Positions 1 through 64,000 of a stretch of DNA of 64,000 bases are shown in pieces. The DNA lies in contig CBFFRP010000400.1 in the NCBI GenBank assembly GCA_965644295.1, positions 124,001-188,000 of the forward strand, given 5' to 3'. The stretch is from Paraphysomonas bandaiensis. Taxonomy: Eukaryota; Protista; Chrysophyceae. The position numbers were made by a program, and so were the translations under genes. The first letter of the stretch is position 1. Every line of letters starts with the position of its first letter. The notes beneath the pieces were generated by a model, which was given only the letters and a program-made list of their open reading frames with translations, did not search any database and was not told where the DNA came from.

Positions 1-23
1 ATTCACTTCATGAAGCACAAGTC

Positions 24-2987
24 ATGCTGGAGTTGCGAACATGCGTTAAGAATGATCAGTGGAGTAAAGTTGGAGAGTTATTGGACAAGTATTCGGATCA
101 GTTCTATAAGTTCGAATTCGGGCTGGACGAAGTTCGGCATATCCAATTCGCGTCGAAGTATCGAGTAATATCATCGTCGATATCTGAACTAGTAGCTGAC
201 GTATTGCCTGCTGGCAAGGATGAACAGTCAACGTTTGTTATTCTAAAAACGGATGCTTTGGAGCGGACACTACAATCCGCGGAAGCCATTTCGTTATATC
301 TTGATTCCCTAAGGCAGGCTGATACTGGTAGCTGTGAGTACGAAGAGGATTCATCCTTGAAGCAAAAAGGAGAGAATGCTGCTGTAAATAAAAGTAAGTT
401 TACAGAGCTGTGTGATGGCGCGAAGTGTGTACTGGAGTTGTGGAAAGCTATAAGAAATAAAGCATGGTGCGACGATAAAGTAGCGGCAGGTCAAGTGCAC
501 CATTTTCCGCGGCCTAAAGATCCGTTTTTGCATGTATTTTTCGAAAGTATTCGGCAGCATGAAGTCGCTCAAAGGCTCGGCGGAGTACATGATCAACTTC
601 AAGTTTTGAAAATTAACCCGGAAAAGAAAATAAGAAATATCAGGCAATCGATAAGGGCGTCAATTGCACTTCATGGGTTAGGACATTCCTTCACTGATAT
701 TATGCCCTCACCGACAAGTACAACTACCCCTACTCAGAAGAGGAGCAGGAGATCGAGTTTGTCAGTGGATGCCTCACCGTCGTCTCCTGGAATTAGCCCA
801 TTTCAGAAAAGCTATTCACAAGGCTATGACACTTCCCCTATAGTGTCCACTGATTCTCTGAAACAGTCACCTGGTAATTCGCAACCGTTTTCGTCCCCGC
901 AGTTTTCTCGCCGTCGCTCTATGGGGTCTTTTCTAGATACTTCACGTAAGAGCTCTACGGAAGAACCCGCGCAAAAAATATTGAATGTTGATGGACGAAT
1001 TATATCGGTAACGCACGCGCCTGTTGAGCACACACCTGGATTGGGTGTGGCGACTATTCTGTGTCAAACAGACTGGGCAACGCTTCCCCCTTTTGCTGTA
1101 AAGCAGTTTTCACAGGCCAGAAATATTTTAGTGGACAAAGTAACGAAGCTACGTTTGTCCTGGGGGTGCTCAGAAGGAGCTGCTGAAGAAGGGAAATATG
1201 GAAATATATCGCTAGCACACATTGACATTAAATTGCTGAATGTTTGCTTAGCTGATGTCCGTCGAATTAATTTTTACACTCACCAAATGATGGTTGATTT
1301 TAATTTTTCGAAGGATGTTCAAGCATATATCAAGGTGGCCAAAATTTTGTTGTCATTAAGAAAAGCAGTTATTGACAATAATGTTGATGGTCTAGTACAA
1401 GAGCTGAAAAATATGAATTATCTCGGATGTTCGCGTATGATAGACACGTCCTTAACTGAATTTCCTTGTGTCGAAAAAGAGTTGGATTTATTTGAAAGAT
1501 TTGCATTCGAATGTGTTGCAGAGAAAACAGTTAGAAATGCAGTTAACTTACTATCATCATTGGAGTATGTGAATTCGAGTATCACTCGGCATCAAAATTT
1601 ACTTGCACTCAAAAACCTTGACAAAGCGGTGAAACCGAAAGGCAAATCCACTCAGAATTATCAACATTGTGTGCGAGTTGGTAGCTTCCTTCATCAAGCC
1701 CTTACAGCATCAGTTATGTGCAATCATATTCGAGTTAAACGTTGTGAAGCAGATATTTTATCCTATTTGCATGAACCGGAAAGTCCTTTGGGTGATCTAG
1801 TTGTTACAGTTGGCAAAGTTTTGGTTATATTATTCAATAGTGCAGTAGTTAGAACTGAAACTCTTCAAGGTTCATCCCCTGGAATATCTGATGTTCATGA
1901 TTTTAGAGGTAATGATATCACATCTATAGTATCGGCGCGGCGTCGATCTGTTTTGGGCCAGCAAAAGAATGTTCCGTTAGCATCTACGTTTGGAGGATTT
2001 TCTGGAACTAAACACGACACGCCGCCCCGATTTGCGCAAACTGTAGCAGCTACTATGTTTTCTGATGTTCATAGTGAACACGATTCTGATATTTCCCAAT
2101 CAACCGGTGTAGAGAGTGTTGATGAAGATGTTATTCGGCAGCTGTTTTCTCTGCCCGACTCATTACTTGATTTAGTCGACGCTGCTGAAAGAGTTGAATC
2201 ATCAGTATCTGTTGATTTCGGGGGTGATTTTTATGCCGTACCACCAGCGATGATTGATCATATTTCCGTATTGACTCATGAGTGCAAAGAGCTGCATGCA
2301 GACCTGTTTGCTGGCAGACGCTATATTGAGCGTTATATTGTTGATCCTATGTGGACTTTGATTGGTGAGCTTGTTGTGTTAAGTACAAAATTGGTCGACA
2401 ATATAGCGATGAGAATGACTGAATGTGCTGTGCCGGGCTCTGATGATGGAATTTTTGCGTTACGTCGATTACTCGAAGAGCGATCCCTTATGCACCACAG
2501 TACATTTGAGTTTCTAAAGGAAGTGAGACGTGCCGCTGATTTCTCTCAGTGTAATATTCGTGTGCACGACATGTCCATATTTATAAGTATGCTATGCTTG
2601 AATATTCAGTGCAGTGAATGGAGACTTCGAAAGGATGGTCGCTCTGATGCAGTTGCAGAGTATATGTACAGCGAGAAGCGTATGGGAATGTACAATTCTC
2701 GCTATAATTCAGTGAATAATGGCCTGAATAGTATTCGTAGTATATTGACAGCTTTTAGGGAACTACTTACAAAAGGTTCTAATGAACAATCTGTGCGACG
2801 AACAAGTAAAAAGTTGTCGAGCCGTACCAGTGAGACGGAAAGCGTTCGAATGAGGTGTTTGTCACAATGCGATGGACTTTTGAGGCAAATGGACCAAAAT
2901 CCACTACACTTGAACATGGAAGCCTTACATAAGCAACAGAAAAATCTGAGAGCAGCTGTTTCGAGGAGAAAACGGCAGTTTGTATAG
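24..2987 (+). CDS. Large unknown protein, probably the 3' part of a gene starting left of the window
   Basis: 987-aa ORF whose frame stays open to the window edge; Ser/Pro-rich low-complexity middle; no motif recognised. Confidence 0.7.
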   Translation: MLELRTCVKNDQWSKVGELLDKYSDQFYKFEFGLDEVRHIQFASKYRVISSSISELVADVLPAGKDEQSTFVILKTDALERTLQSAEAISLYLDSLRQADTGSCEYEEDSSLKQKGENAAVNKSKFTELCDGAKCVLELWKAIRNKAWCDDKVAAGQVHHFPRPKDPFLHVFFESIRQHEVAQRLGGVHDQLQVLKINPEKKIRNIRQSIRASIALHGLGHSFTDIMPSPTSTTTPTQKRSRRSSLSVDASPSSPGISPFQKSYSQGYDTSPIVSTDSLKQSPGNSQPFSSPQFSRRRSMGSFLDTSRKSSTEEPAQKILNVDGRIISVTHAPVEHTPGLGVATILCQTDWATLPPFAVKQFSQARNILVDKVTKLRLSWGCSEGAAEEGKYGNISLAHIDIKLLNVCLADVRRINFYTHQMMVDFNFSKDVQAYIKVAKILLSLRKAVIDNNVDGLVQELKNMNYLGCSRMIDTSLTEFPCVEKELDLFERFAFECVAEKTVRNAVNLLSSLEYVNSSITRHQNLLALKNLDKAVKPKGKSTQNYQHCVRVGSFLHQALTASVMCNHIRVKRCEADILSYLHEPESPLGDLVVTVGKVLVILFNSAVVRTETLQGSSPGISDVHDFRGNDITSIVSARRRSVLGQQKNVPLASTFGGFSGTKHDTPPRFAQTVAATMFSDVHSEHDSDISQSTGVESVDEDVIRQLFSLPDSLLDLVDAAERVESSVSVDFGGDFYAVPPAMIDHISVLTHECKELHADLFAGRRYIERYIVDPMWTLIGELVVLSTKLVDNIAMRMTECAVPGSDDGIFALRRLLEERSLMHHSTFEFLKEVRRAADFSQCNIRVHDMSIFISMLCLNIQCSEWRLRKDGRSDAVAEYMYSEKRMGMYNSRYNSVNNGLNSIRSILTAFRELLTKGSNEQSVRRTSKKLSSRTSETESVRMRCLSQCDGLLRQMDQNPLHLNMEALHKQQKNLRAAVSRRKRQFV

Positions 2988-3999
2988 AGAACAGTGATAC
3001 TGATTATTTGGAGCAGCTGTAATATGTTTAGTTTTGCTACTATGACTACTTTTGGAATGTGTAACTATAAGTATAGTATATAGAAAAGGTTAATTCTCTG
3101 TTGCCTATAAAGCTTTGCGCAGTTAATTTTTTGTCGAGACCGTCTTGTCGAGTGTTCGATGGTGACAACCATAACAAGACCTCGTCTATAATTTATTTGT
3201 TGTGATCGGAGGTTCTTATATATAATGACGGCTAGGTTATTAACAGGTGGTGCTGCTTGACACGCGTTAAACACAGAATGGACATTGCAATTTCGCCTAC
3301 CCCAGCTCATCTCTTATTTAAGATTTAATACGCTCTGATATCATATAAATTCCTGATATTCGATATTTATTGTTAGTATAAGACATGTGCTAGCATATAG
3401 TTACAGAAGCTTTACACTATTGAACACGACAAGACGTTTTATTTTTTCACAGGATATTCTCCTACCTTGCGGCGTGCGATATGCAATAATAGATTTGCCA
3501 ACGGCTCCTACACCAGAAACATGACACCTGGTTCACCCAGAGTAATATTATCAACGATATGGAGCATTAACCGTGAACGTAATATGTAGACAACGTACAG
3601 TAACACAGAACTTAAGCTCATCGACTTTATGCATTTGTCAGCCACCAGGATTATGGTGAGCTTCTTAGTCCTTATAGAGAACGATGCAAGTATGAAAGCA
3701 AAACCCTGGCGGTAAGTCATAATCTGGGGTCGGATTGATGTACATGCCCCATTAATTTTTGCTTTTAGCAGTATGCAGTGGAGACATATAGTTGGTGAAC
3801 ATGCGTATAGAAAATAATGCTACTGGTGCTTCACAGGGGCTGTACTATATTACCTCATAAATGATATAAAAATTAAGCAAGCAGTAGGTTGCGAGGGTGC
3901 AATGATTGTGTATCACTGGGCATATGGTTCAATTTTCAGGTGTAACCTAACTATCGTGAATAAAAGATGCCGTCATGGGTGGCTGCACATTAAGATGAC

Positions 4000-6645
4000 A
4001 GTTTATGAGACCTTTCTCCTTGACAAGATCCAACAACGAGATCCAGCAACGAAAAGTTCAAGAAGTTCCACAAGCGTGTACATTTGAAAGCAAAAGGCTC
4101 CACGAACGACAGAGGACACACTTCAGTGCCAATTCTTAAGTATATAGTACCAACCTCACAACCTTTAAGCAGAAGTTGTCGGAAGTCACAATGCAGATGT
4201 ATGGAGACCTCCTACGGCTAGTGGAGCTAGACAAGTACTATGAGCAGCCTCCGACATTTCAATTGACGACCTAGCAAACTTTCAATACAGAAAGAGGAGG
4301 AAGAAGACTATGAGTCAGAATCCAAGGTAGAGAATGGAACTGAAGCTAAAAATCTGGCCACGGAGCAAATATTCAAGGGCAAGAAGCCAGGAAAACTTTT
4401 CAGAGATTAAAGGAAGAGCGCGGAGGTAGCGAATTCCAGAACGGTTACGATCACCAAATAGGAGAAGCGTTGCCCGGTGCGTATAGAGTCTCTTAAGTTG
4501 GGAGTGGTGGCAAGGCTATCAATGCCATCCTAGTATTCCAAGAAGAGGAGACTGTAGTCCGTGTTCAAAAAGTTCTGTCTAGGAGTGTTAAGGACCATCT
4601 ACGAAATGCTTACAGCATTGCTCATTTAGATTTGGCTATATGGACTTATCAGACTTATTGAGAATCGTTGCGAGAGAGACGCGAGTGTTCAATTGTGTGG
4701 GTTTCTACAACGAGCTGAGAGATGCTTTGAAGCACATCAGAATTATGGAATGGAAACACGTAAACTCAGCTACTTTTGAAACGTTCTACAATCAGCAATT
4801 GAAGCTGTTTCAAGCATTTAAGACCATAATATTGTTTATAATGTTGGATTCGGACAACAAGAAGTGGCGCCCGCGGGTTGATGATAAAGAATTCGGTGTA
4901 GTATGCCTTTTCAAAAACCTGAATGACGGAAGTTATGTGAAGTTCGTCCTGGGATGTATGCCTTCCAACAGATTTGATTCTGTGAATGAAGTTTTCGAAG
5001 TGTACTCAGCTATTCTGTTGGATCACTATCAAGTAACCATAGCATACAAGCAAATACCTTTTGAGTCGAACATGCAGTTTCAACAAAAGCATGACGACTA
5101 CATCAAAAGAAAGAGAGAGTTATTCAGCTAGCACAACTATAGCTCCAACTCTAGGAAGCCACAAACTAACCTACTTTTCTCTAGAGTTTCTCACATTTTG
5201 TAACTTTTGACGATATGAACGAAGAGCATGAGGAATTTAGTTACTGTGAGAATGAGTTAACTACGGAGGAGGAAGCTTGAGATACACCCAATGAGACTTG
5301 TGGAAAACTGCTCTTTCAGGTGCACGAGAGGACATTCAGTGGAGTCTGCGAAGGATGCTACACCAGAAGAGTTTAGTCCCATGCTAGATGAAAGCCCTGA
5401 TGTCATCAGAGAGTTGTCTGCGATGCACACCTCACGTGAAACTCAGAACAAGAGGAGTGAGAAGTACTGTAGTTTGAGGAAGGTAATGCATGGGAAATGT
5501 AACAAATCGCAATGCCCATACAATCAGAATTCTAAATGTCTCCAAGATACTGCTGTCGAAATGAGAGAAAAGATCAACGCATTCTTTCTAACGAAGGACG
5601 ACACAGCACAACAGGAGAAATCTCCCGCTATCTTGAGGAGAGAATGCTTCGGCGATTCTCGTCCTTGAGGTAAGGAGGAATGTGAGGGTGCGGACCTTGA
5701 TGAGTCTACAGTTAATGTTTGTGATGGAGAAGCTCTCTACTTCTGAACATGAAACTGAAGATTCTTCCATGGTTCGCACAGACAAGAATGAGGCTAAAAC
5801 CTGTGTGCCTGCTATCCTTCCTCTAAAAGCTTTCTTCAGCGCACACCGTAGAAAATTTAAAATGGAGGAATTAGTTATAATGTACGTCGCAAAAGATCGA
5901 ATCGAGAAGCTTCATGATAAATTAGAGCCAAGCCGTTTCTACAAAGTGAAGCATAGAGTGGTATTGGCCAACAGCAGAATAGTCCAAGATTTGAGCGAAG
6001 GTGTTCGACTAAACTTGATACTGACCGATCCAAAATCCCACACATATCAATACACGGGGGAATTCTTTGTTATAGACATGAAAACTAATGACATTATTTT
6101 GGGGTTGCCTGCGCTGACTGGAAAGTTATATCCTTTTATGTGTGCGGTTATGCGTGAGGCACATGATACTCAAATCGAGGGTATCTCTGATATTGAATAT
6201 TCGAATGTGTTGTCATCTCTGGTAGGGGACACGGTTGATTCTAATGACTGTGTACACCCGTGGACAAAAACAAGTGATAATATTTCCCCAGAGGATGAGG
6301 AACCGAGTTGCCTGTTCAATTCAAGGATGTGTTGACATTCTTAGGAAAGTCTCGAGAGGAATCCCTCCAAGACTATCATGAGCAGATGGAGACTCATGTC
6401 AGCGAGGAACTGAAAAGTGAAACTAATATTATGGAGTTGAAATCTACGAAGGCGGAGAAGGTGTTTGTGCCGGATGAATGAAGCGGAGTGAGAGGAGTTG
6501 ACCCTTTGAGTTTAAAAGGGAAAAGTACTCTCCCTGACAGGATGAAACCAAAGGCTAGGCCGATTAATCCTAAGCAATGGGAAGCTTCGGAAAAGGAGTT
6601 CAGAAGATTATGTGGCTATTTTTACAGAAAGAGTCTTTCTCCCTG
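4000..6645 (+). mobile_element. Degenerate Ty3/gypsy copy (gag, protease, start of RT), same family as 7791-15545
   Basis: ORF fragments 4640-5131, 5291-5668, 5682-6335 and 6488-6645 align with the minus-strand copy but carry stops, frameshifts and deletions. The copy breaks off at ...TCTCCCTG, where an LTR begins. Left boundary approximate. Confidence 0.9.
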
Positions 6646-7781
6646 TGTGACCACGTGGCATCTCGCGTGCCCTACTTACGTGGCTATAGTGCGTTACTAC
6701 AAGTGATACTTCAAGACTACAATGTTATGCTTGGAGGCGCAGAGCGCGACTAACTATAAATAACGCATTCATCAGCAGACAACAAATAATCACTCATATT
6801 ATTATTATTCATAGCCAAACACAGAAGTAAAGAACTCGTTCCACGATGACTAAAGCCTCAAGCTTCTCTCATACCTGAACCAGTACTCGGACTGCAGCTC
6901 TTCAGCAATGAAGAGGACTCCTAGCATGGCAACCCAGCCTCAGCGACCAGTATGTCAGAGACAGGCCTTGCAGACCCTCACACCCGTATCGGAAGAATTG
7001 CACAGACCCTGCATACACTGGTCACGGGTAGAAGGTGCATCCAGAGACTATTACCTCCATTTGTGGGTATACGTGTACCACTTGATGGTCTTCATAAGGC
7101 TAATATGTACTCAATGGAGCACAATGCACAACAGGGTCCACAGTACACCGTTTGTCGCTCGTTAGTGAAGCTCCTTGCACCTAAGGTACTGGACTTGCAT
7201 GCTGAATGCAAAGTAACGAGAAGTTCCCACTTATCATGAGCTTATATGGCTCCTCTGTTGCACGTTTAAATATCTGGAGTGTGTTGTCTTACATATGAAA
7301 ATGTACGTTAGCTAGTATTTTCCAAGTACAATTGTAGTTATGAGGAATGCAACACGATATACATTATACAGTGTTGTACAACCGTATTTGATAGAGTCGT
7401 TGACATGACTGTATATTGTTATACTGCTTGTATGACACAGCCTGCGTTGTGGTTGTGTGTTGCAACACAGTGTGACATGGATGACGTTGTGTGTGTGCAG
7501 CTCTACGGTTGTCTTCATACTTTATGTTTCTGTTGTGACTCAGTTATTGTTTATGTTAACCTTACTTGGGTACTAGCGACCTGACATCACTAGCGGTGGT
7601 GTTTGCGTGCTGATTCTTCGCGGGAGTCAGTCACTCGAGTATAGTTGATTAAAACAAAAGTTTACCTGTAAAAATATCACTTCTTTGGTCTCATTTTCTT
7701 GATTCCTATACAGTGATAGTAGTTTTAGCGTTATCACGAGCCATAGTCTTGGTTATCAAACCAAACTGTGAGGTGACAGTT
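6646..7781 (+). repeat. Gypsy LTR, plus orientation, lacking its last ~26 nt
   Basis: Starts TGTGACCACG; reverse complement of 7817-8954 with a few substitutions and small indels. Confidence 0.9.
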
Positions 7782-7790
7782 ATTAATTAC

Positions 7791-8954
7791 TATGACGCAG
7801 CCTCGTTTGACAACTCAACTGTCACCTCACAGTTTGGTTTGATAACCAAGACTATGGCTCGTGATAACGCTAAAACTACTATCACTGTATAGGAATCAAG
7901 AAAATGAGACCAAAGAAGTGATATTATTACAGGTAAACTTATGTTTCAATCAACTATACTCGAGTGACTGACTCCCGCGAAGAATCAGCACGCAAACACC
8001 ACCGCTAGTGATGTCAGGTCGCTAGTACCCAAGTAAGGTTAACGGATGACGTTGTGTGTGTGCAGCTCTGCGGTTGTTTTCATACTTTATGTTTCTGTTG
8101 TGACTCAGTTATTGTTTATGGTCACACTGTGTTGCAACACACAACCACAACGCAGGCTGTGTCATACAAGCAGTATAACAATATACAGTCATGTCAACGA
8201 CTCTATCAAATACGGTTGTACAACACTGTATAATGTATATCGTGTTGCATTCCTCATAACTACAATTGTACTTGGAAAATACTAGCTATCGTACATTTTC
8301 ATATGTAAGACAACACACTCCAGATATTTAAACATGCAACAGAGGAGCCATCATATAAGCTCATGATATGTGGGAACTTCTCGTTGCTTTGCATTCAGCA
8401 TGCAAGTCCAGTACCTTAGGTGCAAGGAGCTTCACTAACGAGCGACAAACGGTGTACTGTGGACCCTGTTGTGCATTGTGCTCCATTGAGTACATATTAG
8501 CCTTATGAAGACCATCAAGTGGTACACGTATACCCACAAATGGAGGTAATAGTCTCTGGATGCACCTTCTACCCGTGACCAGTGTATGCAGGGTCTGTGC
8601 AATTCTTCCGATACGGGTGTGAGGGTCTGCAAGGCCTGTCTCTGACATACTGGTCGCTGAGGCTGGGTTGCCATGCTAGGAGTCCTCTTCATTGCTGAAG
8701 AGCTGCAGTCCGAGTACTGGTTCAGGTATGAGAGAAGCTTGAGGCTTTAGTCATCGTGGAACGAGTTCTTTACTTCTGTGTTTGGCTATGAATAATAATA
8801 ATATGAGTGATTATTTGTTGTCTGCTGATGAATGCGTTATTTATAGTTAGTCGCGCTCTGCGCCTCCAAGCATAACATTGTAGTCTTGAAGTATCACTTG
8901 TAGTAACGCACTATAGCCACGTAAGTAGGGCACGCGAGATGCCACGTGGTCACA
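7791..8954 (-). repeat. 3' LTR (~1164 bp) of the minus-strand gypsy element
   Basis: Follows the polypurine tract directly. Ends are TGTGAC...GTCATA, and the copy at 22914 shares the same distal end. Confidence 0.85.
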
Positions 8955-8973
8955 TTGCCCCCTCCCCTCTTTG
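8955..8973 (-). promoter_or_regulatory. Polypurine tract of the gypsy element
   Basis: The minus strand reads AAAGAGGGGAGGGGGCAA immediately before the LTR TG, downstream of the integrase stop. Confidence 0.85.
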
Positions 8974-9134
8974 GTTGAAATTTTTGGAAATAAAACGGAG
9001 TAAATCCCGATCCGGCGCCTACAGATGCCAACAGGACTAGGTTTGACGTAGCTATCAGAACGAAGACAATCCAGATAAACTCATGGGATATATAAATGAT
9101 CTTGAAGGAAGTAGTCAAAGCAGAGTGTGTAAGT

Positions 9135-12100
9135 CTAATAAGACTCACGGACTTGTGGAAATTGTCGGGCAAAATCCTCATCTACTAGTACCATATTGCT
9201 GGTATTCACCTCGGAATGAACGAAACAATGTACCAGGTAGTTGTCATAACGGTAGGTGCGGAGAGTGAGAAGATCTTTTACCGATAATACTCGCTTAGAG
9301 CTCTTGTGGTACCAGTGTGTGAACTGGATAGGAGCTACATAAGTAAGCAGATGAGAATCTGGTAGATCCAACTCATCATACCAAACATCGTCATAAATTC
9401 GCAAGTCGACATATGCGAGATCACCAGGTTGAAACTGAGTGATCGGTTGTTTACGAATGTCGGATATATATTTCTTAGCACCTTCAGTAGAATAAATAAG
9501 ATGGTATAGATATCTCTTGCTGGAGCAAAACTCAGCGTAGGGTATCGAGTCAAAAAGATCCTTGCTATAAGGCACTTCTCTAACATCACCATCTTGGAAA
9601 CGCACAGTAAAAGTCATAGTAGATCTCACGTCGCGATCACCTTTATAATAAAGGATTTTATCTATGACATGTTGTTCATGATCACGCAAGGCCATTTTGT
9701 ATGCTGTGTCACGATCTCCTGGAAATAATTTGACATCACTGACAGAAACGCGTACCATTTGGCCAGTCGCCAGATGCTGGCAGTCAACATCGTTTTTGTA
9801 TTGATGTTTGACTGTAAATGGTCCCATGTACCTGTGAGACATTTTTGGATGCACCTTAGCGCCCTTGTCGAACAATACAAAGTCGCCAGGTTGATATCTG
9901 TTTTGTCTGTCAGGATGAACACCCTCACTGGCTCTTTCGCTGGCCAGTTTTTGCTGATAGGCTTTGGAAGCCTCACGAAGTTTCGCTAATTGATCATTGA
10001 GAGCAGAAAGGCGAGCACGAGCCTTTTCTGGTAACTCTTTGATGTCCATGGTTAGATATTCGAGGTCATTGGAGCCAAATGTTAATTCGAAAGGAGAATA
10101 GCCTGTTTCTGATGAAACCTCCGAATTCAAAATATACTGGACATTGGCTATCCAGCTGGGATCCTCAAAAACGTCTCTGCGTTCTTCACGCTCACTGTTA
10201 TCGTAGACCAAAGCACGCAAGTGTCGCACAACCTCCCCAATAATGCGCTCACAACCGTTAGCGTGACGGTTAGCGATGCTGAAAGTGTGCCGGACACCCA
10301 TATATTCGGTCAACTGTTTGAATAGATCGGAAGTCAAGTCCGGTCCTTGATCCGAAATAATAAGATCTGTGTGTCCATAGTGAGTCCAGTATTTCCAAAC
10401 CGTATTGGCAAGATTAAGGGCCGTGACTCCCTTTACCGGTTCAAGGTATACTAACTTGGTGAAAAGATTAACCACCACATTGATATGCGTATATCCATCC
10501 GCGCCATGCGGTGTAATCTCTACTGCATCAATGCCAATAGCGCTCCTAGCATTTGGCGGCTTGAGATTTCGAACGATAGGAATGAGAGCCTCTCGCATAG
10601 CTAATCTCGTTTTCACACAATTTGGACACTTGGAAATATAGTCCTCAACAACTTTATAAGGAATGTTATGACCAGGGAACTCCTTATTCAAACGTATCCA
10701 TGTAGCTCTAACTCCCATGTGTCCTACTCGGGCGTTATGTACTTGGAGCAACGCTTCTTCAGGAGTAACTTGTGTCTCAGCCGGAGGTGCTATCTTTCGG
10801 TCCTCAGGTTCCATAAAATTTCCCAAGAAATTAAAAAACTCGTCCTCAGTGCAATCATCACCGAGAAAATAGACATCATCCAAGTCTTCATCTAAAACTA
10901 TGCCTGACAAGGCAGCTACTTGATGTTCCCGAGACAACCAATCCGCTAGCCAGTTCTTTGCTCTAGATATGTGGCGAATATTAAAGTTGAAAGATTGTAG
11001 GAAAATCCTCCACCTGGTTATCTTCGGTACCTCTGATGCCTCCATCCATAACAGATTATTATGGTCTGTTTCTATGGTGAACCGCTTTCCAATCAAATAG
11101 TAAGCTAATTGCTCGACACTATAGAAGATACCATAAGCCTCTTGCTCAATGGTCGCCCATTTCTGAGCCTGAGTGGAAAATTTTTTCGAAATAAAAGCTA
11201 TAGGTTGTAACTGTGTTTCCCCACTCGGAAATATCTTTTTCTGTAACAATACAGCGCCTACTCCCAACTCACTAGCATCGGTTCGTAAAGTCCATTCCAG
11301 CTCATAGTCTGGATAGAACAGCTCACATGAATCTTGAAGACCCTTGATGAAGCGACGGAATTCAGCTTCATAATCATGCCTCCAAGTACTTTTGTCCCAA
11401 TTAAAAGTCTTTTTGGTCATGTCAGTCAAATGAGCCACCAAATCGGAGTATTTTGGAGTAAAGCTGGAGAAAAATACACCCTTGCCTAAGAGAGATCTAG
11501 CCTGCTTGGTCGTGGTAGGCATCGGAATCTTTCCTAGTGCTTCTTTTTTCTCGGGGTTAACTTCATAGGACTTATGTCAGCAAACATATCCAAAGAAATC
11601 TACTTTTCTAAATCCCAACCAGCTCTTTGGCATTTTGAGTTTTACATTTCTTTCGATACATCGGTCAATAATCTATTCGAATTTTTCATAGGCGTCCTGA
11701 GCATCATGTGCAAGTATGAGCATATTATCAAAAATAACAATTGCCCATTCAGAAAAGTCACTGAATATGTCTCGCACTGTCTCTTGTAGAACACCTGTGG
11801 CAGGAGCAATGCCTTCTGGCATGAAGTTTGGAGCATATTGCCCCCAGGGTGTCTGGATAGACAACCTCTCTGAAGTCTCGTCTGCCAACGGAATCTGATG
11901 AAAAGCATTTGTCAGGTCTATGTCCATGTACAGTGGAAAGTTGATCTTGTCAAGCTCATGCTTGACATTGGGAATAGTGTAGTTCCCTACCTCCATAATA
12001 TGCTTGTTAATTTGCACGTAATTACCACAAAAACGTATGTATGGAGGAGTGGCTTTTGGAGCTACCACTAGGCAAGATGCCCAGGGAGAACGACTTTTTC

Positions 12101-13100
12101 TGTAGAAATAGCCACACAATCGTCGAAATTCCTTCTCCGAAGCCTCCCACAGCTTTGGATTAATCGGCCTGGCCTTTGGTTTCATCCTGTCTGGGAGAGT
12201 ACTTTTCCATTTCAGAGACAAAGGCTCCACACCTCTCACACCGCTCCACTCGTCTAGCACGAACACTTTTTCCGCTTTAGTTGTTAACAATTCCATGATG
12301 TTAGTCTCACTCTTCAACTCTTCACTAACGTGAGTTTTAATCTGCTCATGATAGTCTTGGAGAGCTTCTTCTCAAGACTTTCCTAAGAATGTCAACGCAT
12401 CCTTAAATTGGACCGGTAACTCGGTTTCATCATCCTCTGGGGCGGTATCCTCACTAGCTTTCCTCCACGGGTGCACACGGTCATCAGGATCAACCGTGTC
12501 CCCTACCAGAGATGACAACACATTCAAATTTTCACTATCAGAGACATCTTCGATTTGAGTCTCATGTGCCTCACGCATAACCGCACACAAAAGGATACAA
12601 CTTTCCAGTCAGCGCAGGCAATCCCAAAATAATATCATTGGTTTTCATGTCTATGACCAAGAATTCTCCAGTGTATTGATAAGTGTGGGACTTAGGATCA
12701 GTCAATACCAAATTCAGTCGAACTCCTTCAGTCAAATCTTGGACTGTCCTGCTGTTGGCCAATACCACTCTGTGCTTCACTTTTTGTAGAAACGGCTTGG
12801 CTGAAGTTTATCACGAAGTTTCTCAATTAAATCTTTTGCGACATAGTTTGCCACAAGTGCCCCCGTGTCACACAATACATTGACTAATTCCTCCATTTTA
12901 AATTTTCTATCTATCACTACTCTACCTACGGTATGTGCTGAGGAAAAACTTTTAGAGGAAGGATAGCAGGCGTACAGCTTTGCCTCATCCTTGTCTGTGC
13001 GAACCATGGAAGAATCTTTAGTCTCATGTTTAGAGTTAGAGAGCTTCATACAATCAGCCTCTCCATTACAAACATTAACTGTAGACTCATCCAGGTCCAC
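9135..13100 (-). pseudogene. Gypsy pol (protease-RT-RNase H-integrase-chromo-like), frameshifted
   Basis: ORF pieces 12777-13100, 12571-12780, 12372-12590, 11673-12317 and 9135-11522 carry the canonical motifs in order. Confidence 0.92.
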
Positions 13101-13121
13101 ACCCTCACATCCCTCCTTACC

Positions 13122-15085
13122 TCAAGGACGAGAATCGCCGAAGCGTTCTCTCCTTAAGATAGCGGGAGGTTTCTCCTGATGCGCTGTGTCTTCCTTCGTT
13201 TGAAAGAAAGCGTTGATCTTTTCTCTCATTTCGACAGCAGTATCTTGGAGACATTTGGAATTATGATTGTATGGGCATTGCGGTTTGTTACATTTCCCAT
13301 ACATTATCTTCCTTAAACAACCGTACTTCTCACTCTTCTTGTTCTGAGTTTCATATGAAGTATGCATCGCAGACAATTCGTTGATGACATCAGGACTTTC
13401 ATCTAGCATGGGATTAAATTCTTCTGGAGTGGTATCCTTCGTAGACTCCACTGAACTGTCCAGTTGTGAACCTGGAAGAGCAGTTTTCCAAGTCTCACTG
13501 GGTGCATCCCAAGCTTCCTCCTCCATATGTAACTCATCCTCACAGTAACTATAATCCTCACACTCTTCGTTTGTATCATCAAAAGCTTCAATGTGAGAAA
13601 CTCTAGAGAAAAGTAGGTTAGTTTGTGGCTTCCTAGAGTTGGAGCTATTGTTGTGCTGGCTGAATAACTCTCTCTTTCTTTTGATGTAGTCGTCATGCTT
13701 TTGTTGAAACTGCATGTTCGACTCAAAAGGTATTTGCTTGTAAGCTATAGTTACTTGGTAATGATCCAACAGAATAGCTGAGTACTCTTCAAAAAATTCA
13801 TTCATAGAATCAAAGCGGTTGGAAGACATGCATCCTAGGACGAACTTCACATAACTTCCATCATTCAGGTTTTTGAAAAGACGAATCAAACCGAATTCTT
13901 TATCATCAACCCTCGGGCACCACTTCTTGTTGTCCGAGTCCAACATTATAGACAATATGGTCTTAAATGCTTGAATCAGCTTCAATTGCTGATTGTAGAA
14001 CGTTTCGAAAGTAGCTGAGTTTACGTGCTTCCATTCCATAATTCTGATGTGCTTCAAAGCATCTCTGAGCTCGTTGTAGAAACCCACGCAATTGAACACT
14101 CGCGTCTCTCTCGCAACGATTCTCAATAAGTCTGATAAGTCCATAGCAGCCAAATCTGAATAAGCAATGCTGTAAACATTTCGCAGATGATCCTTAACAC
14201 TCCTGGACAGAACTTTCTGTACACGGACTACAGTTTCCTCCTCCTCTTGGAATACTAGGATGTCATTAATTGCCTTGGCCACTACTCCTAACTTTAGAGA
14301 TTCTATGCGCACCGGGCAACGCTTCTCTTCTCTCGTGATGGTAACCGTTCTGGAATTTGCTACCTCCGCGCTCTTCTTTAACTCTCTGAAAAGTTTTCCT
14401 GGCTTCTTGCCCTTGAATATTTGTTCCGCGGCCAGATTTTTAGGTACTGTTGCATTCTCTACATTGGATTCTGACTCACAATCTTCTTCTTCTTCTGATT
14501 CAAGCACTTAAAATAGTTTCGTAGCCACTATATAATATTATTACACTGTTATAATAACACTAGTTTAATGAAAACCATAAGTATAGGATGAGGTACAAAG
14601 GGGTCCAAAACGTGGGAAAATTTTTTTCCCACGTTTGTCTTAAGGTTGCTTTCTTCCTCCTTCTGCATTGAATCGGGTCGAAAGTTTGCTAGGTCACCCA
14701 TTGTGGAATATCTGGGCTTCCTTTGCTCCGGCTTAGAAGATTGCTTGTGCTTTGCGCTTGCTGACGCACCAGGGCTACTTGAATGTTGAGATTGAACTTG
14801 ATCAGTGTCTTGCAGTCCATGAACCTTCTCCTCCAGACTCTGCATCCTATCATTTAATGTCGAGACTGATGAGACAACGTCTGTGAATGTGGTTGACATT
14901 GTCCTGAGCGTGTCTAAAATCTCTTGATTAGAGCTTGCACCCACCATGGGATCACTTCTTCCTGCGGCCGCGCTTGGAGCTGTTTGCTTAGTTTCAGTTA
15001 TTTCTTCCTGAGGAACCTCGGACTTCTGGGGTGAGGTCTTTTTTCCTTGCTTTCCACGCTTATTACCCTCAGTAGGTGTATGCAT
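13122..15085 (-). pseudogene. Gypsy gag-like ORF interrupted by a ~135-bp insertion
   Basis: 14549-15085 plus 13122-14507 match the uninterrupted 16022-17440 protein. A C-x8-C-x4-C-x3-H motif lies near the C-terminus. Confidence 0.8.
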
Positions 15086-17439
15086 GATAAATAATGATTG
15101 GGTTTGTGCCTTTTATTGGTCCTTGCAGGATTTTTAGCAACAGCCTGTGTACTTGTACTTGGTATTAGCCCCGCATGTTAATGACGTGCGAGATTGAATC
15201 ACAAGTAACAAGGACACACCTCTGTGTAATAATAATCACACAGCTTTGTCGCAACTTTCAAGCACTCGCTAAAGCCCTGCTTGCTTCTTTGCGAGCGAGC
15301 AATAGGTCGCTATCAGTTACTAGACTTCGTTGCCTATCCCCTGACAATGACTAATATTAGGTTTTACCCTATATTCGAGTATCAAATATGAGGAGACAGA
15401 AAAGGTCTAGCTCAATATTCTATGTGAAAACTCAAACAATATAATTTAATTACAGGTGTGTAGTATGATAAGTGCAAAAGACAGTGTAAAATGCTTGTCT
15501 ATTGACTACAGTAACACATTAACACAATGCAAAATATTTTGCACGAGCAATTAAGTAATTACGTGCAAAATATTTTGCATTGTGTTATTGTGTTACTGTA
15601 GTCAATAGACAAGCATTTTACACTGTCTTTTGCACTTATCATACTACACACCTGTAATTAAATTATATTGTTTGAGTTTTCACATAGAATATTGAGCTAG
15701 ACCTTTTCTGTCTCCTCATATTCGATACTCGAATATAGGGTAAAACCTAATATTAGTCATTGTCAGGGGATAGGCAACGAAGTCTAGTAACTGATAGCGA
15801 CCTATTGCTCGCTCGCAAAGAAGCAAGCAGGGCTTTAGCGAGTGCTTGAAAGTTGCGACAAAGCTGTGTGATTATTATTACACAGAGGTGTGTCCTTGTT
15901 ACTTGTGATTCAATCTCGCACGTCATTAACATGCGGGGCTAATACCAAGTACAAGTACACAGGCTGTTGCTAAAAATCCTGCAAGGACCAATAAAAGGCA
16001 CAAACCCAATCATTATTTATCATGCATACACCTACTGAGGGTAATAAGCGTGGAAAGCAAGGAAAAAAGACCTCACCCCAGAAGTCCGAGGTTCCTCAGG
16101 AAGAAATAACTGAAACTAAGCAAACAGCTCCAAGCGCGGCCGCAGGAAGAAGTGATCCCATGGTGGGTGCAAGCTCTAATCAAGAGATTTTAGACACGCT
16201 CAGGACAATGTCAACCACATTCACAGACGTTGTCTCATCAGTCTCGACATTAAATGATAGGATGCAGAGTCTGGAGGAGAAGGTTCATGGACTGCAAGAC
16301 ACTGATCAAGTTCAATCTCAACATTCAAGTAGCCCTGGTGCGTCAGCAAGCGCAAAGCACAAGCAATCTTCTAAGCCGGAGCAAAGGAAGCCCAGATATT
16401 CCACAATGGGTGACCTAGCAAACTTTCGACCCAATCCAATGCAGAAGGAGGAGGAGGAAGATTCTACCTCAGAATCCAATGCAGAGAATGCAACTGTACC
16501 TAAAAATCTGGCCGCGGAACAAATATTCAAGGGCAAGAAGCCAGGAAAACTTTTCAGAGATTTAAAGAAGAGCGCGGAGGTAGCAAATTCCAGAACGGTT
16601 ACCATCACGAGGGAAGAGAAGCGTTGCCCGGTGCGCATAGAATCTCTAAAGTTAGGAGTAGTGGCCAAAGCAATTAATGACATCCTAGTATTCCAAGAGG
16701 AGGAGGAAACTGTAGTCCGTGTACAGAAAGTTCTGTCCAGGAGTGTTAAGGATCATCTGCGAAATGTTTACAGCATTGCTTACTCAGATTTGGCTGCTAT
16801 GGACTTATCAGACTTATTGAGAATCGTTGCGAGAGAGACGCGAGTGTTCAATTGCGTGGGTTTCTACAACGAGCTCAGAGATGCTTTGAAGCACATCAGA
16901 ATTATGGAATGGAAGCACGTAAACTCAGCTACTTTCGAAACGTTCTACAATCAGCAATTGAAGCTGATTCAAGCATTTAAGACCATATTGTCTATAATGT
17001 TGGACTCGGACAACAAGAAGTGGTGCCCGAGGGTTGATGATAAAGAATTCGGTTTGATTCGTCTTTTCAAAAACCTGAATGATGGAAGTTATGTGAAGTT
17101 CGTCCTAGGATGCATGTCTTCCAACCGCTTTGATTCTATGAATGAATTTTTTGAAGAGTACTCAGCTATTCTGTTGGATCATTACCAAGTAACTATAGCT
17201 TACAAGCAAATACCTTTTGAGTCGAACATGCAGTTTCAACAAAAGCATGACGACTACATCAAAAGAAAGAGAGAGTTATTCAGCCAGCACAACAATAGCT
17301 CCAACTCTAGGAAGCCACAAACTAACCCACGTTTCTCAAGAGTGTCTCACATTGATACAAACGAAGAGTGTGAGGATTATAGTTACTGTAAGGATGAGTT
17401 ACATATGGAGGAAGCTTGGGATGCACCCAGTGAGACTTG
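13493..17439. repeat. Inverted repeat of leader plus gag, centre loop 15546-15561
   Basis: Mirror coordinates sum to 31107 near the centre (ATGs at 15085 and 16022). The arms differ by SNPs and indels. Confidence 0.95.
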
Positions 17440-17440
17440 A
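16022..17440 (+). pseudogene. Second gag copy, 3'-truncated and fused to transposon sequence
   Basis: 472-aa ORF nearly identical to the minus copy; homology ends at ...GAGACTTG (~17439). Confidence 0.85.
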
Positions 17441-19694
17441 ATCTTCATCAAAAAGTCCACGCACTTCTTCCTTGTCTACTGTGTGGCACGGTTCACACAA
17501 TAACTTCAGAGCCGAACATCCCTTCTCTGCGATTATAAATTGTGACCCACATCGTGAGCACTGATCAAAATCATCAGTGTCACTAGTAGAAGAATCTGAG
17601 TCACAGCTCATAGTTTACTATATTAATATTATATGGTCAATGCCAAATATATATTAATATAGTAATATGGTCAACGTTGTGTGTATATGTATATATATAA
17701 TGGTGTGTTAAGTTATGCATATATATTATGGTCATGATGTGCGTGTTGTAGTCACTGCTCGTGCAGTGTGGTTGCGGTGTCGTGTGCTGCACACCGCGTC
17801 CTCACCACACACTCATGACGCGTGTTCGATTCTCTTGTGGATTGCTTTTGGTCAAATTCAAATTTTTTTTGTACGTGTTTTTCTATATGTTATGCTGCGC
17901 TTGATCTGTGGGGTGATCTGAGAGCATATTTGAAAATGCACTTCACTCACAATCATTCATATCATCATTATTATCACACCCCGCTACCACACTAACACAA
18001 CACAGTAGCTCACAACACTAATAAGTTCTTCGAAGGTAATCACATTCAGTTCTTGTAAACCTCTGTATGCGCTGTGCTGCCTCTCAACACTATAGTGTAT
18101 GTTACGCTTTGCCCTGCTGGCTCATAATCTGCTCCGTATGGTTCAGCATGTGCATGTGATGGCATCTGGTTCATACTTGTATATGTATGACTGTATAATA
18201 TAGCGAATTAGAAATGCATCTACAGAGTGTGAGTCATTCTTTTGCCCCTGCACAAACTCTGCAACCGGCAGCTGAACGGGGTTTCACTGCAGGATGTAGC
18301 TTGTGCTGAGCGATGGCAATGAATGTTCACTTGTATAATAGTGTATGTTACGCGTTGCCCTGGCACATATTCTGCTCCATATGGTATACGTATGTATGAA
18401 ACCGATGCCATCACATGCACATGCTGAACCATATGGCCATATGGAGCAGAATATGTGCCAGGGCAACGCGTAACATACACTATTATACAAGTGAACATTC
18501 ATTGCCATCGCTCAGCACAAGCTACATCCTGCAGTGAAACCCCGTTCAGCTGCCGGTTGCAGAGTTTGTGCAGGGGCAAAAGAATGACTCACACTCTGTA
18601 GATGCATTTCTAATTCGCTATATTATACAGTCATACATATACAAGTATGAACCAGATGCCATCACATGCACATGCTGAACCATACGGAGCAGATTATGAG
18701 CCAGCAGGGCAAAGCGTAACATACACTATAGTGTTGAGAGGCAGCACAGCGCATACAGAGGTTTACAAGAACTGAATGTGATTACCTTCGAAGAACTTAT
18801 TAGTGTTGTGAGCTACTGTGTTGTGTTAGTGTGGTAGCGGGGTGTGATAATAATGATGATATGAATGATTGTGAGTGAAGTGCATTTTCAAATATGCTCT
18901 CAGATCACCCCACAGATCAAGCGCAGCATAACATATAGAAAAACACGTACAAAAAAAATTTGAATTTGACCAAAAGCAATCCACAAGAGAATCGAACACG
19001 CGTCATGAGTGTGTGGTGAGGACGCGGTGTGCAGCACACGACACCGCAACCACACTGCACGAGCAGTGACTACAACACGCACATCATGACCATAATATAT
19101 ATGCATAACTTAACACACCATTATATATATACATATACACACAACGTTGACCATATTACTATATTAATATATATTTGGCATTGACCATATAATATTAATA
19201 TAGTAAACTATGAGCTGTGACTCAGATTCTTCTACTAGTGACACTGATGATTTTGATCAGTGCTCACGATGTGGGTCACAATTTATAATCGCAGAGAAGG
19301 GATGTTCGGCTCTGAAGTTATTGTGTGAACCGTGCCACACAGTAGACAAGGAAGAAGTGCGTGGACTTTTTGATGAAGATTCAAGTCTCACTGGGTGCAT
19401 CCCAAGCTTCCTCCATATGTAACTCATCCTTACAGTAACTATAATCCTCACACTCTTCGTTTGTATCAATGTGAGACACTCTTGAGAAACGTGGGTTAGT
19501 TTGTGGCTTCCTAGAGTTGGAGCTATTGTTGTGCTGGCTGAATAACTCTCTCTTTCTTTTGATGTAGTCGTCATGCTTTTGTTGAAACTGCATGTTCGAC
19601 TCAAAAGGTATTTGCTTGTAAGCTATAGTTACTTGGTAATGATCCAACAGAATAGCTGAGTACTCTTCAAAAAATTCATTCATAGAATCAAAGC
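17127..19694. repeat. Palindrome with 1258-bp arms and a 52-nt loop (18385-18436)
   Basis: Mirror coordinates sum to 36821 throughout, and the mirrored ORFs translate identically. Confidence 0.97.
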
Positions 19695-22612
19695 ACAAAT
19701 AATTCCTTACTTCTTGTATATATTATTATGTAGTTATGAAAGAACCGTTAGCCCTCTTAAATACATACACAGCTCTTCTTGCTGCTGTATCATGTGCATG
19801 ATGACATGTGCATGTGACGGTTGCTACTTGTATCGCAACCGCGATCCAAGTGCAGCTTTGATAGTCAACCGGCTGCGCATAGTCTGTCTGGGAGAAATCC
19901 GTCGCCTCAATCGGGACGAGAAGAGGCTATACCTGCTTAACAAATTCCGCACCTTCCAGGTAAATTTAAATGTTGATTCAATATACATATTTCAATATTC
20001 AATAGTAATATCTCGTTTGTATTTAATAGGTGCGGGTCACGAAGTACAAGAAGTATAAGTTTAGCATTGTGGTGGGGGAGGGGGATAATATGCACCTAGT
20101 GTGCCGTATGGGGTTCTGTTGTGCGTATGCGGTGTCCCATTGGTACCTGGACAACTTAATTTGTCGACTAAAACGAAGGGACATGAACTCTCTGACCGAG
20201 TTATCTACTAGCCCCCGGGCTATCCTATGTGAAGTATCGGACAAAAAGCTCATTGGGTTTGCGTCCAGATTTGGTATAAACTTGAATGTGGAACAGTTGG
20301 GTGCCCTCCGAATGTCAGATTCCGAACAGTCCGCTGTGTGTGCTGCGTGGATGACCTGGTGGGTGATCAAGTCCCCGACTCTGACTCGGAGATTCACCTC
20401 GAGCCCATTCCTAAGAAGAATGTGTACTCGGAGTACCGCTTTGACATGGAACAGATTAGTGAGATTCCACTTCAGCTGCAGACATTCCTGCAGATATGGA
20501 AGAAGATTTTCTCGTACGTCAAGGTTCGGAAATATAAGCAGAGTTGTGGGCATTGCAATACTTGTGCCATGCTATCGGATAAGCGTCGCCAGTTCAGAGA
20601 TCGAAGGGGGCGGGAGGAGATTACGAATCTTTACGCCCTACACCGTCTAAGTACTATGCAGGAACGCCGTCGGTACTACTCCAGACGACTTGAAGCACAG
20701 CTCCCCCCGCAGTTAGTACTGTCCACCATTTCAGATGGTATGCAGCAAAATCATTGTATGCTTCCCTGGTTTGGACATAATAAGATGCCTGCCATCCACA
20801 TCAAACAACACTTACAGGGTGTGTTGATGCATGGCAAAAATATGACATTATACAGGACTTTTGCCAATGTTGGTGGTGGTGCCAACCTTGCCATACATAC
20901 ATGGCTATTAAGTCTGGATGAGCTACACCAGAAGGGAGAGTTGCCAAAGGTCCTCTATCATCAGATTGATGGTGGTTCAGAGAATGCTAACAAGGAAATG
21001 TATGCCATTTGTGAGCTGCTAGTAGCTTCCGGGCTTGTCGACAAGGTTGTCTTAACAAGACTTCCTGTCGGGCATACGCATGAAGACATTGATGCAAACT
21101 TTGCCCTTATATGGAGAATGCTGCGTGATGAATACATCTGTACTCCCTCGGAATTTTCTACTCTGATTTATAGAGCATTGAAGAAGAAAGTTGAAGTTTC
21201 AGTGATAGACTTATTTGTCCTACCTGATTATTGCAAGATTTTGGAAGGGTGCATTGATGTAGATATCGGCCGCTTCGCAAAGGAGGAGTGGACCCAACTG
21301 CAGTTCACGTTTGAGAGGGTGGTCACTCCTACCGAGTTGACTGAACATCCTCTTGGCGTGAAGACATCATATCGGGCATATGCCTCAGAGGAATACATCG
21401 AAATTGTCGAGGACACTGACCAGCAGTCTCTCTGTGGCCTCGTTGCTCAACTTTGTGAAGTGCAGAGTTATCCTCTCCCTAGTGAAAAGCCCTTGAACTT
21501 CTTGAAGAATCTTCCAAGCGGTGACTTTTCCCCACAGCCCCCTTCATAGCTGGATCTTTTGAGTTAACTTCAGCTCTGTGCAAGAAAATGATAGAACAAT
21601 ATTCAACGCATAAGCCGAAGGTGGCCGAGGAATGGAAAGAGTGGCTGGAGATTTCTCCCAAGAGTAATAGTGCTCAAGATTTTGTCACCGAAATTGGTGG
21701 AATATTTATTCCACTAAGAGATGTCCTATTCAGTGGGACTGGAGTGTCCGATTTTGAAGTGGAATGCAGACATAGAGGAGTACGCGGAGGGCTATATGGA
21801 TCCCATGCAGACGGAATTAGGAGGGTCAAGGCTACGGCTTGTGTTCTACACAACGAGAACAAAACTTCCGGCGCAAGGAAGATACCCCCACGAGTTGTCG
21901 TCCGGAGTTGTGATGGTTCTACACCCACCGATATGGTCGGAGTCTTGCCCAATGTATACCCCGGCAGAGAAGAGCAGCGTGCGGCGAGGAAGAAGACAAA
22001 TGTTGAAAGAAAAGAAGCACGTGCAAAGAAGGCGAGGCTTGATGCCAGGAGGAGGGAGGAAGGCTGGGATTGTGGTGATATAATCGTCAATGACTCAGAC
22101 GATAGTAATCAATCTGGTATGTTATTGTGTTGTAGATGTTATATTATTATGCCATGTTTATATCTGTACAATATCAGGACAAGAGGTGGAGTCATCATCG
22201 TCTGATGACGATGGTAACCCCTCTATCACGTATTCTCCTGGGGACGAAATTGTTACTGTGACTAGGATGCGTGGTATTGTCCATGCTGTCAATGATGATG
22301 GTACCTATCATCTTGTTTACAAAAGCAAGAAGAGATGTGGTGCCACCAGGGAGGATAAGTCAGTGCGCTCCAAATACTTCTCGCTTGCATCTGGTATACT
22401 TTATATATATGCTTGTTTGTGTACTGTACCTAATATTGAATATAGCCCACCAGGATAAGCCTGATAATATTCCCTCCAGTAAAAGAGACAATATTCCGAG
22501 GTGGAGATATATCCAGGAACCCACTAAGGAGTGGGTAGACACAGGTGCAGTTGATTCTGCTTCTATTATTACTGGTAAACGTACCAGAAGTTCAGTTGAT
22601 TATCGCTTGTAA
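19210..22612 (+). pseudogene. Intron-containing Sola/DUF7869-like DDD transposase, disrupted
   Basis: CGHCNTC plus downstream His, then ISDGMQQ, QIDGGSEN and LPVGHTHEDIDANF. Likely GT-AG introns (e.g. ~19959-20029, ~22118-22177), frameshifts near 20350 and 21540, and an inverted gag fragment at 19382-19694. Confidence 0.75.
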
Positions 22613-22913
22613 GTATAGATAGCACTTTGTAATATATATAATAGTGCTATCTATAGTATGCATGTATTAACCGTTACATTCTCACTTTTCGGACCTGTAA
22701 CTAATATAAAACTTATTAAATGTCTCCAAAAACATGTTCTCTTTACACCTACTACATTACTTATTGCAAAACATATAAAAAACACAACTTAAATCGACAT
22801 TTTCAAAATTTCACCAGGTTTAGAGCGCTTCTCCAGGTTTGTTCATCACATCAACTTATAGTTAGATCTAACCTAACCCTAACCCTAATCGAATAGCAAA
22901 TCATATATCTAAC

Positions 22914-23801
22914 TATGACGCAGCCTCGATTGACAACTCAGCTGACCTCACAGTTTGGTTTGAAAACCAAGACTATGGCTCGTGATAACACTAACTACTA
23001 TCACTATGCAGGTATCAAGAAAATGAGACCAAAGAAGTGATATTTTTACAGGTAATTTTTATTTCAATCAACTATACTCGAGTGACTGACTCCCACGAAG
23101 AATCAGCACGCAAACACCACCGCTAGTGATGTCAGGTCGCTAGTACCCAAGTATGGTTAACATAAACAAAACTGAGTCACAACAGAAACATAAAGTATGA
23201 AGACAACCGTAGAGCTGCACACACACAACGTCATCCATGTCACACTGTGTTGCAACACACAACCACAACGCAGGCTGTGTCATACAAGCAGTATAACAAT
23301 ATACAGTCATGTCAACGACTCTATCAAATACGGTTGTATAACACTGTATAATGTATATCGTGTTGCATTCCTCATAACTACAATGGTACTTGGAAATACT
23401 AGCTAACGTACACTTTCATATGTAAGATGCAATAGAGGAGCCATATATAAGCTCCCGATAAATAGGAACTTCTCGTTGCTTTGCTTTCATCATGTAAGTC
23501 CAGTATCTTAGGCGCAAGGAGCTTCACCAACGAGCGGCAAACGGTGTACTGGGACCCTACTTTGCATTGTGCTCCATTGGGCACATATTAGCCATATGGA
23601 GGCCACCCAGTGATACACGTGTATACCCACCAATGGAGGTAATGGTCTCTGGATGTGCAATGGTGGAGGTAATGGTCTCTGGATGTGCTTCCTGCCCGTG
23701 ACCAGTGTATGTATGCAGGGTCTGTGTAATACTTCCGATGCGGCTGTAGAGGTCTGCATGGCGTGTCTCTGATATACTTGTCGCTGAGGCTGAGTTGCCA
23801 T
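22914..23801 (-). repeat. Third, more diverged and 5'-truncated gypsy LTR
   Basis: Colinear with 7791-8674; begins TATGACGCAGCC like 7791. Confidence 0.9.
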
Positions 23802-24329
23802 AATCTATAATATGAAAAGTATCTATAATTTATCTACTGGTATATACAGATCAAGACTCAATTTAAAGCGTAAACGTTATGATGGCGATGAAAGTACCCC
23901 TGTTCAGTTCTGCTATTTGAGAGCAATTGAAAGTTGTAGTTCGAAGAGATTTGACTTTTATTACTATTAATGGAAGACTACAGAAGTGGTTAACTGTATT
24001 ATGAGAACTAATGTTAAAATAGTAATCATAGTACTGAAACTTCAATATATTGACCGTATAAGATCGTGATATATAAGATTTTATGGAAATGATTGGTAGT
24101 TACGACAATATGAATTTTGCGATTGACAAGTGATATTGATCATAAGTTTATTATATTTACTTTTTATTTCTAACTTTATCTAAGCATAATAGAGTGAAAA
24201 TATTGTTAAGTTATGTCATTTTCCAACAACCCCATTATATATTCAACTTGAATGTAATGTAACAAGCCCACAAACCCTTGATTTTAAAATTTATGTTGAG
24301 CAAAATATATCTTTCGGAAGTGGTTGCAC

Positions 24330-24795
24330 CTTGGTGCTTGCGGCGACGCACAAGCAGCTTCCGTAGCGTTAAATTGTAGGATAATGGAGTTTGCGCTGAT
24401 TAGTTATGGGTAGAGGTCTAACTAGTATGTCTAGCATTCAACTAGCCACTATATTGGCACAGTTTTCTAACGCCTATTGCTAAATAAAAGACTTTCAATA
24501 TATATATCTTTCGGCATTGAAATAGCAACAGACAAGATAATCGATAACTAAACCTTTTTTAACACAATAACATTAAATATAGACTAATTATTATCTCAAC
24601 ATATAGCAGGATTTGCTTGCGGCAACGCACAAGCAGCTTTCGTAGCGTTATATAGTAGATATAAGAATTTGTACTAGTTAGTTCCAGCAGGTAGAAGTCT
24701 AAAGTCTATCTACTATCCAGCATGACTAGTTTTCATCTAACCAGTTATCTAGGAGTGCAGATCCCTGACGCCTATTGCTAATAATAAGAATTTTA
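24330..24795 (+). repeat. Two diverged ~280-bp tandem units of a dispersed repeat (third copy at 58.5-59.0 kb)
   Basis: Shared boxes GCGGCRACGCACAAGCAGCTTYCGTAGCG and CGCCTATTGCTAA. Confidence 0.75.
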
Positions 24796-25562
24796 TATAG
24801 TAGGGTTTACGAACGATATATTGAATTGCAATGTGTTGTACAATTGTAAAATACATTGATTCGTGGTATGGTTATCATGTGATCTTAGTGAATAGTATTA
24901 AAAAAGTATGTGTTTAATTACTGATTAATAGTACTAATATATTGAAATAGTAGTGTTGGGCCGGTTTAAAAACTCCATTCAGTATTATTGTTGAGACGCT
25001 TTCTAATGATAGTATTGTAATAGATCGTTCCCTAGCCCTGACATATAGTATATATAATGCATAAAGTACAACTCAATATATCTGAAACTCAGGTTCGAGC
25101 AATGGCTAACACAGGAGACGGGATTCCATCACCATATTATGTCCTTGAATTCTCAAAAGGAATTTCTAAGGGCTGACCCTCCTGTCTCATATCTGAATTA
25201 TCTCTATACGATCAATATAACATACGTTCTCTCATCTCATTGATTCTTTAGATCTTATTCAACCCGTTTATTACCCTCACATTAGATATGGAATTACTGG
25301 AACACTGCTGTACTGTATATATCAATCATGGGATCTTTTGTATGTATTATCAGTCATCCTCTGAGTCTCTCTTACCAATATGGTACCAGATATAACAGTA
25401 ATATACATAGTCATGATACTGGAGCGTTCAGTTCATCAGCAGTGGAAGGTGATGATGAAACCTGAAGTTGTTTCACTCTATTGCTGCTGTATATCCTCCA
25501 TGACTGGAGGCTCCATGACTCTCTCTCTATATGTATATATATATATATATATATGAACTTAG

Positions 25563-25663
25563 TACACTGAGTTGAGTAATATTACTATAACACTTCTAAG
25601 TGTATTTAGAATAGAATCACAGGGATACAGAAGGGTTATAGTAATATTACTGAGCTTAGTGTA
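25563..25663. repeat. Small MITE-like fold-back
   Basis: Imperfect inverted repeats of about 30 bp: TACACTGAGTTGAGTAATATTACTATAAC and GTTATAGTAATATTACTGAGCTTAGTGTA. Confidence 0.55.
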
Positions 25664-25722
25664 TCATGTTTAATATGTATGTATATATAGAGCTCTGAGT
25701 GATAATGGAGACTATGAAGGAG

Positions 25723-26120
25723 TGTATGTATGTATGTATGTATGTATGTATGTATGTATGTATGTATGTATGTATGTATGTATGTATGTATGTATGTATG
25801 TATGTATGTATGTATGTATGTATGTATGTATGTATGTATGTATGTATGTATGTATGTATGTATGAGTGTATGTATGTATGTATGTATGTATGTATGTATG
25901 TATGTATGTATGTATGTATGTATGTATGTATGTATGTATGTATGTATGTATGTATGTATGTATGTATGTATGTATGTATGTATGTATGTATGTATGTATG
26001 TATGTATGTATGTATGTATGTATGTATGTATGTATGTATGTATGTATGTATGTATGTATGTATGTATGTATGTATGTATGTATGTATGTATGTATGTATG
26101 TATGTATGTATGTATGTATG
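25723..26120. repeat. (TATG)n microsatellite, ~400 bp
   Basis: Read directly; one interruption near 25865. Confidence 0.99.
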
Positions 26121-26488
26121 AAGATGAAGAGCTCGTATGTATTTATAGATGTACTCATGTACCCATGTACACTACACCATGATACTATACAGCAGTACAG
26201 TATACAAGCTCATCTATACACACTCTTATATCAGATCAGAGTACAGGTACACCAGTACAACAGTACAGCAGTGTGAAGGGCATAGGCACTGTATATATAC
26301 ATACATACTGTACATATACATACTCTATGGTACTGCTGTACTGATGTTACTGCAGATATGTACTGCTGTACAGAGCTAGATGGATGTATGTATATATCAA
26401 GGACATGCATGCAACTGTGCAACACAATCTCACTTATTAACCTACCCACACACAGTCTACTCCTCTGTCATATATAAGGTGCAATATC

Positions 26489-29480
26489 ATGTCATATCTC
26501 ATCATATGCCTCATTGCTATCATATATACAGTCCACTGCACTCATAACATATCATGTGATCTCAAACCGTTACATGATAATCATATCTCTGCAGATATAT
26601 ACATTACTACCAATACATGTTCCCTTCAATCATATATTACTACTCGTGAGATGTTCTCTATACCCAACACACAGGCATGGTCGTACTGTCAGTTCTGTGC
26701 ATGGAATACAGACTCGTTTGTTATATCTGGAGTGAAATATGAGGATATCACACGTATGCATCTGATGTGGTCTCAATGGGGAGAGTTCTTTCATTCCAAG
26801 GCTAATGATCGACTTATTGGAGTTCGTCATCTCAATGAAACTATGGTTTTGCCTATCGGGACATTATATATTGCAAGCCCCGTATTTTACTTTCCTATAA
26901 TCACTTTTCATGCCGGTCACATTATTATAGACGTCCTACAGCAGGTGTACTCATCAATGATTGCTACGTATGGCCGGGTAGTGAAGGGCTGTTTGTTTGT
27001 TGTTGATGTTGCCAATGCAGCAGAAATTGAAGTGTTACAACGTAAGCTGGACAGCTTAATTCATGACGAAGCCAATGATTCGTTTGGTGCTATGCTACGG
27101 TGGGTCACTGATGGCAGAGTATATTCTGCTGACACCTTTTTTGGCATGATGCGAGATAGATTAGTGGTGTTTGCCGATATTCATTTTGGTGGAGATATTT
27201 CTTCATCTTTTTTTAATGCAGGAATGCGTCGACATCCTCTTTTAGCAAATCTGGAGGATTCTTACACTCGCATGCTTTCCAATAAATATCAGGCCTTTCG
27301 GTCGTATGTGCATAATCAGGCGTTAGAATTGACTAGGAATTCAACAAGTGAAGTGTATTCCAATCGTGGTGGCATGGTCAATGCGCCTCCAGATATTATA
27401 TTTGTACAACGTAGTGGCTCTAGAGTCATTGTTAATATAGATGAACTCACTGCATTGGCTGATAATCTGAACCTTTCGTGGGTATCTTTAGATCTTGCGG
27501 TAGTACCTTTTTCTACTCAATTGCAATACTTTCAATCAGCTCGATTGCTTGTGGCATCTGCTGGTACTGCCACTCATAATATGCTATTTATGAATCCTGG
27601 AACTTTCGCCTTGGTCATCATGCAGCCCGAATGGTGTGATTGGTCATGGCAATATGCTAACCAGGGAATACTTCTCAATATGACGGTATTTGTACACTGT
27701 GAGAGTGGAGTTCATACCAATCAGTTATATCACTGGACAGCAAGGTATTGGGAGCAGGGACCACGTATGATGAAGCAGAGTAATGTGTCGATTGATATTG
27801 ACAGCTTTCATCGTATATTGTCTCGACTATATAAAGTTGATTCGTCAGATGTCAGTGCTTCTGATCATTCTCCTCAAATTTACTCGTTTGTTACTGCATC
27901 TACGGACAACGATGTATCTGTTCGACCATTTTCACCGATACGGAAACATATTTCTGGGCGGTTTATTCACACATGTATATCATACTTGAAATATGAGATG
28001 GTAGAGCTTGCTGATCGTACATCGGCTTGGAAAGTTTACGTGAATGGAGAAGTTTTTACAGAGCATTCATCACCAGTTACTATATTTCAATACTTTCCTC
28101 ATTTTACCGTATGTCTTGCCATATACACAACTTCTGATGAAGACCCATCAGTAGTGTGTATTCCTATAAGTACCTTAAACTACTACTCTAATGTTATAGT
28201 CACGTCACTTCAAGATGTCATTCGTGTACACAGTTGGGCGCAGTCCTCTTCTCATGGTGGCAAATTTGATCAGTCAGATTCATATATTGCTGTTGATTTT
28301 CGTCTTTCGTCAGATTATTTGGAGAAGTTGACCTTCGGAAATTACAGTTGCCCGATTCATCTGTCCGAAGAGTTGTCTTTCAACCATTTCCATTACAGCG
28401 TTACTGCTTTGACCGGTAGATGCGAATTGCAAACAAGAGTGTGCGATTTCTGTCAAAAATACAACTTGGGTTCGGAATCTTGTCTGAATGTAGCAACGCA
28501 GATTTCACGATGCCTCTATACCGCTAGTGTTTTACAGGAATCAGGACTGCCTGGTGTTCGCCCTCTTCCTTCTCCTCAGAACCCTTTCGTGTTCCTACAT
28601 ATTGACAAAACTGGTGGAACTACACTTCGGGAGTAAGTAGACATTGATAGTTATAATGTTTCAGTAACGGACATTGCGCAGTTTTATATACGAGTCCGCT
28701 GTACACAATGGCCTGGAGTTTTTTATCCCTACATATGGTGAAGTAGAAAATACTGTATTTGACCTCCCTAAAGACGATTCGCGCTTGGAATTGTACAATG
28801 TCTCTGTATTAGCAGGGCATTTTGCTTGGGATATCTGGCGAGATTTGCCAAGTTTTGATCCAGATTATTCAGTGGTATCCAACCCACAATGTTTTATTAT
28901 GGGAAGGAATCCAATCGACCGCATCATTTCGTATTATTATCAACGGTGCTATCGCGAAGAGGCATGTCGACATTACAAGACGAAGTTTAATGATTTATCT
29001 GTGGACGAATTAAGTGACTTATTGCATCATTTCCGACAAGGCTTATTGATGAAAGATGGGCGAACTGTTGTTGTTGTTGATGAAGGAATGGAGGACGCTG
29101 CTTGTAGAACTCTTCTTAACAAAAGAACTACAACAGGTCAAATAATTACTGAGAATTTTGAGCTCCCGTTCCCCCTTGAAGATGAGGATTCCGAACGAGC
29201 AGTGCAAAATTGTAATAAATGCGTTGTTGGGTTGCAAGAAGACTGGACTAATACTAAATATGTCCTGCGGTTTTGGTTTCCTTGGATTACCATCACTGAA
29301 GACAAATATAAAATGAAATTATTTAGTGACAAAGAAAATTCCGAGACGGTCCGTAGTGAGCTAAAAGCTGTGATAATAGATGCCAATAAATGCGATATGA
29401 AGCTGTACGAACGAATGCAAGAAAATTTCAGGTTACAGCTGGAGGCAATGCGACACAGTGCGAGTGCGTTTATAAATTAG
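26489..29480 (+). CDS. Secretory-pathway GT61/DUF563-like glycosyltransferase fused to a sulfotransferase domain (2 exons)
   Basis: Hydrophobic N-terminus and GT61-like motifs (FHAGH, QRSGSRVIVN, GTATHNMLFM). Intron 28633-28681 (GTAAGT..GCAG) joins HIDKTGGTTLRD-FIYES, a PAPS 5'-PSB-like motif; RNPIDRIISYYY is 3'-PB-like. Confidence 0.8.
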
Positions 29481-31014
29481 ATTGTTTGCTTCGTTATTGT
29501 ATATTATTTTAAACTAAATTAAAACGTTGTGTACATCGCTTTTTTGTAATATTTTCAAAATAAGTTGAAGGAGCTAATTACATATTAAGTGTTCTTCTAT
29601 AGAAGAAATGAAAATAATAATAACGTTTCACGACAAAGAATGGATCAATGTTATGCACGGTCATTGACTCCTTTTCCATGTTAATTTCTTCAAGGGTATG
29701 AAGGTGAATAAGTATGACGAGTACGATAGTAATTCTTGGGGCATGCGGTGAACCATATATTCTTAATTCATACTGTTGTTGTATCTTCAATGAGACACCC
29801 GTTGTATCCGTATACGTTATGCCATGTAAACATGAATATAGTTTCATAAAAATGGCGCGTATGGTAATGAAACACCATCAGATTATTATATAAAATTTAT
29901 ACAATAAAATAAAATTACACACACACGCGAGTGACTTGCGATCGTTTAGTTCAGCTCAATCATATACTATTCCGTATAACATTGTGAACATCTGTTTAAC
30001 ATCCTATCTGTATTATTCTCTGTGTAGTGATGGTTTACGTTTACTGTAAAAGATTCGCTATATATATTACGAAGTTTATCAGAATGTTGGGACCCAAGTC
30101 ATTATAGGACACACGAGAAGATTAGCCGTGTCGGCGGAGTCCTAGAGTAGTATGCTGATCTCAACCGTCCTAGTGACGATGCACTGTCTAGGCTCCTCGA
30201 CTACAGAGATATCATTGTGACATTCACTTTATCAATTCGAAACAGAAACCAAAACCCTTACCTTTTGTCGGCCTCATGACCGAGAACAGTACACGCTCTT
30301 GCCTAGTATCCTGGAAACATTTACCCGCATGGCACTCCAAAGTAATAGAGACCAGGTCAGAGTCAGATCTTAAGTGACATTGATGTATGGTAACATCTAC
30401 ACTTGTATGGATCCTTGTACGTGCATAAAGTGTTGTATGGAAACTGCATCTGTGTATTGTGTACGCATATATTCAATTAACTTTATTGCTTAATGTGCTA
30501 TACAGTCTTATTTTGAATGTATCTTGGTCTCTCTAATGTGTGATTAGTCATAGCAATAGTTATACATCTAGTTATAGAATGGACAACAATTGGACACAAG
30601 GATTGCTATTCACATATATGGATGTAGAGCAACATAGCATACATATACAGCAACTCTGGATACAAGTATTTAGCAGAATGTTGTTTTATCTGCTGGAAAA
30701 ACCTATTTTTGACACCTTGATTTGTCAAAATCGTAATTTTTAACTGAAAATTCAATCCATTTTTCCCGTTTTATTCTATATATCCCGATATACTGCATAT
30801 GTAGTGTACTGTGCTGTACATATAGGAAATTGTTATATACAGCAGTATACAGCAGCAGTATATCAAGCCAAGTGTAGTGTGATGCATATACATACATATA
30901 CATGCAGAGTGTGGTGTTGTTGTGTTATCAACATTGATAGTATCTATACATCTACATACAGCAGAATTCAATAGACCACAATCAATACTATTACCACCTA
31001 CATATACACACCTA

Positions 31015-32588
31015 ATGAAATCTATATATAACAAGCTCCTCTATCCACTGTATGCCATATGTGGTTTAGGCATATGTTGGTATGCTGGTTTTTTAAGAGG
31101 ACAACCAAAAAACAAAAAATGGATAAAATCTCCAGTTTTTTTACTATCGATACGTTTATATATATACTCACTAATATATTTACCAATCCAAAAATATTCC
31201 CCATGTTTATCATATATGAGTTTATTATATCTATTATCTTATATAGATCTATCTGAATATACAGGAGGTAGAGAGAGAGATTGGTTAAGGAAAGGGAAAA
31301 TCATCAAATCAATGAAGAAATATTTTGCAACTGAATTAGTATCTACTACTGAGATATCAACTGGACCCTGTATACTAGCTATGCATGTATGTGTATCTAC
31401 TGGACCCTGTATACTAGCTATGCATGTATGTGTATCTACTGGACCCTGTATACTAGCTATGCATGTATGTGTATCTACTGGACCCTGTATACTAGCTATG
31501 CATGTATGTGTATCTGCTGGACCCTGTATACTAGCTATGCATGTATGTGTATCTACTGGACCTTGTATACTAGCTATGCATGTATGTGTATCTACTGGAC
31601 CCTGTATACTAGCTATGCATGTATGTGTATCTGCTGGACCCTGTATACTAGCTATGCATGTATGTGTATCTGCTGGACCCTGTATACTAGTCATGCATAA
31701 ATATATATGTATATTAGCTATATATGTATGATAATATATTATATATTTTATTTTAATTTATACTTTTTTTGAATGCAGCCTCATGGAGTTCTTCCTCTAG
31801 GATCTCTAATAAACATTGCAACTGAAGCCTCAGACTTCAGTAATCGATTCCCAGCACTCGCTAATCGAGCTACAATTGCTGCTACCGGTACATGTGGTCT
31901 CGTATTGTGTTTGAATTCTATAGAAATCTTTATTGTGTATTATATATTCTCGTGAGTAACGAAGAATCACAGGGTGCTTCCTGATTCCTTTCTATCGTGA
32001 TCTCATTCTTGCTGGGGGTGTGGTAGATTGCTCTCGATTCAGTGTTGAACAGATGATTCAAAATAAAAAAACGGTATGCGTATATCCCGGAGGGACTCAG
32101 GAGGCACTCTACGCCAATCCAGACACTGAAACCCTCGATCTATTGCGCAAGAGGGGCTTCTTAGAGTTATGTATGAAATATGACATACCTGTGGTTCCGT
32201 GCTATACATTCAATGAGGTTGATCACTTTTCACAGGTATCTTTTATTAGGAATAATGCGATGATATCAGAGTAATGGATACATAGGTCCCCTATGCTGAC
32301 TTGCAGAAAAAACACCCCATGATAATGCGATTCCGCGTCAACTTTCAACTGTTGACAGGTGTGATGATGCCTTTTCTAAAACATTTATTTCCTAGGACAC
32401 CGAGAAGCAGTGGTAATAAACTGGTTACTGTTGTCGGAAGTCCCTTAAAACTGAGGCACGTCGAAAATCCGAGCGAAGCTGATTTGGATCAGAGCATGCA
32501 GGAATATATAGCTGCATTACGGAAGTTGTACGATACGTATGCCCCAATATACAGCAGTAATAAGTCAAGAAAGCTGATAATTGTATAA
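31015..32588 (+). CDS. DGAT2: DGAT2/MOGAT-family acyltransferase (4 exons)
   Basis: Exons ~31015-31386, 31779-31887, 31973-32235 and 32286-32588. Splicing forms HPHG; PGGTQEAL, RKRGF and VVPCYTFNE motifs follow. Start codon uncertain. Confidence 0.85.
31360..31698 (+). repeat. 39-bp minisatellite, 8 full units plus 1 partial, spanning an exon-intron junction
   Basis: Unit RCTGGACCCTGTATACTAGCTATGCATGTATGTGTATCT. Confidence 0.97.
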
Positions 32589-33138
32589 CGTTTTGTACGC
32601 TATTACTTATATATGTTTCGTGTGGTGTGATTTCATGCCTTTGCTATGCCGTGTCTAGGTTTTACCATTGTAATACATTTATTGGTGAAGCTGATACTGT
32701 GATGACTGTATAAGATCGTGACCGTTTAAGATTATAATTTCCTGGTTGGCTGAAGTTAGGTTTTATAAATGCAGTCAGTTTCAAGTTTCAATGAATGATA
32801 TGAAATCTTTGTCACAATTTTATATGAAATCAAGAGGAGTTGGTCAGTGAAGTGTAATAAAGCATAAATACGTACGCTATTGGTAAGTGTTACCAAACTA
32901 CCACAATTATTATTTAGAATAGATAACTTGGCTGAACGCGTAAAGAGACCTTTACCACGGCAAACCTCTCATTCAGTATCCTGTCGCTTTTCACATAAAC
33001 ACATGAATAAGAAATCAGGTGTATAAAACAGTGTGTAAATGTAAATATCCACAGTATACTCGTGCTACAAATCTATAAAATCCCACTCTATTGGACATAT
33101 ATTGGCGAGTTCAACAAAATCAAAATCACAAACAATAT

Positions 33139-35077
33139 TTAAGTATCATCTGATATCTCCTCCGTAGTGAGTTCGACAATTGTTCCTTTTAACTTTTCAT
33201 ACTGAACTGCAGCTTTCATACAGTTCTGCGACATATTTCCTAATAACATTATTAACACTATACCAAAAAAATAAAAGAACGGAGTTACCATTTACAGTTG
33301 CCAATCGTTGGTAGTATGTCGGCCCAAGGAGCATGTTTTTGTACTGAAGATACAATTGTTACCATGGTATGAACATGGAATGGCATGCTCAGAACTTACT
33401 TCTTCGAATGTAATAATTTTCATGTTTATTTCGCGAAACATCTCCTCTACATCTGACTTATTTGCTTCACATCCCAACAGACATTGAAGTGAATCGGGAG
33501 TAATGAAGTCAGAATACCGTGATAGGACCATGAACGCGGCACGAAGACAATTAGATGGTATAATATCCACTCTTATAGAAAGTGCAGCAAACTCTCTGAA
33601 GCTAAATGACGATTTAGAAAGCTTTTGTAATTCCTCGAGAGCAGACTGAAGCACAGTATCCTCAACAAAATGCATTCTTTGAAACTCCCTCTGAATATCC
33701 TGCATATGAACTTGCCCTCTATGGCCTGCATCTAATCGATCAAACAGTTCACGGCTACCGCTCAGTTGTTCAGGAGAGAGGACGTAGACCAAAGTCCGCA
33801 AAAATATCTGAGTAATAACTTTTCTTTGGCCATAGTTCCCAACGTTATGTACAAACTCAACCCACAATTCGTCAGCAAGGGTTTTTTCCTGATATTCAGA
33901 AAGCCATGGATGGTCTGATAACCCTTCCGCGCTCGGTCGGCTATCTGGCGATCGCTGTAAACATGCTGATATAAAGGCCATGGCTTGTTCACTTACGCCA
34001 TCAAAATACTCCACAGGAAAGTTGAAATCGCACTGTAATATAGCCTGGATAGCTTGTGCATCAGTGGAACGTTGGAAAGGTCGTGCTCCTGCTAATAGAG
34101 TGTATGCCATGACACCCAGGGCCCATACGTCGCTGTGAAATGTGGCTCTTCCACCAGACAGAAGCTCTGGCGAAGCGTAGTGAACACTTCCTTTCCGTGC
34201 ACGTCCTGCAGATTCGTCGCTAACAAACCGACACAGTCCAAAATCAATCAACACAAGTCCAGCATTTCGTTTAAGAGATTCGTACAAGACATTCTCGAGT
34301 TTCAAATCTCCATGTGCGATCCCATGTGAATGCGTATATGCCACTGCTCCAGTAAGTGTGGCCATCACACGACGGACGAAGCTCTCACTATACTTTCGGC
34401 CGACTTCGCACTGAGTCTTAAGGTCTTCGAACAACTCTCCTGCGATTAAAAAGATTAACAATCCGCTAATGACACTATATTCAAATACTGCCGTTCAGAT
34501 TAGCACTAAGCAGTACGGAAATATATACGGACACCACATGCATCTATACTATCATTTTCACATCTCATGCGCCTTACCTCCCTCACAAATAGGAAAGACT
34601 ATATATATTGCATCATAACACTCGTATACTTCATACGGGCGTAAGATTGCAGGATGGTCCAGAAGTAGTGCGGCCCTAACTTCACACCGAAGCACATCGA
34701 TATCCACGTCTGACCACACACCAGTCTTCTTCACAGATTTCAATGCATACTCCACACCAGTCTATTAAACACACAAACATATCACTATAATATAATTACA
34801 ATCATAACAATCTACCTGACGATTGGTACACATTACAATATCTCCCGTAGCACCATGACCCAAAACACATTCTTGATGTATATCATATGATTGATTAATA
34901 TCTACAATACATATATTATCATATGACAATATACATACTTATATATATACATTTTTCATATTCTTTTAATACAGAATTTTCTCGTAATCGACGTTTACAT
35001 TGAAGTTGAAGTTCTTTATACTTCAAATATCTTCCATCATATGCAGTTAGTTTAGATTTACATAAATTAGCCCCCAT
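33139..35077 (-). CDS. CDPK/CAMK-like Ser/Thr kinase with degenerate EF-hand region, multi-exon
   Basis: MGANLC start; LGHGATG, YALK, HGDLKLEN, DFG, YASPE and DVWALG motifs; FDRLDAGHRGQV is EF-hand-like. Terminal exons inferred. Confidence 0.85.
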
Positions 35078-35690
35078 ATTTGATAAATAGTATGTTTATA
35101 TGATGATAAGCGGGTGGTAAGGTGGGTGAGAGCTATAGAAGGATATATAGGACATAATTATATATATAGAGGGTATTATGAATGTTTAATGGGTTTAGAT
35201 ACTAGAGATTAGTATGGGAATGGATTGTTTATGAGCATATGATAGATGGTTATGTAATGATCAAGCTATTAGGTGTGGTTTGTAATGTATGAGTATGATC
35301 AGTGCTTATCTATCTATGCATATGTACTTGTATATATCGCTATACAACAGTACATATATATGGTATATAATACAACAGTATGTACAGTTGGATGTGTACT
35401 GATGTACTGCTGTACTTGCACTTGAATTTGGAGTTGATGGCTATGCAGTGAATTATGATGCACGTGGTGCGTATGAAAATATCATAGAAATTCTTATACA
35501 TAGACAGTTTCATATATAACGTACTGTAGTACTTATCTACCTTCTCTGTACGTACCCTACCCACATATACTAGAACTTCATATCGAATATGTACTCATTT
35601 ACATCCTTCTCTGTATCGAAGTACACTTACACCATTCCTCATATCTAAACCACATACTACAACAGTGGCTGTCGCTACGAAGATATGTAT

Positions 35691-35828
35691 ATTGGCATCC
35701 TTTGTATATTTTTGTTCAAAGATGCCTCTAATATTGAGACAATAATTATCTGTATACCAGCCGTAGTTGTATTGAAGTAATATAGAATATTTTTGCTTCA
35801 ATTTATTTCCGAAAACATATGATGCGAT
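35691..35828 (+). mobile_element. ~140-bp MITE-like repeat, copy 1
   Basis: Core GATGCCTCTAATATTGAG...CCGTAGTTG...TTTCCGAAAA is shared with three other loci. Confidence 0.7.
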
Positions 35829-36140
35829 CATGGGATGATCATCCATCATATCCACATACATCTACCTCATATTACAATCCATACATATAATCTAGATATC
35901 ATACTTACATTCATAAGCCTTCTATTATCAATTAATTCTATTAAATAATGACTGATTATTCTTATATTATTTGTCAAATGTGTCAATATATGACATATTT
36001 CACGAATAATTATATATATATACCACTACCAGACGATCATTACAATACATCCCTCATATACCCCTTATAGACCTCTCATACATCTCTAATTGAATCATAA
36101 TATCCCTCATATATCCCTGATATATCCCTGATATTATCAC

Positions 36141-37545
36141 ATGATACATTTTACTCTATTTACATTCATGATCTATACATTATCCTCGACATGTCTGTGT
36201 ATGTATGGGGTTGATGTATCTTATCCCATTCACCACAGCTTTCAGGATATTGAAATGAAAAGTAATTCTATTGCAGTAAGAAAGAATTTATTCTGTTAGT
36301 TTATTTTATGTATATGATGATGTTTTAGGTTCAGAGATATCGTGATATGATACAAGGGTGTTATGATCGATACTCTGTTGCACATTGTGAGGCTGGAGAG
36401 AAAGATCGAATAGAAATGAATCTCATACAGCCTGGAGCACAGAAAAACTTTACATCTCTTGGATTTGGAAAATCTCGTGTGCCCCTTAAATTAATGAAAG
36501 ATATCAAGGAAACTTATACTCGCGGCACGAAAATCATGGAGCAATGGGAGAAGGCCAGCATATATACCAACCACTGGAGTCATCCATCTCACATTGTACA
36601 TCTCAACACGACAATGGAACATCGTATTGCTGAAGGGGTGCGACCCATTCTTGAAGCATGGATAGGTCGCTCTCTGTCATTGACGTCGGTGTATGGGATT
36701 CGCGTTTATTCTCATGGGTCGATCTTAGCCCCTCACGTCGATCGCTTGCCTCTCATCACAAGCTGCATCATCAATGTAGACCAAGACGTACATGAGCCAT
36801 GGGCTTTAGAAGTTTATGACCACTTTGGGATAGCGCATAATATTACTATAGAACCTGGTGAAATGATTCTATATGAGGTATGTGAGTTAATCTACTCCTA
36901 AATACATAACAATCGGCAGAGTCACAGTGTTATTCATGGGCGCCCAGTGCCCCTGAATGGTTCTTTGTATGCAAATGTATTTGTTCATTTTTTTCCGGTG
37001 GATTATGAACCGGCTGAACACTTGGAGGATGATAGATTCAATTTTCATCCGGTAGATACAGAAGATCTACAGAGCAATGACGATGAAGGTAGTAACATTC
37101 TTTACTATATACTTTTCAACTGAAGTAAGAGCATATTGCTTTGTATATTTACAGACGACTTTAATACGCTTGCAATTCATACTGCGGCAGCACAAGGGAA
37201 ATTATCAACGCTTCGTAAACTTCTTGAAATTCCTGGATCTCTTGACTTACTGGAGGAGAGAGATGAAAATGGATGGCAGCCACTACATGAAGGTGTGAGA
37301 TCAGGGATGGTCGACGTAGTGCAGTATCTCGTAAATCAAGGTATATAGTCATTCTCGATCGTGTCAAAATTTGCTCTATCACTTTGAAGTTATTATTTGT
37401 ACATTCAGGAGCAGATATCGGGAGCACGACGTATGGGGGAGGGTCTCCTCTCTGGTGGGCTAAGCAGTTACTTCACGAAAGTAGCAGTGTAATCTCTTTT
37501 CTGAACAGTATAGGAGCACCAGACACAACTGACGAAGAACTTTAA
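36141..37545 (+). CDS. Secretory 2OG-Fe(II) oxygenase (P4H-like) with C-terminal ankyrin repeats, multi-exon
   Basis: Signal-like N-terminus; LAPHVDR (HxD), HGRP after splicing, ankyrin DENGWQPLHEG; ends DEEL (ER-retention-like). Confidence 0.8.
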
Positions 37546-38225
37546 AGAGTGATTCTACGGCGTACTAATGCTTATATATTTCTTTTTTTCCGCCTTTGTT
37601 TCATGATTACGTAGAAATATATTCATCATTATATTTTATTTGCTTAGTGACTTACAGTCTGGCATTGCTGCCATATGGCAATATTGTTGTAGGGGAGATA
37701 TTCATTATCGCAGTGTTGCAGTTTTCTATCCACATAATAATACATTCTGCATACGTTCCATGCATTTTAAATACCTATGTACAGTAGTTTTCAGAGTGCT
37801 GAAAGAGTAATCTACTAAAACAAGGAATGAGTTGCCCGGTTAGAATAACATAAAAAATACTTTTAATATATTCTTACTGCGTGATATATTTCGCCTTCCT
37901 ACTGATTTTGTGTTTAAAATCATTTCATTCTTAAAGACACGCTTAAGGACTTCTGCTTTGTGCATCTACACGCATTTCATCAAAAACGAAAGGCCCATAT
38001 TATGATATACCGCGTGCCTTCTGTTATGATGGGATAGTTATAAAGTGTAGTATTGTTCAGGAAACTCTTCGACTGTATATTTCATTTCTCTGAGCTTGGA
38101 TTCTAATGTGTCACAAACAGAATACTGTGTGCAGAAATGACACTCAATCGTAGCAATCTTAAAGCAATAATATCTGCTATCAAACTATCTCTAATAGTCT
38201 CAGTAATACTACTATAGCTGCTCTG

Positions 38226-38355
38226 GGAGAACAGGCGTGTCTTGTCACATGAATACATGAATACTGTTACGCTACGTCTAAGCCTACTGGAGTGTACTTA
38301 ATATCGTTTGACACGCATCATTAAGTATTCGAGTGTCAAGACACAGCTGTTCTCC
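38226..38355. repeat. Short imperfect inverted repeat
   Basis: GGAGAACAGGCGTGTCTTGTCAC versus GTGTCAAGACACAGCTGTTCTCC. Confidence 0.5.
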
Positions 38356-38763
38356 CTAAACAAGCATATTATTGCTGTTTTGAGAGGGACTTGTTGAACC
38401 GTTAAGTTGCATTTGTACTGTACTGTACTGTATGTTCACACTGTTGCTGGACATTGCTGTCCTGATAGTATGAAAGGATGGTATAGTGCTGTTGTGCTGC
38501 ATACACAGCAATAGATGGATATCAATTGTTGATAGATATCTGGATATGCATTGTTGTGTGGTGTATCCAGCAATGGATGGGAATGAACTGTTGATACTTT
38601 ATAGATATGGATATCTAGATATGCACATTCATGGATATCTACAGTATTTATACATGTACATGGATTTCTACATAAATTGTGGATTTTATGCACAAACTGG
38701 GGGTTTATTCTATTTATGCCAAAAGGCTCGTAATACATCAACGTATTACGTATACATCGGCAG

Positions 38764-38903
38764 TCAGCATCATATTTTTTCGGAAATAAATTGTAGCAAA
38801 AATTGTCTATATGTCTATATATATTCAACTACGGCTTGAATACAGATAATTGTTGTCTCAATATTAGAGGCATCTCTGAACAAAAATATTCAAAGGATGC
38901 TGA
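38764..38903 (-). mobile_element. ~140-bp MITE-like repeat, copy 2 (inverted)
   Basis: Reverse complement of copy 1, with 8-bp terminal inverted repeats TCAGCATC/GATGCTGA. Confidence 0.7.
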
Positions 38904-39130
38904 TTCAACAACGAAGTAGCTGTGAGCCACATACACACTCTGTGTATATAGTACATACATCCAGATTGTATACATAATCTACAGACTATGTCTGTGTGCA
39001 TGTATGTATATGTATGTATATGTACATGTATGCATAGTGCATATCTGCCACAGATACACACACATACATATACATATACATACATACCCTCCTTATTATT
39101 TAAATAACCCAACAAACTTCTCCCTATAGA

Positions 39131-41488
39131 ATGAGTGAACCTACCAAACCCACTACAGAGGCACCAGCCGACTCTACTGAATCTAAGGTACATACACTCT
39201 ATACATAGTTAATTATATCTACTAATACACACACACACATACAGGCAAATGAAGCAGTTGAAACAACTGCTACAGCTACAGCTGTATCTACTCGAGATCA
39301 GGTGAGGATCTTTCATATAAAACAGTATGGAATAGTCATTGATTTTATATGTCAGTATATACAATTAATGCAACAGAAATTAAAAGCAAGATCAGAGGAC
39401 CCTCATGTGGATCATCAGTTCTGGAATACTCAGGTTTATAATGACTGCTATGAGTGATATGACTGCTATGAGTGATATGAGTGTGATGACTGAGTATGAC
39501 TGTTAAGACTGTCATTGTATTGTGTATGTTAAAATTGTCATGACTGGTGAGTATGAATAATGAGTTTGTATTAGCCCGTCCCTAAACTTGGTGAGACTGC
39601 TGAGGGAAATGGTCCCATTGATGAATTCAAGACTCCGGCAGATGTCAAGCAGGTGAGAGCTGCTTTAAATATGTTGGCGCTGCTCTTTTGCTTATTGTCC
39701 TGAATACCTGTGAATTCGCCTTAGTATATTCGATAGAATATATAACTATCTACTTTGTCATTGTTAGTATGTTTGAGCTAACTTTTATATAGGAACCATA
39801 CGGAATGCCAAAAGGGTTCGAGTGGGTTTCGATGGATGTTACTGATCCATCTCAGCTGCAAGAAATTTACACCCTTCTCACCGAGAACTACGTAGAAGAT
39901 GACGACAATATGTTTCGGTACGTGAGTTTTCTCGCGACATTATCTGTCATGAAATGGTATTGATGACTATTCTCGTTTCCCACGAATACATCTGTGGTAC
40001 TTTAGATGTGTTTCTATGCGGTGAATTTCAGCCCCTAATCCTTGGATTCATAGATTTGACTACTCTGTCGAGTTTCTGCAATGGGCACTGATGCCCCCCG
40101 GGTATCTCGTAGATTGGCACGTTGGTGTGCGCACGACCAACAACAACAAGCTAGTGGGGTTTATCACTGCCATCCCCGCTGACATATCGGTACACGACAC
40201 TGTTCAGCCAATGGTGGAGATCAATTTCTTATGCGTGCATAAGAAGATAAGGTATCAACGTCTTATACATAAAATAAAGTTACCTTATACCACTTAAGAT
40301 CGAAGCGGCTGGCCCCAGTTCTCATCAAGGAGATCACACGCAGAGTTAATGTCCAGGACAGATGGCAGGCAGTATATACCGCGGGTGTGGTTATTCCGAA
40401 GCCCGTTTCTCGGTGCAGGTACTGGCACAGGTCCCTGAACCCAAAAAAGCTATACGAGGTATGCATTCGCACCTTGTGTCTGTAGCCCAATATTATAGGG
40501 GGTGTAATACCACAGGTGCGATTTTCTCGTCTTGGAGATCGTATGACTCTAGCAATGGCCATCAAGCTGTACAAGGTAAAGGAGAGGCCTGTGCATGCTT
40601 TGGAACCAATGGAGGCACGGGACGTGCCATCTGTTTGCGCACTTCTAACCAATTACCTCCAGAAGTAAGTATCGTTGTACGATTCGAAAACACCATGTAC
40701 AGAACATATATAATGCTCACATTCCGTTGGCCTGTACCGAATCAGTTGGCTAAGAGTTGCCCTGTTTCACATGCCAACGGTATATTATAACTCTGCTGAG
40801 TGAACGTGTGGCGAACAACTCGCCGTACTGATGGTTGCGTTACGGGCTACAGTTGCACAAACATTATAATATGCATTATCCGAACATATTAAGCATCATG
40901 TTCTGTAATATTGTACGGCTGTGATATATATTGCCTGTGCTATGTAGTAGTGGGTAATACCTTGTATTTTTATATGGTAGGACCAAGCTTCACCCTGTGC
41001 TCAATGAGGATGATGTTGCTCACTGGATGCTGCCAAGAGAAGGTGTTGTGAACTCGTATGTCATAAGGGTAAGTACGTGTGTCGAATCTATCCTCGCTGA
41101 TAATTTATTGTCATCATTTCGACGTTTTGATTGTGGTAATCATTATTTTCGTGTGATATAGGGCGAGGATGGCGCTGCGACGGATGTTTGTTCCTTTTAT
41201 CACTTGCCTTCTACCATTATCGGGCACCCCAAGCACAATAAGCTGAATGCTGCCTACTCCTACTACAACGTCGCCAATACGATCTCTCTCCATGACTTAT
41301 TCAAAGATATGCTTTCTCTCGCGAAGGCCAAGGATGTGGATGTATTTAACTGTCTTGACCTGATGGACAATGCGACGATGTTCAGTGACCTCAAATTTGG
41401 TCAGGGTGATGGCAATCTCCAGTACTACCTATACAACTGGAAATGCCCTGAGATAACGCCATCTGAGACTGGTTTGGTTCTGCTATAA
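39131..41488 (+). CDS. NMT: Glycylpeptide N-myristoyltransferase, multi-exon
   Basis: [67 protein letters not shown] and terminal GLVLL, across GT-AG introns. Confidence 0.95.
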
Positions 41489-41796
41489 CCACTACATCTT
41501 AGGCCGGTTTGGTTCTGCTTTGAGAGCAGATGTGGCGCATATCGCGAAATATTAGTATTTAAAGCCTTACTCAGGAGGAGGTAGTGTTGTGTACTCTGCT
41601 AGTGCGGTAGTCGTCCATATTAGATAATGGTGAAATAATAAGTTACAACAATGCCCTCATAAGGCTACTATTAATTTTCTACTGGAGATGGTTAATTCAG
41701 TTCAGTTGTAGTACAGTAGAATATCCTTTATTTGTAATATTGCGCCCAACTCAATATTGGTGAGGCCACTGGATCTGACGCCACCTTTGTGATATC

Positions 41797-44700
41797 TATT
41801 AGGAGTCATTGAATCACGTATATCTCTTAACGCGTGAATACAACACACATATACAATGAAATACCAAATAGACTGAATAATTACCAAACTATACATGATA
41901 CGCGACTGTACAAGATACGCACATGTGTGTGGTGCTAACGCTCTGCTCAAACGTGTCTTGCTATTATACTATTAGGCCTTATCGTTCCATCTTTATCTCT
42001 AATAATATCAAGTATATTCTTACTAAATATTAAGACTAACCTTAAATCTTATTTTGGCAGCGGATGAGTTCTAAGACTAACAGTTACGATAACTCCGACT
42101 CCGACTCATCGGACAAGAGGAAGGATTCCATGCCACCCTTCGACGCCAAGAACTTCTCAAAATGGCAGAAGAAAAGTAGAGCCTGGTTCTTTCGTAAGCC
42201 TAAGATAGTATACATCCTAAGAAACGATGCGCCAGAGGAGCCTATACGTCAAGAGGAAGAAACAGAAGAGGACTACCTATACAGGAAAAACGCCTACGAC
42301 GAAAATATGCAGTATTTCGAGGAGGGCAACAATTACCTATGGTCACTTCTATCCAGCGCGGTGATTGGCCAAAACGAGGAAGCAGAGGGTATTATCGAAA
42401 CAGTCCCTGAAGGAGATGGAAAAAGGGCATGGTCAGAGATCGAAAAGCATTTCAAAGACAAGACCTCAAATGATACGATAACCGACCTCATTGGCCAACT
42501 GCAATCAATCAAAATCAAGCAAGCTCAAACAATCAATCAATTCCTGGACGAAGTCGAAAAATTGCGATTAAAGCTCGCTACACATGGCCACAAAGTCTCT
42601 GAACAAGACCTTATTTCAAGAATACGACAAGGGATGGTCTCAAATGAGAACCAGACCTATAAGGACCTGGCAATCAACCTCCAAATGAACCCAATTGATG
42701 ATTATAAAACGCTGATAAGAAGATTGAGAGCATTCGAGCATTCCACTGTAGGCTCCCTACTATCACAAAATACGGAAACCAAACGGGACAGCGCAAACTA
42801 CAGCTCAACAGGCAAACAGCCGTTTAACCCCCGTCTACCGAAGAAGCAGAAGCACAACAACGGGCAGCGAAAACAGAAGAAATTCAACAAGCCCAGCAAA
42901 GTCACAAGAGCCTCGCGCGAAGTTAAGTGCTTCAGATGCAATGGATCCAACCACATTGCAGCAGAGTGCAAGCACTCGTGGGAACACATACAACAGATGC
43001 AGAAGTCCACAAACAAACGAAACGACGACAAAAGAGGGAAAGGGCATCATTCCAAGAACACATCATCAAAATACCCAAGAAACAGTCATCGGGATTCGAA
43101 CTTAAGACTGGAAGACTATGACGATGAGGGGCCAAACGATGACAATGACTACAGTGCATTCTCTGGGATGATCACAGACAACCACGTCCTACATACGGAA
43201 CACGAGAAGCAGGAATTTGGCATTCTAGACTCTGGCTGCACAATATCAATTACAGCAGCACGAAGCTTACTCTCCGAATTCACTTACGATCAAACCACAA
43301 TTTACACCGCCAAATCAGGATCAGAAATGCAGGCATTGGGATACGGCAAGCTTGGACTGATTAGCAAGTGCAGGCTAGTTCCAGACGCGTCAAAGACTTT
43401 AATTTCCATCAGCCAGTTGACAACAGACGCCAACTGCAATATTATATTCGGACCAAACGAGGCACGCGTATACCACGATGGAATTTTGTTGACCACAGCC
43501 AGGAAACAAAACGGTCTATACGAGATCAAATTATCCGATTTAGGTTACATCCAAGACCAGTGCAACTTGGCATCTACATCAAGCGGTTCCTCGATCTCCC
43601 TGGCACATCGAAGGTTGACCCACGCATCCATTGGCTTAATTCAAAAAGCACTAAAGTTGAATCTTGTGAAAGGAATCACTATTTCAAAATCCGACCTGAG
43701 CTCGCCACAGCTACCAGAAGGTCTTTGTGATGGCTGCGCACAAGGCAAGGCTCACAGGAGGAAACATAGGCGCGAGACAAGGCAAATGATACCGACAAAA
43801 ACCAGAAGATCGCAGGAGCTTGGAGGACTTATAGCAGTTGATTTTACTGGACCATTTTCACCTCCAGCAATAGTCACAGGAAACACCGTAGTCTTTGGAG
43901 CTACCGATGCAGCTTCAAGATACAGTTGGACATTCTATGGAAAACACAGAACCGAGGATTTTGTCATTGAGTGCATTCAGAAAATTGTGGATTATCTGCA
44001 TTCGAAAGGCAAACGGCTAATACACTATCATGCTGATGGTGGCCGTGAGCTAGTATCACATCGTGTACTGAACTTGCTGAGAAAATTAGGATCAACCTGG
44101 ACCTTCAACGCTCCGTACACGCCAGAAGACAACCCCATACAAGAACGACCATGGCGCACGACCAAGGAAAGAACGCTTGCATCCATTTGCAACTCGGGCC
44201 TACCACCCAACTTCTGGGAACAGGCTATGTCCACCGTCACGCATATGAAAAATCGCCTGCCATGCGCCACTGCAAAGGGATTCATATCACCGTATCAGTT
44301 CATCCACGACGAGGCCCCCGATTTATCTTACGCCAGGATTTGGGGCTGCAAATGCCATACATTCATAGACAAGTCTCAGAGAAGAAACGATTGGTCTCCA
44401 CATAGCCATATTGGGTACTTCATGGGATACCGAGAAGATGGACCAGGGTACGTCATATATGTACCTTCACTCAAGGACTTCGTAATCTCAAGTCACGTCT
44501 TTTTCAATGAGTGCATCCCCGACGTCAAGGAAAACTACTACGCTGAAATCGAATCATCACTGAGAGAAGAAAATTCAGAGAATCGAACAACCGAGAGCTT
44601 CCAATACCTCGTTGGAATGACCCACACAGATCCACAGGATGGCCTCCAATACATCACGACAAGAATCACAGTCATCAAAGGCCACGTGGCTGCTTACAGA

Positions 44701-47422
44701 GGATTGGCCCCACGAGAAAATGAAGGGCGAGTCATCGAGTTAAATGACCCAATACACGCTGCGGACATCGAAAGATACACCGCCGAGCACTTCAGTTATC
44801 AGAACGCGGTATCACCCCCGCAAGAGGAACCAGGATGCCCCGTGGAAGGAACAGCTCCAGGGAGGAGCAGTTCAACCGATAGCCGTCATGACGCCACACG
44901 GGGCGGGAGTCACAGCCATTTGAGAGGACCCTACTCAAATGAAAAGGAGGCAAGGCCTCGCCGCACAGCAGAAGCTCAGCGGAATACAGTGCCGAAGGAG
45001 GCACGGGGTGACAACAAGCGTGATCACCCTGCTCGTAAGGTCAAACGAGCTATCAAGACTGTGAATTCCCAGGGTGACAGGAGCCGGCAAAGCCCGGGTG
45101 GCACAATTACGGGTGTAAGGACACCCCACCGACACAAGGTGAGCCGTTGCGTAAAGAAAAGTCTCCACAGCAAGAGGCAGACCAGGAAAAGGGTAATCAT
45201 GAATGTACACAAATTCGGTGATAATATATACCACTGTGATGTTGATAAAAGATATTTGTACAACCACAAAACACCTGATAAACATGATAGTTACAGAACA
45301 TTATACATGAATGATGTTGACATCATTATGCATGCAAATGACACATGTAGCAATGATGTACCTAACACACCTAACAATGTTGGCGAGGCACTATCAGGCA
45401 GGTACAAGGAACAATGGCTGAAAGCCATCAACAAAGAAATCAAGTCTCTAGAGAGCAAAGGCTGTTGGAGGATAACGACACCACCAGCAAATTCCAACAT
45501 TATAAGGGGAAAATTCGTGTTTAGGGTAAAGGTCAAGCGAGATGAGGTTACCTTCAAGGCGAGGTTAGTGGCTCAAGGTTTCTCCCAGGTCGAGGGTAAA
45601 GACTACAACGAAACCTACAGCCCAGTCGCAAAGGCCACATCAATGAGAACAGTCATAGCACTAGCAACTATACTTGGGTTGGAGCTTCACCAGGTAGATT
45701 TCTCTACTGCTTACATCAATGCAGACCTCCAAGAGGAAATTTACATGTATCCACCCGCTGGTCTCAATGTTCCAAACGGTAAAGTCCTCAGACTTCTAAA
45801 GAGTATATACGGACTCAAACAGTCCGGGTTAAATTGGTATAAATGTTGTACTAATTATTTGTTAGACTGTGGTTTTACCAGATTAGTGTCCGACCCGTGC
45901 ATATTCACGAAATCAATCAATGGTCGACCCATAATTCTGGCAGTTTACGTCGATGACATCATTATCGCCGGTAAAAGTAGGACTGACATCATCCAAATCA
46001 AGAATTCGTTAGCTGAAAAATTCGACATTCATGATCTCGGCCTCCTAGATTACTACCTCGGCATATTCGTCAAACAGGATATACAGAATCGAACTACGAC
46101 ACTAAATCAATCTCAATACATACGGAACCTACTCCACAGATTCAACATGGAAGATTGCAAGCCACGTAGTCACCCCATGACAACAAATTTTCATATAGAC
46201 ATTCTCGAAAAGAAACAACTATCTCAAGAAAATCAAGAATTTGTCCAAAATTTTCCTTACAAGGAGCTCATAGGTTCACTTATGTATATTGCTGTGTGCA
46301 CTAGACCTGATATTGCATATGCTGTAAACACCCTTGCTCGTTTCAGTACTAATCCAAATCTAACTACATGCAAAGCCGCATTAAACATACTTAGGTACCT
46401 CAAAGGCACTATCGATCAAGGTCTACAGTACTCCGGGAAGTCTGTTACTTTAACTGGATTCGCTGACAGTGATTGGGCACGCTGTAACTTAACTCGCAGG
46501 TCGACCACAGCGTTTTGCTTCTTTATTGGAAATTGTCTCATTTCCTGGCAATCACGACTCCAGACCACTGTAGCTCTATCCTCTACAGAAGCGGAGTACA
46601 TGGCACTATCAACAGCATGTCAAGAAGCTATTTGGCTACGGTCACTACTCTCGGAATTGGGCTTCCACATGCCATACTCAACAACCATATGGTGTGACAA
46701 CAAAGGTGCAATTCAACTATGCCTAAACCCCGTACACCACCGACGAACAAAACATATTGCCATCAGATATCACTTCATAAGAGAACAAGTCGCATCGCAC
46801 TCTATTATTGTTGATTACATGCCTACAAACGAGATGCTGGCCGACATTCTAACTAAACCCCTCACATCAAACACGTTCCACAGATTGCGGGATTCACTAA
46901 TGGGGGGGAGGTATCAACATACCTGCTAGCAATAAAAGAACAAAAGTATCTATCCCACCGGCAGAGAACTCAACCAAGAGACCACGATGGATGACTTAGA
47001 GATCTACGGAGTTTCCCACGAGTATGCTGTATGTTGACATCAGTGTAATCCACAATCTGTGATTGCACTCGTGGGTTTTACCCTCAGTAGAACTATCTCC
47101 AAATATATACACCTATATCCATATATCTATGTATACGCCATATGATTATTTCATTGAGGGGGAGTATTAGGAGTCATTGAATCACGTATATCTCTTAACG
47201 CGTGAATACAACACACATATACAATGAAATACCAAATAGACTGAATAATTACCAAACTATACATGATACGCGACTGTACAAGATACGCACATGTGTGTGG
47301 TGCTAACGCTCTGCTCAAACGTGTCTTGCTATTATACTATTAGGCCTTATCGTTCCATCTTTATCTCTAATAATATCAAGTATATTCTTACTAAATATTA
47401 AGACTAACCTTAAATCTTATTT
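41797..47422 (+). mobile_element. Intact, young Ty1/copia LTR retrotransposon
   Basis: 258-bp LTRs (41797-42054, 47165-47422) identical by eye; TSD ATATC (41792-41796, 47423-47427); PBS-like TGGCAGCGG; PPT GAGGGGGAG; single ORF. Confidence 0.97.
42064..46929 (+). CDS. Copia gag-pol polyprotein (1621 aa)
   Basis: CFRCNGSNHIAAEC knuckle, LDSG protease, HRRLTH..CDGC and DDE integrase, YVDD RT, ADILTK RNase H, in PR-IN-RT-RH order. Confidence 0.97.
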   Translation: MSSKTNSYDNSDSDSSDKRKDSMPPFDAKNFSKWQKKSRAWFFRKPKIVYILRNDAPEEPIRQEEETEEDYLYRKNAYDENMQYFEEGNNYLWSLLSSAVIGQNEEAEGIIETVPEGDGKRAWSEIEKHFKDKTSNDTITDLIGQLQSIKIKQAQTINQFLDEVEKLRLKLATHGHKVSEQDLISRIRQGMVSNENQTYKDLAINLQMNPIDDYKTLIRRLRAFEHSTVGSLLSQNTETKRDSANYSSTGKQPFNPRLPKKQKHNNGQRKQKKFNKPSKVTRASREVKCFRCNGSNHIAAECKHSWEHIQQMQKSTNKRNDDKRGKGHHSKNTSSKYPRNSHRDSNLRLEDYDDEGPNDDNDYSAFSGMITDNHVLHTEHEKQEFGILDSGCTISITAARSLLSEFTYDQTTIYTAKSGSEMQALGYGKLGLISKCRLVPDASKTLISISQLTTDANCNIIFGPNEARVYHDGILLTTARKQNGLYEIKLSDLGYIQDQCNLASTSSGSSISLAHRRLTHASIGLIQKALKLNLVKGITISKSDLSSPQLPEGLCDGCAQGKAHRRKHRRETRQMIPTKTRRSQELGGLIAVDFTGPFSPPAIVTGNTVVFGATDAASRYSWTFYGKHRTEDFVIECIQKIVDYLHSKGKRLIHYHADGGRELVSHRVLNLLRKLGSTWTFNAPYTPEDNPIQERPWRTTKERTLASICNSGLPPNFWEQAMSTVTHMKNRLPCATAKGFISPYQFIHDEAPDLSYARIWGCKCHTFIDKSQRRNDWSPHSHIGYFMGYREDGPGYVIYVPSLKDFVISSHVFFNECIPDVKENYYAEIESSLREENSENRTTESFQYLVGMTHTDPQDGLQYITTRITVIKGHVAAYRGLAPRENEGRVIELNDPIHAADIERYTAEHFSYQNAVSPPQEEPGCPVEGTAPGRSSSTDSRHDATRGGSHSHLRGPYSNEKEARPRRTAEAQRNTVPKEARGDNKRDHPARKVKRAIKTVNSQGDRSRQSPGGTITGVRTPHRHKVSRCVKKSLHSKRQTRKRVIMNVHKFGDNIYHCDVDKRYLYNHKTPDKHDSYRTLYMNDVDIIMHANDTCSNDVPNTPNNVGEALSGRYKEQWLKAINKEIKSLESKGCWRITTPPANSNIIRGKFVFRVKVKRDEVTFKARLVAQGFSQVEGKDYNETYSPVAKATSMRTVIALATILGLELHQVDFSTAYINADLQEEIYMYPPAGLNVPNGKVLRLLKSIYGLKQSGLNWYKCCTNYLLDCGFTRLVSDPCIFTKSINGRPIILAVYVDDIIIAGKSRTDIIQIKNSLAEKFDIHDLGLLDYYLGIFVKQDIQNRTTTLNQSQYIRNLLHRFNMEDCKPRSHPMTTNFHIDILEKKQLSQENQEFVQNFPYKELIGSLMYIAVCTRPDIAYAVNTLARFSTNPNLTTCKAALNILRYLKGTIDQGLQYSGKSVTLTGFADSDWARCNLTRRSTTAFCFFIGNCLISWQSRLQTTVALSSTEAEYMALSTACQEAIWLRSLLSELGFHMPYSTTIWCDNKGAIQLCLNPVHHRRTKHIAIRYHFIREQVASHSIIVDYMPTNEMLADILTKPLTSNTFHRLRDSLMGGRYQHTC

Positions 47423-47699
47423 ATATCATCTACTACCAGGGCTGTGGAACAATTACTTGGTTTTCAATTGTCAATTATTAGTAACCGTTAATGGTAGTGG
47501 CATTAATGGCCATTGATGGTATTCCATTCAGCAGTGGCATGTACTGGAACTTGATATAATATATAGAACTAAGTGAATTCTAAACAATGTTCATGCAATT
47601 CTGCAGCTACTCTGTGGCAACTTTGTTCATTATCAGCTGCTTTGTTTTCTGAGCAAGCAAATCGGAATTCCTTATTGATGAAAGATATAAAGACGCTTA

Positions 47700-48110
47700 A
47701 GAATGCCAGTTTCTTCTATCCGACAGCAATCACGACAAACGTGAAGGACCTGAATTTGCACAGCGTGTTCTGGACAGCGCCGAGGTCACCAAGAGAGCTT
47801 GACTTGGCACCTATGAGTCCATCTACCGCTGCCCGCTGCTTGCTAATAAAAGCACAATCTAATGTTGTTGTTGTTGAGAGGATCTTTAGTCGTGCAAAGT
47901 TGATTCTGACACGTGAGCGTAGAAATATGCATCTAGAATCGTTGTTATTCCTACGAGCCAATTTCATATTGTGTGCTGCTTATGCCCTCCATGAATTCCT
48001 GCAAGCAGATCCAGGTGGGTCAGTGGAGAGCGAAAAGTAGTTGCATTTCGTAGTATGTTACGTAAAACTAAATTAGTAAAAGTAAGAGAGTACCACGCTA
48101 TCTATTATGA
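47700..48110 (+). pseudogene. hAT-like transposase C-terminal (dimerisation) remnant
   Basis: SNVVVVERIFSRAKLILTRERRNMHLESLLFLRAN; related to 59510-59870. Confidence 0.65.
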
Positions 48111-48741
48111 GCGGAATTACCTACTTTTAGGTAGCAATGGTAATTAATGGTTAAGTCGGTGTAATCTTGAAACCTGGTAAAGTGATTTCACCAGGTTTCA
48201 TATATATATATATGGAAAATAATAGTAGGACAGCTAATAATAGTCATTGCAATATTATAATTGATCAAAAAAATTGTAATTAATATGTCCAGAGCATTGT
48301 GGAGGCTCTCATCAGTGACAAGGAGAACGGAAAAATTTAGCTATTGCTTTTATCGATAACAATTCAGTGAACCTTATGTGCAAATAATTATTCTACCAGC
48401 AATCTAACAGGCATAAGATGTTTGGTGATGCAGCTACTTTCTTGGTTACCCGTTCTTCCTTGATCTGCTGGAGTTCTAAAGCAGCATCAACAGACAGGTA
48501 GCAATTAAAATGTAAAAATGCGGAAAAAGTGAGTTGACGCAGTAAATTGTATAATTGAAAGCTTTTGGTTGTATTGCACCGCCTTCCCTCATTTATCATT
48601 TCTAGTGAAGAGTTCGCTGAGTAAATTTTAAAGATCTGCCCGTTTACCCACAAACAGCGTTTTCTACAAGATAATTGAAAGTTTATTATCGTTCACACAC
48701 TGAATACAAAAGAATACAACCACACAATTCGCTAGCATACG

Positions 48742-49827
48742 TTAGCATATATTTCGTTTTTTACCTATGAAATATACACCAGTGAAGTTTCTACCATTTA
48801 CACTAAATGACCTCACATCTTTACCTCGCTTCTCATAAAGAGAATCAAACCCAGATAAAAAAGAATCAACTACACTCTCCCGAACACGTATCGGGTGTAG
48901 CAATGCGTCTAAGTCAAGTACATCAGGAGGAGTGTAATTATCCCACCACCTCTCATGAAAAATCAGTGTTCCACCAGGCTTTAAAGCGTTGTACGTATTG
49001 CGCAGTACTTTCACTGCGTTCTCCACATGCTCCAGAACATTCACAATCATCAAAGCGTCAAATGATTCGAACATTAAATCCAAATGTTCGGCTCCAGCGT
49101 TAATAATTGTTGCCCCGCCAGGAGCAATGTTATTCACTCGGCCCGTTCTATAGGGACAGCTCTTGACATGTGCCGCGTAGCTAAGTGCATTAGGGTCCAG
49201 CAGCACATACCGTGATACACTATAATTACGTTCTTGAAGCATACCTAATGACTGCGTCCATGGACCAGCACCAACTTCAATAAAAGATCCTAAATTACTG
49301 CCATCTGGAGCCACTGCTTTATAGCCATTAAAATCTACCTTGTGCTCTTCTACTCTATCACCGACAGACGAATCGACATCGATGGATGCAATATCCCACA
49401 AAGCAGCCTCTGCTTCACGAGCAAGATTCCAGCGACTAGGAGACACAGCCCATACACCATCAGACGTATAAAAACATTTATCGTTTTTATTAACATGATC
49501 AGATTGTGTGAAATCATTTGTTTTTATTGTACAAGATGGACCACTCCATCCAGGTAAACAAAAACATTTTCCTAATAAGTTTTCACCATTACCATTGCAA
49601 TGATTACTTATGCATTTATGTCCTCTTGTATGTCCCTTTTCAATCCTTATATTCGAATCTTTCCATCCATATATTGATATATGATGAAGTATAAATTCAG
49701 GTGAACAGATTGAATGATGAGATGTATGATCATATCGTTTTATTATACATTTATTTATAAAATTAGCTGTTGTATATGTAGTGAATATAGATATGAATAG
49801 AGTGTGTATGAATTGAATATATCGCAT
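48742..49827 (-). CDS. Secretory class I SAM-dependent methyltransferase with an EGF-like module
   Basis: Hydrophobic N-terminus; CNGNG..CFCLPGWSGPSC; FIEVGAGP, NVLEHV and LKPGG motifs. Confidence 0.85.
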   Translation of the reverse strand: MRYIQFIHTLFISIFTTYTTANFINKCIIKRYDHTSHHSICSPEFILHHISIYGWKDSNIRIEKGHTRGHKCISNHCNGNGENLLGKCFCLPGWSGPSCTIKTNDFTQSDHVNKNDKCFYTSDGVWAVSPSRWNLAREAEAALWDIASIDVDSSVGDRVEEHKVDFNGYKAVAPDGSNLGSFIEVGAGPWTQSLGMLQERNYSVSRYVLLDPNALSYAAHVKSCPYRTGRVNNIAPGGATIINAGAEHLDLMFESFDALMIVNVLEHVENAVKVLRNTYNALKPGGTLIFHERWWDNYTPPDVLDLDALLHPIRVRESVVDSFLSGFDSLYEKRGKDVRSFSVNGRNFTGVYFIGKKRNIC

Positions 49828-49970
49828 TAGATATGAGATCCAGTGATTACTATGGGCGAATGTAACGGTGTTACTATGGTAGGATAGAGAGATAATAAGA
49901 GGGATGGTATGGATAGAAGGAATAAGAAGGATGGATGATAGTGCTGAGATATGATAGAGTGCATGTGCGT

Positions 49971-50108
49971 ATCGGCATCATTTGTATATTTGTTGAAGGA
50001 TGCCTCTAATATTGAGACAATAATTATGTACATTCCATCCGTAGTTGTATTGCAGTTCTATAGAATATATTTGCCTCAATATATTTCCGAAAAATAAGAT
50101 ACTGACTG
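49971..50108 (+). mobile_element. ~140-bp MITE-like repeat, copy 3
   Basis: Same core as copies 1, 2 and 4. Confidence 0.7.
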
Positions 50109-50119
50109 CCCATACGTGC

Positions 50120-50207
50120 TACATACATACATACATACATATACACAAATACATATACATACATACATACATACATACATACATACATACATACATACAT
50201 ACATACA

Positions 50208-50239
<32 letters not shown>

Positions 50240-50325
50240 CATACATACATACATACATACATACATACATACATACATACATACATACATACATACATAC
50301 ATACATACATACATACATACATACA

Positions 50326-50355
<30 letters not shown>
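50120..50355. repeat. (TACA)n microsatellite, left flank of the inserted element
   Basis: Read directly. Confidence 0.99.
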
Positions 50356-50356
<1 letters not shown>

Positions 50357-52832
50357 GTTACGACCCGTGAGAAAAATGTGCCAGTCGATGAACTGGCAGT
50401 GCCAGTTCATCGACTGGCAGTTTTTGACTATCACTCAAAAACCCACCAAGAAAGTGAGCCCGTCAGTGAAGTGGCTTATCCAGCCGTGTTTTTTTTCATT
50501 CCACCCACATACCATCGTAAGATATCGTAGTTGATGATTATCGCTCAATGCAACAGCCTGATAGTAATATAAGTGCTACATATATCATTGTATCAAACAA
50601 GAAGGAATGACATCGGTGGTTAAAACTGTCTCATCAGGGAGCACTGTACGACCAGAAGTTGCATCGTCAGTAGACGACAACACTAGATCTATCACTGATT
50701 CCATTAAAATTGAAGAACACAAACGACTGTTCTATCTGAATGCACAAAACGCTTTCGCAAATTCAATTAAAATTTTCTCTCAGTCGAAATACCTTGAGAT
50801 CGTCGAGTCGATGAAATCATTTGACTCCAAGCCTCATAGGAACCGCTCCTGTCTAGACTACCGATGGCTCCTGTTGCAGTATTGGTAAATGAGCACGGTG
50901 ATACTCCATCAAGAGGGGCGAAAAGTAAAGCAGTGAGTGCCGCACTAGCTGAACAATGCGAAAGGATGAAAAGATTTTCCACGTCTGGCACTCCAACCGA
51001 TGAGGCGGAAGTCCTACAGGTGGGTAGTGTTGTTTTAGTCAAACCACATCAGGTGGACCGAGGACAAGTTGATGAAATCAGGTTTCCAGTTGTTGTTGTT
51101 GAGGTTACCCCCAATGAATTACTTCGTCTGTACGCTCCCGGGGGAGTTTAAACTCGTGTTATAACCGATCAGATCTGATTCACGAGCCAAATAAGACCCC
51201 TGCTTCATACCAACGTCATCTTGGAAACTATGAGAACTGGAGAAATTCGAAGACTATATCAGAGAGAGAAGCTGCAACTATGTTTTCTCCATCCCTTGGA
51301 CAGGGGTTTAGTAATTGTAGTTGCAAGGGTAAGTGCAACAGTAATAAATGTGTGTGCAAGAAGAATGGATTTCTCTGTAACTAGGTGCCACAAAAGCAAT
51401 TTGCTTGCGTATTGTAACAAGTAGTTGGTGCCATAGTAAACTACAGACTACTACTTAACTGAGTAGAAAAACAACCTTAACAAGTAACATGAATCTTATT
51501 TGGTACTGGTTGCATGAATCTTATTAGCAACTAGTGATATATAAATCGCTATTTATTAACATCATCAGTACATCAGCTCTAAGTATTTTAGTAGCTATTT
51601 ACCTTAATATTGTGTCCACTGTCTGCAGATGATATATGTAATGAATAGAGTGTAGAAAGCCTATCACATAATAGCCATATTATTGAGTAGATCTTGATTC
51701 ATATAGAGTCGATATTCATAATAATTGTACATATTCAAACATGGAATATGTACAAGCGAAAGCATATACAATAGAGAGCTCATAGTATAAAATAACCCGA
51801 TAGCTGGTTACTACAAGTAACATGAATATTATTTGCTACTAGTGATATAAACTAACATCACTAGTACATCAGTTATAACTAATGTAATCAGTTGTTATCG
51901 TACAGCCTATAAGGAGTATCCGCTGTCATCATATATGTAATGAATATAGAGTATCATCTGTACAATAGTACTACATTAATTAAAAACATCAGTATATCAG
52001 TTATAAGTAATTTAGTCACTATTTACCTTGTTATCGTGTCCACTGTATGGGGAAGTGGACCAACTAATGTCCCCCAGGGACACAGCACTCTGCAGTTGAT
52101 GTAACGCACATACTGGAAGAATTCCTCACCACGGGTTAATGGCACCGTCGAAGATCCGATGCGAACTTACTCACAGACATTGGTCCAAAGCTAGGAGATA
52201 TTACAGACCCCAACCACCAATGGGACCTACATCAATACATCCTCAGGCGAGACAGCACGTACGCTACACAAACGCAGCGAGACCCGCAGTGGAACGAGGC
52301 TCCCACACAAACTCCATCCAATCCGCACCCATAACTCCCCTAACACTACATCTCTTTCCCAGACCGCATACGCGAAACGGTATACGTCTGGAACAAATCC
52401 TATGCAATGGGAAGAAATCGAGTCAAAAGCAAAACCGGGAATGACCAGACAACAGCTGCCGCATGCATAGACTGTAGAATCACCAATCAGAGAATATGAC
52501 AAACCAAGTTAGTAAGACTATACATAGCTTCTAGTCACAACCGTTCCCATGTAAAAATAAGATATTCTTATGTCTTATCCATGCTCTCATGAAGAAGGAA
52601 GTAGCACTGAAGAGGGATACAGATATCTATCTTGATACTGAAGGCTGGTAGGCTGGAATAGCATCTTGTGGGCTAATAATCAGGAGCTCTTATGATACTA
52701 GTTATGAGATGCTGTCTACGCTGGGAATCCGAGTGGACTTGCTGTATACTTGACTGTATTTCCCGTATATCGTTTCCTTTCAACATCATCAAACCAGTCG
52801 ATGAACTGGCAGCTGCCAGTTCATCGACTGCA
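50356..52832 (+). mobile_element. Non-autonomous integrase-type (KRBA2/SCAND3/GingerRoot-like) element with terminal palindromes, inserted in (TACA)n
   Basis: TG...CA ends, with the same palindrome at 50379-50419 and 52795-52830. Broken ORF 50607-51424 contains VGSVVLV..VDRGQVD and GQGF-CxC..C..C.C..C..RCH..C.NK-like C-terminal motifs. No DDE core seen. Confidence 0.7.
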
Positions 52833-53132
52833 TACATACATACATACATACATACATACATACATACATACATACATACATACATACATACATACATACA
52901 TACATACATACATACATACATACATACATACATACATACATACCTACCTACCTACCTACCTACCTACCTACCTACCTACCTACCTACCTACCTACATACA
53001 TACATACATACATACATACCTACCTACCTACCTACCTACCTACCTACCTACCTACCTACCTACCTACCTACCTACCTACCTACCTACCTACCTACCTACC
53101 TACCTACCTACCTACATACATACATACATACA

Positions 53133-53164
<32 letters not shown>

Positions 53165-53535
53165 CATACATACATACATACATACATACATACATACATA
53201 CATACATACATACATACATACATACATACATACATACATACATACATACATACATACATACATACATACATACATACATACATACATACATACATACATA
53301 CATACATACATACATACATACATACATACATACATACATACATACATACATACATACATACATACATACATACATACATACATACATACATACATACATA
53401 CATACATACATACATACATACATACATACATACATACATACATACATACATACATACATACATACATACATACATACATACATACATACATACATACATA
53501 CATACATACATACATACACACATACATACATATAC
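52833..53535. repeat. (TACA)n/(TACC)n compound microsatellite
   Basis: Read directly; TACC blocks at ~52941-53113. Confidence 0.99.
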
Positions 53536-53649
53536 ATGCATATACATGCATATGATCTCATGTTGGTCGTGTTTAGTTCTTAGTATCATCCCATAACTCT
53601 CAATATCATTTATATCCAGTGTAGTCTGATCTGTTGAGGGATTTGGATA

Positions 53650-56600
53650 ATGGGGAATGAGATTACGAAGAAGTATGAGTTACCTGCAGGTGATTATGTA
53701 TGTCTGTGTGTATGTCTGTGTGTGTATGTATGTGTATGGGTTGATATGGAAGGACTCTCATGGAGTATGTGTGTATGTGTTAGTGGTTATATATGCGTGT
53801 ATACATACGTGATTAGTGTATATATGTATGTATGTATATGTATGTATATGTATGTATATGTGTGACACATGTGTCTATATGATATAAGTAACTTATGTAC
53901 AGAGCACAATGCCACTGCTGGACTCTGTCAACTATGGAAGATATATCCTGGCTATAAGATGGCTAAAGATATGACCAAGAGAGAGGTCTCTGTGTGGATA
54001 ATGACTAAAGATGGACTCTCTAAACGTGATCCAATACCTGTAACTGAAAAGAGTCATGTAGAACAAGTCTTTCAGATTATGAAGAAAGATGTATTAACTA
54101 TGAAAGACATGTCTCATGGTGGTATTGTTAAAGTTATTGAGGTATCACTTGTTTAGTAGATATTTTCATGTTAATTTTTAGTTAGGTTGTTGAAGAAGGA
54201 CGAAAAGGTATAGCGTTTGTCACCGAACGGATTGTTTGCTCCCTAGCCGACCTCTTACAACGATTTGAGTCTATACCTGGGCGGTACAGCTGGCATAGCG
54301 TGTATTTGGACCCTAGCGCGACCATAACAGAAGTTGAAATTTCACGGGGTATTCTAAATATAGCCTCTGGACTACAGTACTTGCACAGTGTTAAGCGCCG
54401 ACTCCATCTCAATATTAGTCCCGAAAGTATTGTACTAACTCCAAATGGTCAGTGGAAGCTTTGTGGTCTGGGTTTCTCTCTCAGTATGACTGCTGACGAT
54501 GTGAGGGTTGCGCTACCATACTTTCTGAACCAGTCTAATGCACCCATTCGCCTCGAGCCGGATGTGCGTTACTGTGCACCTGAAGTGACAGAAGGCGGAC
54601 TCTCTCCTGGTGGTAATATTCGTTATGCTTCTATCCCCACTGACATTTTTGCTCTTGGTCTCTTGGGGTTTGAGGTATATCGTTACAACCTTCAAACCGC
54701 AATGCAGGGCAGAACCCATATACCTGTACTTGACGTGAATAATAACAGCATATCTGAGCATTGCTCAAAAGTATTGGATGCCATCGCGAAATTAGACTAC
54801 TCTTCTGTGCCTCTTGCTCTGAGACAAGTGGTAACAGGAATGCTGCAGGCCTCCGCGGCCGCACGTGTATCGGCACTGGATATCATTAACAACCCGTTTT
54901 TCCATTCTGGGGATCTCGCTGTACTGAAGGCTATGGATGAGCTGCCTTCCAAAGATGTGGGTTCCCAAGCATCTAATTTGGCATCCTTACCGTCACAAAT
55001 TAGCCATTTCTCACCCCGCCTAATAGAGAATTCCATACTTCCTGTTGTTTGCTTGATAGGAACGGCAAACCCAGCTATGTGGTCTTACACTCTGCCTGTA
55101 CTGGCTTTCATTTCGTCCAAGATACCCTCGCAGTCATTTCTACGCGTAGCAACACCTGCAATTACCAAGGGACTCGCTGTGTCTGACTTTACAGAAACGA
55201 TATATGCCTTCGTGAAGCATGTAGACCTTTTGCTGGACAATTTTGACATGCAATATTTTCAACAGAATGTCGTCCCAATGCTGTGTAATGGGGTGGATCG
55301 ACAGAGTTCTCCATCTTTACAGGTGTCTGCCATCAAAGTTCTGGTTGACGACAGGGTGCAGAAACATATTGATCAAGATACTTTTCTGACTGAAATAGTG
55401 CCTCGAGTTTGCAAGGAGGCGTGCAAGAATGCAGACGTCGACGTCAAGGTACGACCGGCTGTAATATACTAGTTTTGTTCCCAGATGTCCAAGTGCATGT
55501 TGTTACCATTAACAGTTGCCTATGTTTTGTTCCCAGATGTCGTTCTTTTTCCTAATTGTGTTCTCTGCAGCTGAGGGCTCTCTATTTGTTGTCAGTTACT
55601 GCCTCTCGATTCGACAGAAACTTCGTCACAAAAAATATATTCCCATCTCTGAAACATATCCTTGAGAAAGCACCTCCACCCCAGGTTTCGATGGCGTGCG
55701 TGGGTGTCTACAGTGCAATGCAGCCGCTTGTAAACTCTGACTCCCTGTGCACTGCTGTTCTTCCAGTTCTCGTGCCTATCTTGGCGGACCGGACACTTAA
55801 CAGAGAGCAGTTTGAACTACTCACGAACCGCATACTGTTCTTTCAGCAGCTTGTATTGACTGACCGTACCAATGAATATAGTATTCCTGAAATACGAGTC
55901 TGGAATAATCAGAAGCCTAAAGGGTACTTCTTCAAGGAAGATGCAGACAAGGCAAAGGGTATAAACAGTGGAATGATAACTCCTCAGGCTCCCCCTCCAC
56001 CCCCACCTGCACCACACAGTTCTTCCAACAGCACAGCCCCCCCCCCTGTACCGTCCAAACCCCCACCTGCTGTCCCATCATCAGCACCTCCTAGCGTGCC
56101 TAATAAGCCACCTAGCGTACCAAGTAAACCACCTAGTGTGCCTAGCAGCGCCCCGTCAAGTTCTCCTCCTCCAGTACCACAGAAACCCCCCAGTATACCT
56201 GCTACGGCCGCCCCTAGCGTTCCCCCGAAGCTTCCTGCTGCTCCTCCTGTTCCAGAAGCTGCTACTTCCGGTTCATCCCTAGCATCATTCTTTTCTTCGT
56301 CGTCTTCGGCCGCCACCACACAGTCTACTGCAGCCTACACTCCTCCCTCAGTACCCTCGCCTGCCCCTGCTACTGCTAATGACCCCAACGACATTGATAT
56401 CGATGACTTCATGTCTTCTTTCAAAAAATCATCCAATACATCTACTAGCGCAACCACGACGTCTGGATCTAGTAATCCACCCCCATTCACCCCTACGATC
56501 CCACCTCCAAAGAGAGCTTCTTACTCGGATAAACCTCAGCAGCAGCCTGTGCAACAGTCAGGTGGATGGGGAGCGGGGGGTATGGATATGTTTGGTGATA

Positions 56601-57121
56601 TGACACTCTCTCAGCACTCAAACTCATCGGCTGGTAGCTCAAGTGGTATGGGAGGAAATAGCATGCCTGCTGGCGGGGGTTTTAATACAGGCAACATGGG
56701 TGGTAGTGCTAGTGACTCAGCGTCTATAGAAGAGCAGATACGACGTACACAAGCTGAGATCGCCCGTCTTTCTGGCCAGCAGCAAGGTTCAGGGTACGGT
56801 CAGCAAGGGAACATGCAATATAACTCTCAGCCAAATTATAACCAACAACAGTACGGAGGCTATGGGCAGCAACAACAGCAGATGGACTTTTTTGGAATGG
56901 GTTCCCCGTCCTATCCCCAGCAACAACCACAACAGCAGCAGTTTGGGTCGCAAGGCATGGGTTATAACCCTCCTCAGCAGCAGCAGTACTCTCACCAAGC
57001 TTATGGTGGACAATCAGGACAGTCTGGTGGTGGTGGGGGCTATCAGCCACCTTCAATACCGCAACAGCAGCAGCAAAGCAGTAACAATAATGATCCTTTT
57101 GGATTCTTGGACTTTAAGTAG
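53650..57121 (+). CDS. SCY1-like (SCYL2-type) pseudokinase with HEAT-like region and Pro/Gln-rich tail (4 exons)
   Basis: Exons ~53650-53689, 53903-54141, 54186-55448 and 55571-57121. Motifs WKIY, FVTE, LHLNISPESI, WKLCGLGF, YCAPE; NDPF tail. Confidence 0.88.
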
Positions 57122-58477
57122 TTGGATGAGTATGGCCGATCAATAATAGTAGTTATTATAGGAATGTGATCTAATTAGAAGATAAGTTTTATAACTACTA
57201 ATGAAGTTTGCAGTAAATATTTATCGTCGTACTGTGTTCAAATGTAGCGTATGCTGAAGAAAAATTACTATACGTAGATATTACATATCACTGAAGTGGA
57301 AAATATTTCTCAGCGCCCAAAATATATAATAATATTTAGTACTGGTCATTAAAATAATATTATTATATATTTTTGCTGGCAATATATTGTTATTCCCATT
57401 TTGTCTAAAAAATTCTTTATTTTGACCTAAATTAAGATCAACAGAACGCTCATAATAGCATCGGGAAAATATAGACTTCTACAGAAACACTTCTACCTTC
57501 ATTATGATATTCACAGTCATAAGTCATAAGTACACTGTAATATTACCTATAATAGATTATAGAGAAACCACAACGATGAGTTAACTTTAAAAAGCAGATC
57601 ATCAAACACTCCAAGTTTTAATCCATCCTTTTCTTCGTCTGATATGAAGATCATAATAATATTATGTGCAAGCAATTTATCTTCATAACCTCCTGGGCTT
57701 CGAAACAACTTCAAGAATATTACAGAAGAGTTTAAGTGTCATATATGATGTATTATGATATTATATACTGAATAGGTGATTAAGAGCAGTGGCTCCCAGT
57801 TCTTTCAGGGTCAGTTCGTGCTTATCAGGATATTGTGTGTGCTTCGTATCGCGTAGACACACCATTCTAATCAAGTGCACTAGTAGAGGTTAAGAGTGTT
57901 GGATATAAATGTGATGATGGTGTGCTATATTATAGCATTTTGGGTATAGTGAATGTCTATTTATTAGAAATAGGCGTGTAAGAGCCAGAACTTATGCGGA
58001 ATTGCAATTTAACTAAATTGTGCTTAATTCTGATATCCTACTATGTTCAATTAGCGCTACGACAGCTACTTGTGCGTCACCGCAAGCACCAAGGTGCAAC
58101 CACTTTCGCTCTTTCTGTCCTGAAGGTGAACTATCCTTCACTAGGTAGCCAAATACCCGGCTACCCTTGAGGTGGGCCATTCCCGGATGCCTCCTCATTC
58201 GTCGAGGCCCAAGCACGTCTACACAAGTCACACTTATTAGTGTCCCTTGCACCACACAAGCATTTGGCTGTGAGTGGGCAGAACAATATCTGGTGACTGT
58301 ATGCGCGGCTCACGTTTCTTTCCTGGAGAAATGTTTCCGGTACTTATCCCCCATAGTCCGACTGTGTTGAGAGATGGAATACTAGGATGTAAGAGTTAAG
58401 GACTAGCTAGTAAAATTGTTTTTGCTTCATTAATGTAACATTAGTTCTGAGCTAATAATACGATATTCACGACAACT

Positions 58478-58975
58478 TGGTGGTTCGGGCGACGCACAAG
58501 CAGCTGTCGTAGCGCTAAATAGTAGAATAACAGAGTTAAGCTTAAGTTAGTTAAATTGCAATGCTACATTCGTAGCGCTACATAGTAGAATAACAGAGTT
58601 AAGCTTAAGTTAGTTAAATTGCGATTCTACATTAGTTCTGATTCTGACACCATTAAATTACACTTGTAGTAGCACAGTACAGACTGAATTACGGTAAAAG
58701 ATATATATTGAAATTATGATGTTGTAGCACTGTTATTGATTAGACACATCATCACTAACACCAAAATTCTGTTCTACAAATCGTATCTTTAAAGCTACTA
58801 TATTTTCAGTTTCATTGTATACTTTTATTGCTACTCCTATATTTGTATTACTGTATATTCTGTATTTCTTTTGTACATAGCATACATGATAGCTACATAT
58901 TGCTTCACGTACGCACGTAGGAGTTGAATGTAGTTCAATATACATGCCTATTGCTAATAATCAGACATTCACTAC
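58478..58975 (+). repeat. Third copy of the 24.3-24.8 kb repeat, with an internal ~63-bp tandem duplication
   Basis: GGCGACGCACAAGCAGCTGTCGTAGCG at ~58488 and GCCTATTGCTAATAA at ~58946. Confidence 0.65.
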
Positions 58976-59509
58976 TGCTCATACAATTCTACAGCTACTT
59001 TACGTAGGACATATATATGTTCAGGTAGAGTAATAATAGCTCCCATCAATAATACCAATATTTGGCATAACCGAGTTCCATATTATTCAACCCCCATCAA
59101 CTCAAATTCTGAAATACTACTTACAAACTTTATATATTTCTTTATTTTTCCATGCACTAAAAATATCAATGGCTCTATTGCGTGGTGATTATATTCATCA
59201 CGCTTTCCTAAATATTCTAATTTCATGAAAGAAATCGCTTCCTTTTATGCTAATAAGCATATTCAACTAGAAAGCGTTCATAAAAGCACTTTTTCCCCGA
59301 GTTTGGAAAAAGCTTACCCACACAGCAACATAAATAATTATAAAATTGTGAAAAAAAAGTTGATGAAAGCGTAATATACAGAGTCTTCTTCCGAGTGTTG
59401 TGGATTCTCTGCGTCATTTTTGTTTGGTGAGATGAACTCGAGAAAGTGAGACTTTACGGGGGCAATATATTCGTTAGATACAAAAAGTATCCCTTGCTGC
59501 GACAAAAGT

Positions 59510-59870
59510 TAAGGAACAGACTTTGCACAACGTGTTCTGGACAGCATCGAGACCACCAAGAGAGCTCGACTCACGAGTAGCCCAACTAACAGAGTGTGCT
59601 TCATATCGAAACACAATCTAATTTCATGTTGTTGAGAGACTATATAGTCGTCTATAGTTGATTGTAATACCTGAATGCATAACGTCTCGAATCATTGCTA
59701 TTCGTACGATCCAACTACATATTATGGGATGCTACTACCCTCCACGAAGCCTTGCAAGAAGACCCTGATATGCCAGTGAAGCAAGATGATGATGATGATG
59801 TGTAGTTACGAGACGTAGTCTATGTAACCTCATTCGTAAGTAAGATGGCATCATACTATCTATTATGAGT
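59510..59870 (+). pseudogene. Second, more decayed hAT-like remnant
   Basis: Colinear with 47750-48110 (TTTGCACA.CGTGTTCTGGACAGC, CACCAAGAGAGCT, CTATCTATTATGAG). Confidence 0.65.
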
Positions 59871-60489
59871 GATCTTATCCAGTTAATCATTGACGGTTAC
59901 CAGCCTCTGTGATAGATATACATAACTCATAGTGCTATGAATGCAATAATCATTGCAATTAAGGCATAGAAAATGCATCAGTAATGCTCTTATTAATCAT
60001 ATCTTATTATCTTATAACAATATCTGCCATTAGTTGCATTGTGTTGCATTGTTTTCTAAGTGTGTATCTGTGTGTTGTATCTTGCATTTTAATGTACGTA
60101 ATAATCCATACATAACTACAGCAGTACGCCCCATATCTACACATACTATACATGTACATCTGTATCTACAGTACAGCAGTACATATATGTACAAATACAT
60201 GTACTTTTGTATGTACTGCTGTACATATAACAGAGTACTCTGTACGTTGTATATACAGCAGTACATAACATGTACAGTATACCTGTATATGGAAAACCTT
60301 GAAAATTGTGTGAAAACCATGGAGTTTCAAGGTCACAATATTCTATAATTGACATACTGTTGCTGTCTGTGAATCAGGCGAAAAAATCCAGTTTTTTTTG
60401 TTGTATTCTGTTTTTTGATGATATATACACACAACGTAAAAAGGGTGATTTTTGACCTGATGAAGATACCGTATACCGTATTCGTATTC

Positions 60490-60618
60490 GTATATTTTTG
60501 TTCAAAGATGCCTCTAATATTGAGGCAATAAATATCTGTATTCTAGCCGTAGTTGTATCACAGTAATAAGAAGATTTATGCTTCAATTTATTTCCGAAAA
60601 ATAAGATGCATACGACTG
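60490..60618 (+). mobile_element. ~140-bp MITE-like repeat, copy 4
   Basis: Same core as copies 1-3. Confidence 0.7.
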
Positions 60619-60738
60619 TTGTAGGCACACAGACATGATGTATCTACACTGTACATATATCTACACAGCACACACATTGCAATATATCTCGATAACGGGT
60701 TCATATTACTGCAGTGTTTATTGCGGTATATTGACGGT

Positions 60739-62118
60739 ATGGAAGGGTGTTTCTTATCCCCCAATGAGCTGAGCAACCGTCTTCGAGAGGCAACTATCGA
60801 TGCAAGTGCCGACAGCACTGAGATCAGGATGGTTCATGTGGCCCCTAAGACTTTATCTACATTTGCCACTGCTCTTCATAGAGGATTTCAAATGCTCCAG
60901 CAACTGATGGTTAACATTAAACCTGTGGTGTGTGTGGATGACTCCTCTATGTGTCCAGCGGAGTTTGTGGATAGCATTCAAGAGGAGTTGAGAGGGGCGG
61001 ACATTGTCCTCATAGAGGTACATGGTGCTGAACAAGAAGTTCGAATACTAGAAAGTGTGTTGGATTACTGCAAAGAAAAGTCTAACAAAGTTATGGTGCT
61101 AATACATCGTCCAGAAGAGTTTATACTACGCATCAAAAGAGAGCGTGGCATCAGTACTGTTGAGACTCATACCGCTCTAGCTGAGTTGTTCAATGATGTA
61201 CACGCAATAATACTTTTAGGGAAGTCAGGAATCCAGAGGTATTCACCAATATGTCCTCATAAAAGAGTGACGGCTATCTTTCACCCTTATTTCGATGCGC
61301 GACCTATTCCAGATAGTCCCCGAAGATACAGACCTGACTCAGTTGTGATAATAGGGTCTAACACTACCTGGGGTGAAATGCGTGATATATCGGATGTCGA
61401 CAGTCTGTTAGCTTCCCTCCGGGTCTTTAGTGATGAAAGTGTTAAGGTTATAGGGTATATTTCAGGAAATATTCAGTCGAAACATGTCGATGTGATGAAG
61501 TATATCTCCAGGCAGAATTCTACCGTCCTTTTCCTCTCCAACGAAATGATTGAAAAAGCATATAGCGAGGCGCTATTTATTGATGAAGATAGCTTTCGCG
61601 AGTGGCTGTATAAAGTATCAGACAGTGGCAAGCGATTAATTATACGAGGTCGTGTGGTGCACACTCGTACTGAAGCTGACGTCATTTCGAACATCATTTG
61701 TGAAAGTTTGCCGCCCTCAACAGACGACTTGATAAATGTTTGGGAATCTCGTTTAGTGGATTTTAACCTGCAACTCTATAGAGAAAATCTTAGAGATTTG
61801 CGTGATTCGAACAGAGATATGCCTAAGGAAGAGTACTCAGGAACATTACACAAAGGCCTACCTGAAATATTTGTTGTGTTTGAATCGCCTTCTATGGATG
61901 ATGTGGGCAAGGACGAAGGCCTACAAATGCTCACCGTATCATCCCACGATTTCCGTAATCCTGACTTTACAGAAACTTCGAAACAGATAATCCATCTAAT
62001 CCGTACGCCGGAGGAGCGCTTAGGTATACTTCGGCACAATTTCACCATTGCACAGAGGAATAGTCCAGAAAAGGCTGCTTATGGCTATTATATATTAGCA
62101 AGAGAGCTTGAGGGTTAA
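60739..62118 (+). CDS. Unknown intronless protein (~459 aa)
   Basis: Long ORF with first ATG at 60739 and globular alpha/beta-like composition; no family recognised. Confidence 0.7.
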   Translation: MEGCFLSPNELSNRLREATIDASADSTEIRMVHVAPKTLSTFATALHRGFQMLQQLMVNIKPVVCVDDSSMCPAEFVDSIQEELRGADIVLIEVHGAEQEVRILESVLDYCKEKSNKVMVLIHRPEEFILRIKRERGISTVETHTALAELFNDVHAIILLGKSGIQRYSPICPHKRVTAIFHPYFDARPIPDSPRRYRPDSVVIIGSNTTWGEMRDISDVDSLLASLRVFSDESVKVIGYISGNIQSKHVDVMKYISRQNSTVLFLSNEMIEKAYSEALFIDEDSFREWLYKVSDSGKRLIIRGRVVHTRTEADVISNIICESLPPSTDDLINVWESRLVDFNLQLYRENLRDLRDSNRDMPKEEYSGTLHKGLPEIFVVFESPSMDDVGKDEGLQMLTVSSHDFRNPDFTETSKQIIHLIRTPEERLGILRHNFTIAQRNSPEKAAYGYYILARELEG

Positions 62119-62826
62119 TCGCATTAAGCGGTAGGGTCCCAGTCATTGATAGTGGTGTATGTCCTGTTAACTACAACAATACAGTTACAGTAAGCACCAA
62201 TAAGTAAAATTTGTAATATAACACTTTATTCTTGCAGTAGTACGATGAAATAATGTAGAGTAAAATAAGATTGAGAATGCCTACCTACAGGTGTCTAGTT
62301 CTGCAAAATTAGTAATATCTGACTTGCGGTATTGTATATCTCCGACATTAATATGCTGCTACCATTATATATTCAGTTGAATTTGAACGAAAATAATGGT
62401 TCACTAGATTGAAAGGCATAGGTTGAAGTAAGTAGTGTATTATTCTACAAGCAGTGGATAGGTAGATATCTTGAACATATATATTATCACGTTATCACCT
62501 TGTTCAACTTCGTTTGCTGCCTTCGTAGGTTAGAGTATAATATTTTATAAAGTTTCTCATTTCTAAATCTATTGTAATGTCTTGAAGTGCATATTGTATC
62601 CTAAAGTATCTTATGATTTACAGAAGGTTGTCTACTCAGTAAACAAAAGCCACGTCTAAGGTGATTCGCTGTGTCTCGAGGTACTAATACTCGTCATACA
62701 GATTACACCATTACACAATGTATAAGCAATAGCAATGAGATGGAAGCAATACTGTGCACAGTGTTTGTTTAGACTTTTTCAGCGTAATGTGTATATTAAT
62801 TTAATGAGATTTTCAAAATGGTGCTA

Positions 62827-64000
62827 TCAGCAAAACATGAATGTAGTTTTGCCTGCAGAGAGCATATGCGCACATCTTTTCGTTCCAACAATTCTCTCTA
62901 AGGCCATTCGCTCGTACTTTGTGCATAGTACAAGACAAGAAGTGATGACATTCTGTGCTTCACCCAGCGCGTTCACAATCTCGGGATAAAAGTTAGCATA
63001 TTCGGGTAGGGAATAAAATATTAAGTGCAGTGCTCCTCTGATACGAAAACGCCTAGAATACAAAAAATTGTTAGTACTATCGCACAGATTCTAATGTACC
63101 AATTTTTCTTACCTGAAGAAATGAGAGCGTCCAGAGTAGAGTAGAATATCACGCTTTCCATGGAAAAAATAACTCCGCCCACGCGATATTTCACTCTCAC
63201 GACTGTACTCACACACAAACGCGGCACTAGCCTAAAATAATTCAACATTATATCAATAACACATATTAATGCTAATTCATATCACGTCATGATAGAAAAA
63301 AATCATTAGAAAGCCTCCAAAAACTAACCTCTCTTCGAATAAGTTCATTCCTAACTCTCACATAACTTAGATAAGAAGGCGTAACTATTAACGTGTGCGC
63401 TTGCTTGAGTCTTAACACTTGTGTCAACACGTTATCACAAAAATGAGAAAATCGTTCATTATCTTCTTCCATTAGTGAGGAGGTAGGCACAACGTAAAAG
63501 ACCTGTTTGACGCGTGCAACGACGTCACTAATACATCCTTCCGACCAATCTTTGCGCAGCCGCACTGTACCCATCATACTTTTGCCGAATTCCCGAAATG
63601 TCGACTGCAATGATGGATCGTTAAAATTTGAACTCATAATTAGCTGGCGGTGAGTATCAGAATTTCCATCAAGAAAGTATGGTCGTATCCTAGAGAAATC
63701 TACTCCATGATCAACCACGGGCAACTTGTTGGAATGCTTCAAAAGAAACTCCACGTGACTCCAATTCTGCATATAAAGTACGTCTGCCTGGTGTAAATAC
63801 ACAACCTCAAGAGAGGACAGAAAATCGCTTGGACCTTTATCCTTCGTATTCTCTATACTTAACCTTAAGCCTAACGGAGAAGCTAGAATGATGTCAGATA
63901 GGTAAAAGTCCGAATACAATCGCATATGAGCGCCTTTATAGTCGCCCATATTCTTTCCCTGGCCGGGATTGAGTTGAATTCCCAGTTTGAGATCGTCATC
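62827..64000 (-). CDS. UTP25: U3 snoRNA-associated protein 25 (DIEXF/Def), 3' part, multi-exon
   Basis: LYSDFYLSDIILASPLGLR, DFLSSLE, MQNWSHV, DFSRIR, RFRIRG, FYSLPEY..FYPE; runs off the window. Confidence 0.9.

Follow-up and report, generated by a model that had tools for sequence, protein, structure and literature searches.

A probable deletion derivative of a Ginger2/TDD DNA transposon in a (TACA)n microsatellite of Paraphysomonas bandaiensis

A 2,475-bp non-repeat unit (positions 50356–52830, plus strand) that interrupts one (TACA)n tract in a 64,000-nucleotide stretch of Paraphysomonas bandaiensis DNA, here called the window, is very probably a dead, non-coding and non-autonomous copy of a Ginger2/TDD cut-and-paste DNA transposon; we put the probability of this reading at about 0.88. 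The genome contains 13 further loci of the same family, at 90–100% identity to the window element, and only one of the 14 lies away from (TACA)n. The family is new but belongs to a known superfamily; its preference for arrays stands out, and it reveals no new mechanism of transposition.

The interrupted microsatellite

According to TRF and the sequence itself, the unit is flanked on the left by a (TACA)n microsatellite at 50120–50355 (236 bp or 59.5 units, its last letters at the tip of the element being CATA), and on the right by a (CATA)n microsatellite at 52831–53532 (702 bp or 176 units, including two (TACC)n blocks). A 150-bp MITE-like repeat adjoins this array. The left TIR is complete (50356–50421, plus strand) and consists of a 22-bp tip beginning TGTTACG, followed by a subterminal palindrome at 50379–50419: two inverted GCCAGT-N6-ACTGGC units whose 20-nt arms are separated by a single nucleotide and can be lengthened to 26 nt at 92%. 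At the right end a perfect palindrome of 18+18 nt (52795–52830), the sole remainder of the right TIR, stops exactly where the microsatellite begins. The 17-mer core of the palindromes occurs four times in the window, compared with none expected (100 shuffles), and in single-stranded form the two ends of the element reach folding energies of -26.6 and -19 kcal/mol (z of about -9 relative to shuffles). A preliminary description of this DNA had reported the unit, the split tract and both palindromes, and TRF, the sequence and a palindrome check place all of them as it did.

The interior of the element retains both ends of a transposase gene. A remnant of the N-terminus (50607–50867, plus strand; tblastn and ORF list) covers residues 1–87 with 95% identity to the protein encoded on contig C370, and a frameshifted remnant of the C-terminus (50873–51421, plus strand) covers residues 408–591, comprising a barrel-like region and a Cys-rich tail; the ORF list gives one open frame there at 50864–51151 and further pieces in the following frames. 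Between the two remnants lies the junction of an internal deletion of 957 bp (50868–50872, plus strand), to which residues 88–407, with zinc finger and DDE core, have been lost. This bears out the earlier reading of the remnant ORF as the N- and C-termini of a KRBA2/SCAND3-type integrase with its core deleted. A further internal segment (52104–52475) is common with another repeat of ~1.35 kb (~80% identity, >20 copies). Block alignment of the window copy to a 4,491-bp coding copy (G000:C370:44598-49088) located the same deletions; the right end is short by 26 bp, with the break exactly at the outer edge of its palindrome.

Transposase, termini and target-site duplications

The full element of this family is ~4.5 kb long and carries one intronless transposase gene, of which a single uninterrupted version was found, encoding 591 aa on C370 (copy C370#1). 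The protein matches Pfam rve (E 1.5e-8) and the PFV integrase in the PDB (E 8e-14), with the SDxG and PQSQG-VE motifs, which cover the second D and the E, aligned. It has 694 homologues, of which those with a name are annotated as "KRAB-A domain-containing protein 2-like" (E 1e-80 to 1e-90), and identity to KRBA2-like invertebrate proteins is 35–40% over 80–95% of the length. The core residues D203, D262 and E299 are invariant in our alignment (A1), in which the Cys-rich tail is also conserved, and a regex search of the protein detected neither a GPY/F nor a YPYY motif. In the zinc finger, H144 and the cysteines (C170/C173/C175) align with the relatives, which carry a Pfam Znf_SCAND3 domain; position 138, the first zinc-finger His in 14/14 aligned relatives and in copy C370#2, is Arg in C370#1, and Pfam Integrase_H2C2 scores on the relatives but not on the C370 protein. 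The gene of C370#2 is split by a gypsy-like insertion. The coding copy sought following the preliminary description exists as an uninterrupted DDE gene, albeit one with the first zinc-finger His replaced; a fully canonical transposase gene was not found in the genome, the only uninterrupted ORF being that with Arg138. Judged by its KRBA2-like homology and its DDE core, the predicted C370 transposase, with its probable HHCC finger, is very probably of the Ginger2/TDD type.

A genome-wide search for other Ginger2 cores returned only the two C370 copies, the rest being short remnants of diverged Ginger2 families; matches of 29–37% identity in long open frames (many of 1,500–1,600 aa) were taken as putative pol genes of LTR retroelements. 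A 7.3-kb insert in the C352 copy, considered as an autonomous element, turned out to be a non-LTR retrotransposon nested in that copy, with an ORF of 2,316 aa. Distinct internal-deletion derivatives are present at separate loci, which argues that they were mobilised in trans.

In complete copies both ends carry TIRs of ~62–66 bp, composed of a 22-bp tip (5'-TGTTA...TAACA-3' termini) and a palindrome of 41–44 bp. Other copies run 26 bp past the right palindrome and end in ...CGTAACA, with a tip that matches the left one exactly when reverse-complemented; the outermost ends of the window copy are not inverted repeats of each other because these last 26 bp are gone, and not because the family has no TIRs. 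With up to three mismatches allowed, a search of the genome gave 28 occurrences of the tip, in both orientations. Insertion and target-site duplication (TSD) were inferred from paired flanks, and 4-bp flanks are equal in six of the seven complete copies: CATA/CATA on C285 and C358, TATG/TATG for C370#2 and on C92, TATA/TATA inside a CATA array on C357, and TATC/TATC on C456, which belongs to a related family. The pairs on C92 (where the right flank is unique), C357 and C456 are informative on length. The flanks of the remaining complete copy, C370#1, differ (TATG vs CATA). The target at the tips is YATR (CATA/TATG in ~20/28, TATA in 4/28), AT-rich and one base off RTATAY. A query with the unique left flank of the window locus, run for a second haplotype or empty site in this assembly, matched only that locus and the 150-bp MITE-like repeat. 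Contig C371 was rejected as another haplotype or empty allele: it has only the element and the microsatellite in common with the window locus, the unique flanks are absent, and it is rearranged at the palindrome centre.

These data bear directly on two other views of the element. The preliminary description had proposed hairpin palindromes instead of TIRs, that is, a novel transposon type that might use hairpin or single-strand intermediates like IS200/IS605 or Helitron, and the non-inverted extreme ends of the window copy, the stable palindrome at each of them and the compensatory changes between families described below would all suit such a proposal. However, the 13 other loci have ordinary TIRs, an observation that the description had itself named beforehand as speaking against it; their reverse-complement tips lie beyond the right palindrome, the TSDs are found directly outside those tips, and the enzyme is DDE integrase-like rather than HUH or Y1, all of which leaves the proposal extremely improbable. 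Assignment to GingerRoot, prompted by its suggestion of a 6-bp duplication such as TACATA, drew only on the TSD length of GingerRoot and on a phase argument that depends on the truncated right end; given the TG...CA termini of the family, the length of its TIRs, its AT-rich targets and the 4-bp TSD in six of seven complete copies, three of them informative, we attach next to no probability to it. Nor is the type undescribed: TGTTA...TAACA termini, a 4-bp AT-rich TSD, and a KRBA2-like DDE protein, probably with an HHCC finger and without GPY/F or YPYY, agree with Ginger2 as published (PMC2836005, PMC3575427).

Subterminal palindromes are also present in the TIRs of unrelated Ginger2 elements from metagenome contigs, compared with 2.3% of shuffled 110-mers; these relatives are mostly TATA-flanked. 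Between families the N6 changes are compensatory (CGATGA/TCATCG, TGCTCG/CGAGCA, CGCTCG/CGAGCG), which, if the palindromes bind the transposase, would suggest that selection has maintained a site of symmetric or cruciform shape. Long palindromes are unstable, and the several copies deleted or broken within theirs illustrate this decay. The recurrence of palindromes in Ginger2 TIRs offers a lead on how integrase-like transposases recognise their ends.

Association with (TACA)n arrays

The flanking of palindrome-bearing copies by (TACA)n, which the preliminary description had envisaged, was found at 13/14 loci, with junctions always in the CATA register. Long arrays make up ~0.9–1% of the genome, and 13/14 loci in arrays would have a probability of ~1e-25 at 1%. 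Much of this association follows from a short target motif, since most ACATAC sits in arrays: the hexamer occurs 247,746 times in the genome, with at least 143,270 occurrences (at least 58%) inside perfect (CATA)6+ runs. Under a hexamer-only model, with 58–70% of sites in arrays, 13/14 is still somewhat high (P 0.005–0.05), so that either the motif must be longer or a regional effect must contribute. Most likely the array bias stems from a target motif that extends beyond the TSD and is close to A-CATA-C; the same CATA register at each junction fits a choice of cut site at the level of sequence. A simple quantitative reason can be offered for the preference, namely a target motif of 6–8 bp that in this genome lies mainly within arrays.

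With respect to mechanism, the transposase, in dimeric or tetrameric form, may bind the palindromic units of each TIR, would cut at the TG/CA tips, and would integrate with a 4-bp stagger. The A-CATA-C motif would represent a one-base shift from the published R-TATA-Y of Ginger2; in this genome it occurs mainly inside (TACA)n arrays, which supply one site per 4 bp. We tentatively suggest, as a possibility that we hold to be somewhat on the doubtful side, that this Ginger2 lineage shifted its target from generic TATA towards (TACA)n read in the CATA register, recognising more than the 4-bp duplication and finding in promoter-gap arrays a safe harbour within a protist genome that is compact, which would make it the cellular counterpart of the (TA)n-targeting nimavirus integrase, and that the palindromic units of the TIRs are a transposase-binding module of the superfamily that has not so far been described.

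The arrays might instead be favoured as regions: if (TACA)n lies in untranscribed gaps between divergent genes, these may be open chromatin or sites where insertions harmlessly survive, and the transposase would pick only a local YATR. The window array does lie between a minus-strand gene (5' part ending at 49827) and a plus-strand gene (start near 53650), the MITE-like repeat abuts it, and the hexamer model slightly under-predicts the observed 13/14. Against this, the other repeats sampled (three more MITE copies, two copies of the 1.35-kb repeat, a nested non-LTR element and three remnants of diverged Ginger2) are not tied to arrays, and at loci of other repeats and diverged Ginger2 remnants no array lies within 1.5 kb; the youngest copies, pairs with 99–100% identity, are already inside arrays, which has given selection little opportunity to sort them; and all junctions share one register. 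We therefore regard a purely regional cause as unlikely. The element might also make or expand the microsatellite at its own ends, for example through footprints or through slippage seeded by TSD and terminus; expansion was raised as a possibility in the preliminary description, and the tracts beside the window copy are indeed long. We found no evidence for such expansion and consider this reading very unlikely, as ~143,000 in-register (CATA)6 matches stand against ~14 element copies, an element-free array of similar length exists elsewhere in the window (25723–26120), and the tip sequence does not carry on the repeat unit.

Literature searches found no (TACA)n-targeting DNA transposon already described. 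The family provides a natural example of cut-and-paste elements confined almost wholly to one tetranucleotide microsatellite in a fixed register; DNA transposons so restricted in their targets are uncommon and attract interest as models of integration into safe harbours.

Comparison with known systems

Ginger2 has been defined by TGTNR termini, a 4-bp TSD, an RTATAY target, and an H2C2 and DDE protein without GPY/F or YPYY; Ginger2/TDD elements of protists, fungi and animals have TIRs of ~45–300 bp, and the TSD is 5 bp in TDD-4/5 (Bao, Kapitonov and Jurka 2010, PMC2836005). The present family agrees in the length range of its TIRs, in TGTTA, which fits TGTNR, in its 4-bp TSD and in the absence of both motifs, but differs in that the published TSD is TATA, whereas here it is mostly CATA/TATG, with 13/14 loci in one microsatellite type, and in its TIR palindrome of ~40 bp, which is unmentioned in PMC2836005. 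The cores of KRBA2 and SCAND3 descend from Ginger2 (PMC3575427), and the integrase-like part of these domesticated Ginger2 transposases, KRBA2 and SCAND3/ZBED9, resembles the C370 protein over its full length; these are, however, single-copy host genes without TIRs, whereas the present family is mobile and has TIRs, TSDs and deletion derivatives.

Ginger2 elements and MITEs of Bombyx mori and Rhodnius prolixus have TIRs that begin TGTTACGG and a TATA TSD (PMC3845634). They have the first seven TIR bases in common with the present family, together with a TATA-centred 4-bp TSD and an excess of non-autonomous over coding copies; their hosts are insects rather than protists, and no microsatellite association was reported for them (PMC3845634). 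Endogenous nimaviruses of sesarmid crabs encode a Ginger2-like DDE integrase, have 46-bp TIRs and integrate specifically into (AT/TA)n microsatellites (PMC10871703). A Ginger2-clade enzyme, defined TIRs and a microsatellite target are thus found in both, but a viral genome of 265–285 kb in a dinucleotide repeat contrasts with a cellular transposon of 2.5–4.5 kb in a tetranucleotide repeat.

Membership of the IS200/IS605-like or Helitron-like elements, which have subterminal hairpins, HUH/Y1 enzymes and neither TIR nor TSD, was considered and rejected on the TIRs, the TSDs and the DDE enzyme of the present family. GingerRoot elements, which have TA...TA termini, 6-bp TSDs, TIRs of 100–150 bp and GC-rich targets (PMC6839031), are likewise cut-and-paste elements with an integrase-related DDE transposase, but these features of termini, TSD, TIR and target are absent here.

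Structure of the Window Copy and Its Relatives

The element at 50356-52830 is a 2,475-bp non-repeat unit that separates two arrays delimited by TRF, (TACA)n at 50120-50355 and (CATA)n at 52831-53532. Its left palindrome (50379-50419; 41 bp) has arms of 20 nt and a spacer of one base, and its right palindrome (52795-52830) is perfect over 36 bp, its outer end being the exact restart of the microsatellite; sequence, TRF and palindrome positions thus confirm the split tract and the two palindromes reported in the preliminary description. Four instances of the 17-nt palindrome core are present in the window where none would be expected, and both ends fold strongly into hairpins as DNA (z about -9). 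Because every 20-nt arm is in turn a short inverted repeat (GCCAGT-N6-ACTGGC), the two ends appear direct and inverted at once.

Searching the window's own genome (62.6 Mb in 669 contigs) revealed 13 more element loci at 90-100% identity; an empty insertion site was also looked for there, and none was found. Complete copies (on contigs C92, C285, C357, C358, and C370) extend 26 bp further out than the right palindrome and finish in a 22-bp tip exactly reverse-complementary to the left tip; the tip sequence, which on the left starts TGTTACG, occurs 28 times in the genome with at most three mismatches, in both orientations. Since tip and palindrome are present at both ends of complete copies, the family has terminal inverted repeats (TIRs) of about 62-66 bp, and the earlier idea of hairpins instead of TIRs is refuted, on the terms of the preliminary description itself, by the ordinary TIRs of these other copies.

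Compared with the 4,491-bp coding copy (copy 1; C370:44598-49088), the window copy retains element positions 1-511 but lacks 512-1468, corresponding to residues 88-407, which comprise the zinc finger together with the entire DDE core; the C-terminal coding part is still present with frameshifts, in keeping with the remnant ORF with a deleted integrase core noticed before. It carries a 348-bp stretch absent from copy 1, and is without a 1.3-kb segment and the final 26 bp (the outer right TIR). This alignment marks the window copy as truncated and derived by deletion: it cannot make transposase and, because one tip is missing, cannot be moved by it. Several distinct deletion derivatives, 95.6-99.8% alike, occupy separate loci whose flanks also differ, so trans-mobilisation was recent. 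Over 2,457 bp, the window copy matches a copy on C371 at 100% identity, and that copy breaks off in the middle of the same palindrome.

At C371:189740-195573 (stretches L002, L010, and L079-L081), the copy stops midway through the right palindrome and is followed about 2 kb on by an inverted partial copy with a complete right TIR adjoining (TATG)n; the layout suggests a rearrangement that hinged on the palindrome. An internal segment of about 370 bp in the window copy (52104-52475) has 80% identity to more than 20 copies of another repeat of about 1.35 kb (stretches L029/L030 1427-2779), and could be captured DNA or a shared module.

The Transposase and Nested Elements

Two long Ginger2 copies lie adjacent on C370, in tandem and spaced by 38 bp of (TATG)n. 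Copy 1 contains a single uninterrupted ORF of 591 aa. The protein matches Pfam rve, the integrase core domain (E 1.5e-8), and foamy-virus integrase structures (E 8e-14, the alignment including the SDxG and PQSQG-VE motifs). Among its 694 database matches, those with names are invertebrate "KRAB-A domain-containing protein 2-like" proteins (E 1e-80 to 1e-90, 35-40% identity, 80-95% of the length); Ginger2 transposases are the source of the KRBA2 and SCAND3 cores (PMC3575427). An alignment of 15 sequences shows D203, D262, and E299 to be invariant, and likewise a barrel-like block near the C-terminus and a tail rich in Cys. The 591-aa protein contains neither a GPY/F nor a YPYY motif and has no score with Pfam Integrase_H2C2; its position 138 is Arg, in place of the first zinc-finger His seen in copy 2 and in all 14 aligned relatives. 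This Arg138/His change is the single nucleotide by which copy 2 differs from copy 1 in 1,506, copy 2 being split by a gypsy-like retroelement. No further cores of this family were found in the window's genome besides the C370 copies.

The gypsy-like LTR retroelement (C370, about 49617-55080; stretch L048 18-2807) lies in the N-terminal coding part of copy 2 and has ORFs of 438 aa (reverse transcriptase motifs) and 463 aa (integrase). The Ginger2 copy on C352 is interrupted at element position 2164/2167 by a non-LTR retrotransposon (about 172965-180241; stretch L031 1550-8500), which is full-length and has an intact ORF of 2,316 aa. A related Ginger2 copy (C456:2596-9437, TSD TATC) has within its TIR an insert of about 3.85 kb (C456:5571-9416; stretches L034/L082) that encodes ORFs of 214 aa and 547 aa and has TTTTTCT on each side; by eye, this insert looks tyrosine-recombinase-like and is possibly a Crypton.

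Target Sites and Residence in (TACA)n Arrays

Target-site duplications (TSDs) were read from the paired left and right flanks of copies. These are TATG on C92, where the right flank is unique DNA, and at copy 2 on C370; CATA on C285 and C358; TATA on C357; and TATC in the related family on C456, with copy 1 on C370 the sole unequal case (TATG/CATA). The length on C357 is unambiguous because TATA lies there within a CATA array. From the paired flanks, the family TSD is 4 bp, and the informative cases C92, C357, and C456 exclude the 6-bp duplication proposed earlier.

The suggested microsatellite association was borne out: 13 of the 14 loci are inside or bordering (TACA)n, at least three array units adjoin about 20 of the 28 tips, and the junction register is always CATA, whichever the element orientation. 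Perfect (CATA)6+ runs provide 143,270 in-register matches, about 0.9% of the genome, and the chance of 13/14 loci in arrays is P about 1e-25. Preference for the 4-mer alone would place roughly 16% of insertions in arrays, by a window-based estimate (P = 5e-10 for 13/14). At least 58% of the 247,746 ACATAC hexamers in the genome are within long arrays, as are 93% of ACATACAT octamers in the window, and given this concentration a 6-8-bp motif, one base from the Ginger2 RTATAY, would explain most of the bias without a special repeat-sensing device. The hexamer model predicts slightly fewer array loci than observed (P 0.005-0.05), so that regional effects or a motif of greater length may play a part.

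That the association has a regional rather than a sequence-directed cause seems to us unlikely, if worth considering: the window array does sit between divergent genes, but other repeats sampled have no array within 1.5 kb, and even the youngest copies of the Ginger2 family sit in arrays. Far less probable still is that the element creates its flanking arrays, or expands them, the possibility raised in the preliminary description. No signs of array building were seen, arrays exceed elements by orders of magnitude, an array of similar length in the window (25723-26120) is free of elements, and the tips do not extend the repeat unit. Near-exclusive residence in (TACA)n is the notable, modestly novel trait of the family.

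The window array and transposon lie in a gap flanked head-to-head by a 361-aa ORF (48742-49827, reverse strand) and a gene starting MGNEITKKYE (53650 onward, forward strand). A MITE-like repeat at 49967-50117, about 150 bp long and with short inverted ends, abuts the left array; at least 50 copies exist in the genome at 85-90% identity (825 first-look candidates), and three of three other copies inspected are not beside arrays.

Palindromic TIRs and Comparison with Known Elements

Related families in the window's genome have the same palindrome architecture, with compensatory N6 changes (CGATGA/TCATCG, TGCTCG/CGAGCA, CGCTCG/CGAGCG). Palindromes of 14-22 bp are also found in unrelated metagenome Ginger2 TIRs, at distances of 28-103 nt from the tip (four families with 14-18 bp at 28-98 nt, a fifth with 22 bp at 82-103 nt), but in only 2.3% of shuffled 110-mers. 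The palindromes are putative transposase-binding sites, which would suit a symmetric multimer. Deletions or breaks within the palindrome affect the copies on C352, C358, C289, and C371 and the left end of copy 2 on C370, and the window copy is broken at the palindrome's outer edge. Long palindromes are known to be unstable, and the breaks fit this. The founding Ginger paper does not mention TIR palindromes (PMC2836005).

The Ginger2 relatives of other hosts on metagenome contigs (stretches L097, L109, L127, L138, L146, and L160) start with this family's heptamer, TGTTACG, and mostly have TATA flanks; their TIRs contain subterminal palindromes, for instance one of 16-18 bp that lies 45-62 nt from the tip and has a compensatory variant.

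A hairpin-ended HUH-type element was ruled out, as was GingerRoot, whose TA...TA termini, 6-bp TSD, and GC-rich targets (PMC6839031) differ from those here; the comparison with GingerRoot drawn initially is contradicted by TGTTA termini and a 4-bp TSD. Ginger2 is defined by TGTNR termini, a 4-bp TSD, TIRs of 45-300 bp, and an AT-rich RTATAY target, with an H2C2 + DDE protein without GPY/F or YPYY (PMC2836005), and insect Ginger2 TIRs start TGTTACGG with the TSD TATA (PMC3845634). Fourteen metagenome contigs encoding relatives, with about five distinct TIR families, likewise start TGTTACG and are mostly TATA-flanked. The termini, TSD, TIR length, DDE, and lack of GPY/F or YPYY of the TACA-array family all match, and two features are equivocal: its target is shifted by one base from RTATAY, and its zinc finger lacks a Pfam Integrase_H2C2 score and carries Arg138 in the sole uninterrupted ORF. 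By sequence homology and the matching features, this protist family belongs to the Ginger2 superfamily as a new member.
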